From Malacoraja senta (taxonomy: Eukaryota), in assembly GCA_038087875.1 (NCBI GenBank), contig CM075993.1, positions 2,358,001 through 2,422,000 of the forward strand: a stretch of DNA of 64,000 bases. Direction: 5' to 3'. The notes beneath the pieces are model-generated. The model saw only the letters and a list, made by a program, of their open reading frames with translations. It was not told the origin of the DNA and did not search any database. Positions within the stretch are counted from its first letter, which is position 1; the number at the start of each line of letters is the position of its first letter. The translations under genes and the position numbers were made by a program. Below, piece after piece: positions 1-64,000 of this stretch.

Positions 1-531
1 TCATAAGATAAGCCATGGTTGAACAGCTTGAGTTTTTCCATTTGTTTCTAAGAATGGGGCTAGGCTATTGAATTAGATTGTGTCTGATCTATATCACAAT
101 TCCTTTTATCTATTTCTGCGCAGTAATCCTTGCTCAACCAGTTAAGCAATGAACATTTTATGTATCTGCAATTTTTTATGAAGTCTCCGATTAACACTAC
201 CCTCTGCATGTAAAACACCTTCCATTAAATAGCACAATTCCAAGTTAAGATTATGTTTTTGTTTTTTTAATTATTCCACCAGAATCAATAGCTTGTATCT
301 AGCTATCCTATCAAATGCCTCTAATCATTTTAAACATCTCAGAATTCATGAGGCAAGGAATTCAATAATTATGCAAGCCCAAAGATGATTAACGGCTTGG
401 ACAAGTATTAAAGTATAAAACAGTCGACCCCTAAATCATTCAAATTTTGCACAAGGTAAGAAAAAACATTTGATGTAGATTGCATCACCACACAGCAGAG
501 GGCGTAAGAGGAACACACAAGTAGGGTCTGA

Positions 532-1027
532 AGAGTCAAGAGTGTTTTTTGTCATATGTCCCAGATAGAACAATTAAATTCTTACTTGCTGCAGCACAAC
601 AGAATATGTAAACATAGTACATAAACGAGAGAAAAAAAGTTCAGTGTGTATGTATATATATATATATACATACACACATTCACACATACTCAAAAAACAA
701 ACAATTATAGTGCAATAATAAGTCTGTTGTAGTTCAGAGCTTATTTGTTGTTGTGTTTAATAGCCTGAAGGCTGAAGGAAAGAAGCTGTTCCTGAACCTG
801 GACGTTACAGTTTTCAGGCTCCTGTACCTTCTTCCCGATGGCAGTGGTGAAATGAGTGTGTGGCCAGGATGGTGAGGGTCTCTGATGATGTAAGCTGCCT
901 TTTTGAGGCAGCGACTCCGATAAATCACTTTGATGGTGGGGAGGTCAGAGCCGGTGATGGACTGGGCAGTGATCACAACTTTTTGCAGTCTTTTCCGCTC
1001 CTGGACGTCCAAGTTGCCAAACCAGGC
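532..1027 (-). mobile_element. Rex1/Babar-clade LINE 3' fragment
   Basis: ORF 734-1030(-) ends LPSGRRYRSLKTVTSRFRNSFFPSAFRLLN, a Rex1/Babar RT C-terminal motif, followed by a 3' UTR. Related pieces at ~1670-2270, ~11010-11578, ~15780-16140 and ~56360-56800. Confidence 0.75.
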
Positions 1028-2299
1028 CAACCCGAAACGTTACCCATTCCTTCTCTCCAGAGATGCTGCCTTTCCTGCTGAGTTACTCCAGCTTTTTGTG
1101 TCTACCTTCGGTTTAAAGCAGCATCTGCAGTTCCTTCTTACATACAAGTAGGCATCTCTATGCTCCCCTTGCATAGTAAATATATGATTACAGATGGTTC
1201 TGTTTTGGAAGCAGATTGTAGAGCTGTGTCATAGGATAATATTGCTACATATGTGAAACAAATAAAACATAGTTTAATTTAAGGTGTCATCAATTGTATT
1301 TTTGGAATGGCCATCAAAATCATGTGTAAGAGAGAAATGATTACCCCTACTCTGAGTGCATAATTGCAAAACTCTTACACATTTAATATATGCTTGACTA
1401 TCATATTTCGCAAGCACAGTATTACTTCAATCAGAAGGGTAAAAGTCTCAAAATATTATTTTCAAAACTGAACTTTGTACATTTTCCACAGCTTTTCTTT
1501 TCCATATTTTCTCATCTGACAAGATTAACCTTCCAGCAGGCACACTGCATGAGAAGTTTACTGCAGTGGCCATTCTTCAAATGTAACGGAGTAGACAGGG
1601 TATTCAGTTTGTGCAACTGAACCTGGTCAGAGTGTAATCTGACATTTTTTAAAATTTATTTTGAGAGTTAAGTCAAAGGTATTTAATTGTCATATGTACC
1701 AACGATAGAACAATGAAATTCTTACTTGCAGCAGCTTAACAGTCACACAAACACGATACACACAGATAATATAATGTTTTAAAGTGAAATAACAGTAATA
1801 CTCATGCAAAAAAACCCAGTTCATAGTTGCTGAAGTTAGTTCTAGTTTATTATTGTCACATATAACAAGGTACAGTGAAAAGCTTTGTTTTGAATGTTAT
1901 CTAAACAGGTTAGATATACCATACATAGAAACAATCTTCCCGATGGTAGTAGCAAGCTGCGAGTTTGGCTAGGGTGATATGAGTCTTTGATGATATTGGC
2001 TGCCTTTTTGAGGCAGTGCCTCTTTAGGATGCTTTGATGGTGGGGATGTCAGTGGCTGTGATGGACTGGACAGTGTTTACCATTTGCTGTAATCTCCTTC
2101 ATTCCTGGGCGTTCGAGTTGCCCAAAGAGATCGTGATGCAACCAGTCAGTGCGCTCTCTGAACCGTACACCTGATGAGGTTCAATGGAGTATTTGTCGAC
2201 ATACTGAATATCTTCAATCTTCTAAGGAAGTAGAGGCATTGATGAGCTTTCTTTGTGATTGCATGTGTCATACTCAGTAGTGTTTGCAGATCTTTACAC

Positions 2300-3810
2300 A
2301 AAACACATCTGCAACTCATTCGGCTCCTATGGTTGATATCCCTTCCCTTGCGTGAGGGGTGTCCTCACTGGACTCTGTCCCGCAATGTCCAGCCGCAGCA
2401 GCACCCTAGACTGTGGTCCTCCCCCACAGAGCCTTGGCTGCACCAAGCTTCAGTGTGTCCCTCAGCATGTACTCCTGCAGTCTGGAATGGGCGAGTCGGC
2501 AGCATTCCCTGATGGACATCTCGCTGTGCTAGGACACCAACAAGTTTTGGGCAGACCAAAGTACATCCTTCATTGAGTTGATGACCTTCCAGCAGCACTT
2601 GATGCCCATCTTCGAATATATCCCTGGGAACATCCCGTAAATCAGAGTCCACGGTTACACAGCTGCTCAGGAAAGAACCATAACAACAATCCTTGCATCA
2701 CTCTTCAGATCCAATTTGCAAATCCCGGGTCTGCAAAGAGGCAAGCAACCATCTCCACTCTGTAGTGGCTGCTCCAAAGGCAAATGCATCAGTAGTAAGA
2801 TTCTGATGGTATAAGAAGGATCTGAGTGGGAGGATCCCTCTCACCGCCAGCCTAAGGAGGAAGTCTTTGTGCTTGTTGGTGAGTTCCATTATATTTGATC
2901 CATTGCTGTTCTGTTGTTGGCAAAACATAGACGTGGCTCACCCCTAGCTCCTCAGACTTGGCCTTCCAGCTCAAAGGTTTCTCCAATCATCACATGGACG
3001 GAAAGGAGGCATTAGGAGAGGCGGTAGCATCTGCTTCATGGTGCTCAGACATAGTGGTCCTGTGGCTCAGGACCAGTGATGCCAGTGGCTCGGGACCAGA
3101 TTCAGAGTCCGCTGTGGGCGGGCCGGCCCTACCGGGTGTCCTCCATCCTCAGCGGGCAGGTACGCCACCGTCGATCCACAGCGGGCGGGTCCTCCGTCGT
3201 CGGTCCACGGCTGTAGGTCCTCCATCAGGTCTGCTGCGAGCGAATCCTTGGTCCGCGGTGAGTGGTTCCTCTGTCGTCGGTCCGTTGCGAGCGGGTCCAC
3301 TGTCGTCGGTGGGCGAGTCCTCGACTCGCGACGAGCGGGTACTCCGTCGTCGGTCCGCGACAAGCCAGGCCGGCTATTGCAGGTCTCCTTACCCGGCAAG
3401 TTCGCTGAAGGTGTTGCAGAGCTATGCATCTTTGACTGTCCCCATCGGGAGCCTGGAGGTGCTGTCCAGCGTGCTGTAGGCACCGCCAGATCATACAACC
3501 GCGCCGATGATGTAGTTGAAGTCACCAGGCAGAACAACAGGGCAGGATGTCACCAGCAGTGGTGGGATGGTCAGCCCCTCGCTCCGCGTGCCAGTGCCAT
3601 TGTTCTCATCGGCCCTTTGTTTTTTTGTTGTCATTTTCTGTGGCTCTTCTCCCTTCAGCATTATCTGCTAAACCTCGTCTTGTTCTTCCCCGACTCCCTC
3701 TTGAATCAACTTTCCCTTCTGGAGAGGACTCGAGGTGGCTGGGCTCTCTTTACTCCTGGTTTCAGTTTCTGCTGGGGTCTCGGTGGTGATGGGGGACTGT
3801 CGACATTACA
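2300..3810 (-). mobile_element. Degenerate, internally deleted Tx1-like (L1 group) LINE
   Basis: Minus strand gives an APE endonuclease remnant PLLVTSCPVVLPGDFNYII...LDSTSRL (~3420-3570), a zf-RVT-like ELTNKHKDFLLRLAVRGILPLRSFLY (~2800-2885) and a C-terminus CCWKVINSMKDVLWSAQNLL...ECCRLAHSRLQEYMLRDTLKLGAAKALWGRTTV* (~2405-2600), with stops and frameshifts. Confidence 0.75.
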
Positions 3811-4789
3811 GTAGGGTTTGCCTGCTGTATTCAATTTCCAAAATAACTCTAGCCGCTCTGCTTGAATACTGGTGTTTGCATGTTTTCCTCGTGGCTATGT
3901 GGATTTCTTCCAGATGCTCCGGTCTCCACCCATATCCTAAAGACGTGCAGGTTGGTATCCGTAAATTATCTCTTAAATAAGAGCACAGGAGAATCAGTGG
4001 GGTATTAATGGAAAATGGAATTAAAGAGAATATTAAAATGGCAATAAGTGGGGGAAATGGGATTGGCAACGCTATTCTGGAGGCTGGCACAGAATCAACC
4101 AGTCGAACAGATTCCTTTAATGTCAGAAAGAAATATGAAAAATGCAAGTAGCTGTGACATTGCAATAAATCTGCAAACCTGGACTGATGATCCAGAAAGA
4201 AGATCAACTCCTACCTTGGGCTAAAATCTTTCCTCAAAGAAACCAAACTTTTGGCATATAAAGTAATTAGGAAAGTAAAAGTAATGTTGGCCTTTACTGC
4301 ATGAGGAAAAACCAGAGAACTTGCTGCAGCAGTATAGGACTTTGGCAAGACTGAACCTAGTGTTCTATAAGGTTTTGATCTCCCTTGGAGTCAGTGCAGA
4401 GAAGGATAGTGCAATAGCAGTGCAATAGATTGATCCCCACACTGAAAGATTGGCTTGAAGAAAAGATTGTGCCGAAGGGGGAATGAGCTCATTGAAACTT
4501 ACAAGAGTCAGGAGGAGGGAGGTGTGGGCTTGACAGGATAGACACAGAGAGAATGTTACTTCCCATGGGATAGTCTAGAATTAAGGAATGTTTAGTATAA
4601 GGGATCGTTCATTTGAAGTTGACGTGAGGAAATTCTTCTCTTTGAGAATTGTGAATCTGAGCAATTCTGTACCCTAAAGAACAGTGAGTGCAGTCATTCA
4701 GGATTTTCAAGGCTGAAACCCTGTGACTAATGAATGATCAGGGCAATTGGGTTATGGAGGTTAGGTCATTGATTAAATCACCCATCATT

Positions 4790-5765
4790 TATTGAATTAC
4801 AATATACATCAATGATTTGGATGAAGGGATTCAAAGTAACATTAGCAAATTTGCAGATTAACAAAGCTGGTGGGAGTGTGAACTGTGAGGAGGATGCTAT
4901 GAGAATGCAGGGTGACAGGGGGAGTGGGCAGATGCATGGCAGATTAAGTTTAATGCGGATAAATGTGAGGTTATCCACTTTGGTAGCAAAAACAGGAAGG
5001 CAGATTACTATCTAAATGGCGTCAAGTTGGGAAAAGGGGAAGTACAACGGGATCTGGGGGGTCCTTGAACATCAGTCTATGAAAATAAGCATGCAGGTAC
5101 AGCAGGCAGTGAAGAAAGTGAATGGCATGTTGGCCTTTATAACAAGAGGAATCGAATATAGGAGCAAAGAGGTCCTTCTGCAGTTGTTCAGAGCCCTAGT
5201 GAGACCACACCTGGAGTATTGTGTGCAGTTTTGGTCCCCTAATTTGAGGAAGGACATTCTTGCTATTGAGGGAGTGCAGCGTAGGTTTACAAGGTTAATT
5301 CCCAGGATGGCGGGACTGTCATATGCTGAGAGAATGGAGCAGTTGGGCTTTACACGCTGGAGTTTAGAAGGATGAGAGGATATCTCATTGAAACATATAA
5401 GATTGTTAAGGGCTTGGACACGCTAGAGGCAGGAAACATGTTCCCGATGTTGGGGGAGTCCAGAACCAGGGGCCACAGTTTAAGAATAAGGAGTAAGCCA
5501 TTTAGAACGGAGACGAGGAAACACTTTTTCTCACAGAGAGTGGTGAGTCTGTGGAATTCTCTGCCTCAGAGGGTGGTGGAGGCAGGTTCTCTGGATGCTT
5601 TCAAGATGGAGCTAGATAGGGCTCTTAAAAATAGCGGAGTCAGGGGATATGGGGAGAAGGCAGGAATGGGGTACTGATTGGGGATGATCAGCCGTGATCA
5701 CATTGAATGGCGGTGCTGGCTCGAAGGGCCGAATGGCCTACTCCTGCACCTATTGTCTATTGAAT
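4790..5765 (+). mobile_element. CR1-clade LINE 3' fragment (RT C-terminus and 3' UTR)
   Basis: ORFs 5016-5375 and 5372-5677 contain LVRPHLEYCVQFWSP and RTRGHSLRI...FFSQRVVSLWNSLP, with frameshifts. The 3' tail GGCTCGAAGGGCCGAATGGCCTACTCCTGC follows. Confidence 0.9.
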
Positions 5766-6789
5766 TACGGAAAAGGTTTGAAGGGCCATATTTTCTTGCA
5801 CCTTTTGTTAATGTTCTCATGTTAAATTAGGAATTAAACACGAGGGACCGGTAATCTTAATACCACTCTAAAGATATACTAACTCAATCATCTCAGAATC
5901 CAACAGCAGGCATGCCTGATTTCTATGATTGCTGCTTGCTGACCCATTTAATCTGGCAGGTAACTCAAGGCTCATTTCCTGCACCTATCTTTGTAATTTT
6001 GCTCAATTTTTAATTGCTTTGCATTTGGAGGACAAGCCAGTGGACGTGATGGAAGTGAACTCATCAAGTTGTCACTTAAAGATCATATCTTTCAATAAAC
6101 GGGGCATCCAATTTAAACACTCAGTCAAGAATGCTTTTAAATAAGCTCTTAATGATTCAGTATTAATAGCTATGCAAATGCTATATCAACTAGCTTTAAT
6201 ATGCAACCCTGTTCCTGGCCCCATGCCCATCCTTATCTAAAATCATTGCTGGCAGTGCACTTAGATTCCGGCCTCAAGTTCTTTTTATTCTCTCCCTAAA
6301 CCCAAATGTTATCTCAATTAAGTTGCTCTTTAAGATTCTTAATTCTTCTTCATGCTTGCTATTTTATTTGCATTCAATTACACTGTGTGATGTGCCTTGA
6401 CATGTTTTACTTAAAAGCTAGATGTCACTAATGGTCCTTATTTTCCTGGTTGCTCTCTCAGAATTTATGAACACTTGACAAGTATCTTATGTTAAGACTA
6501 CCTGTTCTGGATTTAAAATAATAGGTATCGTCATCAGAGCAGCACAATCTTTTTCAATAATTAATAGTGTAGGATTAAGACATTTGAAAGACTAAATGTA
6601 GGATATATATCAGCCAACATAGCTACTATCTTTTGCCACATACCGATTTTTCCTTTCTAGCAGTACACCAATGCTTTCTGTCTCTCTCTCTCTCTCTCTC
6701 TCGTTAAATCAAGCTGCTGATGTACATTTGACTTTGTGCTTATCATGTCTCCTTATCTGCTACTGAGCTCTGTTATAAAATGTGCTAGC

Positions 6790-7390
6790 CGAGTGCTAAT
6801 ACTTCTGAGTCGGCAAGGCCAGTTGTTTAAGCCGTGCTCGAAAGACTTAGTCACAACCTGTGGTGACACTTTAGTGCAGTTCTAACATGGTGCTGTACAA
6901 CTGGAGATGTTGCATTTCTAAAGAAACGTTAATCCAAGACCTTTATCTGGCCTCTCACAAGGAACCATTCAAGAAGAGCAGCTGTTCTTTCCAGACTAAC
7001 ATCTCAACTAGGATAGACACAAAAAGCTTGAGTAACTCAGCGGGACAGGCAGCATCTCTGGAGAGAATGAATGGGTGACGTTTCGGGTCAAGACCTTTCT
7101 TCAGGACTTCTTCTTGCATATGGTGTGCACAGCCTAAAGTTGTAAGACAACTTGTTATGTTTCATCTTGTTTGTGCACGCCAGGTTGATTGAATTCATCG
7201 AAACAGGGTGGACCACGTGAAGGTTACAATCTCCCACCCCTCTTCAGGACCATTGACAGATTATCTGCTCATTACCCATTGTCATATACAGTAACTTTGC
7301 TGTCATGTATGCAGCATTTGAGTACACTTGATGAAAACTCAAGTGGCTTTTTAACTAAACAATGAATGTAAATTCCTTCAAAATTACTTG
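6790..7390 (+). mobile_element. Old DeuSINE (SacSINE1-like) relic interrupted by younger insertions
   Basis: Degenerate Deu-domain-like GACACTTTAGTGCAGTTCTAACATGGTGCTGTACAACTGGAGATGTTGCATTT...GAAACGTTAATCCAAG. The 3' part resumes at ~7255 (ACAGATTATCTGCTCATT) after a Penelope piece and the ribozyme SINE. Confidence 0.5.
7108..7240 (-). mobile_element. HDV-like-ribozyme-headed short retroelement, copy 1
   Basis: 10-bp TSD TCTTCAGGAC (7098-7107 / 7241-7250). Starts GGGGTGGGAGATTGTAACCTTCACGTGGTCCACCCTGTTTCGATGAA and ends in a GAAGAA tail. Confidence 0.85.
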
Positions 7391-9259
7391 CTTAACATAC
7401 ATCAGTGTAATACTGACATTGTTGCTCATGAAGATAACATATTGGCTTTACCTACAGAGTATGGAGTTTAAAAGAACCATGTACATTCACAAGGTAATTA
7501 TGAACACCAGTCTTGGTTTAAATAAAATCATCAATAAGGATAAAAAGGCTTGTTGATTTTCAACAGTATCGGAATGCCAAAGACAAAGGTCCCCCTCCTA
7601 CCACCCAAACTGTTACCTGCCTGCTCCCTCAGCAAAAGAACAGATGAATGATAATTTATTATCACGTGACATGTCACAGTGAAATTCATTGTCTGGCTTA
7701 CCATAGACAAAGTACACAAAGAGTTGCCACGTATATGGCGCAGACAGAGTTACAAGTGTACAATGTAGTCCCCAATGACCCTTCGATCTCAGCGGTCCCC
7801 CAGGCCGTGTCCCTCTTTGTTCCGGGCCGCTCCCCCACGCCTAGTCACTCTTTGTTCTATCGGCGGCGCATGCTCGATCGACTTCGGGCACCCACCACAG
7901 GCCCGTCCGACCTCTGGCAACCACTGCTTGTCCGTCCGACTTTTGGCACCCACCGGGGGCTCGTCTGACCTCCAACCCTCAACGCGGGCCCGTACTGGCC
8001 ACCCACCGGGAGCTTCCGACATCCCACCTCCTTCTCTGATGGCCCATCTTGCTCTTGGTGCTATCCAGCGAGTCCCTCCTCGCTCTCGCAGCGCGGGTCC
8101 CGTCAAGGTCCACAGCGAGTAAGCCGGGCCTACCACCGGGTCCGACGACTCCAGCGGGCAAGACAGGGCTACTGGACGGTTTGGCTTCCACTCATCGGAG
8201 CTACTGGACGGCTTGGCCCAGTTTGCCAGGAACACTCCCGGCCGAGCTGCTTCCGGGCAACCAAAATATTGCTCACGTTTCAAATTCAGAATCAGATATC
8301 CAATAACTTGTCTATTTTTTGTTGTTTTGGGCAATAGCTTTGTTCTGGTATTCTAAAGCATGATACATTTTCTGCACCAACCCATGGCTGCATTCAAACT
8401 TACTTTGCTTGTTATCGAGCGATGCATAACACATCAGGTTTGGCTTTTTCACTTTCAAGATACCAAATAAAGCAATTGAAGTAACAGACTTTGTATTATC
8501 CTCATAAATTGTCAACAATCTGGAATGGGAAAGTCAACTGTTTCTCCACCACATCACCCCTTCCCCTATCTCAAGGAAGCATGAGAAACTCACAATGAAA
8601 TTCATTCTCTGAATGCATGAATTATGGAGAATTTGCATTTAATTAAAACAAATGGAAGTTCTGGAACTATTACTAAATGAAATTGCCAAACTATATTTAT
8701 ATTCATAAATGTAGAGGAAATAAACTAAAAGGGCATAATAAGCAGAATCAAATTATAAAGCTGCCATGCAGCCACATTCAGTTCATCAGCTGGGCAAAAT
8801 GCGAGTGCTTTATGACTTTCAGCTGAACTTGAAATGAGAGGGGAAGATACAGTTGTTAAGATTCATATGGAAACAAATATATATATATTAGACAAAGTGT
8901 GAGCTTCTGCTTAAAGAATATAAACAGATAGGTTCACTTGATTAATACCTGAACCACATGCAAATTGATACAAGATTGAATGCACAGCTTAATGACTGTT
9001 GGGAGAAACTTGTTTCAATTCATGAGGCACCAACACAAGAGAAAGAAGAAGGTCTTCCATTGAGACTAGCTTCACTAAAATCAGTCTGGGGTATCAGTGA
9101 ACTCCAAAATCCTATAAATAGGATATTAGATATTTTGTTTTTATTTGACAAAACTTAGAAAGCTAAATAATGCAGGGCTGCAAGGTTAGTAATGATAGCC
9201 CGAGTCTATCATAAAAGTGTATTCAAGCTGGTCAGACCATGAAAAAATAGTTAAAATAA

Positions 9260-10440
9260 AAAAATCAAAGCTCTTTATCTGAATGCATGCAGCAATTACA
9301 AGATGGATGAATTAATAGCGGTACCGAGTAGCCAAAACAAAAATGTCCAAGGTTAGGTTTAAACATTCCAGGCAGCTCATCTAAGAGCAGAGACAGTCAA
9401 AATGGAAACGAAGGTTGGGTAGCATCGACATTCTTCTTCTTCTTTGGCCCTCTTCGCTGACCATGGGTGTCTCCAGGATTGGAGGATGCCAGTGCGTGAC
9501 TTTGTCTAACGTGGGGAGACTTGTGCAGACAGCCACCACAGTCCTTGACAGATCTGGGTCAGGATCCAGTGGCAAGGAGTCCAAGACGACCAGAGACCCT
9601 TTTCTGCTGCAGCCTTCACTCACCTTCCCAGCCGTTGTGACGCTCCACTAAGGTCAGTCATCATCCTCCGCCTGTTCCACCGTTGAGGTCAGAGTCCTCC
9701 CCCTCGACCTTACCGCCATGGGTGGCCCTACCAGGAGCATAGCTCCAGACGGCATCGCTCTCAGGTTCTCAGGACCACACAAGCTTTTCCACCACGACAA
9801 GGTGACAATCCACGGAGAAGACATTAAAGAATGAGATAAGGGTAGTCAAGAGAAAAGATCATAGCTCAGAAAAGTGGTAGATGCAGTTTACAAAGCTAAA
9901 AAAAACTTTGATGGGAGTTGTATATAGGTCTCAAGCAGTCCTAGCAATGCAGGGCGTAGTATAAATCAGCAAATTCCAGGCTCATGTAATATGGGTAATA
10001 CAAAAACCATCTTGGGCTTTAATCTACATACTGACTGGTCAAACCAAATGATCAGTAATAGTGATGAAGACAAACTAATTATGTACATAAGAGATGGTCA
10101 TCTAGATCAGTATATGAAGGATCCAACAGGAAAGCCTGTTTAAAATGTATTATTGTGGTGCGTGTAAGATTTAACTGATGATCTGGTAGTTAAGTGACCT
10201 TAAAGGAACACTGATCATTACATGACCTAATTATACTTGTAATTTTGGGTCAGTTAGAAACTCAGGACTCAGAATTTAATAAATAAATAAATAAAAGCAT
10301 GAGACACATGTATTGGAAAATACTTTAAAAGATATGTCAGTAAACATGCAATGAATAACATTTTTAAAATAGTTTACAAGCAATAGATATTTATATACAT
10401 TAACACAAAAAAATTCAACATGAAAAATAATTCTGCAAGT
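9260..10440 (+). mobile_element. Old CR1 LINE relic (endonuclease region); a degenerate RT 3' part lies at ~11880-12490
   Basis: CTCTTTATCTGAATGCA...AAGATGGATGAATTAATAGCG resembles the CR1 APE start (LYLNA...KxDELIA). Heavily decayed. Confidence 0.55.
9433..9819 (-). mobile_element. Non-autonomous RTE-like (Rex3/Expander-type 5' UTR) short element
   Basis: Flanked by GACATT duplication (9427-9432 / 9820-9825). 5' end TTCTCCGTGGATTGTCACCTTGTCGTGGTGG resembles RTE 5' UTRs. Has a (GAA)n tail and no RT ORF. Confidence 0.7.
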
Positions 10441-11578
10441 GAAATTAAAGAATCAACTGTAATATTACATGCAGAGCGTTCTTTCGCAAAATTATGTGGC
10501 TGAATTGGATTGTTTTTGTGACAGTAAAAATCCAATAGTACCTCTGTGAAAAGCAGTCTCGTTCATTCAATTAGTAAGACTTTCCTCATATTCAAAAGTG
10601 AAACCACCGCTTTAAAAACAGTTTCTTCCCCTCAGCAATAAGAACACTTAATTCCCTCCAATAACTTTTTGACTTTTGATGTATAGTGTCTTGTCTATGG
10701 TTTTTGTCTGTTCTTTTGAACTATGTATTGTTGGTGAGATTTGTGATTTGTGATGTGGTATGGATGCACTTTATTATTATGATTTGTGTTGTTATTAGTG
10801 TTAATGTGACTAAAGCAGTGTACCATCATGTACCGAACCCAAATACCACCAACCCTGGTCGTGTGGAAAATAAAGATTATATCTATCTATCTATCTATCT
10901 AACAATCAAACATTTCTCATTGGTTGTACAAACATTGGTTGTACAAATTATCCATTTCAAAATGAGCTGCCTTGTATATTTTTCCAAATTACAGCAACCA
11001 TGATGCCTGCAGGAAAGACGCTGTTCCAGAACTTAGACGTTACAGTTTACAGGCTCCTACATCTTCTTCCCGATGGCAGGAGTGAAATGAGTTTGGTGAT
11101 AATGCTGACTGCCTTTTTGAGGCAGTGGCTCCTGTAAATCCCTTCGATGGTGCGGAGGACAGAACCTGTGATGGACTGGGCAGTGTTCACCAGTTTTTGC
11201 AGTCTTCTTCATTCCTGAGCATTTAAGTCGCCGAACTAGGCTATGATGCAGCCAGTCAATGTGCCCTCTACTGTACACCTGCAGAAGTACTAGAATGTCC
11301 TCCCTGACATAACAAATCTCTGCAATCTTCTCAGAAAATAGAAACGTCGATGGGCTTTCTTTATAATTGCATCATTGCACTTGAAGATGAAGTTCGCAGT
11401 CGTGAGTAGAGTGAGAACAGGGGGCTGAGCACGCAGCTTTGAGGTGCTCCCATATTGATGGTTATCGGTGAAGAAGGGTTGTTACATATTTGTATACACT
11501 GTGGTCTGCTGATGAGGATGTTGAGGATCCAGTTGCAGAGGGATGCTGAGACCCTGTTCAGTGAGGTTGGTAACCAAC

Positions 11579-11862
11579 TTTTTTTTAATAATTTAAAATA
11601 TTTATTCAAATATTAAAATAATATATACACTACAGTATAAAACAAAACATACCCCACCACCATAATACACGACTAACGATAAACTATTATACAACTATCT
11701 TGCACTTCTTGTCAAGGATGCATTCAACCCCCCGCGGTCCCAGGAAATCCCCCAGGGTGCCCGTAGTCCCTCTCTAACACCACCCGGGCACGGACGTAAT
11801 CCCGGAAAAGGGGCAGGCAGCCGGCTTGGGCAGAGCCCTATTCCGCCTGGCGCCGTGACTGT
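11579..11862 (-). mobile_element. Tx1-like LINE 3' end with poly(A)
   Basis: Minus strand reads AGCLPLFRDYVRARVVLER...PRGVECILDKKCKIVV*, then AATAAA and an A-run (T-run at 11579-11587). Confidence 0.65.
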
Positions 11863-14800
11863 GGAATATTGAATATAGGTCTGATCTTCCAACATAATGA
11901 ATGGTACACATGATCAACAGAGTGCAGCAGAAATTCACTAGATTAATTCCTAGGATGGAGGGTTTATCATATGAAAAGGATTAATCAACCTATACTCTCC
12001 AGTTTAGAAAATGAGAAGTAATCTCATTGAAATATTTTTATAGGATTGGCAACATAGATATGGAATTAATGTTTCTCCTGACTGGACAACTGCAATCAAG
12101 ACTCAGTAAGTAGGTTGGCCATTCAGAACAAGGATAAGAATGTTTCCACTTAGGGAGTAATGAATTTTTGGAATTATTTTATTCATGTGGCTCAGTTGAT
12201 GTGTAATTTCAAGAAAGAAGTTCTCTTTTGATTATGGGAATCATGAAATATGGGATTTGAATCAGGAAAATGTGCAGAGATATACATTTTCTCACAGATG
12301 GCCATTTGATTCCTCCAGTCTATGCTGGAGATAAGAACAATGTCATCTTCCCCATTCACAGGCTCACGAATAGAACCAGATGTCGTGTTTGACCCTGTGA
12401 TTGTTGACTGAGGCAGCTATGATCAGCCATGGTCATATTGTATGGCAGAGCAGGCACCAATAGCTGAATGGCCTCTTCCTTCTACTTATGTTTTCTGGAT
12501 TGATGTGCAGAAGGAATAATGTGGAGTATGTACAGGATGTTATTGAAGAACATTAATTTCACAATTGTGAGACAAGTAGAGTGTTAAATGTTAAATTGTC
12601 CAAAACCTATAACCATTCCTTTATAAACACCGATTGCAAAATATTAAAAAATATTCTTTATCCCAAATAACAAATACACTGGAAATAGGGATCCAATATC
12701 CCTCCTCTTCCTCTCCAAAATGACTATGCTATCATCGTTTTGAAGATGAAGATCTACAACCATATTGGAAGCAAACCATGAAGTGACATAAAGTTAATTC
12801 ACCGTAAATCGATCTATCAATCAGAGTTTGATGGAGTTTTTTTCATGGCATAATATCAGTTCCTATTGACTGCTCCAAATAAAATCGAATGGTCAAGAAT
12901 CAAGAAAGTTTGTCACAAGTCCCGACAATAGAACAATTGCTCATGATGCAGAGGCAGTAGCCACTATTTTGATGAAAATGTGGACTGAACCTCATGTACA
13001 TGATGGCTCAAGGCTTATGCTGCATTATCAACTGCAGTTTGTCTTAACATTATAACACAGGTTTTCATTATTTATTTATTTATTTATTTTTGGGGTCAGG
13101 GCATCATTGGCAAGGGCCGCATTTATTATGCCCCCACACCTTCCCCAGTTCCCAGCAGTCCTTTCGTTGAAGATACATGCAGAGCAATTTTGGGTTGGGA
13201 GTTACAGGATTCAGGTGCAGCAATAATGAATGAACGGCAAAATATATCCAAGTCAGGATGATCTGTGATCTGTAGGGATCTTATGGATGGTGATGTTTCC
13301 AAATGACTGCTGTTCAAACTCTTCGGTGAATGGTTCTTAGTTGACATACGGTCAGAGCAGCCTGGGTGAGTGACTGCAACACATTGTGTAGAAGGTGCAT
13401 ACTGTAGTCACTGTGGAATGGCAGAAATGAATGTTTGGGGTGATTGATAGATTACTTCATCCTGCATGGTGTGAAGCTTCTTGAGAATTCTTGGTGCTGC
13501 AATTCTCCAGGCAAATGGAGGGCATTCCAACACATTCCAGACATGCCTGTAGATGGTGGAAAGGCAGAGTCCCAGGAGGTAAGTCACATATCCAATACCA
13601 TAATATTAATGACGTAAACTCAGAGATGGTAATACCATTGAATGTCAAGGGGAGGGTACCAGACCTTTTGTTGGAAATAGTCATTTTATGCCACAAAAGT
13701 GCCAAGTATGTTATTTGTCACTTATCAGCCTATGCCTAAATTCTGTCCCAATATTGTTTCATAGAGGGTGCATTGTTTACTGAGAAGTTCTAAAAAGGAT
13801 TGAACATTCTGTAATCATTCCGACTTCTGACCCTATGATGATAGTAAGGGAAAGAAAGTTGAAGGAACTGAAGATGGTCAGACCAAAGATGCTGCCCTGA
13901 GGAACACACTGTGATATCCTTGGGATGGGATGATTCTGCTACAGACATCTTCCTTTGTGCTAAGTTTGAACTTCCTGAGTGCATTTTCTGACCAGTTCAG
14001 TTTTACCAATGCAACCTGATGCATCCATCAATTAAGGATAGTCATTCTTACCTCACCTCTAGAAATCAGAATATTGGTCTGTTGGGATCAAAACTTGGTC
14101 CTTGTGTACGCAAAACTGGGCATAGGCGAATAGGTTATTTTACGATTGCGAAAATTACTTAAGGTGCATTGGAGAACGTGCAGTATAAAAAGAAATGAAT
14201 CCATGGAATAGGGATGTAGACAACATTTAAAAATTCTGTAACTCAACTATGCACTTTATACAATTTCAACACCCAGGTGAGAACTCAGCAACTATCTGCA
14301 GCTACAACAAACCTTTTTATCGTGATTTTTGCATGCACTGACAGTAACCTGGCAATACAAATCAAAACCCTGACTTCTGAAGTACTCCGACTGCCTGAAG
14401 TGCCATCGAGTGAAGGTCTTGACAAATCTTGTCAGATCTTGTTCAGGTGTTTTTTGAATCTGACATATCTATTTGTATTTTAAGTGCTTAAAAACATATT
14501 GTTGATTCTCCCTTCCTCCTCTCTGCATGCAGGTTGGATTTTTACAAGTATGGATAGAAGATCTCAGAGTACTCTCCTAAACAGGTTGGCAATAGCTCCA
14601 ACCAGACAGCAGGAATCCAAACGGCAACCAGCAGTCTAGTGTTATAAATGTGGTTATATATTTGAGATTAATCCTGACTGCTCTGAAAGGCAGCAGCAAC
14701 CTCTTAGGAGCTGCATTGCTGCCCCACCAGTTGCACTTAAGAATATTATGTGTCCCTGATGAATTGCCATTTCTAATATCTGTAACATACAACAGAGTCA

Positions 14801-15039
14801 TATCAGAGCAAAATCCTTGCAATACCATCCTCTTGTTGTTTATGTTAAAAAAAATCAAAGTTATACTATTTTGCTTTGAAAGTATAATGATTTAATGTTT
14901 TAATGTTTTACATTGGATGAGCTATACATATTGTTTGCTGAACAGTCATAATTATCTCAAAGACAGGTGGGAGTCTTGATCAAGATATTACTAACAGCTG
15001 AACCTGGGATAAAGCTGACATTTGCTTAGTCAAACTTAC

Positions 15040-15132
15040 CAATAAGGTTGTTCCACCTCGAGAGATTAGGAAATGCCCTGACTCCACAATCATTAAGGAG
15101 AGAAAACCCTTTTCCAGACTAGATTCAAAAAC
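15040..15132 (-). CDS. REC114: REC114 coding exon 2 (93 nt, phase 0/0)
   Basis: tttcag|GTTTTT...TTATTG|gtaagt. Translates VFESSLEKGFLSLMIVESGHFLISRGGTTLL, matching the REC114 PH-domain segment as I recall it from human (VFDSNEESGYLVLTIVISGHFFIFQGQTLL). Too short for the ORF track. Confidence 0.93.
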
Positions 15133-16154
15133 CTGAAAGCAAACCAGAACATGGTTAGTACAAATATATAAAAAACATATTCATTACATTTAAAGATTTA
15201 TCCCTTTAACATTTCAGTAGCTTCGTAAATGTTGTCAAACCACCTCCATTGCTCACTCCAGCAAACTGACAAAAGACTGGAAATTTTCCACAGTGTTACA
15301 TAGTATATCTACGTACACCTGTTTTCTGCTACACTGCACCCCTTCAAAATCCACCATTCACTGCCCACTCCAAAGTACACCAACTCATATCACATTGATT
15401 GGCCAGCAGGATCTGACAAACACTTCATGTAATTTTCCCATAACTCTCAAACCAGTCAGAATCATACACGCCATCTGTCCTCTTTACAGTACATTGAAAT
15501 TCTTATAATATTAATGAGTTGGGCATTTTAGACTAGTTACTGCACATTGCAGGTTGAGGCAAATTGAATATAATTTATGGACAAAGAATCCAAAATCTGT
15601 GCAAACAAAATTTTGGAATGCTGGCAGTGCCATTTTAAAAATCTTACTTTAAAATAAAATTGGAAGATGACAGCTTGGAGATGTGTGAATGGAAATTGTC
15701 ATAGCCCAGAGCCGCCCACAACACCAATACACACTCTCTCAATCCAATTCCAATTTGCAAATTGAGACAAATTGAGCAGCATAATCAAGGATGAGTCGTA
15801 CCCTGGCCACTCCCTCTTCTCCCCTCTCCCATCAGGTAAAAGGTACAGAAGTGTGGAAATGCACACCTCCAGAATTAGGGACAGTTTCTTCCCATGTAGA
15901 CACAAGATGCTGGAGTAACTCAGCGGGTCAGGCAGCATCTCTGGAGAGAATGAATCTCTCCAGAGATGCTGCCTGACCCGCTGAGTTACTCCAGCATTTT
16001 GTGTCTACCTTCAATTTAAACCAGCATCTGCAGTTCTTTCCTAGTTTCTTCCCAGATGTTATCAGGCAACTGAATCATCCTTCCACAACTAGAGAGCAGT
16101 TCTGAACTACTATCTACCTCTTTGGTGACCCTATCCTTGATCAGACTTTGCTGG

Positions 16155-16850
16155 CTCCCCCTCCCACCCTCTCCCTCATCCCCTTCTCCCTCATCCCCCT
16201 TCTCCATCAACCCCTTCTCCCTCATCCCCTTCTCCCTCTCTCCCTCTTCTCCCTCATCCCCCTCTCCCTCATCCCCTTCTCCCTCATCCCCTTCTCCCTC
16301 ATCCCCTTCTCCCTCATCCCCTTCTCCCTCATCCCCTTCTCCCTCTCTCCCTCTTCTCCCTCACTCCCTCATCCCCTTCTCCCTCATCCCTCTCTCCCTC
16401 ATCCCCCTCTCCCTCAACCCCTTCTCCCTCATCCCCTTCTCCCTCTCTCCCTCATCCCCCTCTCCCTCATCCTCATCCCCCTCTCCCTCTCTCATCCCTC
16501 TCCCTCATCCCCTTCTCCCTCATCCCCCTCTCCCTCATCCCCCTCCCTTTCTCCCACCCATCCTCCCCTTTCATCTCCCTCTCCGGCCTCTCCATCTCCT
16601 CCCTCTTCATCCCCTCCTTTCTCACCTCCCCATCACTCTCTCCTCCCTCATCCCCCTCTCCTCCCTCTCCCCTCCATCATCCCCCTCTCCCTTCCCTCTC
16701 CCCTCCCTCATCCCATTCCCCCATCCCTCACTCCTCTCCATCTGTCCCCCTATCCCCTCCCTCATTCTCTCACCCCCCCCCCCCTCTCCCTCATCCCTCT
16801 CTCATCTCTCCTCACCCTGACCTCACTCTCATCCCTCCCTCATCCACCCC
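16155..16850. repeat. Polypyrimidine/polypurine minisatellite, ~15-bp unit CCCTCATCCCCTTCT
   Basis: Tandem array visible in the sequence, degenerating toward the REC114 exon 1 donor. Confidence 0.95.
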
Positions 16851-16856
16851 TCTCAC

Positions 16857-17030
16857 CTCCCAGGAGCTGGGTGCTGCGCCCGACGCCGTGAACCGGGCGT
16901 AGCGCTTCAGGGCCCACTGTGAGGTGGACATCAGCTCTGCCACGGTCCCGCCTTGACCCTGACCCGCCGCCGCGGTGCCGGTTTGTCCGGCCGTCGCCTG
17001 AGACGCCCCGTGAAGAGAAGGCGCCGCCAT
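16857..17030 (-). CDS. REC114: REC114 coding exon 1 (58 aa, phase 0)
   Basis: ATG at 17030 in GCAATGG context. MAAPSLHGASQ...SQWALKRYARFTASGAAPSSWE|gtgaga has the REC114 motifs WxLxRYAR and W[K/E]-intron, and splices in frame to exon 2. Synteny with HCN4 supports the call. Confidence 0.9.
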
Positions 17031-17235
17031 TGCTCCCTCGTCGGCCCCGCGCGCGGAGGCGGGAAACCGCCGCACTGGCGGACGAAAGCCAGCAGACCAA
17101 TCAGCGTCGCAGAAAACCCTACCAATCAAATGCGGCGGCCAATCAGCGGCCATGGGGGGGGTGTGAATCGACCAATCAACTGCGGCCTCGGCCGGGGACC
17201 AATCAGGACGACGCACTGGCACTCGGCGAGAGGAG
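17031..17235 (-). promoter_or_regulatory. REC114 CpG-island promoter with five CCAAT boxes and an E2F-type site
   Basis: CCAAT at 17097, 17122, 17139, 17172 and 17199 (all CCAATCA). GGCGGGAAA at 17058-17066. CpG-rich, no obvious TATA. Confidence 0.7.
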
Positions 17236-17534
17236 ATGATCTATCTATCTATCTATGAGCTCCTCTATGATCTTTGGACAAGACATTGGTGAGGCAACCC
17301 TCTTCCTCTTCACAATACTAGAAATTGTTCAGCCAGAGCTCAACACACTTCTCGGCATCTGCATGCAATGGCGTTTTGGGCTTCTTGTGCTTTCCCCTAT
17401 CACCTTCAACCCATGTCCTCTGGTTCTTGATTTTGCCTACTAACTCTGGGTAAAAGATTCTGTGCATTTACCCTCTCCATTCCCCTCATGATCTTATGCA
17501 CCATAAGATTATCCCTCATTCTCCTGCACTCTAA

Positions 17535-17927
17535 TGGCCCTGTCCCACTGTACGAGTTCATTCAAGAGCTCTCCCGAGTTTTAAAAAAAATCAAACTCGT
17601 GGTAACATAGAAACATGGAAAATAGGTGCAGGAGTAGGCCATTCGGCCCTTCGAGCCTGCAATGCCATTCAATATGATCATGGCGGTGCAGGAGAATGTA
17701 CGTAGCGGGTACGTCGGAGCTCGGGGACGTCTCTTAGCGACTCGTAACGCTAACGGCAGGTACTCGGGAAACACGGTAAGCAACTCGTGAAGATTTTTCA
17801 ACATGTTGAAAAATGTCCACGAGAGCCTCGAGTACTTACGAGCGGCCATTACCATAAATCTCCGCGTTCGAATCAGGGCAAACTCGGGAGAACTCTTTGA
17901 ATGAACTCGTACGGTGGGACAGGGCTT
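17535..17927. mobile_element. MITE with long TIRs (PIF/Harbinger-like), inserted in a CR1 fragment
   Basis: TIRs GCCCTGTCCCACTGTACGAGTTCATTCAAGAG...CTCCCGAGTTT / AAACTCGGGAG...GTGGGACAGGGC. 3-bp flanks TAA/CAA. Carries a CR1 tail piece at ~17605-17685. Confidence 0.7.
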
Positions 17928-17967
17928 CAAGGAGTGAAGTCCAAGCCTGCCCAGCCTCTCCCTATAG

Positions 17968-18748
17968 GGTGGGTTGCACGTAAGGTCATCGGGTCAAAGG
18001 GCGTGACGCACGGAGCAGCTCAATCGAAGTGGAGGACATGTCGGCCTCGGTATACATTGTTAAACACACAAAACACGTACTTTCCTGTTAAAAAAACGCC
18101 AAAATGATCATTTTTTGCCCTGTAAGTAATTGTGGGTGCTGTCACTGAAAGCGGGAAGGTATCATGTTTAAACTGGTGTTATCTCATGGTGTAGCGCATT
18201 TTACAATCCGCGACTGTTCATTGTGTCCAGAGAGACAGCACCATCTCGATAAGCCTTCGGGACAGCCCCCACTCTCCCCCCCGGGGTCAGTGCTGTCCGG
18301 CCACGGCCACCCTCTGCCCCGTCTCCCCCTGTGGGCCGCACTGTCAGGGGCTGTGGGTCGGCAGCGCCCACACACGGGGCCGGGTGGAGCGGGGCCGGGT
18401 GAGGTGGGGCAATGTAGATTTCGCAAATCCTCTGGGCAACGTCAGCTGCAGCAAAGTTGGGGACGGTCTGCTTCCTCTGCCCACCAAGAGTCATTGACCG
18501 TGCTGCACCGACACCCTGACCTCTTCCTCCCCGACCCCCTCCTCCCCCCCCCCCCACCCTCGGCCGCGGGGATAGACGGCCCGGGGTCCGCAAGTGTGCA
18601 ACCAGTCCGGATGCTGGGCCAGAAGAAGGGCCCGCTGTGCTGGCAGCTATAGTAAATGCTTACCTGCAGTTCATTGCGTGTACTCCAGTTGGCGTTGCGT
18701 GGCAACAGTATGGGTCACGGGTCGTTACCTCGACTGCTTGCAACCTCC
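17968..18748. mobile_element. Putative non-autonomous DNA transposon, GC-rich
   Basis: Interrupts a CR1 fragment (CTCTCCCTATAG|CTCAGG). Flanks CTATAG/ATATAG and short imperfect TIRs GGTGGGTTGCA / TGCAACCTCC. Confidence 0.55.
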
Positions 18749-20520
18749 ATATAGCTCAGGCCCTGGCAATGTCCTCGCAAATCTTCTCTGCACTCTTTCC
18801 AGCTTAATGACGTCTTTCCTATCTCCTCTCCTCATCTCCTGCTCCTTATTTTAATTTTGCATCCCCTCAGTTCTAGGCTTCTCAGCCAGGATAATATTCT
18901 CTCCTCATCTGGGCTGTCAAGCCCTGTAAGAATTATTTTTTAACTTTGAATTTAACATTATTCTTAACTCTGGAGAATACATGCTTGGTTTACTCAATCT
19001 CCTCAACGCAACAAACCTACCGTACCAGGAGCAGGCCTAATGAATCTTGGATGCATTCCCTCAGTGACAAGTATATCTGTTATTAGATAATGGACCAAAG
19101 TTATACACCATATTCTGGGCACAGTCTTATCGAGGGACCATATAATTGCAGTAAGACTTTTCTGGCCCTGCACGCAAATCCTCTTCTAATAAAAGCCAAC
19201 ATGTCATTTGGCCTCTGAAGTGCATGCTAAACCTGAATGTTCATTTTCGGTGACTTGTGTTACAAGGACATTCAGGTCCTCTAAACAAGAACTTTACCAA
19301 ACCTCTCTGTATTAAACACAAATGCTACTTTACTGTACAAAAACACCAAAATCCATGACCTCACATTTTTCCACATTATGTTCCATCAACATGTTCTCAT
19401 TTAGTGAGCGGCACAATGACGCAGCGTTAGAGTTGCTGCCTTACAGCGCCAGAGACCCGGGTTCGATCCTGACTATGGGTGCTGTGTGTATGGAATTAGC
19501 TTTTCTGTATCTGTATAAATGTATTTATATTTTCTTTATTCCTCACCCTCCTGTCCAGTTCTGTTTCATCAGCAGTATTGCATTATAACATTTAGTCTGC
19601 TCAGATAACTTGGTAATATAGACTGTGGATAGCTGCTGCAAGCACTGATCCCTGCAGTATCTCACCAGTCGCAGCCAAACACAAGACGTATCACAAAATG
19701 TAGCAAAGATACTTATCAAAAACTGCAGCAGGTTACCCGGTTATAGGAAAGATGAAAAGGGTGCAGAGAAGATTTCCAAGGATGTTGCAGGCTTTGAAGG
19801 CCTAAGCTATAGGGAAAGGTTAGGACTTTATTCCTTGGAGTGCAGGAGGATGAGGGCTGATTTTATAGAGGCATATAAGATCACAAGTGGAATAGATTAG
19901 GTAAAAGCACATAATCTTTTACCCAGTAGGGGAATCAAGAACTATAGGACACGGGTTTCTGAGAGGGGAAAGATTTAATAGGAACCTGAGGGGGCAAATT
20001 CTTCACCCAAAAGGTGGTGGTGGGTATATGAAATGAGTTGCCAGATGATGTAGTTGAGGCAGGGACTATCACAACATTTAAAAGACATTTGGACAGGTAC
20101 ATGGATACCATTTTCTCCTTTTGTTCCAGATTTCTAGCATCTGTACATTTTGCTTTTCAATTATGATTTGGGCAGTCATGTGTAATTTCATAAATGGAGA
20201 ATTAACATTCAGGTAAGATGTCACTTAATGTCTTTAAGGTAAGAATGCAGGAAAAAAATACACAGTTGCCGCGCTTCCCACGAAAATAAATCAAATACAG
20301 AGAAAAATATTCAATCATCATAAAAAATCAAATCAAATCAAAAGTGATATGTCAGGCTAAAATTATTGCAAAATCCAATCACTCTCAATTTTCAAACGGA
20401 AAGAAAGAAATGACTAGAGCTTAAAAGATTAACAAAATGAAATGAAATAAATAGGAACTGGAAGATGGAAATAAGGTAAACCAGCTGAATTAAAATGAGA
20501 TTGAAATCGCCAGTGATTCA

Positions 20521-20822
20521 GGGTGGTACAGTGGTGCAGTTGATAGAGCTGCTGCCTCACAGTGCCCTTGTTCAATCCCAACCTTGGGTGCTGTCTGTGT
20601 GGAGTTTGCACGTTCTCCCTTTGACCTCGTTGGTTTCCTCCGGGTACTCCGTTTTCCTCCTACATTCCAAAGACATGCCGGTTTGTATTGGCTTCTGTAA
20701 ATTATCCCTAAGTGTGTAGGGAGTGGATGAGAAAGTGGGGTAACAGAACTAGCGTGAATGGGTGATCGATGGTCGGCGTGGACTTGGTGGGCGGAAAGGC
20801 GTGTTTCCATGCTGTATCCTAC
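20521..20822 (+). mobile_element. tRNA-derived V-SINE (HE1-like)
   Basis: tRNA-like head, V-domain GGAGTTTGCACGTTCTCCC...CTCCGGTTTCCTCC and a CR1-like 3' tail. Confidence 0.8.
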
Positions 20823-21884
20823 AAATATGCGGGCTTACATGATAATTGGCCTCTGCAGATTGCAGGGGAGTGGATGAGAGAGTGGGAAAACATAGAACTA
20901 ATGTAAATGGTGATCAATGGTTGGCCTGGACTAGGTGAGCCAAAGGGCCTGTTTACATGCGGAATCTTGCAATCAGTCAAAACAAACATGCCGATTTATG
21001 ACCTGATGCAGAGCAGATTCGATGGACCGAATAGCCTCATTCTGCTCCTAGGTCTTATGGTCTTTGGACCTTATGATGCAGGAAGGTCATTGACGTAGCT
21101 GGTTGGACCAGGGTCACTGGGGCTGGGCTGGTTGACCACCGACAACCACAAAGAGCCACTTTGTTCTCACGAATCATAACAATTCCTCATGCTTCAGTAA
21201 TCCATCTATGACTTTTGTTTATTTTCATTGTTCTGCCTGAGAATGCATTGTATTCTAGTCTATTTCATTCACGACTGGATTTAAGTTTCACTTCACTTCA
21301 AGGAATCCTGCTCTATTGTGCCACCTGGAGTGAGATACGACTGGTAAACAACCCGGTGAATTAAACCTTGACATCTGTGTGTTCCTACCTTTCATATCCG
21401 CGTCTTTGCCTTATTACACAAGACATTACGTCCATCTTTTTTTCCTCACATATTTACTACTTATTTTACAGTGGCCTCTTAACTTACAATCCACATGTGA
21501 ATGGGATGTGGGAGGCAAACAAAGCATCAAGATGAAACCTCACATGGTCACAGGGAGTTTGTCCTGAGGTCAGGATTGAATGTCCATGCTAGAAAAGTCG
21601 AACAAAGGGCGGCATGGTGGTGCAGCAGTAGAGTTGCTGCCTTACAGCGCCAGAGACCTTGGTTCATTCCTGACTACGGGTGCTGTCTGCACGGAGTTTG
21701 TATGTTCTCCCCGTGACCGCATCGCTTTTCTCCAGGTGCTCCGGTTTCCTCCCGACTCCAAAGACATACAGGTTTGAAGGTTAATTGGCTTGGTTAAGTT
21801 GTAAATTGTCCCTTGTATGTGTAGGATAGTGTTAGTGTGCGGGGATCGCTGGTCGGCGCGGACTCGGTGGGCCGTATGGACTCT

Positions 21885-21938
21885 GGGGTGGAAGATTGCA
21901 ACCTTCATGTGGTCCGCCCTGTTTCGACGAATGCAATC
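21885..21938 (+). ncRNA. Predicted minimal HDV-like (CPEB3-type) self-cleaving ribozyme
   Basis: P1 GGGGTGG/CCGCCCT with a G1-U wobble, P2 GATTGCA/TGCAATC, P3 ACC/GGT, L3 TTCATGT (TTCACGT in the other copies), vestigial P4 GTTTCGA, and J4/2 CGAA with the candidate catalytic C at 21928. Confidence 0.8.
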
Positions 21939-22027
21939 AACCCGGCGTGCACAATCAAATAAGATCAAATAGAACAAGTTGTCCTACAACTTTAGGCTGT
22001 GCACGCCATACACAAGAAGAAGTAGAA
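21885..22027 (+). mobile_element. HDV-like-ribozyme-headed short retroelement, copy 2 (best preserved)
   Basis: TSD GGTGGGCCGT (21866-21875 / 22028-22037). Nine extra nt precede G1. Tail CAAGAAGAAGTAGAA. Confidence 0.85.
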
Positions 22028-25000
22028 GGTGGGCCGTGAGGCATGTTTCCATGCTGTATCTCTAATTTAATCTAAACTAAGCTAAACCTACTCATGACTT
22101 TCAGAGGCTTTATCAGCATCACCATCTTGGTGGTCATCAATGATCCAAACCTCAATTGGCCTAATCACATCATACTCACTGGTGAAAAGAGGCCGGTATT
22201 ACTAATGAACCCCTGATACCCCAAAGTCTTTCTGAAATATACAACGTGCGTGTCAAGAGTGGACTAATCTCCAAAGATACACAAGATCCTTGAAAACGCA
22301 GCCTGCTTGACCTGCAACCTATTCAATACACTGTACATTGCCTCCCTCCAGCAATGACAAACTTTGGCTGCAGTGTGCTGTGTCTATGAAATACATTGCA
22401 GTAACTCTACTAAGCTACTTAAGCAGAGTCAAGACCCCCTACCACCAAGAAGGATGAAGGCTTCAGGTGGATGGGAACATTTCCACCCATATTTTTTTAT
22501 CATATTGCAAAACCTCCACTGGCAGGTGCCAGCAATGGCTGCCTCGTCAACAGTCTGTCTGTCCCTTCCTGCTTTGTGTTTTAACAGTATGTGTTAAATG
22601 TATGTTTTTTATCTTGATTTATGTGGGGGAAGGCAGGTTTGGGGGAAACTTTCTAATCTCTTACATCGACAGAGATGCGATTTTTTCCCGTATCGTATCC
22701 GCCCGCACTGCGGCCTAACATCGGAGTTGGCGGCCACACGCACACACACACACACACACACCCAACTGTCTATTTCTTCATCAAAGAACTAAGATCAATC
22801 TTAGAATCAATATCAGTTTTATGTCTGCAACATGATACTTACATTAGTTTCTCTTTTGACTGTCTCGCATACAATAGTAATACAGAAAACTAACCAAAGT
22901 TGAATCCGGAACACATCAGGACCATAAACTAAAGTCCTGTGAAAAGAAATATAATTGTTACCTGCCACCAATATCAAAGACAAGAGCAGACACTTGAATG
23001 TAATACTGTCTTATTTAATCACCCTCCTATATTATAGACTACTTCATGACAAGGTTAAGTATAGGTGATTAGATGGTTTTCACTATGCCATTATAACAGG
23101 GTTATATCAGTATTAAGTTTAGTTCTTGTTGACTATGTAAAATAATCTCTCCTTGAACTAATATCAGGTAGTGCTCCTCTGTCTGAGGATAGTCAGAGGT
23201 CACCTTTTTTATTCATAGACCTCTTTATATAGCTTATATAACTTGCCACAATCGGCAGCTTTCTTTGACTTTCTGGGATTACTTTGAAACTTATCTTGTT
23301 AATATACTGCATTCTTAACATCTCCCTCAACTTCTATTTTACATTTTCTTTGGCCTTTCTAAATTTTTCTTCCGAAGTATTTGTGATCAGCTATAATTGC
23401 AAAATCCCAAAATGTTGTTCTGCTTCGAAAAATCTTTATCCTTTATTGTTCATAAATCCATCCATCCGTCTGGGTTAAACACATTAAATATTTAAAGAAA
23501 GAGATATATAAAGAGATACAGTAAGTAAGTAAGTAAGTTTATTGGCCAAGTATTCACATACAAGGAATTTGCCTTGGTGCTCCGCCCACAAGTAACAACA
23601 TGACATACAGTGACAGTTACGAATGACTCAGAAAACACTAAACATTAATAATAATAAGACATTAATGATAAAACACCATTGATCAAGCATGTGAACCAAC
23701 AAAATACCAGATCAAAGGGAGACTACTGATTTTTGGCTGTTCAGTAGAGCAACTACTCGTGGATAAAAGCTGTTTTTACAGCATGTAAGCAATGGCGTTT
23801 CCATTATCATTGTGTCTTTTTTGCATATCTTTCATTCATTGTTCTTTATCTCTCTACATCATCGTCTATATCTCTCCTTTCCTTTATCCCTAATCAGTCT
23901 GAGTCTTGACCTGAAATGTCACCCATTCCTTCTCTCCAGAGATGCTGCCTGACCCGCTGATTTACTCCAGCTTTTTGTGTCTATCTTCGATGTAAACAGA
24001 CCCTTTGGCCCAATGAGTCCATACTATCAACCACTCATTTGCAATAATCCCACTAATCTAATCTAACTTTATTCTCTTTTTTAAAAAAGGCACAAATTCC
24101 TGGAGTATCTCAGCAGGTCAAGCAGCATCTCTGGAGAACATGGGTAGGTGATTTTTCCAGTTAAGAACATTTCTTCAGACATACTATAATAAAAATAAGA
24201 CATAGGAGCAGAATTAGGCCATTCGGCCCATCGTCTACTCTGCCATTCATGGCTGATTTTTCCCTCTCTACAATATGATCTCCATATTGCTATCCATTCC
24301 CCCCAGATTCTACCACTCCCTACGCACTAGGGGCATTTACAGCAGCCAATTAACCTGCCATTCCACACATCTCTGTGATGTGGGGGAAACCAGAACACCC
24401 GGAGGAAACCCACGCGGTCACAGGGAGAACATGCAAATTCCGCACCTGAGGTCAGGATTAAACCTGGGTCCCTGGCCATAGGAGGCAGCAGCTCTACCAG
24501 CTGCACCACTGTGCTGCCAAGAACTATGTTGTACGACTGCAAAGGTAATTTCACTTGAGGTAATAAAGCAAATCAAAGAACAATTTGGTTAATAATGGTC
24601 TCCCTCAGGTATTTTGCAACTACACAACGATGTTAAGAATTGTTAAGAGAGCCGAAAATAGTAAACATGATAATAAAATTAGTAAAATACCAAAGTAACA
24701 AGGAAAATAATGTTTACAAAAAAAATTGTTTAAGTTTTCAATCTGTGAAAAAAGAGATGTATATATTTTTTTAAATACCAAGTATTTCATTCTGTGAAAC
24801 ACCAAATGTTATCATGCTTGTAAAATATTATACTGACATTTTTTCTCCACAGATTGTTGAATTTGTAATTAAAAAATGTTATTGTAACATGCAAAAATCT
24901 GATACGATTATTGGTATAATTATTGAGTGAATGTTCCATGTTTCAATTTAATTAAAGGGTGTCACAGAGTCACACAGCACGGAAATATGTCCTTCGGCTC

Positions 25001-27939
25001 ATCAAGTCTACACCAACCATACAGCTCCCTTCTGCACTATTCCTACGCTATAATCTCTTTTTATTCTCCCCACATTCCCATCAACGTCGCAGTTTATTTC
25101 ACTCATCTACACACCAGGGGAAGTTTACAGTGGCCAATTAACCTCGAAAGCTCTCGACCCGAAACGTCACCTACTCCTTTTCTCCAGAGATGCTGTCTGA
25201 CCTGCTGAGTTACTCCAGCTTTTTGTGTCCAACATACATGGCTTTGGGATGTAGGAGGAAACCAGAGCACCCAAGGAGATTGATGCGTTCACAGGGAAAA
25301 CATACAAACTCCATGCCGACAACATCGGAGGCCAGGATTGAACCCTGGCCACCGAAGCTGTGGGGCAGCGAGCTCCACTGGCTGCACCATTGCGCCTTAT
25401 TTGAAGCAACCTTCACCAAACAACCTGGCACTGACATGATCGCAATCCATCTCACCTTTCAGTGTGCTAGGAAACATCACCCCATCTCTGGACAAGGGAC
25501 AGGTATTTATCAAATTGACAAAAGAGTCGTAAAGTCAGGTACTGGCTCGAAAAGAAGCAATACCAGTGACTAAAGCTGACTCTCTCCTAGGGAATTAAGG
25601 ACAACAAGCTAATTGTAATGCCACAAAGATACTCCTGTCCTCTGATAAAATATGGACTGTTGTTGTTTTAAGAAAAAGGCATTCCGATGATCGTTAATGC
25701 ATACAAACTGGCCTGATGCAGCGCCAACTGACCTGTTTCTGTACTCTTCCGTATAGAACTTTCCCGATATATATTAAGTTCAAGTGACTATTTTTTTTGT
25801 CCACTATTTTACAGTAGGTGCAGGTGGACACAAAATACTGGAGTAACTCAGCTGGTCAGGCAGCATCTCTGCAGAAAAGGAATAGATGACGTTTCGGGTT
25901 GAGACCCTTCTTCAGACTGAATAAGGTCTTGACCCAAAACGTCACCTATTCCTTTTCTCCAGAGATGCCGCCTGACCCGCTGAGTTACTCCAGTATTTTG
26001 TGTCTATCTTTGGTGGAAACCAGCGTCTTCAGTTCCTTCCTACACATTACAGTAGTTGCATCTGTTTATTTTAAATTAGACAGTGAAAGAATGTACATTC
26101 TCTTTCAATATTACTGATAGTAATTTCTCCGCTACAACATTGCTGTAGTGCATAAAAATAATGAAGTGATTTCTAACTCCGGACTCTGTAACACAAAAAA
26201 AATCCTGGCTGAAAATGAAGTATTACAAAAATTTAATGACTTGAAAAATATTATTGATGTTGCTTGGCTGATCAATTAATAAATATCTCTGAATCACTGT
26301 CAGATCTTTGGAGGAAATGGATGCTTAATAAATTCTGTTGAGGTATCCGTACATTATATCGTGTGCATGGATATGATGAATTGCAAAGAGTCCCCCATGA
26401 GTAATACAGTAAATCTGGATGTTATTGCAGTAAACCCGTATGGGCAATATAATAATTACAGTGAGTGATGACAGTATTTCTTTGTAGGAGGAAAATCGAG
26501 CCAACCGTGATTGTTGCTCTTTCTCTGGGGGTCAGACATGACGGGTGGGACATCACAGCAAATCTCAATATCCCAACCAGCAATGAATTTGCAGTGAATA
26601 TATGTTTGGTGATAATGGCCGGGAATGTTGCGTTGTGTAGGAAGCCCACAACTAACATTGGCCTGTTGCCTTTAGTATCATCATCACTTTTTCACATATC
26701 TTTCTTTCATTTGTTCTGTATCTCTCGACAACACCGTCTATATCTCTCGTTTCCCTTTCCCCTGACTCCCGGTCTGAAGAAGGGTCTCGACCCGAAACAT
26801 CACCTGTTCCTTTTCTACAGAGATCCTGCCAGACCGGCTGAGTTACTCCCTTAGCCAATCTTTCTTCTCTATTCTCTACTCTTGTGTTAGGCAAAAGATT
26901 CAAAAGCTCGAAAGCATGTACTGCACATAAAGGCAGCACAGTGGCAGGGTGGTAGAGCTACTGCCTCACCAGAGACTCGGGTTCGATCCTGACTATGGGT
27001 GCTGTCTGTGCAGAGTTTGTATATTCTTCCTGTGAGCTATCTCTAAACTAAACCAGATTCAGGAACACCCTCTTCCCTACTTTTATCGGCCTCTTGAAGT
27101 GATCTCTCATAATCTGAGGAAGAATTCCTGATCTCCCAATCTACCTCCTTGGCACCCTTGCACTTTATTTATCTGCACTTTCTCTGTAGCAGTAACACAA
27201 TATTCTGCACTCTGTTTCTTATCTCTTTGGCACAATGCACATACTGTATGCTCTGCTTGAATAGCATGCAAATATTTTTTTTCACTGTATCTTGGTACAC
27301 CAATATTATACCAATATCCTCTCAAATATGTAGACTCTTCTTAGAGGTCTAAGGTCTCTCTTTAATGGGGTTGGATTTTTAACGATTTTGTCATTCTGGA
27401 GTTTTGCATTCAAAAGCTGGATCAACAATTTTTTTATTTATTCGGAATAGATAGCTAATTGAAGTGTGAAACAGTGTTATTATCATTCTGTCATGCTTGG
27501 CTGATTCTCCATTGTTTCTGCCACCTAATTTGTGTTTTATAAAATGAGCCACAGCAAAATGACACCTATTCACCATAATGACTGGGGCCATGAAAATCTG
27601 TAAGGACAACATCTATAAAGATATGGGCGGCATGGTGGCATAACAGTAGAGTTGCTGCCTTCATTCATAAGGTCATACGGAATAGGAGTAGAATTAGGCT
27701 ATTCGGCCCATCAACTCTACTCCGTCATTCATGGCTGATCTATCACTCCCTCCTAACCCCATTCTCCTGCCTTCTCCCCATAACCTCTGACACCCATACT
27801 AATCAAGAAATTATCTATCTCTGCCTTAAAAATATCCACTGACTTGGCGACCCCAGCCTTCTGTGGCAAAAGAGAAAATAGGAAATCAGTGTCTGAAGAC
27901 GTCACCTATTCCTTTTCTCCAAAGATGCTGTCTGACCTC

Positions 27940-28385
27940 GACGAGACCAAGCGCAGGCTCGGCGATCGTTTCACTGAACACCTCCGCTCAGTCCGTCCTA
28001 ACCTACCTGATCTCCCGGTGGCTCAGCACTTCAGAAAAACCATTGTCAGAGTGAGGCCCAGTGCAAATTGGAGGAACAGCACCTCATATTTGGCTTGGGT
28101 AGTTTACACCCCAGCAGTATGAACATTGATTTCTCTAACTTTAGATAGCCCTTGCTTTCTCTCTCCATCCCCTTCCCCTTTTCTGTTCTCCCACTAGTCT
28201 TACTGTCTCCGCCTACATTCTATCTTTGTCCCGCCCCCTCCCCTGACATCAGTCTGAAGAAAGGTCTCGACCCGAAACGTCGCCCATTCCTTCTCTCCAG
28301 AGATGCTGCCTGACCCGCTGAGTTACTCCAGCATGCTGTGTCTACCTTCGATTTAAACCAGCATCTGCAGTTCTTTCTTACATGT
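27940..28385 (+). mobile_element. Penelope-like element 3' fragment (GIY-YIG remnant plus terminal repeat with hammerhead core)
   Basis: ETKRRLGDRFTEHLRSVRPNLPDLPVAQHF and KLEEQHLIFGLGSLHPSSMNIDFSNF match the PLE GIY-YIG C-terminus. CTGAAGAAAGGTCTCGACCCGAAACGTC follows at 28254-28281. Confidence 0.85.
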
Positions 28386-28787
28386 GCTGTCTGACCCGCT
28401 GAGTTACTCCAGCTATTTGTGTCTATCTTCGGTTTAAACCAGAATAACATTGCTGTTTAAAATAAATATTGTTTTATTTTGTTAAAATTACAATGATAAT
28501 TCATATTTATAGAGAGCTTTTATTGCACAAAGTATTCCTGACAATGGAGTAAATTTATTAATCGCTGAGAGTGAGCTAAAAATAAAACAAATCAGCTTAA
28601 AGGAAATTCCTAAGAGCTGCTGGCTGTTGAAGAGGCAAAGTAAATAGGATTATAAAATATTTCCCATTAATGCATATAAATGTAACAAAGAGCTGTAATT
28701 GTTGCACACTGTACAATAAAACACTTACTCCTTCATCAAACACTTACTCCGTCACATAGTAAAGGTAGACACAAAAAGCTGGAGTTA

Positions 28788-28982
28788 AGGGACTGTCCCA
28801 CTTACGCGACCACCATAGGAGACCTCTCGCGACCATACAGCCTGTGTGGTCGTGAGAGGTCTCCAAAGAGTTGTAGCGTCTCTTTCTGGTCGCCGCTGAA
28901 TTTTCGACATGTTGAACATTTCGGCGACCTATCACGGGTGCCAGCAGTCGCCTGTAAAGGTCGCGTAAGTGGGACAGGCCCT
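28788..28982. mobile_element. Internally deleted palindromic MITE (same family as 40730-41086)
   Basis: Termini AGGGACTGTCCCACTTACGCGACC / GGTCGCGTAAGTGGGACAGGCCCT. Inserted into the GGAGTAACTCAG site of a Penelope repeat. Confidence 0.8.
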
Positions 28983-29300
28983 TAACTCAGCGGGACAGGC
29001 AGCATCTCTGGAGAGAAGGAATGGGTGACGTTTCAGTCTTCCAGCATATAGTAAGTTTATAGTAAGAATATTGTAAGTTTTAAGGAACTACATTAAATTA
29101 CCAAAGCAGTTACCATAAGATCATGACCGAGGAACAGTATTAGGCCATTCAGCCCATCGAGTCTGCTCTGCCATCCTGGGTTTGGATGTGGTACGCAGAA
29201 AAGCTCTAGGTAGAGCATCAGTCAGCACTATGATGGTTGGTGGGTGTGCTAGTCGAGATGGTGATGCTTTTGGAGTGCATCTTTGTATATGTTGATGTTT

Positions 29301-30063
29301 TAGAAACATAGAAACATAGAATATAGGTGCAGGAGTAGGCCATTCGGCCCTTAGACCCTGCACCGCCATTTGATATGATCATGGCTGATCATCCAACTCA
29401 GTATCCCATCCCTGCCTTCTCTCCATAGCCCTTGATCCCTTTAGCCACAAGGGCCACATCTAACTCCCTCTTAAATATAGCCAATGAACTGGCCTCAACT
29501 ACCTTTTGTGGCAGAGAATTCCACAGATTCACCACTCTCTGTGTAAAAAATGATTTCCTCATCTCGGTCCTAAAGGTCTTCCCTCTTATCCTTAAACTGT
29601 GACCCCTAGTTCTGGACTTCCCCAACATCGGGAATAATCTTCCTGCATCTAGCCTGTCCAACCCCTTAAGAATTTTGTAAGTTTCTATAAGATCCCCCCT
29701 CAGTCTTCTGAATTCCAACATGTACAAGCCGAGTCTATCCAGTCTTTCCTCATATGAAAGTCCTGCCATCCCAGGAATCAGTCTGGTGAACCTTCTCTGT
29801 ACTCCCTCTATGGCAAGAATGTCTTTCCTCAGATTAGGAGACCAAAACTGTACGCAATACTCCAGGTGTGGTCTCACCAAGACCCTGTACAACTGCAGTA
29901 GAACCTCCCTGCTCTTATACTCAAATCCTTTTGCTATGAATGCTAACATACCATTTGCTTTCTTCACTGCCTGCTGCACCTGCATTCCTACTTTCAATGA
30001 CTGGTGTACCATGACACCCAGGTCTCGTTGCATCTCCCCTTTTCCTAATCGGCCACCATCCAG
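29301..30063 (-). mobile_element. Young CR1 LINE, 5'-truncated
   Basis: Uninterrupted 211-aa RT C-terminal ORF (29398-30033) and a (TTTCTATG)n tail. Nearly identical to 37412-38138. Confidence 0.92.
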
Positions 30064-31439
30064 AGTTTTGGAGATCTCTGATGCTGATTCGATCTCTGAT
30101 CTCTGATTCGATCACGGTTGAACTAATTTTCCCACTGAACCCCATTCTCCTGCCTTCTCCTCGTAACCTTTGACGCCCTCACTGTCATTAAAGTATGCAT
30201 TCAGTGAGATATCCAATATAGCTGGCGCAGGAAGGACACAGTGACGCGGCGCGGCGGTAGAGCTGCTGCCTTACAACGCTAGATACCCGGGTTCGATCCT
30301 GACTACGGGTGCTGTCTGTACGTAGTCTGTACGTTCTCCCTGTGGGTTCTCTCTAGGGTTCTCTGGTTTCCTCCCACACTCCAAAGACGTCCAGGTTTGT
30401 AGGTTAATTGGCTTCTGCAAATTGTCCCCACTGTGCAGCATAGAACTAGTGTCTGGGTGACCTGGGTGTCCACGCTGTTAAGCCGGAGAAAACACATGTG
30501 GTATCTCACGGGGAGAACGTGCAAACTCCGTATAGACAGACAGCACCCGCAGTCGGGATCGAACCCGGGTCTCTGGCGCTGCAAGCGCTGTAAAGCAGCA
30601 ACTCTATCGCTGTGCCACACAGTGCAAGCCTAAACAGGGATTATGCTTAGGTGTGGCAATACTTTGCTGAACTAGATACAAAAAAAGGTTTTCACAGTAC
30701 ATATGTACATGTGACAATAAGGAACCATTGACCATTGAGTAACATATTATGTGTTAGTCTAGAAATGCTGGGTAAATCATTGTCGCAGGGAAGAATTTTA
30801 TTTCTGTTGGTTTAATGATGACTTCACCGCTTGTGGATGTCGCTGTCAAGGACAGGATTTATTACCCATCACTTCGATGCTCCCTGAGCCAGGGACCAGA
30901 ACACAGTTCAGAACTAAACACATTGACAAGCTTGAAGACAGACACAAAATGCTGGAGCAACTCAGCGGGACAGGCAGCATCTTTGGAGAGAAGGAATGGG
31001 TGACGTTTCGGGTCGAGACCCTTCTTCAGACTGAAAAAGGGTCTCGGGCTTTGTCTCAAGTTATTCAAAAAATAACTTGTTTTGTCCCTTTCCTGTTGAA
31101 AGGTTCTCTCTCCCCAGATACCACCCGATCTGCTGAGTATTTCCAGCATTATTGCTTATTTTTTAAAATTTCATTAATCCGCTATTCCTGATTTAAGGGT
31201 ATAATATGGCCTGCGTTATCGGAATCTGAAGCAAATTATTTGGAGAGCATCGGTTGAAATGCCATTTAAGATTGAAGAAGGCTTCCTCATTTTTTTAAAA
31301 GTATTTGAGATATATTTATATGGGGAGGAGGCAGGCACGGGTTATTGATTGGGGATGATCAGCCATGATCACAATGAATGGCGGTGCTGGCTCGAAGGGC
31401 CGAATGGCCTCCTGCACATATTTTCTATGTTTGTATGTC

Positions 31440-32364
31440 TATGACATGGAGAACGCGGCGTGACCACAGTTCGGATCCTCAGCTGGCATCCCCTCCTCCC
31501 CTCCCCTCTGTTTACAATTGCACTCAATCAAATGTCAAACGAAGACAAATAAACAATACCTGGGCAGCCACGATTTCAGCACAGGCAGTGGAGAGGAGAG
31601 GTGGAGCAAAATCCCGGGGAAGTGGCTGAAGGAAAACAATATCTTCGCGGCTCACAGTTGCGCTTCAAGTTAGCAACAGTTGTGCACTTTGGCAGATGGA
31701 CCTGTTAAAGGGAACTGTTCTACCAGCCCCGGAATTGCGTGGCTCGGATGGAAGGATGGCTTCTCGGGTTAACACCTAATCGGGAGGGTGTCACCTATAG
31801 CAACCCAAAGGATCGGGTTTCTCTTCACATTGGCGAAGGATACGGAGCGCTCTTCTCCATTGTAATAAGAATTCTCCTCTTTATTTCCCGTGCGATCTAA
31901 TCTTGCGGACCAGTGATGCGCAGACGTGCAAAAAGACAACTGCTAGCCTGCTTTGTGTCTGCCGTGTGACCAAGAGGGTAAACGACGGCTAGTTCCATTT
32001 CCCCGTGCTTTAAAAAAAAAAAAAAAATTGTTAAAAAAACAAAAAAACAAATTTCATTCTTGTTTCTTCTTCGGGGAACCCGCCAGCTTTCGGATCGAGG
32101 ACGGGGGTAGATCATTCTTCGGCTTCTTAAAGAAAGTTTAAAAGAGCAGATACTGTGATAAAGGGGGAGGGAGGGAGGGAGGGAGGTGGGGGGGGGGGGT
32201 TGTTAGCGGTGGGGGCGATGTTTGACTTCGCTCTCTCTGTTCATCACGGCGACTGTTGTTTGAGATGATCCGATCTCTCCGGAGATGCCAGTGAGGCGGT
32301 GGCCGCAGTCACAAGCGGCATGTTGGAGGAGAATGGGAGGTTTGGTGGAGCGGGTGGAGGCGAG
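31440..32364 (+). promoter_or_regulatory. HCN4 CpG-rich promoter and 5' UTR region
   Basis: Repeat-free, CpG-rich unique DNA directly upstream of the HCN4 ATG, with an A-tract (32012-32049) and G-tracts (32163-32215). TSS cannot be determined from sequence. Confidence 0.55.
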
Positions 32365-33035
32365 ATGGAAAGGTTGCCCTCCGCCATGCGGAAAAGACTG
32401 TACAGCCTCCCTCAACACATAGGGACCAAAGACGGCTTGATGGAGTGCGACGGAGACAGGGAGCCCGGCAGAAGGAGCATCAAGATGAAGCATCTGCCCT
32501 CGCCCACGGTGGGAGGCGCGAGGTGGGCTGGAGACGCCAAGGTTGGAGAAGGCAAGACGATGGAGACCGACCTGATCAAGACCAGTTCCAACGGGGACTG
32601 CCGCCGCTTTCGAGGCAGCCTCTCCTCCATCGCCAGCAGGCACCTCCACGAAGCCGACGTGGCGGAGGGCAAGCGCCTGATCGGAGAGGGGGAGTCCACT
32701 CCGAGCGAGGGCACCAACCCGGGCAGCGAGGACGGCTCCAGCTCCGGGACTGCCTCGGAGGAGAGTGGACGGTCTGGGGCCAAGCTGCAGGCGGCAGCAG
32801 TGCAAGAAGCGAGGTCGGCGCTCTTCAAAGCGGACGGCGCCGACCAGATCTTCCTAGAAGACGACTTGAGAGCGAGTCAAAGCGGCTTCATGCAGAGACA
32901 ATTCGGAGCCATGTTGCAGCCGGGAGTTAACAAGTTTTCTCTGAGAATGTTTGGCAGCCAGAAGGCGGTGGAAAGGGAGCAAGAGCGGGTCAAATCGGCT
33001 GGATTTTGGATTGTTCACCCTTACAGCGACTTCAG
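32365..33035 (+). CDS. HCN4: HCN4 hyperpolarization-activated cyclic nucleotide-gated channel, coding exon 1 (phase 2)
   Basis: [17 protein letters not shown] and [15 protein letters not shown] are HCN4-type N-terminal motifs. [48 protein letters not shown] is the HCN domain. Donor AG|GTAAG at 33035/33036, Kozak GAGATGG, adjacent to REC114. Confidence 0.95.
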
Positions 33036-33300
33036 GTAAGATTACTCCTTATTATTTGTCCTGCTGAGAGTTACTCCAGCATTTTAGGATTATCCCTTCA
33101 CTCTATTTAATCACTGCACTGTCACTTCTAATCACTTCTAAATTATTTCTCCAATTGTCCATCCTCCAACCCAATGCACACGCGAAAAATCTGTGGGGGG
33201 CTGGGATGAAGTTTGAAGAAAACGGGTTGCAATATTAGAAATCAGTGTCTGGAAACGCAGGGGTATAAGTTCCAAAGTTTCATCGGTTAACATAGGATCA

Positions 33301-33928
33301 ATAATAATAATAATAATACATTTTATTTTATATAGCGCTTTTCAAGGACTCAAAGTCGCTTTACATGGAGAGTCAAGAACAAAACAAAATAGAGCAGTAA
33401 GACAGAGATGCAAAGGGGAGGGGGACATGGGACTAAGGGTATGCAGAGGTGAAGAGATGGGTCTTGAGGCGGGACTGGAGGATGGTGAGGGACTCAGAAT
33501 TTCGAATCAATTGTGGGAGGGAGTTCCAGAGCCCGGGAGCTGCCCTGGAGAAGGCTCTGTTTCCAAAAGTGCAGAGGTTGGATTTCGGAATGGAGAGGAG
33601 ACCGGCTGATGTGGATCTGAGGGACCGTGAGGGTTGGTAGGGGGAGAGGAGGTCAGTAAGATAAGGGGGGGGGGGCAAGTGGTTGAGGGCTTTGTAGGTG
33701 AGGACCAGGATTTTGTAGATTATCCGGTGGGAAATGGGAAGCCAGTGAAGTTCTTTGAGAACTGGGGCGATGTGGTGCCAGGATTTGGTGTGCGTGATGA
33801 GTCGGGCGGCTGCATTCTGGACCAGTTGGAGTCGGTTGATGTTGCTGGAATTAATGCCAATGAGAAGAGAGTTACAGTAGTCCAGTCGGGAGGAGATGAA
33901 GGCATGGATGAGTCTTTCAGCAACTTGC
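33301..33928 (-). mobile_element. L2-clade LINE 3' end
   Basis: AERLIHAFISSRLDYCNSLL...LQLVQNAAARL...LHWLP...RAFSRAAPGLWNSLP. Tail GAAAAGCGCTATATAAATAAAATG(TAT)n. Further L2 tails at ~60620-61110. Confidence 0.9.
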
Positions 33929-35617
33929 CACAACGTGTTGAAATGTCCCCTTACGAGAAACCCTGAACTGGGTGTTATTGGGACCCGCAGAGACTGGGAT
34001 TTTGAGCAAAACACAAAGTGCCGGAGGAACTCGGCGATTCTGGCAGCGCCCGTGGTGGGAAATGGAGAGATGATGCTTGGGGTCGGGACCCTTCTCCAGA
34101 CTCACTTCAGAGTAAAAAGCTGGAAAAGAGAGGTCGTCGTCCCCCGTACACCATCAGTCTGAAGAAGGGTCCCTTCCATTTCCCTCCCCAGATGCTACCT
34201 GACCCGCTGAGTTCCACCAGCGCTTTGCGTTTTGCTTTGATATCAACGCAAAAATCGGCATGTAAAAAAATATTTCGACTGACGTCTCCCCTTGAATTTA
34301 TACGCATTATACGAATTATATGGTTAGGTAATCAACCTGGAGAAATATACACGGTGTTCTTGCCACCAGATCTCAATTTTAATCGTGTCGGCGAATCACA
34401 ATAGTTTTATTTTGTGTACAGGGTAAAATGATGCTTGTACTTTTAAAGTGTGTTCTAGAGTACATCGCCGGAATATTTGGAGCTGTTTTCAATTTCCCTT
34501 TTTCGCACACAGTTTTCGAACCTTGTACAGGTGGGGTCTCGATGCAAAGTAGGGGCTTAATACAATTTGCTGTCTTCCTGAATGCGTTTTCTGTTCGCTA
34601 ACTCGAGTGAACGAGAAGGGAAGGCTGTGGGGAGGGGGAGGTGAGAGGAAAAGGCGAAGTCCCAAGAGATGCTGGAATCTTGAGCCAAAACACTGGAGAA
34701 ATTCAGCGGGTCAGGTAGCATCTGTGGAGGAAATGGACCTATGATGTTTCTAGTTGGGTTTTTTAAACACACCGCCTAGAACAGTCCCTGTGGTCTGGTG
34801 GTCTCATAGTGTCAAGACTCTTAGTGTCATAAGTCGAGAGTGTTTTATTGTCATATGTCCCGAAACGGAACAATGAAATTCATACGAAGATAGACACAAT
34901 AAAAGCTGGAGTATCTCAGCGGGCCAGGGAGCATCTCTGGAGAGAAGGAACAGGTGATTTTTCGGGCCCGAAACGTCACCCATTCCTTCTCTCCAGAGAT
35001 GCTGCCTGACCCGCTGAGTTACTCCAGCTTTTCGTGTCTCATCTTCGGTTTAAACCAGCATCTGCCGTTCCTTCTTTCTCAATAGCCTCAATAGTTGCTG
35101 GGAAGAAACTGTGAGTTTGAACAGGCTTAAGTTCAGCAATCAAGCGTTCACAACTGATCACACTTTTCTCCACTGAAGAAGGGTCTCGACCCGAAACCTC
35201 ACCCATTTCCTTCGCTCCATAGATGCTGCCTCATCCGCTGAGTTTCTCCAGCATTTTTGTCTACCTACACTTTCTCCAAATGCGCAATTAAAGACAAAAT
35301 GGGGGGGGGGGGGGTGGGGGTGGAAGGGAGAGAAGGGTGGAGAAAAGAGGGGGGGGGGGGGGCGACAACTAGAAGCCAGAGAAACACGGCTGAGATGCTC
35401 GGCGGCGCATTACATGAACATTAACGTATGTTGACCGTTCGGTTGTTATCCTTGGTTCTGAAAACTCTCACTGGTAGTTGCGGCTACAGAGTACAATTAA
35501 TATCTGCTATTTGAACAGAGCCCATTTAATCTTCCACGCAGTTCAATAAGAAACGTTCCTCGCAGAACAGGGGGTCGGAAAGTTGCTCTCCATACTTGGG
35601 CATCTACTTGACGAAGG

Positions 35618-35992
35618 GAGACAAAAGTGCTGGAGAAACTCAGCGGGTGCAGCAGCATCTGTGGAGCGAAGGAAATAGGCGACGTTTCGGGCCGAAACCC
35701 TTCTTCTAGGGAGCGAAGGAAATAGGCGACGTTTCGGGCCGAAACCCTTCTTCTATGGAGCGAAGGAAATAGGAAAACGTTTCGTCCCGAAACGTTGCCT
35801 ATTTCCTTCGCTCCATAGATGCTGCTGCACCCGCTGAGTTTCTCCAGCACTTTTGTCTACCTTCGATTTTCCAGCATCTGCAGTTCCTTCTTAAATACTT
35901 GAAGAAGGGGTTCGTCCCGAAACGTTGCCTATTTCCTTCGCTCCATAGATGCCGCCTCACCCGCTGAGTTTGTCCAGCACTTTTCTCTACTC
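35618..35992. mobile_element. Penelope-derived fold-back/tandem repeat cluster
   Basis: Inverted and tandem copies of GAAGAAGGGTTTCGGCCCGAAACGTTGCCTATTTCCTTCGCTCCATAGATGCTGC. Confidence 0.75.
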
Positions 35993-36611
35993 AATAAAGG
36001 GGTTGACTTCAAAGTGCAAATGACCCCACGAGGGTAAAACGCTGATTAAAACCTGAACCACGCGATTTTTATTTTTTATATATTTTTTGCGCGCAGAATT
36101 AAAGTTCCTCAGAACTTCACCAACAATCTAGCGGCCTCACTCGTTTTTTTTTTTGAAGGGTAGTTTTATGTCTATCACCTTGGTAAACATAGAGATTCTT
36201 CCCCTCAACCCGCTACGGTAGAAGGATTGGCGACGCTGAAAGAACCTAAAAGAAATGAGGGCGAATTCTCCATCATTAATGGTTGTACAACAGCGATTAC
36301 AAGGCTTTAACCTTGTCTGTGTGTTCAGATGATATGATCAACGGCGGTGGCAAGTTGTCAATAATTTATAGTTGTCATCTGAATCCAGAGGTGAGTTTCC
36401 ATTTTTACCACCCCAACCAGTCCCGAAATAGCACTTGCTCATATTGACACACAAGCTCAATACTTTCAGGCGAAATTAGTATCTGCTATTTTAACAGAGC
36501 TCATTGAATCTGCTTATTTAATCGACATTGTTTCCCTGTCTTTAAAACACATCATCCATTTGGTGTGTATTGGCAAACATTGGCAATCTCTCGCACATGG
36601 TATAATGGGTC

Positions 36612-36820
36612 GGAAGGAACTGCAAGATGCTGTTTACACCGAAGATAGACACAAAATGCTGGAGTAACTCAGCGGGACAGGCAGCATCTCTGGAGAGAAG
36701 GAATGGGTGACGTTTCGACTCTCAGTCTGAAGAAGGGTCTGGACCCGAAACGTCACCCATTCCTTCTCTCCGGAGATGCTGTCTGTCCCGCTGAGTTACT
36801 CCAGCATTTTGTGTCTATCT
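36612..36820. mobile_element. Penelope-derived fold-back element with an intact hammerhead core
   Basis: Inverted arms around CTGAAGAAGGGTCTGGACCCGAAACGTC (36727-36754). Confidence 0.75.
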
Positions 36821-37411
36821 ACAGGGTATAATGGGTTAGACTCAACATATCACACTTCTTAACGAAATGCAACCCGACAAAACGATTGCTAACATTACAC
36901 GAAAGACCGAAACACTTGAAATGCGCTGAAGAAGACAGGATAGAGGCACAACAGGTAGTGGAATCTGGAACAAAAACAAACTGCTGGAAGAACTCCACGG
37001 GTGGAGCAGCGTTGATTGAGTCTTGATGTAGAGTCCGGACCCGAAACGTCGACCAGAGCTCTCCCTCCACAGATGCTGCCTGACCCATTGAGTTCTTAGA
37101 AGAAAAGTTGATTTGCACAATAAAGAATTAAAAAAACTGCACACAACTTATATATGAACTGCCCTTGGAAGTTGTGTACCACAAAAACTGCAGTTGTTAT
37201 TGCACCTCACGGGAAGACTTTAGCGAGGGAAATGGACCCTGGTAGACAAAGTATTCAGGGGAATGAGGGTTGGGCAGACACGAGGTTACAAATCCATGCC
37301 AGCGAAGCGTAGAGTGGAAGAGAGTTCCCACAAGATCTGGGCACCCCAATACCTGTTAGTCTATGGACTAACGATACAGCACTTTTCATTAAAAAAGTAT
37401 TGTCATGTCTT

Positions 37412-38138
37412 CTGGGTGTCATGGTACACCAGTCATTGAAAGTGGGCATGCAGGTGCAGCAGGCAGTGAAGAAAGCGAATGGTATGTTAGCATTCATAGC
37501 AAAAGGATTTGAGTATAGGAGCAGGGAGGTTCTACTGCAGTTGTATAGGGTCTTGGTGAGACCACACCTGGAGTATTGCGTACAGTTTTGGTCACCAAAT
37601 CTGAGGAAAGACATTCTTGCCATAGAGGGAGTACAGAGAAGGTTCACCAGACTGATTCCTGGGATGTCAGGACTTTCATATGAGAAAAGACTGGATAGAC
37701 TTGGCTTGTACTCGCTGGAATTTAGAAGATTGAGGGGGGATCTTATAGAAACTTACAAAATTCTTAAGGGGTTGGACAGGCTAGATGCAGGAAGATTGTT
37801 CCCGATGTTGGGGGAGTCCAGAACAAGGGGTCACAGTTTAAGGATAAAGGGGAAATCTTTTAGGACTGAGATGAGAAAAACATTTTTTACACAGAGAGTG
37901 GTGAATCTCTGGAATTCTCTGCCACAGAATGTAGTTGAGGCCAGTTCATTGGCTATATTTAAGAGGGAGTTAGATGTGGCCCTTGTGGCTAAAGGGATCA
38001 GTGGGTATGGAGAGAAAGCAGGTACAGGATACTGAGTCGGATGATCAGCCATGATCATATTGAATGGCGGTACAGGCTCGAAGGGCCGAATGGCCTACTC
38101 CTGCACCTATTTTCTATGTTTCTATGTTTCTATGTTTC
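37412..38138 (+). mobile_element. Young CR1 LINE, 5'-truncated
   Basis: Open RT C-terminal ORF to 38035 and a (TTTCTATG)n tail. Confidence 0.92.
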
Positions 38139-38260
38139 TTTTGAGACTAGACATAACATATTTTTTGCCTGTCACTTACGCTTTATCCTGGTAAATATAC
38201 TCGATTATCATAAGATTCAGCTGGTGTCGGGACATCCTCAATAGATCCAATAAATAAATA

Positions 38261-38393
38261 TTCTTCTTCTTCTTCTTGCGTATGGCGTGCACGGCCTAAA
38301 GTTGTTGGTCAACTTGTTCTATTTGATCTTGTTTGTGCACGTCGGGTTGATTGCATTAGTCGTGACCACGTGAAGGTTGCAATCTCCCACCCC
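38261..38393 (-). mobile_element. HDV-like-ribozyme-headed short retroelement, copy 3 (P1' strand deleted)
   Basis: TSD AATAAATAAATA (38249-38260 / 38394-38405). Starts GGGGTGGGAGATTGCAACCTTCACGTGGTC and has a (GAA)5 tail. Confidence 0.85.
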
Positions 38394-38754
38394 AATAAAT
38401 AAATAAAATCAATGGATATCGTGGTGTTATCCGCACTGCCAGGGGTGGTGCTGGAAGCTGATACCACACTGGCATTTAAAACGCCTTTAGGTATACACCT
38501 GGATGCACAGGAAATGGTGGGCTATAGAGGAGATTAGGTTACCTTGACATCATCTTCAGTGCAGGCTGTGGGCCAAATGACCAGTTCATGTATATTCTAC
38601 CTTCCATGTTAAATAATAATTCCATTGATACAATGCCATCTGAAATTATGAGAACATCAGTAATATCACAATTTAGAACTATGATCAGCAAAATATCAAA
38701 ATCAAAATCAAAACAATATTTTTTGTTTCTGCCATCTAATTCATATTTTATCTT

Positions 38755-39078
38755 GTTTAAGAAGGAACTGCAGATGCTGGAAAATCGAAGGTAGACAAAA
38801 GTGCTGGAGAAACTCAGCGGGTGCAGCAGCATCTATGGAGCGAAGGAAATAGGCAACGTTTCGGCCCGAAACCCTTCTTCTATGGAGCAAAGGAAATAGG
38901 CAACGTTTCGGCCCGAAACCCTTCTATGGAGCAAAGGAAATAGGCAACGTTTCGGCCCGAAACCCTTCTTCTATGGAGCAAAGGAAATAGGCAACGTTTC
39001 GTCCCGAAACGTTGCCTATTTCCTTCGCTCCATAGATGCTGCTGCACCCGCTGAGTTTCTCCAACACTTTTGTCTACC
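38755..39078. mobile_element. Penelope-derived fold-back element with tandem ~45-bp units
   Basis: 14-bp TSD TCATATT(T/A)TATCTT (38741-38754 / 39079-39092). Tandem units are followed by an inverted arm. Confidence 0.8.
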
Positions 39079-40729
39079 TCATATTATATCTTATTATTTA
39101 CACATAACCCAGCACTGAGTTCTCACAAGTTCAATCTGATTACTAGTTATTGCAAACACAGTTAATAGTTTTTTTCACAATTTAGACCATGTTTATTTAG
39201 TTAAATTTAGAGATCCAGCGTGGAAACAGGCCCTTTGTCCCACTGAGTCCACGCTGGCCAGCGATCACCTATTCGCTACACGGGCTCTAAGTTTCACATC
39301 CACATCCTACACCCGAGGGGCAATTTTACCGAGGCCCATTCACCAACAAGCCTGCACGTCTTTGGAATGTGGGAGAAAACCGGAGCACCCTGAGATAACC
39401 CATGTGGTCACAGGGCGAACGTGCAAACTCTGCACAGGCGGCACCCGTGGTCAGGGTTGAACCGTTGTTTAAGAAGGAACTGCAGATGCTGGAAAATCGA
39501 AGGTAGACAAAAATGCTGGAGAAACTCAGCGGGTGCAGCAGCATCTATGGAGCGAAGGAATTAGGCAACGTTTGAAGAAGGGGTTCGGGCCGAAACGTTG
39601 CCTATTTCCTTCGCTCCATAGATGCTGCTGCACCCACTGAGTTTCTCTAGCATTTTTGTCTACCGTCACTGCAGGGTTGAACCCCTGGGTCTCTGCGCTG
39701 TGAGGCAGCAACCACACTGCTGCGCCACTAGGCTGTCCCCAGTTTCTGTTTGTTAAAGCATGCAAGCAGTTTAGGATATAGCTTTGGAATATGTTGCGAC
39801 AGCTCTTGGTGTGAACGTGTATCACTTTTTTTCAATCATGCTTTACCCAGCTGATTAATCTTGAATCACATGATTGTAAAGCTAGTCTGTGGTGTAATGA
39901 GTCACACACAATTTCAGTGTGGTACATTGCATCACCTCCTCTTCATGTTGTACCAACTGCAGGGTGTAGTGTGTGGGTAGCCCGCAATTTCTTTGATGTA
40001 AATGGGAAGCATGTTTAGTTCATTTATTCCCAACATGGGAATGGAAAGACTTCAGTGAAGCCTTCAGATTAATTACAGGAGCCAGACCTGTGTAAAGATA
40101 TATGTTTAAGAAGGAACTGCAGATGCGGGAGTTAGATGTGGCCCTTGTGGCTAAAGGGATCAGGGGGTATGGAGAGAAGGCAAGTACAGGATACTGAGTT
40201 GGATGATCAGCCATGATCATATTGAATGGCGGTGCAGGCTCGAAGGGCCGAATGGCCTACTCCTGCACCTATTTTCTATGTTTTTATGTGTCTATGCTGG
40301 AAAATCGAAGGTAGACAAAAAATGCTGGAGAAACTCAGCGGGTTGAGGCAGCATCTATGGAGCGAAGGAAATAGGCAACGTTTCGGGACGAACCCCTTCT
40401 TCAAACGTTGCCTATTTCCTTCGCTCCATAGATGCTGCTGCACCCGCTGAGTTCCACCAGCATTTTTGTCTACCTAAAGATATATGTTGCCACTTCATTG
40501 TGGTACTTCTCCTTATCGAGCCCACACACAAGATTAGAAGTTGTTCAGCCAGAGCTGAACACACTTCTCGGCATCTGCACAGTGCTTCTTGTGTGTGGTG
40601 GTGGAAAGATTGGTGGAAACAGGGCCGCGACGTGAACGCTCCTTCCTTGACCCCATTGTGGTACCGAGGGAGTGCTGCACAGTTGGACACAGACAGTATA
40701 TTCTCTCCCAGTGAATATTAAAGACCTTA

Positions 40730-41086
40730 AGGGCCTGTCCCACTTACGCGACCTTTACAGGCGACTGCCGGCACCCGTGATAGATCACCGAAAGTTTCAA
40801 CATGTTGAAAATTCAGCGGCGACCAGAAAGGCGCTACGACTCTTTGGAGACCTCTCACAACCATAGGAGACCTCTCACGACCATAGGAGACCTCTCACGA
40901 CCATAGGAGACTTCTCACATCCATACAGCCTGCGTGGTCGTGAGAGGTCTCCTATGGTCGTGAGAGGTCTCCAAAGAGTCGTAGCGTCTATCTGGTCGCT
41001 GCTGAATTTTCAACGTTTAAAATTTCGGCGACCTACCACGGGTGCCGGCAGTCGCCTGTAAAGGTCGCGTAAGTGGGACAGGCCCT
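40730..41086. mobile_element. Fully palindromic MITE (PIF/Harbinger-like) with internal 20-bp tandem repeats
   Basis: TIR AGGGCCTGTCCCACTTACGCGACCTTTACAGGCGACTGCCGGCACCCGT, TTA on both flanks, internal (CCATAGGAGACCTCTCACGA)n. Related copy at 51654-51967. Confidence 0.85.
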
Positions 41087-44000
41087 TTAAGGTTCCTTGC
41101 GAAGGAAATCAAGGGAGTTATTTTGTCGGCGGCACTGTGGAGCAGCGGGTAGAGCTGCTGCCTCACAGCTCCAGAGACCCGGGTTCAATCCTAACCTCAG
41201 GTGCTATCTGTGTGGAGTAAGAGATAGCACCTGAACGAGTCCGTGTGTTCTGGTTTCCTCCCACATCATGGGTTCATAGGCTAATTGGCATCTGTAACAT
41301 TGAGGGAGCAGATGAGAAGGTAGAACTATTGCGAATGGGTGATCGATGGTTGGCATGTACTCAGTCGGCTTAAGGGCCTGTATCCATGCCGTGTCGTTCA
41401 ATCAATCAATCCTCCTCAGTTCACCCAACATCCCCTAAACCGTTGAAAGCTGAAACATTGGTCAATTTTCCACTTGTTAACCAAAAAGCACTGAGAAGGA
41501 AACCAGGGCAATTCCTACCCCAGATTAAATCATCCAGTCAGCACACAATAGGAATGACTTTCCTCCATTTAAACAAAGACACCTCACAAAATATCAGTTT
41601 ATTCCTTAGACTTGACTCCAGCTTTTAAGGCATTTCAAGACTTTATTTCACAATGCAGAACTCACCCCTGGTTTTGAATTAATTTTAACAGTTCATTCTT
41701 AGCTTCTTATCATATCATAGTAGCAGAATTAGGCCATTCGGCCCATCATGTCCACTCTGCCATTCAATCATGGCTGATCTATCTCTCCCTCTCAATCCCA
41801 TTCGCCTGCCTTCTCCCCATAAACCCCTGACACCCGCACTAATCAAGACAATCAAAGGGTGTTCCAGAATGGTAATTTTCTATGAACATTTTAACATAGG
41901 TGAGAATAATTGTCTTCATGTTTCAGTAATAGAATATTCAAAGGGAATAATAAGAGTGGAACCACGCATATTCACGGAAAATCATTCCATACAGATTGTA
42001 TCTGTTCTCACTGCAGAAGCTGTGAAGTGCAGTCAATATTTAGTTATGTTGCCTCTCCCTTTGTCATTCTCGATATTTTGTTTTGTTAATGCAATAATTA
42101 AAAAAAAATGTTCTCAAGTTTAGGTGACGTGATGTTTGTATTTGTGTCCAGCTATTCCTGCTGTTGTTTTTCTAATATTAAGTAGCTTGATTCATATGGG
42201 TGGCATAGTGGTGCAGAGGGGCAGCATGGTGGCGCAGTGGTAGAGTTGCTGCCTTACAGCGCCAGAGACCCGAGTTCGATTCTGACTACGGGTGCTGTCT
42301 GTACGGAGTTTGTACGTTCTCCCCATGACCTGCATGGGTTTCCTCCCACACTCCAAAGACGTACGGGTTTGTAGGGTAATTGGCTTGGTATAAAATGTAA
42401 TTGTTCCTAGTGTGTGTAGGATAGTGTGGGGATCGCTGCTCGGCATAGACTCAGTGGGCCGAAGGGCCTGTTTCCGTGCTGTATCTCTGAACTAAACTAA
42501 ACATTCAGATTGAAGGAAAGCAGGCCAACATTTGACCTTCTATTAGTGCCCTCTGAATTTGAATTAAAAGGTTTCCATGGTTTTTCTAGGTTCCATCTCC
42601 CCACACAGATGTACACTGGAACTTTGGTACTCCCTTAATGAGAAATTATATTAATAACCTACCTGATAATTTGTCCGTATATCGGTATGTTATATTCAAT
42701 GCCGGGTTGAATATAGGGGGTGGCATAGCTGGCACAGCTGGATTAGCTGCTGCCTCACAGCACCGTGTACATGGATAGGACAGGTTTAGAGAGATATGGG
42801 CCATATGCAGGTAGGTGGGACTAGTGTCGCTGGAGCATGTTGGTCAGCATAGGCAAGTTGGGCCGAAGGGCCTGTTTCCATGCAGTATGTTTCTATGACT
42901 CCATGACTGATAACCTTTGTCCAAAGTTATCAGTTTCAATATGTGTGTGCCTAGCTGAAGAAGGGTCTTGCCCCGAAACCGCCTATCCATGTTCTCCAGA
43001 GATGCTGCCCGACCTGCAGAGTTACCCTGGCATTTTGTATTCTTAGTTCAGAGAAGCAGCATGGAAACAGGCCCTTTGGTCCACCGAGTCCATGCCAACC
43101 ACCGATCACACTTTCACACTATTTCTAGTGTTATCCCACTTTTGCATCCACTCCACTCCCTACACACTAGGGGACAATTTACAGAAGGGCCAATTAATCT
43201 ACAAACCCGCATGTCTTTCGGATGTGGGAGGAAACCGGAGCACCCGGAGAAAACCCACGCGGTCACGGGGAGAACGTGCAAACTCCACACAGAGAGCACC
43301 CAAAATCAGGAATGAACCCAGGTCTCTGGAGCTGTGAAGCAGCAACTCCTCAGCTGTTTCACCGTGTCGCCCAGCGTAAGATATGCAAGATTCCAGCATC
43401 GCCAGTTCCCTATGTCTCCATTGTACCTAACTTTGATGATGCCTCAAGGAAGCATATCATTTGACTTGAACGGCTGTCAGTGATTACGGGGAGAAGGCAG
43501 GAGAATGGGGTTAGGAGGGAGAGATAGATCAGCCATGATTGAATGCCGGAATAGACTTGATGGGCCGAATGGCCTAATTCTGCCCCCATTGCTTATGATC
43601 TTATGACCAACATTTGGTCATCTTAAAATAGCTACATAAATTATATAATCATAAGTCATTAGAAGCCAGACCAATTCATTTTGCTTATTCCTGTTAGGAA
43701 TTGGTGTATTTATACATAGAGAACGACCCATAGACTAACACTGTTGGCAATGAGATGTTTCCCTCTGTCATTATATTTATTGCACTTTATCTGTTCAGAG
43801 CTGTCTTCTGTGTTTTAAATGGGTATATACGTATCCTCTGGTGTCTGTTTTAGAGGGCATTGCAACTGTTGTGAACAATATGAATTCTGTCCACTTATTT
43901 ATTTCAATCCCCAGCCGTAACAGCGCTGACTGAGATAAATATCATTTGTTCAAACTGTGAAATGGTTGGAACAGATGCATTACGATGGCATTTTAGTCCA

Positions 44001-46693
44001 TTTGTAGTCTGTAATGTGGGGAAGTCAAAACAACTGAGAATGTAGACCTTAGACAATGGCTGGTGACACTGAACACATAACATATTATGATTGATAACAT
44101 ATCTAATGGATATTTTTGTTGATGTGGAAATTTAGATTGATGGGCCTTGAGTGTAAGTAGCTGTTATTTCCTTATAGCTACCAGGGATGCCACTTTTTTT
44201 TTCTTCTTCATTCACAAGATGTGCGCTTTGCTGGCTAAGGTAGCTCATTTCTAAACACTTGGTCTAAACACACCAAGTGTTAATTTTTTGGCTGCTACAT
44301 TGCTGTAGCCTGCAGTTGAATGTAGGCCCTCACTGAGAAAGGATATCCTGCCTAAATTCTGAAAGGTATTAATAAATTAAGTCTTTTTTTTTAAAGCAAT
44401 CTTATTTTCAAGAGAAGGAGGATACACGTTTAAGGTGAGAGCGGAATGATTTAATAGGTACCTGAAGGGCCACTTTTTTTACACAGAGTGTGGTGGGTGT
44501 ATGGAACGAGCTGCCAGAGGAGGTAGTTGAGGCAGATATTTAAGAGAGAGTTAGATGTGGCCCTTGTGGCTAAGGGGATCAGGGGGTATGGAGAGAAGGC
44601 AGGTACGGGATACTGAGTTGGATGATCAGCCATGATCATATTGAATGGCGGTGCAGGCTCGAAGGGCCGAATGGCCTACTCCTGCACCTATTTTCTATGT
44701 ATCTATGTATCTATGTATATGATCACGTTTAATAAATGTTTGGACAGGTACGTGGAAAGGATAGGTATAGAGAGATATGGGGCAAAAATGAAAACGGGTG
44801 CAACTAGTATAGATAGGGCATGTTGATCGGTGTGGGCAAGTTGAGCCAAAGGGCCTGTTTCCATGCTGTATCACACTATGACTAAAATAAATAATATCTA
44901 GAAATGTACAGCTCATTCCTTACACCCACCATCTCTGTATGAAAACCTTTTTCATGGAGGGAGGTGGATATATGGACCAAGCTGCTAGAGGAGATGGTTG
45001 AAGTAGGTACTATAACTGCATTTAAAAGACATTGAGACTGGTAGGAAAGGTTTAGACGGATATGGGCCAAACGGGGGTAGGTGTTAGTTAACGGAGATGG
45101 GGCAAGTTGGTCGGCATGGGCTTGTTGGGCCGAAGGGCCTGTTTCTGTGCTGTATGGCTCAATCTCATAGTTTCATGCTCACCATTACTGATATGAAAAT
45201 GTATTTAATTCACTGAATGTAAAGTCACCATTAGTCATTATAAGTCCAAAAAACAAAACCAGGATGTTGACACAAGAGATGGCAGATAATGGAATCTGGA
45301 GCAATGTATAACCTTTTGGAAGAGCAAAATGGGTCGGGCAGCATCTGTGGAGGTAAATGACAACAATCAAAATATTGGGTTGTGACTCTTCATTTGCAGT
45401 AGTCTAGATGAAGGGGTCCCGACCCAAAACATTGACTGTCCATTTCCCTCCACTGATGCTTCACGACCCACTGAGTTCCTCCGGCAGATTGTTTGCTTGT
45501 TTAACTGCAATGTTACTTCTCCAGAGTTGGAGAACAGTATCATGTTTGAAAATCTGGGATGACAATAACTGCAGTAAAAATTTAGTTTAATTTAGTTTAG
45601 AGATACAACGTGGAAACATGCCCTCCGGCCCAATGAATCCACGCTGACCATCTATCAACTGTTCACACTAGTTCTATGTCATCTCACTTTCGCGTCCTAC
45701 ACGCTAGGGGCAATTTGCAGAAGATAGTTAAAATACAATCCTGCATGTCTTTGGAATGTGGGATGAAACCAGTGCACCTGGAGGAAACCCATGTGGCCAT
45801 ACAGTCATAGAATTATACAGCGTGGAAACAGGTCCTTTGGCTCAACTTTCCAATGCGTCCAACAAGCCCCATCTACACTAGTCCCACCTGCTCGTGTTTG
45901 GCCCATATCCCATGAAACCTATCCTATCCATGTACCTGTCTAAATGCCTCAGGGAGAAAGCACAATCTCCACACATACAGCACCACAGTCAGGAGCAAAC
46001 CCATGTCTCTGCCGTTCCTGTGCTGTACTGTTCTAAGTTCTATTATTCAGTCTCCCTGCTAGCTGTTGGGAGACACTGACACATATCCAAGGAATCTTTG
46101 TCACGGAATGTGACTTCACCTCCATTCTGCATCATCATGGCACATCTTTGGGTCTTTTGAGTCGTACAGCAAGGAAACAGGTCCTTCAGCCCATCCATTC
46201 CACCTTGCCCAAATCTTCATGGGAAGAATACTGTACTATGAATCAACGTGTACAGTTACTCTTTCAACTATTATGGAGTGGGACTAGAAGAAGAAATGGA
46301 TTGGTCCCATCTCCTGCAGTTCTGCTACACTTGGTAAATATTTCTATCTAGAATCTTTTAATTTACACACAGAGCATTGTATAGACATGTTGTGCAAATT
46401 CTTGTTTACAAAAGTCCAACTAAGAGACAATTAATATTTTACTTGCTACTAATGAGTTGCCTTTATCTCCTACATAATTAATGTGAATTCTTAATGTGAA
46501 AGCTGATGCAAAGTATCTTTCACGCCCTCAGGACAAGCTGTTTTACAATGTGGAAACATGCCCTCCGGCCCACCGGGTCCGCGCCGACCAACTTCAGTCC
46601 TAGGACCCTAGATTCGGTGACATAGAGGCCAATATATCCATTGTCTCCAAGCTAACCCAATGTGCATTACATTAAGATAGGCGCAAAACACTG

Positions 46694-47312
46694 GAAACAT
46701 AGAAACATAGAAAATAGGTGCAGGAGTAGGCCATTCGGCCCTTCGAGCCTGCACCGCCATTCGATATGATCATGGCTGATCATCTAACTCAGTATCCCAT
46801 CCCTGCCTTCTCTCCATACCCCCTGATCCCTTTAGCCACAAGGGCAACATCTAACTCCCTCTTAAATATAGCCAATGAACTGGCCTCAACTAACTTCTGT
46901 GGCAGAGAATTCCACAGATTCACCACTCTATGTGTAAAAAATGATTTTCTCATCTCGGTCCTAAAAGACTTCCCTCTTATCCTTAAACTGTGACCCCTAG
47001 TTCTGGACTTCCCCAACATCGGGAATAATCTTCCTGCATCTAGCCTGTCCAACCCCTTAAGAATTTTGTAAGTTTCTATAAGAACCCCCCTCAATCTTCT
47101 AAATTCTAGCGTGTACAAGCCAAGTCTATCCAGTCTTTCTTCATATGAAAGTCCTGCCATCCCAGGAATCAGTCTGGTGAACCTTCTCTGTACTCCCTCT
47201 ATGGCAAGAATGTCTTTCCTCAGATTAGGAGACCAAAACTGTACACAATACTCCAGGTGTGGTCTCACCAAGACCCTGTACAACTGCAGTAGAACCTCCC
47301 TGCTCTTATACT
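46694..47312 (-). mobile_element. Young CR1 LINE 3' fragment
   Basis: Open ORF 46789-47283, near-identical to the 29398-30033 copy. Confidence 0.92.
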
Positions 47313-49040
47313 CATACTTATACTGGAGTAGCTCAGCAGGTCAGGCGGCATCTCTGGAGAAGAAGAATGGGTGACGTTTTGGGTCGGCACCCTTCTTCAG
47401 ACTCCACAGAGGTGGAGCAGTGAGAGAGGGTCTCGCAGAACTCCCATCCGAGAGAGGGGAGAACTTATTTAAAGTAGGCGTACCTTGAGGAGATTTTGCA
47501 GGGGAGCAGACAAAATGTGTAGGGTGAAACTGGAGATGCTAGTTTATAGCAAAGATAGACACAAAGTGCTGGAGAAACTCAGCGGGTCAGGCAGCATCTC
47601 TGGAGAAAAAGGATGGGTGATATTTTGGGTTGGGTTCTTCAGACTGGGCATGACTCTAATCTCTCTTTACTGTTGTCAGCTCATAGTCCTGCTGTTCACA
47701 GTTCTTCACATGCTCATCCTTGTACTTTTTAGATGTGGTAAACTTTTGCCTCCGTCACCCTTTCAAACAGTTAATTCCATACTCTTACATGTTAAGGCGA
47801 GATGGTAAAGCACCTGTTTCATGCTGGATGGCTCTCTGATTGCATTTCACACCACCTCAGGGACAAGTGGTGGGAGGCTGGTAACATTTTCAATTCGGGA
47901 AAACAAGTTTTCCTGCTGTTACTTTGACATGATATGGGCATATAGACAGAAACCTCAGCTGTGTAAGAATGGATAAGTTATGCTTGGGCTGCATGGCAAC
48001 GATTTCTCACCAAAGGCAGTTTAGTTTAGTTTAGTTTATTGTCATGTGTACCGAGGTACAGTGAAAGGGATTTGTTGCTTGCGGAAGGCCAATACATGAT
48101 TACAATCGAGCCATTTACAGTGTATAGATACATGTTACGGGTTAGTTGCAACAGGGTTAGTTGCATTTAAATCAACAGCAGAAAACACCACTCCATTATA
48201 TAGAACATAGCCCAGTGTACTATAGGAAAGAACTGCAGATGCTGGTTTAAATCGAAGATAGACACAAAATGCTGGCGAGAAGCAATGGGTGACGTTTTGG
48301 GTCGAGACCGTGCATTAGTCTGAAGAATGGTCTCGACCCGAAGCGTCACCCATTCCTTCTCACCAAAGATGCTGCCGGACCTGCTGAGTTGCTCCAGCAT
48401 TTTGTGTCTATCAACTTAAAATGTATTAATTTAGTCATTTCAAATTTATTGATAACTGGAACTGATATTTCTCTGTGTAGCTTCTGATTCTGTCATTTAA
48501 TTATCAAGTGTGAGCAGACTTTGGGATGAGCCTATGTTACACAGCCCAACCAAGGAGGAACTAGGAACAGCATATAAAGATCCCAGCGGGACAGGCAGCA
48601 TCTCTGGAGAGAAGGAGGAATGGGTGATGTTTTGGATCGAAACCCCTCTTCGGACTGCAAGTCAGGGCAGAGAGAAGGAAGAGATATGGAAGGGTAAGGT
48701 GTGGAAATTAGTGTAAGGTCATGTCATAAGTGATAGGAGCAGAATTAGCCATTCGGCCCATCAAGTCTACTCCGTCATTCAATCATGGCTGATTTATCTC
48801 TCCCTCCTAACCCCATCCTCCTGCCTTCTCCCTGTATAACCAAGTGTAAACAAGCATCTGCGGTTCCTTCCTACACATGTAAGGTTCCCTCACTGATAAA
48901 ATAATTGGATTCCCCAGTTTCAGAGGAAACTGAATTTGCTCAAAAGCAGCAACAACCTGTTCAACACTTCCGTCATTCAGTCTGCAGGAACCCCACATGT
49001 CAGATGGAGACAAATTCACGGACAGTTAAAATAATCTGGT

Positions 49041-49140
49041 CAGTCTGAAGAAGGGTCTCGACCCGAAACGTCACCCGTTCCTTCTCTCCAGAGATGCTGC
49101 CTGTCCCGCTGAGTTACTCCAGCATTTTGTGTCTATCTTC
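49041..49140 (+). ncRNA. Predicted minimal type I hammerhead ribozyme motif in a Penelope-derived repeat
   Basis: CTGAAGA-A-GGGTCTCGACCC-GAAAC-GTC (49045-49072). Identical cores at 49606-49633(+), ~31002-31029(-) and ~61759-61786(-). Confidence 0.65.
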
Positions 49141-50814
49141 AAAATAATCAGATGGCAGAATGAGACTGGCTGAGTAACTCCAGCATTTTATGTGGTTTTC
49201 TTTCGCTGAACTTGAGCACTGTTTTCCGGCATGAACCCCGTGTCCCTCATCTCTCCGTCTTGTGTTCTGTTGTGACATTCAGTGGCAATGACTTTGCAGA
49301 AAGTGGAGTTCAGTACACATCTGCCACTAACTGCGTGTTTCCTGTTGGCAACTGAAGAGAGGTATCTGGTTGCTTCTCTGATCAATATCACATCGCTGTT
49401 TGTGGGATGTTGTCCATGCAAATTGGCTGCCAAGTTTCCAATGCTAAAATAGTGTCTTCATGTCAAAAACATATCAATGAGTCTAAAGAAGGGTTTCGAC
49501 CCGAAACGTTGCCTATTTCCTTCGCTCCATAGATGCTGCCTCACCCGCTGAGTTTCTCCAGCATTTTTGTCTACCTTCAATGAGTGAGAAGCAGGGTCTC
49601 GAAGTCTGAAGAAGGGTCTCGACCCGAAACGTCACCTATCCATGTTTCCTTCGCTCCAGAGATGTTGCCTGACCCGCTGAGTTACTCCAGCGCTTTGCAT
49701 CCTTTGATGCCCTGTGATGATGAAAACTGCTGGAACCTTAATAATAGCTCTCCATGTATAGTTAGTTTAGTTTAGTTTAGTTTAGAGATACAGCACGTAA
49801 ACAGGCCTTTCGGCCCACCGGGTCTGCACCGACCAGCGATCCCCACACATATCCTACACACATATCCTACACACACTAGGGACAATTTATACACATACAC
49901 CAAGCCAATTAACCTACAAACCTGTCCATCTTTGGAGTGTGGGAGGAAACCGAAGATCTCCATGTGGTCACGGGGAGAATGTACAAACTCCCTACAGACA
50001 GCACCCGTAGTCGGGATCGAACCCGGGTCTCTGGCGCTGCAAGCGCTGTGAGGCAGCAACTCTACCGTGGCCGCCCTTGTCTTTTCCAATGATTAAACAC
50101 ATTATCACAACATTTTTTAAAAAATTGCGCTTCCCACATGGTCGGCAACTCCCCTTAATAAAATAGAGGACATTTGACCCATTGTCATCACATCCCAAAG
50201 CATTCCCATCAGACCAGTTCCATCAGAGTTCCCTGTAGCACAATTAAACATTACATAGTGAAATTAATGTTGCATAAACAGTACAGTGGCACAGCTGGTA
50301 GAGCCACTGCCTCACAGCGCCTGAGACCCCGGTTCGATCCTGACCTCGGGTGCAGTCTGTGTGGAGTTTGCATGTTCTCCCTGTGACCTGGTGGGTCACC
50401 ACCGGGTGCCCCGGTTCCCTCCCACGTCCCAAAGATGTGCGGGTTTGTAGGTTAACGGCCCCAAGTGTGTCGGGAGTGGATGCGGAAGTGTAATAACATG
50501 GCACTAGTGTGAATGGGTGATCGATGGTCAGCGTGAACTCTCTGGGCTCAAGGGCTTATGTCCACACTGTATCTTTCAATTAATAAATCAATCTCTGTCC
50601 TGAACAGCAAACTCCATACTCTGTAACTGCACTTCGAGACACCTCAGCTAGTGGAAACGTCAGCTCTGCAACTCCTCTGTCAAGCCCCTTAAGAATATTG
50701 TATATTTGAAAGATTTTTTAAACTACATTTTTAATACTATTTTTAATATTTGATTAGTAATTAAAATAATAATTCAAAATTTAAAATATTTTAATATTGT
50801 TAAATAGTTAGCTA

Positions 50815-51120
50815 TAGGGTGGCATGGTGGTGCAATGGTAGAGTTGCTGCCCTACAGCGCCAGAGACCCGGGTTCGATCCTGACTACGGGTGCTTTGAAC
50901 AGAGTATGTACGTTCTCCCTGTGACTGCGTGGGTTTTCTCCGGGTGCTCCGGTTTCCTCCCACACTCCGAAGACGTACAGGTTTGTAGGTTATTTGGCTT
51001 AGGCTATGATTGTAAACTGTCCCTAGTGTGTAGGCTAGTGCTAGGGTTCGGGGATTGCTGGTCGGCGCGGACTTGGTGGGCCGAAGGGCCTGTTCCCGCA
51101 CTGTATCTCTAAATTAAACT
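50815..51120 (+). mobile_element. V-SINE (HE1-like), full length
   Basis: tRNA-like head with GGTTCGATCC B box, V-domain and CR1-like tail. Other copies at ~24275-24517(-), 39195-39730(-), 41126-41400(+), 42200-42500(+), 43045-43370(-), 49760-50075(-), 50280-50580(+), 53956-54265(+) and 55600-55903(-). Confidence 0.85.
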
Positions 51121-54100
51121 ATATTAAAAGTAAAAGTTGATTTGTATAGTTATTAAATGCCTTCATCATAGACATTGAAAAGTTATTAAAATGCCTCTGA
51201 CAGCTGTCAAGGTGTTCTGGAATTAGGGCCTTAGGGTTCAACACCTGAGGCCTACTTGTTGCTCAGAGACCATTCTTCCTGAGTGTGGGGTCACAATTAG
51301 TTTGGCCTTCGGCACTTGGGAAAGGTGAGTCTATGAAGGAAGAATGTACTGGTTTGAATTGGGAGCAAATAAATTGCACACATAAATAAATAAATAAATA
51401 ATAAACAAAAATAAAATAAAGGTGGCAAAAAAATATATGCCTTGCTGTATCTCTGAACTGAACTAAACTAAAACTAACATTGTTTAAGAAGGAACTGCAG
51501 ATGCTGGAAAAGTTTCTCCAGCATTTTTGTCCACCTAAAACTAACATTGGACAGGTACATGGATAGGGAGGTTTAGAGGGATATGGGCCAAACGCAGGCA
51601 GGTGGGACTAGCGTAGATGGGGCATCTTGGTTGGCATGGGCAAGTTGGGCCAAAGGGCCTGTCCCACTTACGCGACTTTTTCGGCGACAGGTCGTTACAG
51701 GTCGGCGAAAATTTTCAACATGTTGAACATCCAGCGGCGAGCAGAACAAGGTACGACTCTTTGGGCGACTACTCACGACCATACAGGCTTCACCCCGCGA
51801 CATGACGCCTGTATGGTCGTGAGTCGTCTCCTCAGTCGCCCAAAGAGTCGTAGTGTCTTTCTGGATGCCGCTGGATTTTCAACATGTTGAAAATTTTCGC
51901 CGACCTGCAACGACCTATGACGGGTGCCGGCAGTCGCTGAAAAAGTCGCGTAAGTGGGACAGGGCCTTATGGGTCTGTTTTAAAGTTGGAAATAGAAAAG
52001 TAAATTTTGACAGTCCTCGGCAGATTAGCTAATATCAATAAAGGGGAGAAAGGCTCACGATGTTTGAATTAATACATTCATCAGAATAGACCTCGGATGA
52101 ACAAGCTGGGACAAAGATACTGATTAAATGTTCTGTGTGGCCTCTGTAGCTTGAGTGCAGTGAAATATGCTCTCTAGGGCTATGAATAAAGAACAGTCAG
52201 CACTCACTAATCCCAGGGGAGTCCCTCATCTCAGGAACCTCCTTAACGGCCTCCACAGATTCACAAAGCTCTTTATTATAAAACCAACTGCATCAGATTG
52301 AGAATTTCTATGTTAAAATAACTGGAGCTTCCAAATGAAACCGCAGTTCCCAATTAAAGACTTCTGTGCTTAGTTGTTTAGCTGTCTTATCTCATTTTAC
52401 AGTATAATGTTGACATTTATTTGATGTTTAAGAAAGAACTGCAGATGCTGGAAAAATCAAAGGTGGATAAAAATGCTGGAGAAACTCAGCGGGTGAGGCA
52501 GCATCTATGGAGCAAAGGAATAGGCGACGTTTTGGGTCGAGACCCTTCTTCAGACATTTATTTGATGGTGCAGTTGTAATATGTGTTTTACACATTCTGT
52601 ATTTGCAGGGGGGGGGGCGCCCTAAATACTGAGGCTGCTGAGTAATGTTACCACAGCAATCTTATAAAGGAGTATAAAATCATGAGAGGAATAGATCGGG
52701 TTGAGTCTCTTGCCCAGAGTAGGGGGATTGAGGACCAGGGGACCTGGGTTTAAGGTGAAGGGGAAAAGATTTAACAGGAATCTGAGGGGTAACTTTTTCA
52801 CACAAAGGGTGGTGGGTGTATGGAACAAGCTGCCAGGGGAGGTAGTTGAGGCAGGGACTATCCCAACATTTAAGAAACAGTTAGATAGGTACATGGATAG
52901 GACAGGTTTGGAGGGATATGGACCAAGCGCAAGAGGAGGTAGTTGAGGCTGGGACTATCCCAATGTTTAAGAAACAGTTCAATAGGTACATGGATAGGTA
53001 CATGATTTGGACCAAACGCGGGCAGGGGGGACTAGTGTAGCTGGGACATGTGGGCAAGTTGGGTGCGGGAAAGTTGGGCCGAAGGGCCTGTTTCCACGCT
53101 GCATCACTCTATGACTCCATAATTAAGGGGACATTGCTGAACTGAGAGGGATTGTGTTGTGTGATCGTGGCTGTGTGCTTTCATCCATTTACTCACAAAG
53201 AGAACACCAGTTGCACGGGTGTGCTGTGTTTAGAAAGGCTGCGCTCCATTCACGGAGGTTGTACTGTAATTAAAGGGAATTCCCTGTATTTACAGGGAGG
53301 ACATTGTGATTATAGGCACTGTCCTGTTGTATGTGATCCCAGGCTGTGCTGTATTTACAGGGGTGTGTTTCATTTATAATGGTATACTCTATTTACCGAG
53401 GCTGTAATTATGGGGGTGTTCCCTGAATCTGCAGAGGCAAATGTTGTGATCACTGGAACTTTTTTTGTTGTTCGATCCCTTCATAGACTAGGCTGAATTA
53501 AAGAGGCACCATATTATCAGAGGCTCTATGCTGTATTTGTAAAGGATCCACTGCGTTTGAAGGGTAGAGCATTAGATGAAATATATACATAGTAGGTCTC
53601 TATTCTGCTGTGTCCTGTACCAGTCTTGTCTGTGTAGGAAGGAACTGCAGATGCTGGTTTAAACCGAAGATAGACACAAAAAGCTGGGGTAACTCGATGG
53701 GTCAGACAGCATCCCTGGAGAAAAAGAATAAATAACATTTGGGTTTGAGATCCTTCTTCAGACGGTCTGTAGAAGGGTCTCGACCCAAACATCACTCATT
53801 CCTTCTCTCCAGAGATGCTGCCTGTCCTGTTGAGTTACTCCAGTATTTTGTGCCTGTATTGTTATATGTTTTTTATGGTCTTAAATCTGTGACCCCTCAC
53901 AGACACACCAGCTCTCTATCTGTAGCTGAACCCTTGTCAGTGAATTTTTTGCGCAGCGGCACGGTGGCGCAGCGGTAGAGTTGCTGCCTCACAGCGCCGG
54001 AGACCCGGGTTTGATTCCGACTACGGGTGCTGTCTGTATGGAGTTTGTACGTTCTCCCCGTGACCTGCGTGGGTTTTCACCGAGATCTTCGGTTTCCTCC

Positions 54101-54514
54101 CACACTCCAAAGACGTACAGGTTTGTAGGTGAATTGGCTTGGTGTACGTGTAAATTGTTCCTAGTGTGTGTAGGATATGTTAGTGTGCAGGGATCGCAGG
54201 TCGGCGCGGGCTCGGTGGGCCGAAGGGCCTGTTTCTGCGCTGTATCTCTAAACTAAACTAAACTGAAGCACATGCCTTTACATGATCTCAACTTCAAAAG
54301 AGAGAAAGGATAAACTTTCCATGAAACTGTCAGAGTAGACAGTAAACTCTTGGACAGTTTTATTCAATGTTAAACGTTTAAATCAACAGAAGCAAGAAAT
54401 ACCTGGCAGTCTAGAAATTCATTCCTGCACTAAATATATAACATTGAGCAGCAAAAATGCTACTCTGCTTTCAAAAGTAACTTACATTGATTTTAAATTT
54501 AACGGATAATGCGT

Positions 54515-54942
54515 AGATACACGCTCAGGCACAGGCACACACACACACACACATAAATACACACATATATACACACACGCACGCACACACACATACTGTA
54601 TATATATATACACATACGCTCAGACACACACACACACACACACACATAAATACACACATATATACACGCACGCACACACACATACTGTATATATATATAC
54701 ACATACGCTCAGACACACACACACACACATAAATACACACATATATACACACACGCACACACACACACAGACACAGTCGTACAGACACACGCACACACAC
54801 ATATACACACATATATACACACATATATACACACACGCACACATAGACACAGTCATAGACACACACATGTATACACACGTATACACACATATATACACAC
54901 ACACATACACACATACGCTCAGACACACACACATAACTACAC

Positions 54943-54984
<42 letters not shown>

Positions 54985-55038
54985 AGAGGCACAGACACCC
55001 ACATATATACTCACATTCACACATGCACAGACACGAAC

Positions 55039-55125
<87 letters not shown>

Positions 55126-55295
55126 CACACACACATATACACACATATATACACACATGCACACACACAGACACAGACCCCGACGCACAAACACAGACAC
55201 ACTCACACACATAGACCCATGCACACAGGCACATAGACACACAAACACATATAAACATGTACACATGTACACACACAACTACTTATATACATATA
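54515..55295. repeat. Compound (CA)n/(TA)n microsatellite with a higher-order internal duplication
   Basis: Visible in the sequence. Includes a long pure CA run at ~55042-55118 and repeated blocks CACATACGCTCAGACACAC. Confidence 0.95.
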
Positions 55296-58200
55296 AAGGT
55301 AGACACAAAATCTGGAGTAACTCAGCGGGACAGGCTGCGTCTTTGGAGAAAAGGAATCGGTGCCATTTCGGGTCGAGACCCTTCTTCAGACGGAATACAC
55401 ACACATATGCTCAGACGTACACACACACACAAACCTGCATTTCTTTGGAGTGTCGTAGGAAACCAGAGCACCCGGAGAAAACCCACGTGGTCACAGTGAT
55501 AACGTACAAACTCAAAGAGTTTACTGTCTACTCTGACAGTTTCATGGAAAGTTTATCCTTTCTGTCTTTTGAAGTTGAGATAATGTAAAGGCATGTGCTT
55601 CAGTTTAGTTTAGTTTAGTTTAGAGATACAGCGCGGAAACAGGCCCTTCGGCCCACCAAGTCCATGCTGACCAGCGATCCCCGCACATTAACGCTGTCCT
55701 ACACACACTAGGGACAATTTGCACTTATACCAAGCCAATTAACCTACAAACCTGTACGTCTTTGGAGTGTGGGAGGAAACTGAAGATCTCGGAGAAAACC
55801 CACGCAGGTCACGGGGAGAACATACAAACTCCGTACAGACAGCACCCGTAGTCAGGATCGAACCCGTGTCTCTGGCGCTGTGAGGCAGCAACTCTACCGC
55901 TGCAAGACTATACCACCCAAAAATTAAAATTCCAAAACCGAGATTGGTAGATTTTTGTTAGGCATGGAAAGAATTAAGTTAAGAAACAAATCAGCCTGGA
56001 ATTAATAACATCAAAACTGGCTTGGGACCCAGACTGGTCAACTCGTATTCCAATGTTTAAATGCAAGGCTTGATGGATCCACCAGGACTTACTTTGATGC
56101 GGCACTGTGACAAATAGAACTTTCGAATGTCTTCATACATTAAAGGTGTTATATAAATGCAAATCGCTGCTGCAGGACCTGATTCATGAAGTCACCCTCT
56201 CTGACGGATGACAAAAAATTGATGAGCTTGCTCAGGAGTTTAGAGATACAGCGCGGAAACAGGCCCTTTGGCCCACCGAGACCGTGCTGACCAGCGATCC
56301 CTGCACACTGGCATTATCCTCCACACACAAGGGACAATTTACACTTTTACTGGCAAATATACAGGAAGAGATGTATCAGCAGAGCCATCTCCATCATCAA
56401 AGACCCCTACCACCCATCGTATCACATATTCTCCATCCTGCCATCTGGGAAGAGGTACAGGAGCATTAGGTGCAAAACCAGCAGGATGCTCCTCAGCTTC
56501 TTCCCGCAGGTTATAAGACTGATAAACGGACTTTGCCCCCCTGCCAAAGTATCGTGCACCAACCACCAACCTGGACACACTGCAGCAGAGCCACTGTCGT
56601 GCCGCTGCCGATCGGAACGCCTGTTGATGTTTAGTAGAGAGTAGAGTGTTAATTTGTTCATGATATATGTATTTTTACTTCTATTTATTTTTTTATGCAC
56701 ATTGAAATGGCCACTGGTTGAGTAACTTTTTTTTGTTTCCTCTGGGTATACGAATACTCAGGAAATGACAATAAAGATATACAATACAATACAATACAAA
56801 TTAAGTTACAAACCTGTACTTCTTTGTTGTGTGGGAGTTGGAGGCTGAGGGGCGCCTTAGACAGAAGTATATAAAACTATTTTGAGGCACCGGTAATGCA
56901 GACGGTCAGAATCTTTCTCCGGGGGTAGAAATACAAATCCAAGTTTACAAGGTGTGAGGAGAAAAGTTGAAAGGAGATGCGTGAGACAATTATTTTTAAC
57001 ACAGTGGTCGGTGCTTGGAATGTGCTGCCAGCAGATGTGGCGGAAGAAGATAATATAGCTAGATTTAAGAGGCATGCTGATAGAACTATGAACATGAAAG
57101 AAGGGAGGACAATAGACCACATGACCAATGGGGTTAGTCATGGTCAGCACAGCCACAGTGGGCTGAATTACCTTTTCTTGCTACATATATTAAGCTTAAA
57201 TTCTTAAGGGATTGGAGGGCCGAATGGCCTACTCCTGCACCTAGTGTCTATTGACAGGCTAGATGCAGGAAAAATGTTCCCCATGTTGGGGGAGTCAAAA
57301 ACCAGGGGTCATAGTTTAAGGATAATGGGTCGGCCATTTAGGACTGAGATGAGGAAAAACTTCTTCACCCAGAGTTGTGAATCTGTGGAATTCTCTGCCA
57401 CAGAAGGCAGTGGAGGCCAATTCACTGGATGTTTTCAAGAGAGAGTTAGATTTAGCTCTTAAGGCTAACGGAATGAAGATTATGGGGAGAAAGCAGGAAC
57501 GGGGTACTGATTCTGGATGATCAGCCATGATCATATTGAATGGTAGTGCTGGCTCGAAGGGCCGAATAGCCTACTCCTGCACCTATTTTCTATGTTTCTA
57601 TTTTTCTATTTTCTATGTCCAATGAAAGACACATCTTTATAGAAGGAAAACACATTGGGGTATTTAGTAAGAAGCATGATAGTTGAACGATCCTCCGTTA
57701 AATAGAGATAGGTTTATTGGTTGCAATGGTCATGGTAAAATTCTTGGCATCTTCACAGTTATTCAGTGACAATAAACTATATGATAATATTCATCAGGAT
57801 TTTTTAAATTGCCTTATCCATTTAATTTTGAACTTTTACGTTCAATAAGAATTAGTTGATATTTTTTGGGAGTAAATTATAGATGTTAACATAAAATCAT
57901 TTCCTTCCTCAAAACCGGTCAATATTTGCCATTTTCTCGACAGTAATTTGTCCTTTACCTTCTTTCTTGTCCTTCGCAAGTAGTTTTGAAGATCAGATCA
58001 ATTAAAGTGGCTCATCTCTCCCCACAGAAAATTGCCTCCATGGAGTGCTCCATTGCAACTAGATCCTCAGTCCGACGATGGTCAAATAACAAGGAATGTC
58101 TGACCCGCTGGGTTACTCCAGATTTTGTGACCCACTTCTCTCTTCCCCAGTTCCGATGGAAGTTTGCAGGCCAGAAACATTGATCGCTTCTCGTTCCACA

Positions 58201-58856
58201 GATGCTGACTGACCTGCTGAGTTTTTCCAACACCCTCTGTTTTTGTTTCAGATTTCCAGCAATCCTCATTTTGTTTTATTATTATCCTCAGTCTTGAATA
58301 TTTATGCCCAGTTGACCTCGAGAAAATGATGGTGAGTCACCTTCTTGATTAGCTGTAGTCCCTCTGCTAAAGATGCTCCATGGTGAACGTTCCAACACAT
58401 ACACCCCCAACGGTGCTGAAGAAATGACGAGATATATCCAAGTCACAACAAAATCTGTCTTGTGGCAATAGACATAGACAATAGGTGCAGGAGTCGGCCA
58501 TTCGGCCCTTCGAGCCAGCACTGCCATTCAATGTGATCATGGCTGATCATCCACAATCTTGTGGGGGGGAACTTCAAGCATGGAAAATGTGAAGTTTTTT
58601 TATAAGAAAGACTTTAGCGATAGAGATACAGATAGGGTGCAGAAACAGACCCTTCGTCCCATCGAGTCCGTGCCGACCAGCAATCACCCCATACACTAGC
58701 ACTATCTTACGCAAAAGGGACAATTTACAATTTTACTGAAGCAAGTTAACCTACAAACCTGTGCATCTTTGGAGTGTGGGAGGAAACCGGAGCACCCGGA
58801 AAAAACCCGCGCAGCCACACGGAAAACGTGCAAACCCGCACAGACTGCACCCGTAG

Positions 58857-59690
58857 TTTTGGTTCTTGGTTTTCTTGGTCCTCCAAAATATTCCAAATGG
58901 AATTTAAACTGGAGGTGGTGGAGGGAGGACTTAAGCCAGAAAGGGTTTTTGGGAAGAAAGAGCTACCTTAAATTTAGTTGCATCTGGTTGGGTAACTATA
59001 GTAGGGTGAAGATTATTCCACGCTTTAATTGTGCGGGGGAAGAATGAATTGCTGTACACATCTGTCTTGGTAGCTGGAATCACAAATTGGATCGAATGCC
59101 CTCGTCTGCTCCTAATTGGTTTGGGTTTGGTGTAGGTCTTGTAATCTATGTCGAGCTGACCATTTAACATTTTGTAAAAACAGGTCAAACGGTGAGCTTC
59201 ACGTCTGTCTTGGAGAGGGTTCCACCCCAGAGAATTCAGAAGTTTGGTAACACTCGCTTCTCTCTCATAGGTGTCAGTAACAAATCGAGCTGCCTGTCTT
59301 TGGACACGTTCGATGGAAGAAATGTTTTATTTGTGTATGGGTCCCATGCTGCAACTGCGTAGTCCAAATGAGGTCTAACGAGGGTGAAGTATAGCTTCTC
59401 CTTGATAGAAGTTGAACAATGATGAAAGTTGCGCCTCAGAAAATTTAGGACACCTGTTGCTTTCACCGTTGCATGATGAGTCTGGCCATTCCAACGCTGA
59501 TCATTCTGCAATTTGATACCAAGATACTTGGTTTGTTTGGATTCTTCAAGGGTGGCACCAAGTATATTGTAAGATGTTTTCGCCTGGATTCCTCTTTCTG
59601 GTGACACGCATGGTTTCACATTTGGAAGGGTTGAACTGCATGCCCCATTGTTGTGACCACTCAACCATTGTATCGAGGTCCTTTTGGAGA
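58857..59690 (-). mobile_element. CR1-group LINE of a distinct (invertebrate-like) type, 5'-truncated, nested in a V-SINE
   Basis: KYLGIKLQND...LNFLRRNFHHCSTSIKEKLYFTLVRPHLDYAVAAWDPY and SFFPRTIKAWNNL, with an (ACCAAGA)n-like tail. Splits a SINE at CCCGTAG|TCAGGATCG. Confidence 0.8.
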
Positions 59691-62600
59691 TCAGGATCGA
59701 ACCCGGGTCTCTACTGCTGCTCCACTGTGCCCTTCCTACTTGCAGGGATACATTGCCTGCTTGTTGAAAAGATAAAGGAGGCAAAGGAAGAGATGACGGG
59801 CATTTAGTTCAGTTTAGTTTAGAGATAAAGCACGGAAACAGGCCCTTCGGCCCACCGAGTCTGCGCCGACCTGCGATCCCTGCACATTAAAACCACCCTA
59901 CAATACGATACAATACAGTTTATTGTCATTTGAACCTCAAATGAAGTGGGTTCGTATCCCACTTCTGACACCATGTAAATCACTTCAAACAGCATAAGAT
60001 TTACACACATCTTTAATCAACATATTAACTTGGCAGCATTACAAAACGAGGTGTCGTCAGTTCATCCTGGCTGCTTCAACTAACGGTGCTGGGAATGGGC
60101 GTTAGTATAAATGTTATAATGGGGTGGAGTTAGTGATGCTGGCTAAGTGTGATTGATTCACATGCATCATCAATCTACTGTCTTCATGGGATGGTGTGGG
60201 CGCTTAATGGCAGTGTTCAGGTCTTTGGGATTAATGCACAGGCGGATTTCACAAACGAAATTTGGTTTCTGCAGTCATACAACAAGAAAAACAAACCAAG
60301 ACACACAATGAACACAATTTACACAAACATCCATCACAGTGAATCTCCTCCTCACTGTGATGGAAGGCAAAGTCATTGTCTCTCCCCTGTTTTCCATTCT
60401 TCTCCCGATGTTAAAGCACACACTAGGGACAATTTTACATTCATACCAAGCCAATTAACTTACAAACCTCTACGTCTTTGGAATGTCGGAGGAACCACAG
60501 CACCCAGAGAAAACCTGGAGGTCACGGGGAGAACATACAAACTCCACACAGACAAGCACCCGTAGTCAGGATCGAACCCTGGTCTCTGGCGCTGTAAGGC
60601 AGCAACTCTCCTGCTGCCTTCCGTCAAGTCAAGTCAAGTCACATTTATTTATATAGCACATTTAAAAAACAACTCTCGTTGGCCAAACTGCTTTACATTT
60701 GAATTGGTCGCCGCTGCTCTCTCCTCAAATTGTGTTTCTTATTTTCTTTTGGTGCTTTTGAAATTGAATTCTGTCCTTGATTTGTGTACTGTGGTGTTTT
60801 TTTTTATTTAATTTATTCCGATTATGTGTTTTTTTGTTTTGTTGTGATTCTATGCATTGTAAGGTGTCCTTGGGTTTTAGAAAGGCGCCAGTAAATAAAA
60901 TGATTATTATTATTATTATATTATAATAGTATAAACAAACAAACTACATACATGTAGCCCTCGCTCAGAGGACGTCAAGAAAGGCTTGGGAGTACAGATG
61001 GGTTTTTAGTCTCGACTTAAAGGAGTCGATGGAGGGGGCAGTTCTGATGGGAAGAGGGATGCTGTTCCACAGTCTAGGAGCTGCAACCACAAAGGCGCGG
61101 TCGCCCCTGAGCGGCAACTTGTGCTGCATTTCAAGTTCAAGTTCAAGTTACATGTGTTGTCTCATGCACCAATTGGTACAGTGAGATTTGAGTTACCATA
61201 CAGCCATACGAATAGAAAGAGAACACAACACAAGTTGAACATAAACATCCCCCCACAGCAGAATCAGCGTTTCCCACTGTGAGGGAAGGCAATAAAGTCC
61301 AGTCATCTTCCTCATTGTTCACCCGTGGTCGCAGAATAATCAAAAAACACTGCTATCAAACTGATGAAAGTCAAAGTTATTGGCAAGGAGCATGGAGGCA
61401 ATTAACGGCGTGCGAGGACAGAGCCATTATTGGCTGCATAAAAGCCGGCATCCGGCCGCTAACTGTGGTTAATCATTGAACAATGTCAGGAGATAACACA
61501 GTCTGACGAAAGGTCATCTAATCCATTGTCCACACTCCCTCCAGATAATGGGAGTTTGCTGGTGGATTTAATCTCCTGAGCAAGGTGAACAACTCATTAA
61601 AATTTGCCATTCAGTGATGAGATGAAAAGAGATGAAGGGATCATGGACAGAGAAATGTGTAGGAAGGAACTGCAGATGCTGGTTTAAAGCGAAGATAGAC
61701 ACAAAATGCTGGAGTAACTCAGCGGGACAGGCAGCATCTCTGGAGAGAAGGAATGGGCGACGTTTCGGGTCGAGACCCTTCTTCAGACTGCAATTAGGAT
61801 TGTAATCATCGTTACTTTTTTGCATATCTTTCATTCATTGTTCTTTATCTCTCCACATCACCGTCTATATCTCTCATTTCCCTTATCTCTAACCAGTCTG
61901 AAGAAGGGTCTCGACTTGAAACGTTACCCATTCCTTCTCTCCAGAAATGCTGCCTGTCCCGCTGAGTTACTCCAGCTTTTTGTGAATATCTTCAGTTTAA
62001 ACCAGCATCTGCAGTTCCTTCCTACTATCTACCTCATTGGAGACTATCATTTATCGGACGCTATTTGCTTTATCTTGCACTAAACATTATTCTCTTATCA
62101 TGTATCTGTCCAGTGTGAATGGCTCGATCGTAATCATGTATTGTCTTTCCGCTGACTCGATAGCACGCAACAAAGGCTTTTCACTGTACCTCGGTACACG
62201 TGACAATAAACTAAAACTGAAACTAGAATCATAGAAACATAGACAATAGGTGCAGGAGTAGGCCATTCGGCCCTTCGAGCCAGCACCACCATTCAATATG
62301 ATCATGGCTGATCATCCAAAACCAGTACCCCGTTCCTGCTTTAGGTAGAATGGCAGTGCAGGTTCGAAGGGCCGAATGGCCTACTCCTGCACCTATTTTC
62401 TATGTTTCTATGTTTCTATGTTTCTCCCCATATCCCTTGATTCCCTTAGCTCTAAGAGCTAAATCTAAATCTAATTGGTCTCCACTGCCTTGTGTGGCAG
62501 GGAATTCCATAGATTCAGAGGGAAGTCTGTCCAAGTCAACCAGCAAGTTGAGAATATGGTGAATGCAGGGAAAATTTAAAGTTGAAATTGGTGAGTAAAA

Positions 62601-63632
62601 TGAGCAAATAAACAGTTGATGCCCTTCAGTGGAAAAAATATAACGAAATGCAATTTGGAAATAAGGATTAGGTTGAAAACTGCTCATAACTGCTAAGGCT
62701 TCCACTGGAGTCACAAGGGCTTTAGTGTGGAGGGCGTTAAAAGTGACAGCTAAAGCGAAAAAAGTATTAAAATTGGAAATGAAATCCTTAGCTTTGTATC
62801 CAGAGGCAGAAAATACAGATGCAAGTATACAATACCAGACTGTTTTGTCACCTTGCACCATTTTGTATGCTCTTTAGCATATTAAAACAGTCGAATTGGT
62901 GCCATGCAGATGGGATAATATTTAGGCGTTACAATTATGAAGGAAGGTACTGGAAATTTTCCTCTAAATGAGATGGGCTGATGAAAGATCATGGAAAAAT
63001 AACGTGATGGTTTACTTGCGTAGGAAGGAACTGCAGATGCTGGCTTAAACCGGAGATACACACCAAAAGCTGGAGTAACGCAGCAGGACAGCAGCATCTC
63101 TGGAGAGAAGGAATGGGTGACGTCACCCGTTCCTTCTCTCCAGAGATGCTGCCTGAGTTACACCAGCTTTTTTGCATCTATCTTCGGTTTAAGCCAGCAT
63201 CTGCAGTTCCTTCCTACACCTCTAAGAATTGTGTATGTTTCAATGAGATCATCTCCCATTCTACTCTGTTTAAGAAGGAACTGCAGATGCTGGAAAATCA
63301 GTCTGAAGAAGGGTTTCGGCCCAAAACGTTGCCTATTTCCTTCGCTCCATAGATGCTGCTGCACCCGCTGAATTTTTCCAGTACTTTTGTCTCCCATTCT
63401 ACTCTGCTCTGCAGTGTATAAGTCTGCTTTATATCACATTAAATGACAACCTCCCAACCCTGAGATCCCTAATGACCATTGGTGTCCCGCCTAGTTGCAA
63501 TCATTGCATGTGGCGATATGCACTGTGCAATCATCCTACTTATATTTGAATATCACTGTACCTTAATTGGTACACGTGACAATAAAAGACCTTTGAAATC
63601 TTTATATTAGATGGCTCCTGTGGTCTATAATG

Positions 63633-64000
63633 ACATAGAAACATAGAAACATAGAAAATAGGTGCAGGAGTAGGCCATCCCATCCCTGCCTTCTCTCCAT
63701 ACCCCCTGATCCCTTTAGCCACAAGGGCCACATCTAACTCCCTCTTAAATATAGCCAATGAACTGGCCTCAATTACCTTCTGTGGCAGAGAATTCCACAG
63801 ATTCACCACTCTCTGTGTAAAAAATGATTTTCTCATCTCGGTCCTAAAAGACTTCCCTCTTATCCTTAAACTGTGACCCCTTGTTCTGGACTTCCCCAAC
63901 ATCGGGAATAATCTTCCTGCATCTAGCCTGTCCAACCCCTTAAGAATTTTGTAAGTTTCTATAAGATCCCCCCTCAATCTTCTAAATTCTAGCGTGTACA
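63633..64000 (-). mobile_element. Young CR1 LINE 3' fragment (runs off the window)
   Basis: Same RT C-terminal sequence as the other young copies, with a small deletion in the 3' UTR. Confidence 0.9.

Follow-up and report, generated by a model that had tools for sequence, protein, structure and literature searches.

Predicted HDV-type self-cleavage and the 5' ends of a dispersed ~135-nt retroposon in Malacoraja senta

The window, namely the whole 64,000-nt stretch of Malacoraja senta contig CM075993.1 analysed here (positions 2,358,001 to 2,422,000), contains three copies of a short element, F1, which we take, with a probability of roughly 70%, to be a retroposon set free by a predicted ribozyme cleavage at its first nucleotide (G1) and reverse-transcribed by the protein of a LINE, most likely a Vingi-like one.

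F1 is a ~135-nt non-coding element with an HDV/CPEB3-type fold without P4 at its 5' end. The head occupies positions 1-54 and includes a 7-bp P1 opening with a G1.U pair, a 7-bp P2, a 3-bp P3, an L3 loop with the majority sequence UUCACGU, a P1.1 represented by one C-G pair, 5 nt replacing P4, and a J4/2 strand reading CGAA or CUAA; the variable base of P1 is A or G, both of which pair with U. P1, P1.1 (a single pair), P2 and P3 stand in the correct order for the HDV-like nested double pseudoknot, the pairings having been read copy by copy in scripts. The J4/2 catalytic C is present in 96 of 108 copies and is the majority base in every subfamily, and its combination with the conserved U and G of L3, characteristic of HDV-like ribozymes, is found in the F1 majority and is missing from copy 1 of the window. 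The fully intact fold is retained in only 31 of the 108 copies, this set being unbiased with regard to the 5' end. A comparison of F1 with Rfam, the CPEB3 family (RF00622) included, gave no match.

Downstream of the head, the 3' body is predicted to form a long hairpin (z -4.3 for 21939-22020, with 1 of 200 shuffled sequences equally stable), as is the body of F2, another family present in the window (z -3.6). No Pol III A or B box was matched in F1 or F2 with simple patterns. F1 does not fall into the class of SINEs with tRNA, 5S or 7SL heads, since the ribozyme begins at nucleotide 1 and no box is matched; it possesses the features of a non-autonomous non-LTR retroposon, namely target site duplications (TSDs) of variable length (median 12 nt, n=160), an AAG tail that varies in length, a dispersed distribution and a size too small for a transposition protein. 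The genome holds thousands of copies, at least 2,073, which is the number of occurrences of the exact 31-nt head in 1.94 Gb (0 for the reversed control). A sample of 40 regularly spaced 10-kb stretches (400 kb in all) yielded a single copy, and the window is denser in F1 than average. Near-identical sequence was also detected in sequencing runs from several organisms.

Table 1 Ribozyme-headed elements of the window and their parts
Feature	Positions	Strand	Remarks
F1 copy 1, whole element including AAG tail	7108..7240	-	
Copy 1 ribozyme head	7187..7240	-	catalytic C to T at 7197, a CpG site; likely inactive
Copy 1 TSD, tail side	7098..7107	.	
Copy 1 TSD, head side	7241..7250	.	adjoins G1, zero overlap
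F3, RTE-type non-coding element, ~390 nt	9433..9820	-	C-start HDV-type head with long P4
F2, partial copy	near 17311-17390	-	
Copy 2 TSD, head side	21866..21875	.	partner 22028-22037
Copy 2 extra 9 nt, interval from TSD to G1	21876..21884	+	
F1 copy 2, whole element	21885..22027	+	host site is a tRNA-type SINE
Copy 2 ribozyme head	21885..21938	+	every pair intact
Copy 2 body	21944..22008	+	predicted long hairpin, ~10 bp closing, ahead of 3' end and AAG tail
F1 copy 3, whole element	38261..38393	-	CTAA subfamily, 9-nt deletion; likely inactive
Copy 3 TSD, head side	38392..38405	.	overlaps G1-G2 by 2 nt; partner 38247-38260
F2	40507..40654	-	head 40654-40603 without P4, hairpin body, AAG tail

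The three window copies differ in how well they preserve both the junction and the fold. In a preliminary description made from the letters of the window, the TSD was said to abut G1 directly in copies 1 and 3; this holds for copy 1 (minus strand, G1 at 7240, TSD of 10 nt) and not for copy 3 (minus strand, G1 at 38393), where the TSD takes in the first two G's, so that the junction can be placed only within G1-G3. The J4/2 strand of copy 1 reads TGAA, which bears out the reported loss of the catalytic C, and the view that this copy is probably dead is upheld: its ribozyme is likely inactive because a C-to-U change at the catalytic base abolishes cleavage in R2 heads lacking P4, as reported in PMC3774820. 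By its frequency (11 of 137 copies, vs 3-14 at other CpG C's) the change reads as ordinary CpG decay. The P2 mismatches also ascribed to copy 1 come down to two substitutions within one pair, which leave a single U.U mismatch (7226/7192). The ribozyme of copy 3 is likely dead too: its 9-nt deletion takes away the G of P1.1 together with most of P1's 3' strand. Its CTAA at J4/2 is a subfamily trait rather than damage.

Copy 2 (plus strand) is the only window copy with the catalytic C and all P1, P2, P3 and P1.1 pairs intact. Its TSD is followed by ATGGACTCT at 21876-21884 and then by G1 at 21885. These 9 nt are present as first described, and the suggestion that they are leader from a donor copy was ruled out, as no second exact match exists genome-wide: the leader together with the head has one exact match, copy 2 itself, and its seven one-mismatch matches have unrelated flanks. 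The insert has GGACTC in common with the target DNA just upstream, which makes local copying plausible.

Junctions were examined in a sample of 239 F1 matches, reduced to 226 by removal of duplicated flanks and to 223 without the window copies. Sets A (full-length query, 29 copies) and B (exact head, 88) are biased toward intact heads, whereas set C (106 copies found with 3'-body queries or incidentally) was chosen without regard to the 5' end; a TSD was called at a score of at least 8. The set C alignments start at G1 in 85 of 106 copies, at positions 2-4 in 13 and later in 8. A TSD was called in 79 of them, the other 27 having no callable one, and 61 of the 79 join at G1 with nothing added (57 as called and 4 by eye, where G1 has a substituted neighbour). 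Another 13 join at G1 with extra bases (one in 7 copies, two in 3 and three in 3); the rest are two copies starting at G2 or G3, two truncated ones and one spurious call. The peak at G1 foreseen in the preliminary description is therefore found in 61 of 79 copies, or 74 of 79 if 1-3 added bases are allowed. These junctions exceed chance: when the 5' flank of one copy was paired at random with the 3' flank of another, 118 of 4,500 pairings reached the score, 14 of them at -1..+2.

No sequence upstream of G1 is shared among the F1 copies, as had also been predicted, and the extra bases are heterogeneous. The 18 one-base extras comprise 11 T, 6 G and 1 C, and the longer ones are private to their copies, one repeating the adjoining TSD and another the first six bases of the element. 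Across all sets, 72 of the 164 TSDs are blunt and 57 overlap the first bases of the element. The base at -1 is T in 113 of 197 copies (30% in flanks; p = 7e-16). Opposite G1, the target carries G in 54 of 126 cases, compared with a flank value of 20% (p = 6e-9). Many junctions are ambiguous through microhomology with the target, and the earlier wording, in which the boundary coincides exactly with the predicted cleavage site, is too strong in view of the overlaps and of the T at -1, while the peak itself stands. The same junction pattern is reported in PMC3774820 for R2 elements cleaving at their 5' end, and by analogy with them we infer addition of a non-templated A to the cDNA end and priming by microhomology; a top-strand nick preference could contribute.

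The junctions of the other families were compared with those of F1. F2 has a 6-bp P1 and P2 and P3 pairs wholly unlike those of F1. In its window copy the TSD adjoins G1 with a 1-nt overlap; 22 of 29 F2 copies align from nucleotide 1, and the head junction is blunt or overlapping in 18 of the 21 copies with a called TSD. Against the Rfam CPEB3 family (RF00622) F2 scores 23.5-30.3 bits, below the gathering score of 35, and an unbroken run of 19 nt spanning P3-L3-P3-P1 matches the Rfam consensus. F3, used for comparison, has a 3' end matching a third RTE family (the RTE LINE in L234). Its 33 copies start at C1 in 10 cases and within five bases in 18, the rest starting later, partly as an artefact of a deleted reference. 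The fold pattern was unmatched in the F3 copies L282 and L258. A possible counter-example, an F3 head without the catalytic strand, was ruled out, P2' and the J4/2 C being located ~94 nt downstream. At L111, an F1 copy has inserted into an F3 copy within its ribozyme head, the target there being similar to F1's own 5' end.

Altogether the fold is found at the 5' end of seven families, namely F1, F2, F3, two Vingi-like LINEs (V and V2) and two RTE LINEs (RTE-A and RTE-B), with compensatory pairs: P2 differs throughout, P3 is A-U/C-G/C-G or G-C/C-G/G-C, P1.1 is C-G, U-A or G-C, and the J4/2 C is present in all. The heads of RTE-A, RTE-B and F3 start with C and have a reversed (G-C) P1.1, and the P4 of the RTE heads is 93-94 nt long. 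RTE-A (one full copy) and RTE-B (2 of 3 copies) join at C1. As far as can be judged from the families where the junction is checkable, the 5' boundary tracks the first base of P1, be it G or C, rather than a particular letter. RTE LINE heads were seen at L235 (-), L241, L244 and L413, and in L413 an RTE-B copy lies within a V ribozyme.

A sharp 5' end alone is insufficient to demonstrate cleavage, because the same peak is expected of every 135-nt RNA that starts at a fixed position. Cleavage as the reason for it is strengthened by the full catalytic fold being kept in seven families with a differing first base, and together with the G1 peak this supports the proposal, first made for the window copies, that the inserted cDNA is a copy of the self-cleaved 3' product, cleavage 5' of P1 nucleotide 1 being predicted from the sequence. 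A pile-up of starts at G1 was not among the features listed for 844 aligned reads of one polyA RNA-seq run, whose species may differ, and this counts against cleavage; 276 reads of that run continue past G1, strands pooled. At L054:1400-1700, the antisense depth of F1 in polyA RNA is ~1.4-2.2x the sense depth under the usual strand convention, an excess that could reflect cleavage or a few loci.

The preferred course of events would begin with read-through host transcription of F1, followed by self-cleavage 5' of G1; reverse transcription would then be target-primed at a T-Y/R nick, starting from the AAG tail. The enzyme would run off at G1 and frequently leave an extra A on the cDNA, seen as T at -1. 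The second strand would be joined through 1-2 nt of microhomology, in some cases together with a short insert copied from nearby, as would apply to copy 2. Occasional skips of the reverse transcriptase (RT) over the P3/P1 core would produce copies dead on arrival, and the inserted copies would afterwards undergo neutral CpG decay, as copy 1 probably did.

The partner of F1 is probably a Vingi-like LINE. V is a ~3.3-kb LINE with a single ORF containing Pfam APE and RT domains and without RNase H; its top homologues are ~1,000 aa long and likewise without RNase H, and those of the next tier have it. This compact layout, in which one ORF encodes APE and RT but lacks RNase H, agrees with the definition of Vingi given in PMC13708176, the label Vingi-like resting on domain content and not on an RT tree. 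The V head is of the G1.U type with a 40-nt P4, and G1 is in place by eye in 11 of 18 distinct heads. A TSD is visible for six heads: half of these join at G1, and the others comprise one with five extra bases, one in which T replaces G1 and one truncated head. The V and F1 heads are identical at 22 of 26 core nt, and their 3' ends read CAT(T)CGC(AAG)n and CAT(A)CGC(AAG)n, respectively. V2, a second Vingi-like family 65-68% identical to V (L442:1824 onward (+), L231), has a head with a G1-C pair and a U-A P1.1 and is represented by one duplicated copy. F1, as a candidate bipartite LINE derivative, matches V only in the core and the last bases, and a LINE with F1's own P1, P2 and body was not found among the LINEs sampled.

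Several V loci deserve separate mention. A full-length V with a broken ORF lies at L405:2814-6117 (+) and carries a 16-nt tandem duplication of its 5' end. V heads occur in L413-L432, and upstream of those in L420 and L431 lies element sequence in reverse complement, reminiscent of snap-back or inversion junctions. At ~1494-1625 (+) of L419 there is a natural derivative consisting of the V head plus tail with its own TSD, an illustration of how such short elements arise.

The same mechanism might operate with an RTE-clade enzyme, or with an element common to several clades, which we regard as rather unlikely; this concerns the partner alone and overlaps the preferred explanation. RTE-A has an AAG tail, the RTE-B head equals that of F1 at 19 of 21 nt and occupies the same position, and bipartite elements are known to arise from RTE (PMC5786205). 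The RTE heads nevertheless begin with C, pair G-C at P1.1 and have a P4 of 93-94 nt, in contrast to the G1.U and C-G P1.1 common to F1, F2 and V; the last bases of F1 match V and neither RTE-A nor RTE-B, and F3 demonstrates how an RTE passenger looks in this genome. TSD length and nick context did not separate the two candidate partners, the numbers being small.

A less probable explanation is that an internal promoter overlapping the ribozyme, similar to Pr77 of L1Tc/NARTc, fixes where transcription starts and thereby the 5' end, with cleavage being redundant or secondary. Thousands of dispersed copies need a source of transcription, and G accounts for a third (6/18) of the one-base extras. 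An extra G at a junction is also obtainable from a capped start. In the sister clade, Pr77 is both promoter and ribozyme (PMC3383444). Against such a promoter, neither an A nor a B box is matched, only 6 of 164 TSD-called junctions have an extra G, P1 nucleotide 1 is likewise the end of heads starting with C, and the catalytic C is retained both across the subfamilies and in seven families.

Slightly less probable still is that the pseudoknot sets the end passively, through 5' exonuclease trimming or protection up to P1, with stability or protein binding being selected instead of catalysis: this also predicts an end at P1 nucleotide 1 for any base, and in R2-based insertion the ribozyme fold raised efficiency with leaderless non-cleaving versions being intermediate, but the catalytic-C mutant was severely inhibitory in the same study (PMC11331408), and retention of the J4/2 C in seven divergent heads would be left unexplained.

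The pseudoknot core of F1 is a hot spot for deletions. Indels of at least 5 bases fall at positions 18-36 in 15 of 101 set C copies, vs 2 at 1-17 and 2 at 37-54, and their 3' edges cluster at 28-37 (12 of 101, as against 1 of 202 for the two bins that follow; p = 1e-5, with bins picked after the data had been seen). Divergence is no higher in deleted copies (0.026, n=11) than in intact ones (0.029, n=26). Alignment from G1 persists in 13 of the 15, and a single query batch supplied 11 of the 15. These observations fit skipping of the RT at the folded core after cleavage. The indels might otherwise come from DNA slippage between short repeats or have been enriched by host selection favouring dead copies. 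Differing small deletions and local duplications in the core are exemplified by L034, L035, L036, L050, L055 and L106.

F1 works like the R2 SIDEs and NARTc and is a very small form of a published strategy. The R2 and R2/R1 SIDEs of Drosophila are, like F1, non-coding and combine a 5' HDV-like ribozyme with a 3' part for the LINE protein, and the R2 SIDEs are reported to be joined to the target at the cleavage site on their 5' side, with non-templated additions, and to show compensatory changes relative to the LINE ribozyme (PMC3414825). They are specific to rDNA and larger (529 bp for R2Dwi_SIDE; PMC3414825), whereas F1 is ~135 nt long, dispersed in thousands, without P4, and has an AAG tail and ~12-nt TSDs. 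In trypanosomatids, NARTc/RIME, associated with L1Tc/ingi, are likewise dispersed non-autonomous passengers of an APE clade, Ingi being the sister clade of Vingi, and the HDV-like ribozyme of NARTc cleaves just 5' of +1, as predicted for F1 (PMC3383444). NARTc is 263 nt long, 97% identical to the first 77 nt of its LINE, and possesses P4, a poly(A) tail and a proven promoter (PMC3383444), while for F1 a near-identical LINE was not found among those sampled. Bipartite non-autonomous LINEs are known in the RTE, Ingi, Vingi and R2 clades and resemble F1 in having a LINE-type head and tail without a tRNA head (PMC5786205), but the body of F1 has no traced LINE source.

As to the ribozymes themselves, the mammalian CPEB3 ribozyme (RF00622) has the same L3 (UUCACGU) and the same spacing to the J4/2 C as F1; it is an intronic motif with a P4 stem, in contrast to the F1 and F2 heads. 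Minimal HDV-like and theta ribozymes of 52-54 nt lacking P4 are similar to these heads, but nearly 99% of them are reported to be phage-confined, and they are described as tied to tRNAs or of unknown function (PMC10879173), whereas here they head two retroposon families. Heads without P4 also occur in silkmoth R2, and R2 heads of this kind are active (PMC3774820). No description of the F1 family or of a Vingi ribozyme was found in the literature consulted, which excluded Repbase, patents, Ruminski 2011 and Kojima 2011.

Ribozyme-defined 5' ends and non-autonomous passengers have already been published for R2 and L1Tc. F1 provides a large natural sample in which the predicted HDV-type cut can be set against retroposon junctions in a genome of vertebrate scale, and Vingi-like LINEs are added to the clades bearing ribozymes. 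At 135 nt, F1 is a candidate for a minimal RNA template with which to supply the APE-type LINE enzymes used in gene writing, and thousands of intact heads, if inserted in the sense orientation, could cut host pre-mRNAs. It is a tentative and rather doubtful generalisation that P4-less HDV ribozymes head a whole class of vertebrate retroposons (~135-160 nt, ribozyme plus hairpin plus AAG, with F1 and F2 as two independent families) which ride Vingi-like LINEs and scatter thousands of self-cleaving sites, that an F2-like member could be the source of the mammalian CPEB3 ribozyme, and that the hot spot records the stumbling of the RT.

The insertion site of copy 1 is the end of a ~100-130-nt hairpin repeat which is very abundant in the window, often as inverted pairs producing long hairpins; examples are 7010-7106, 15907-15997, 34915-35019, 39526-39639 and 61656-62025, with sub-threshold Rfam miRNA matches.
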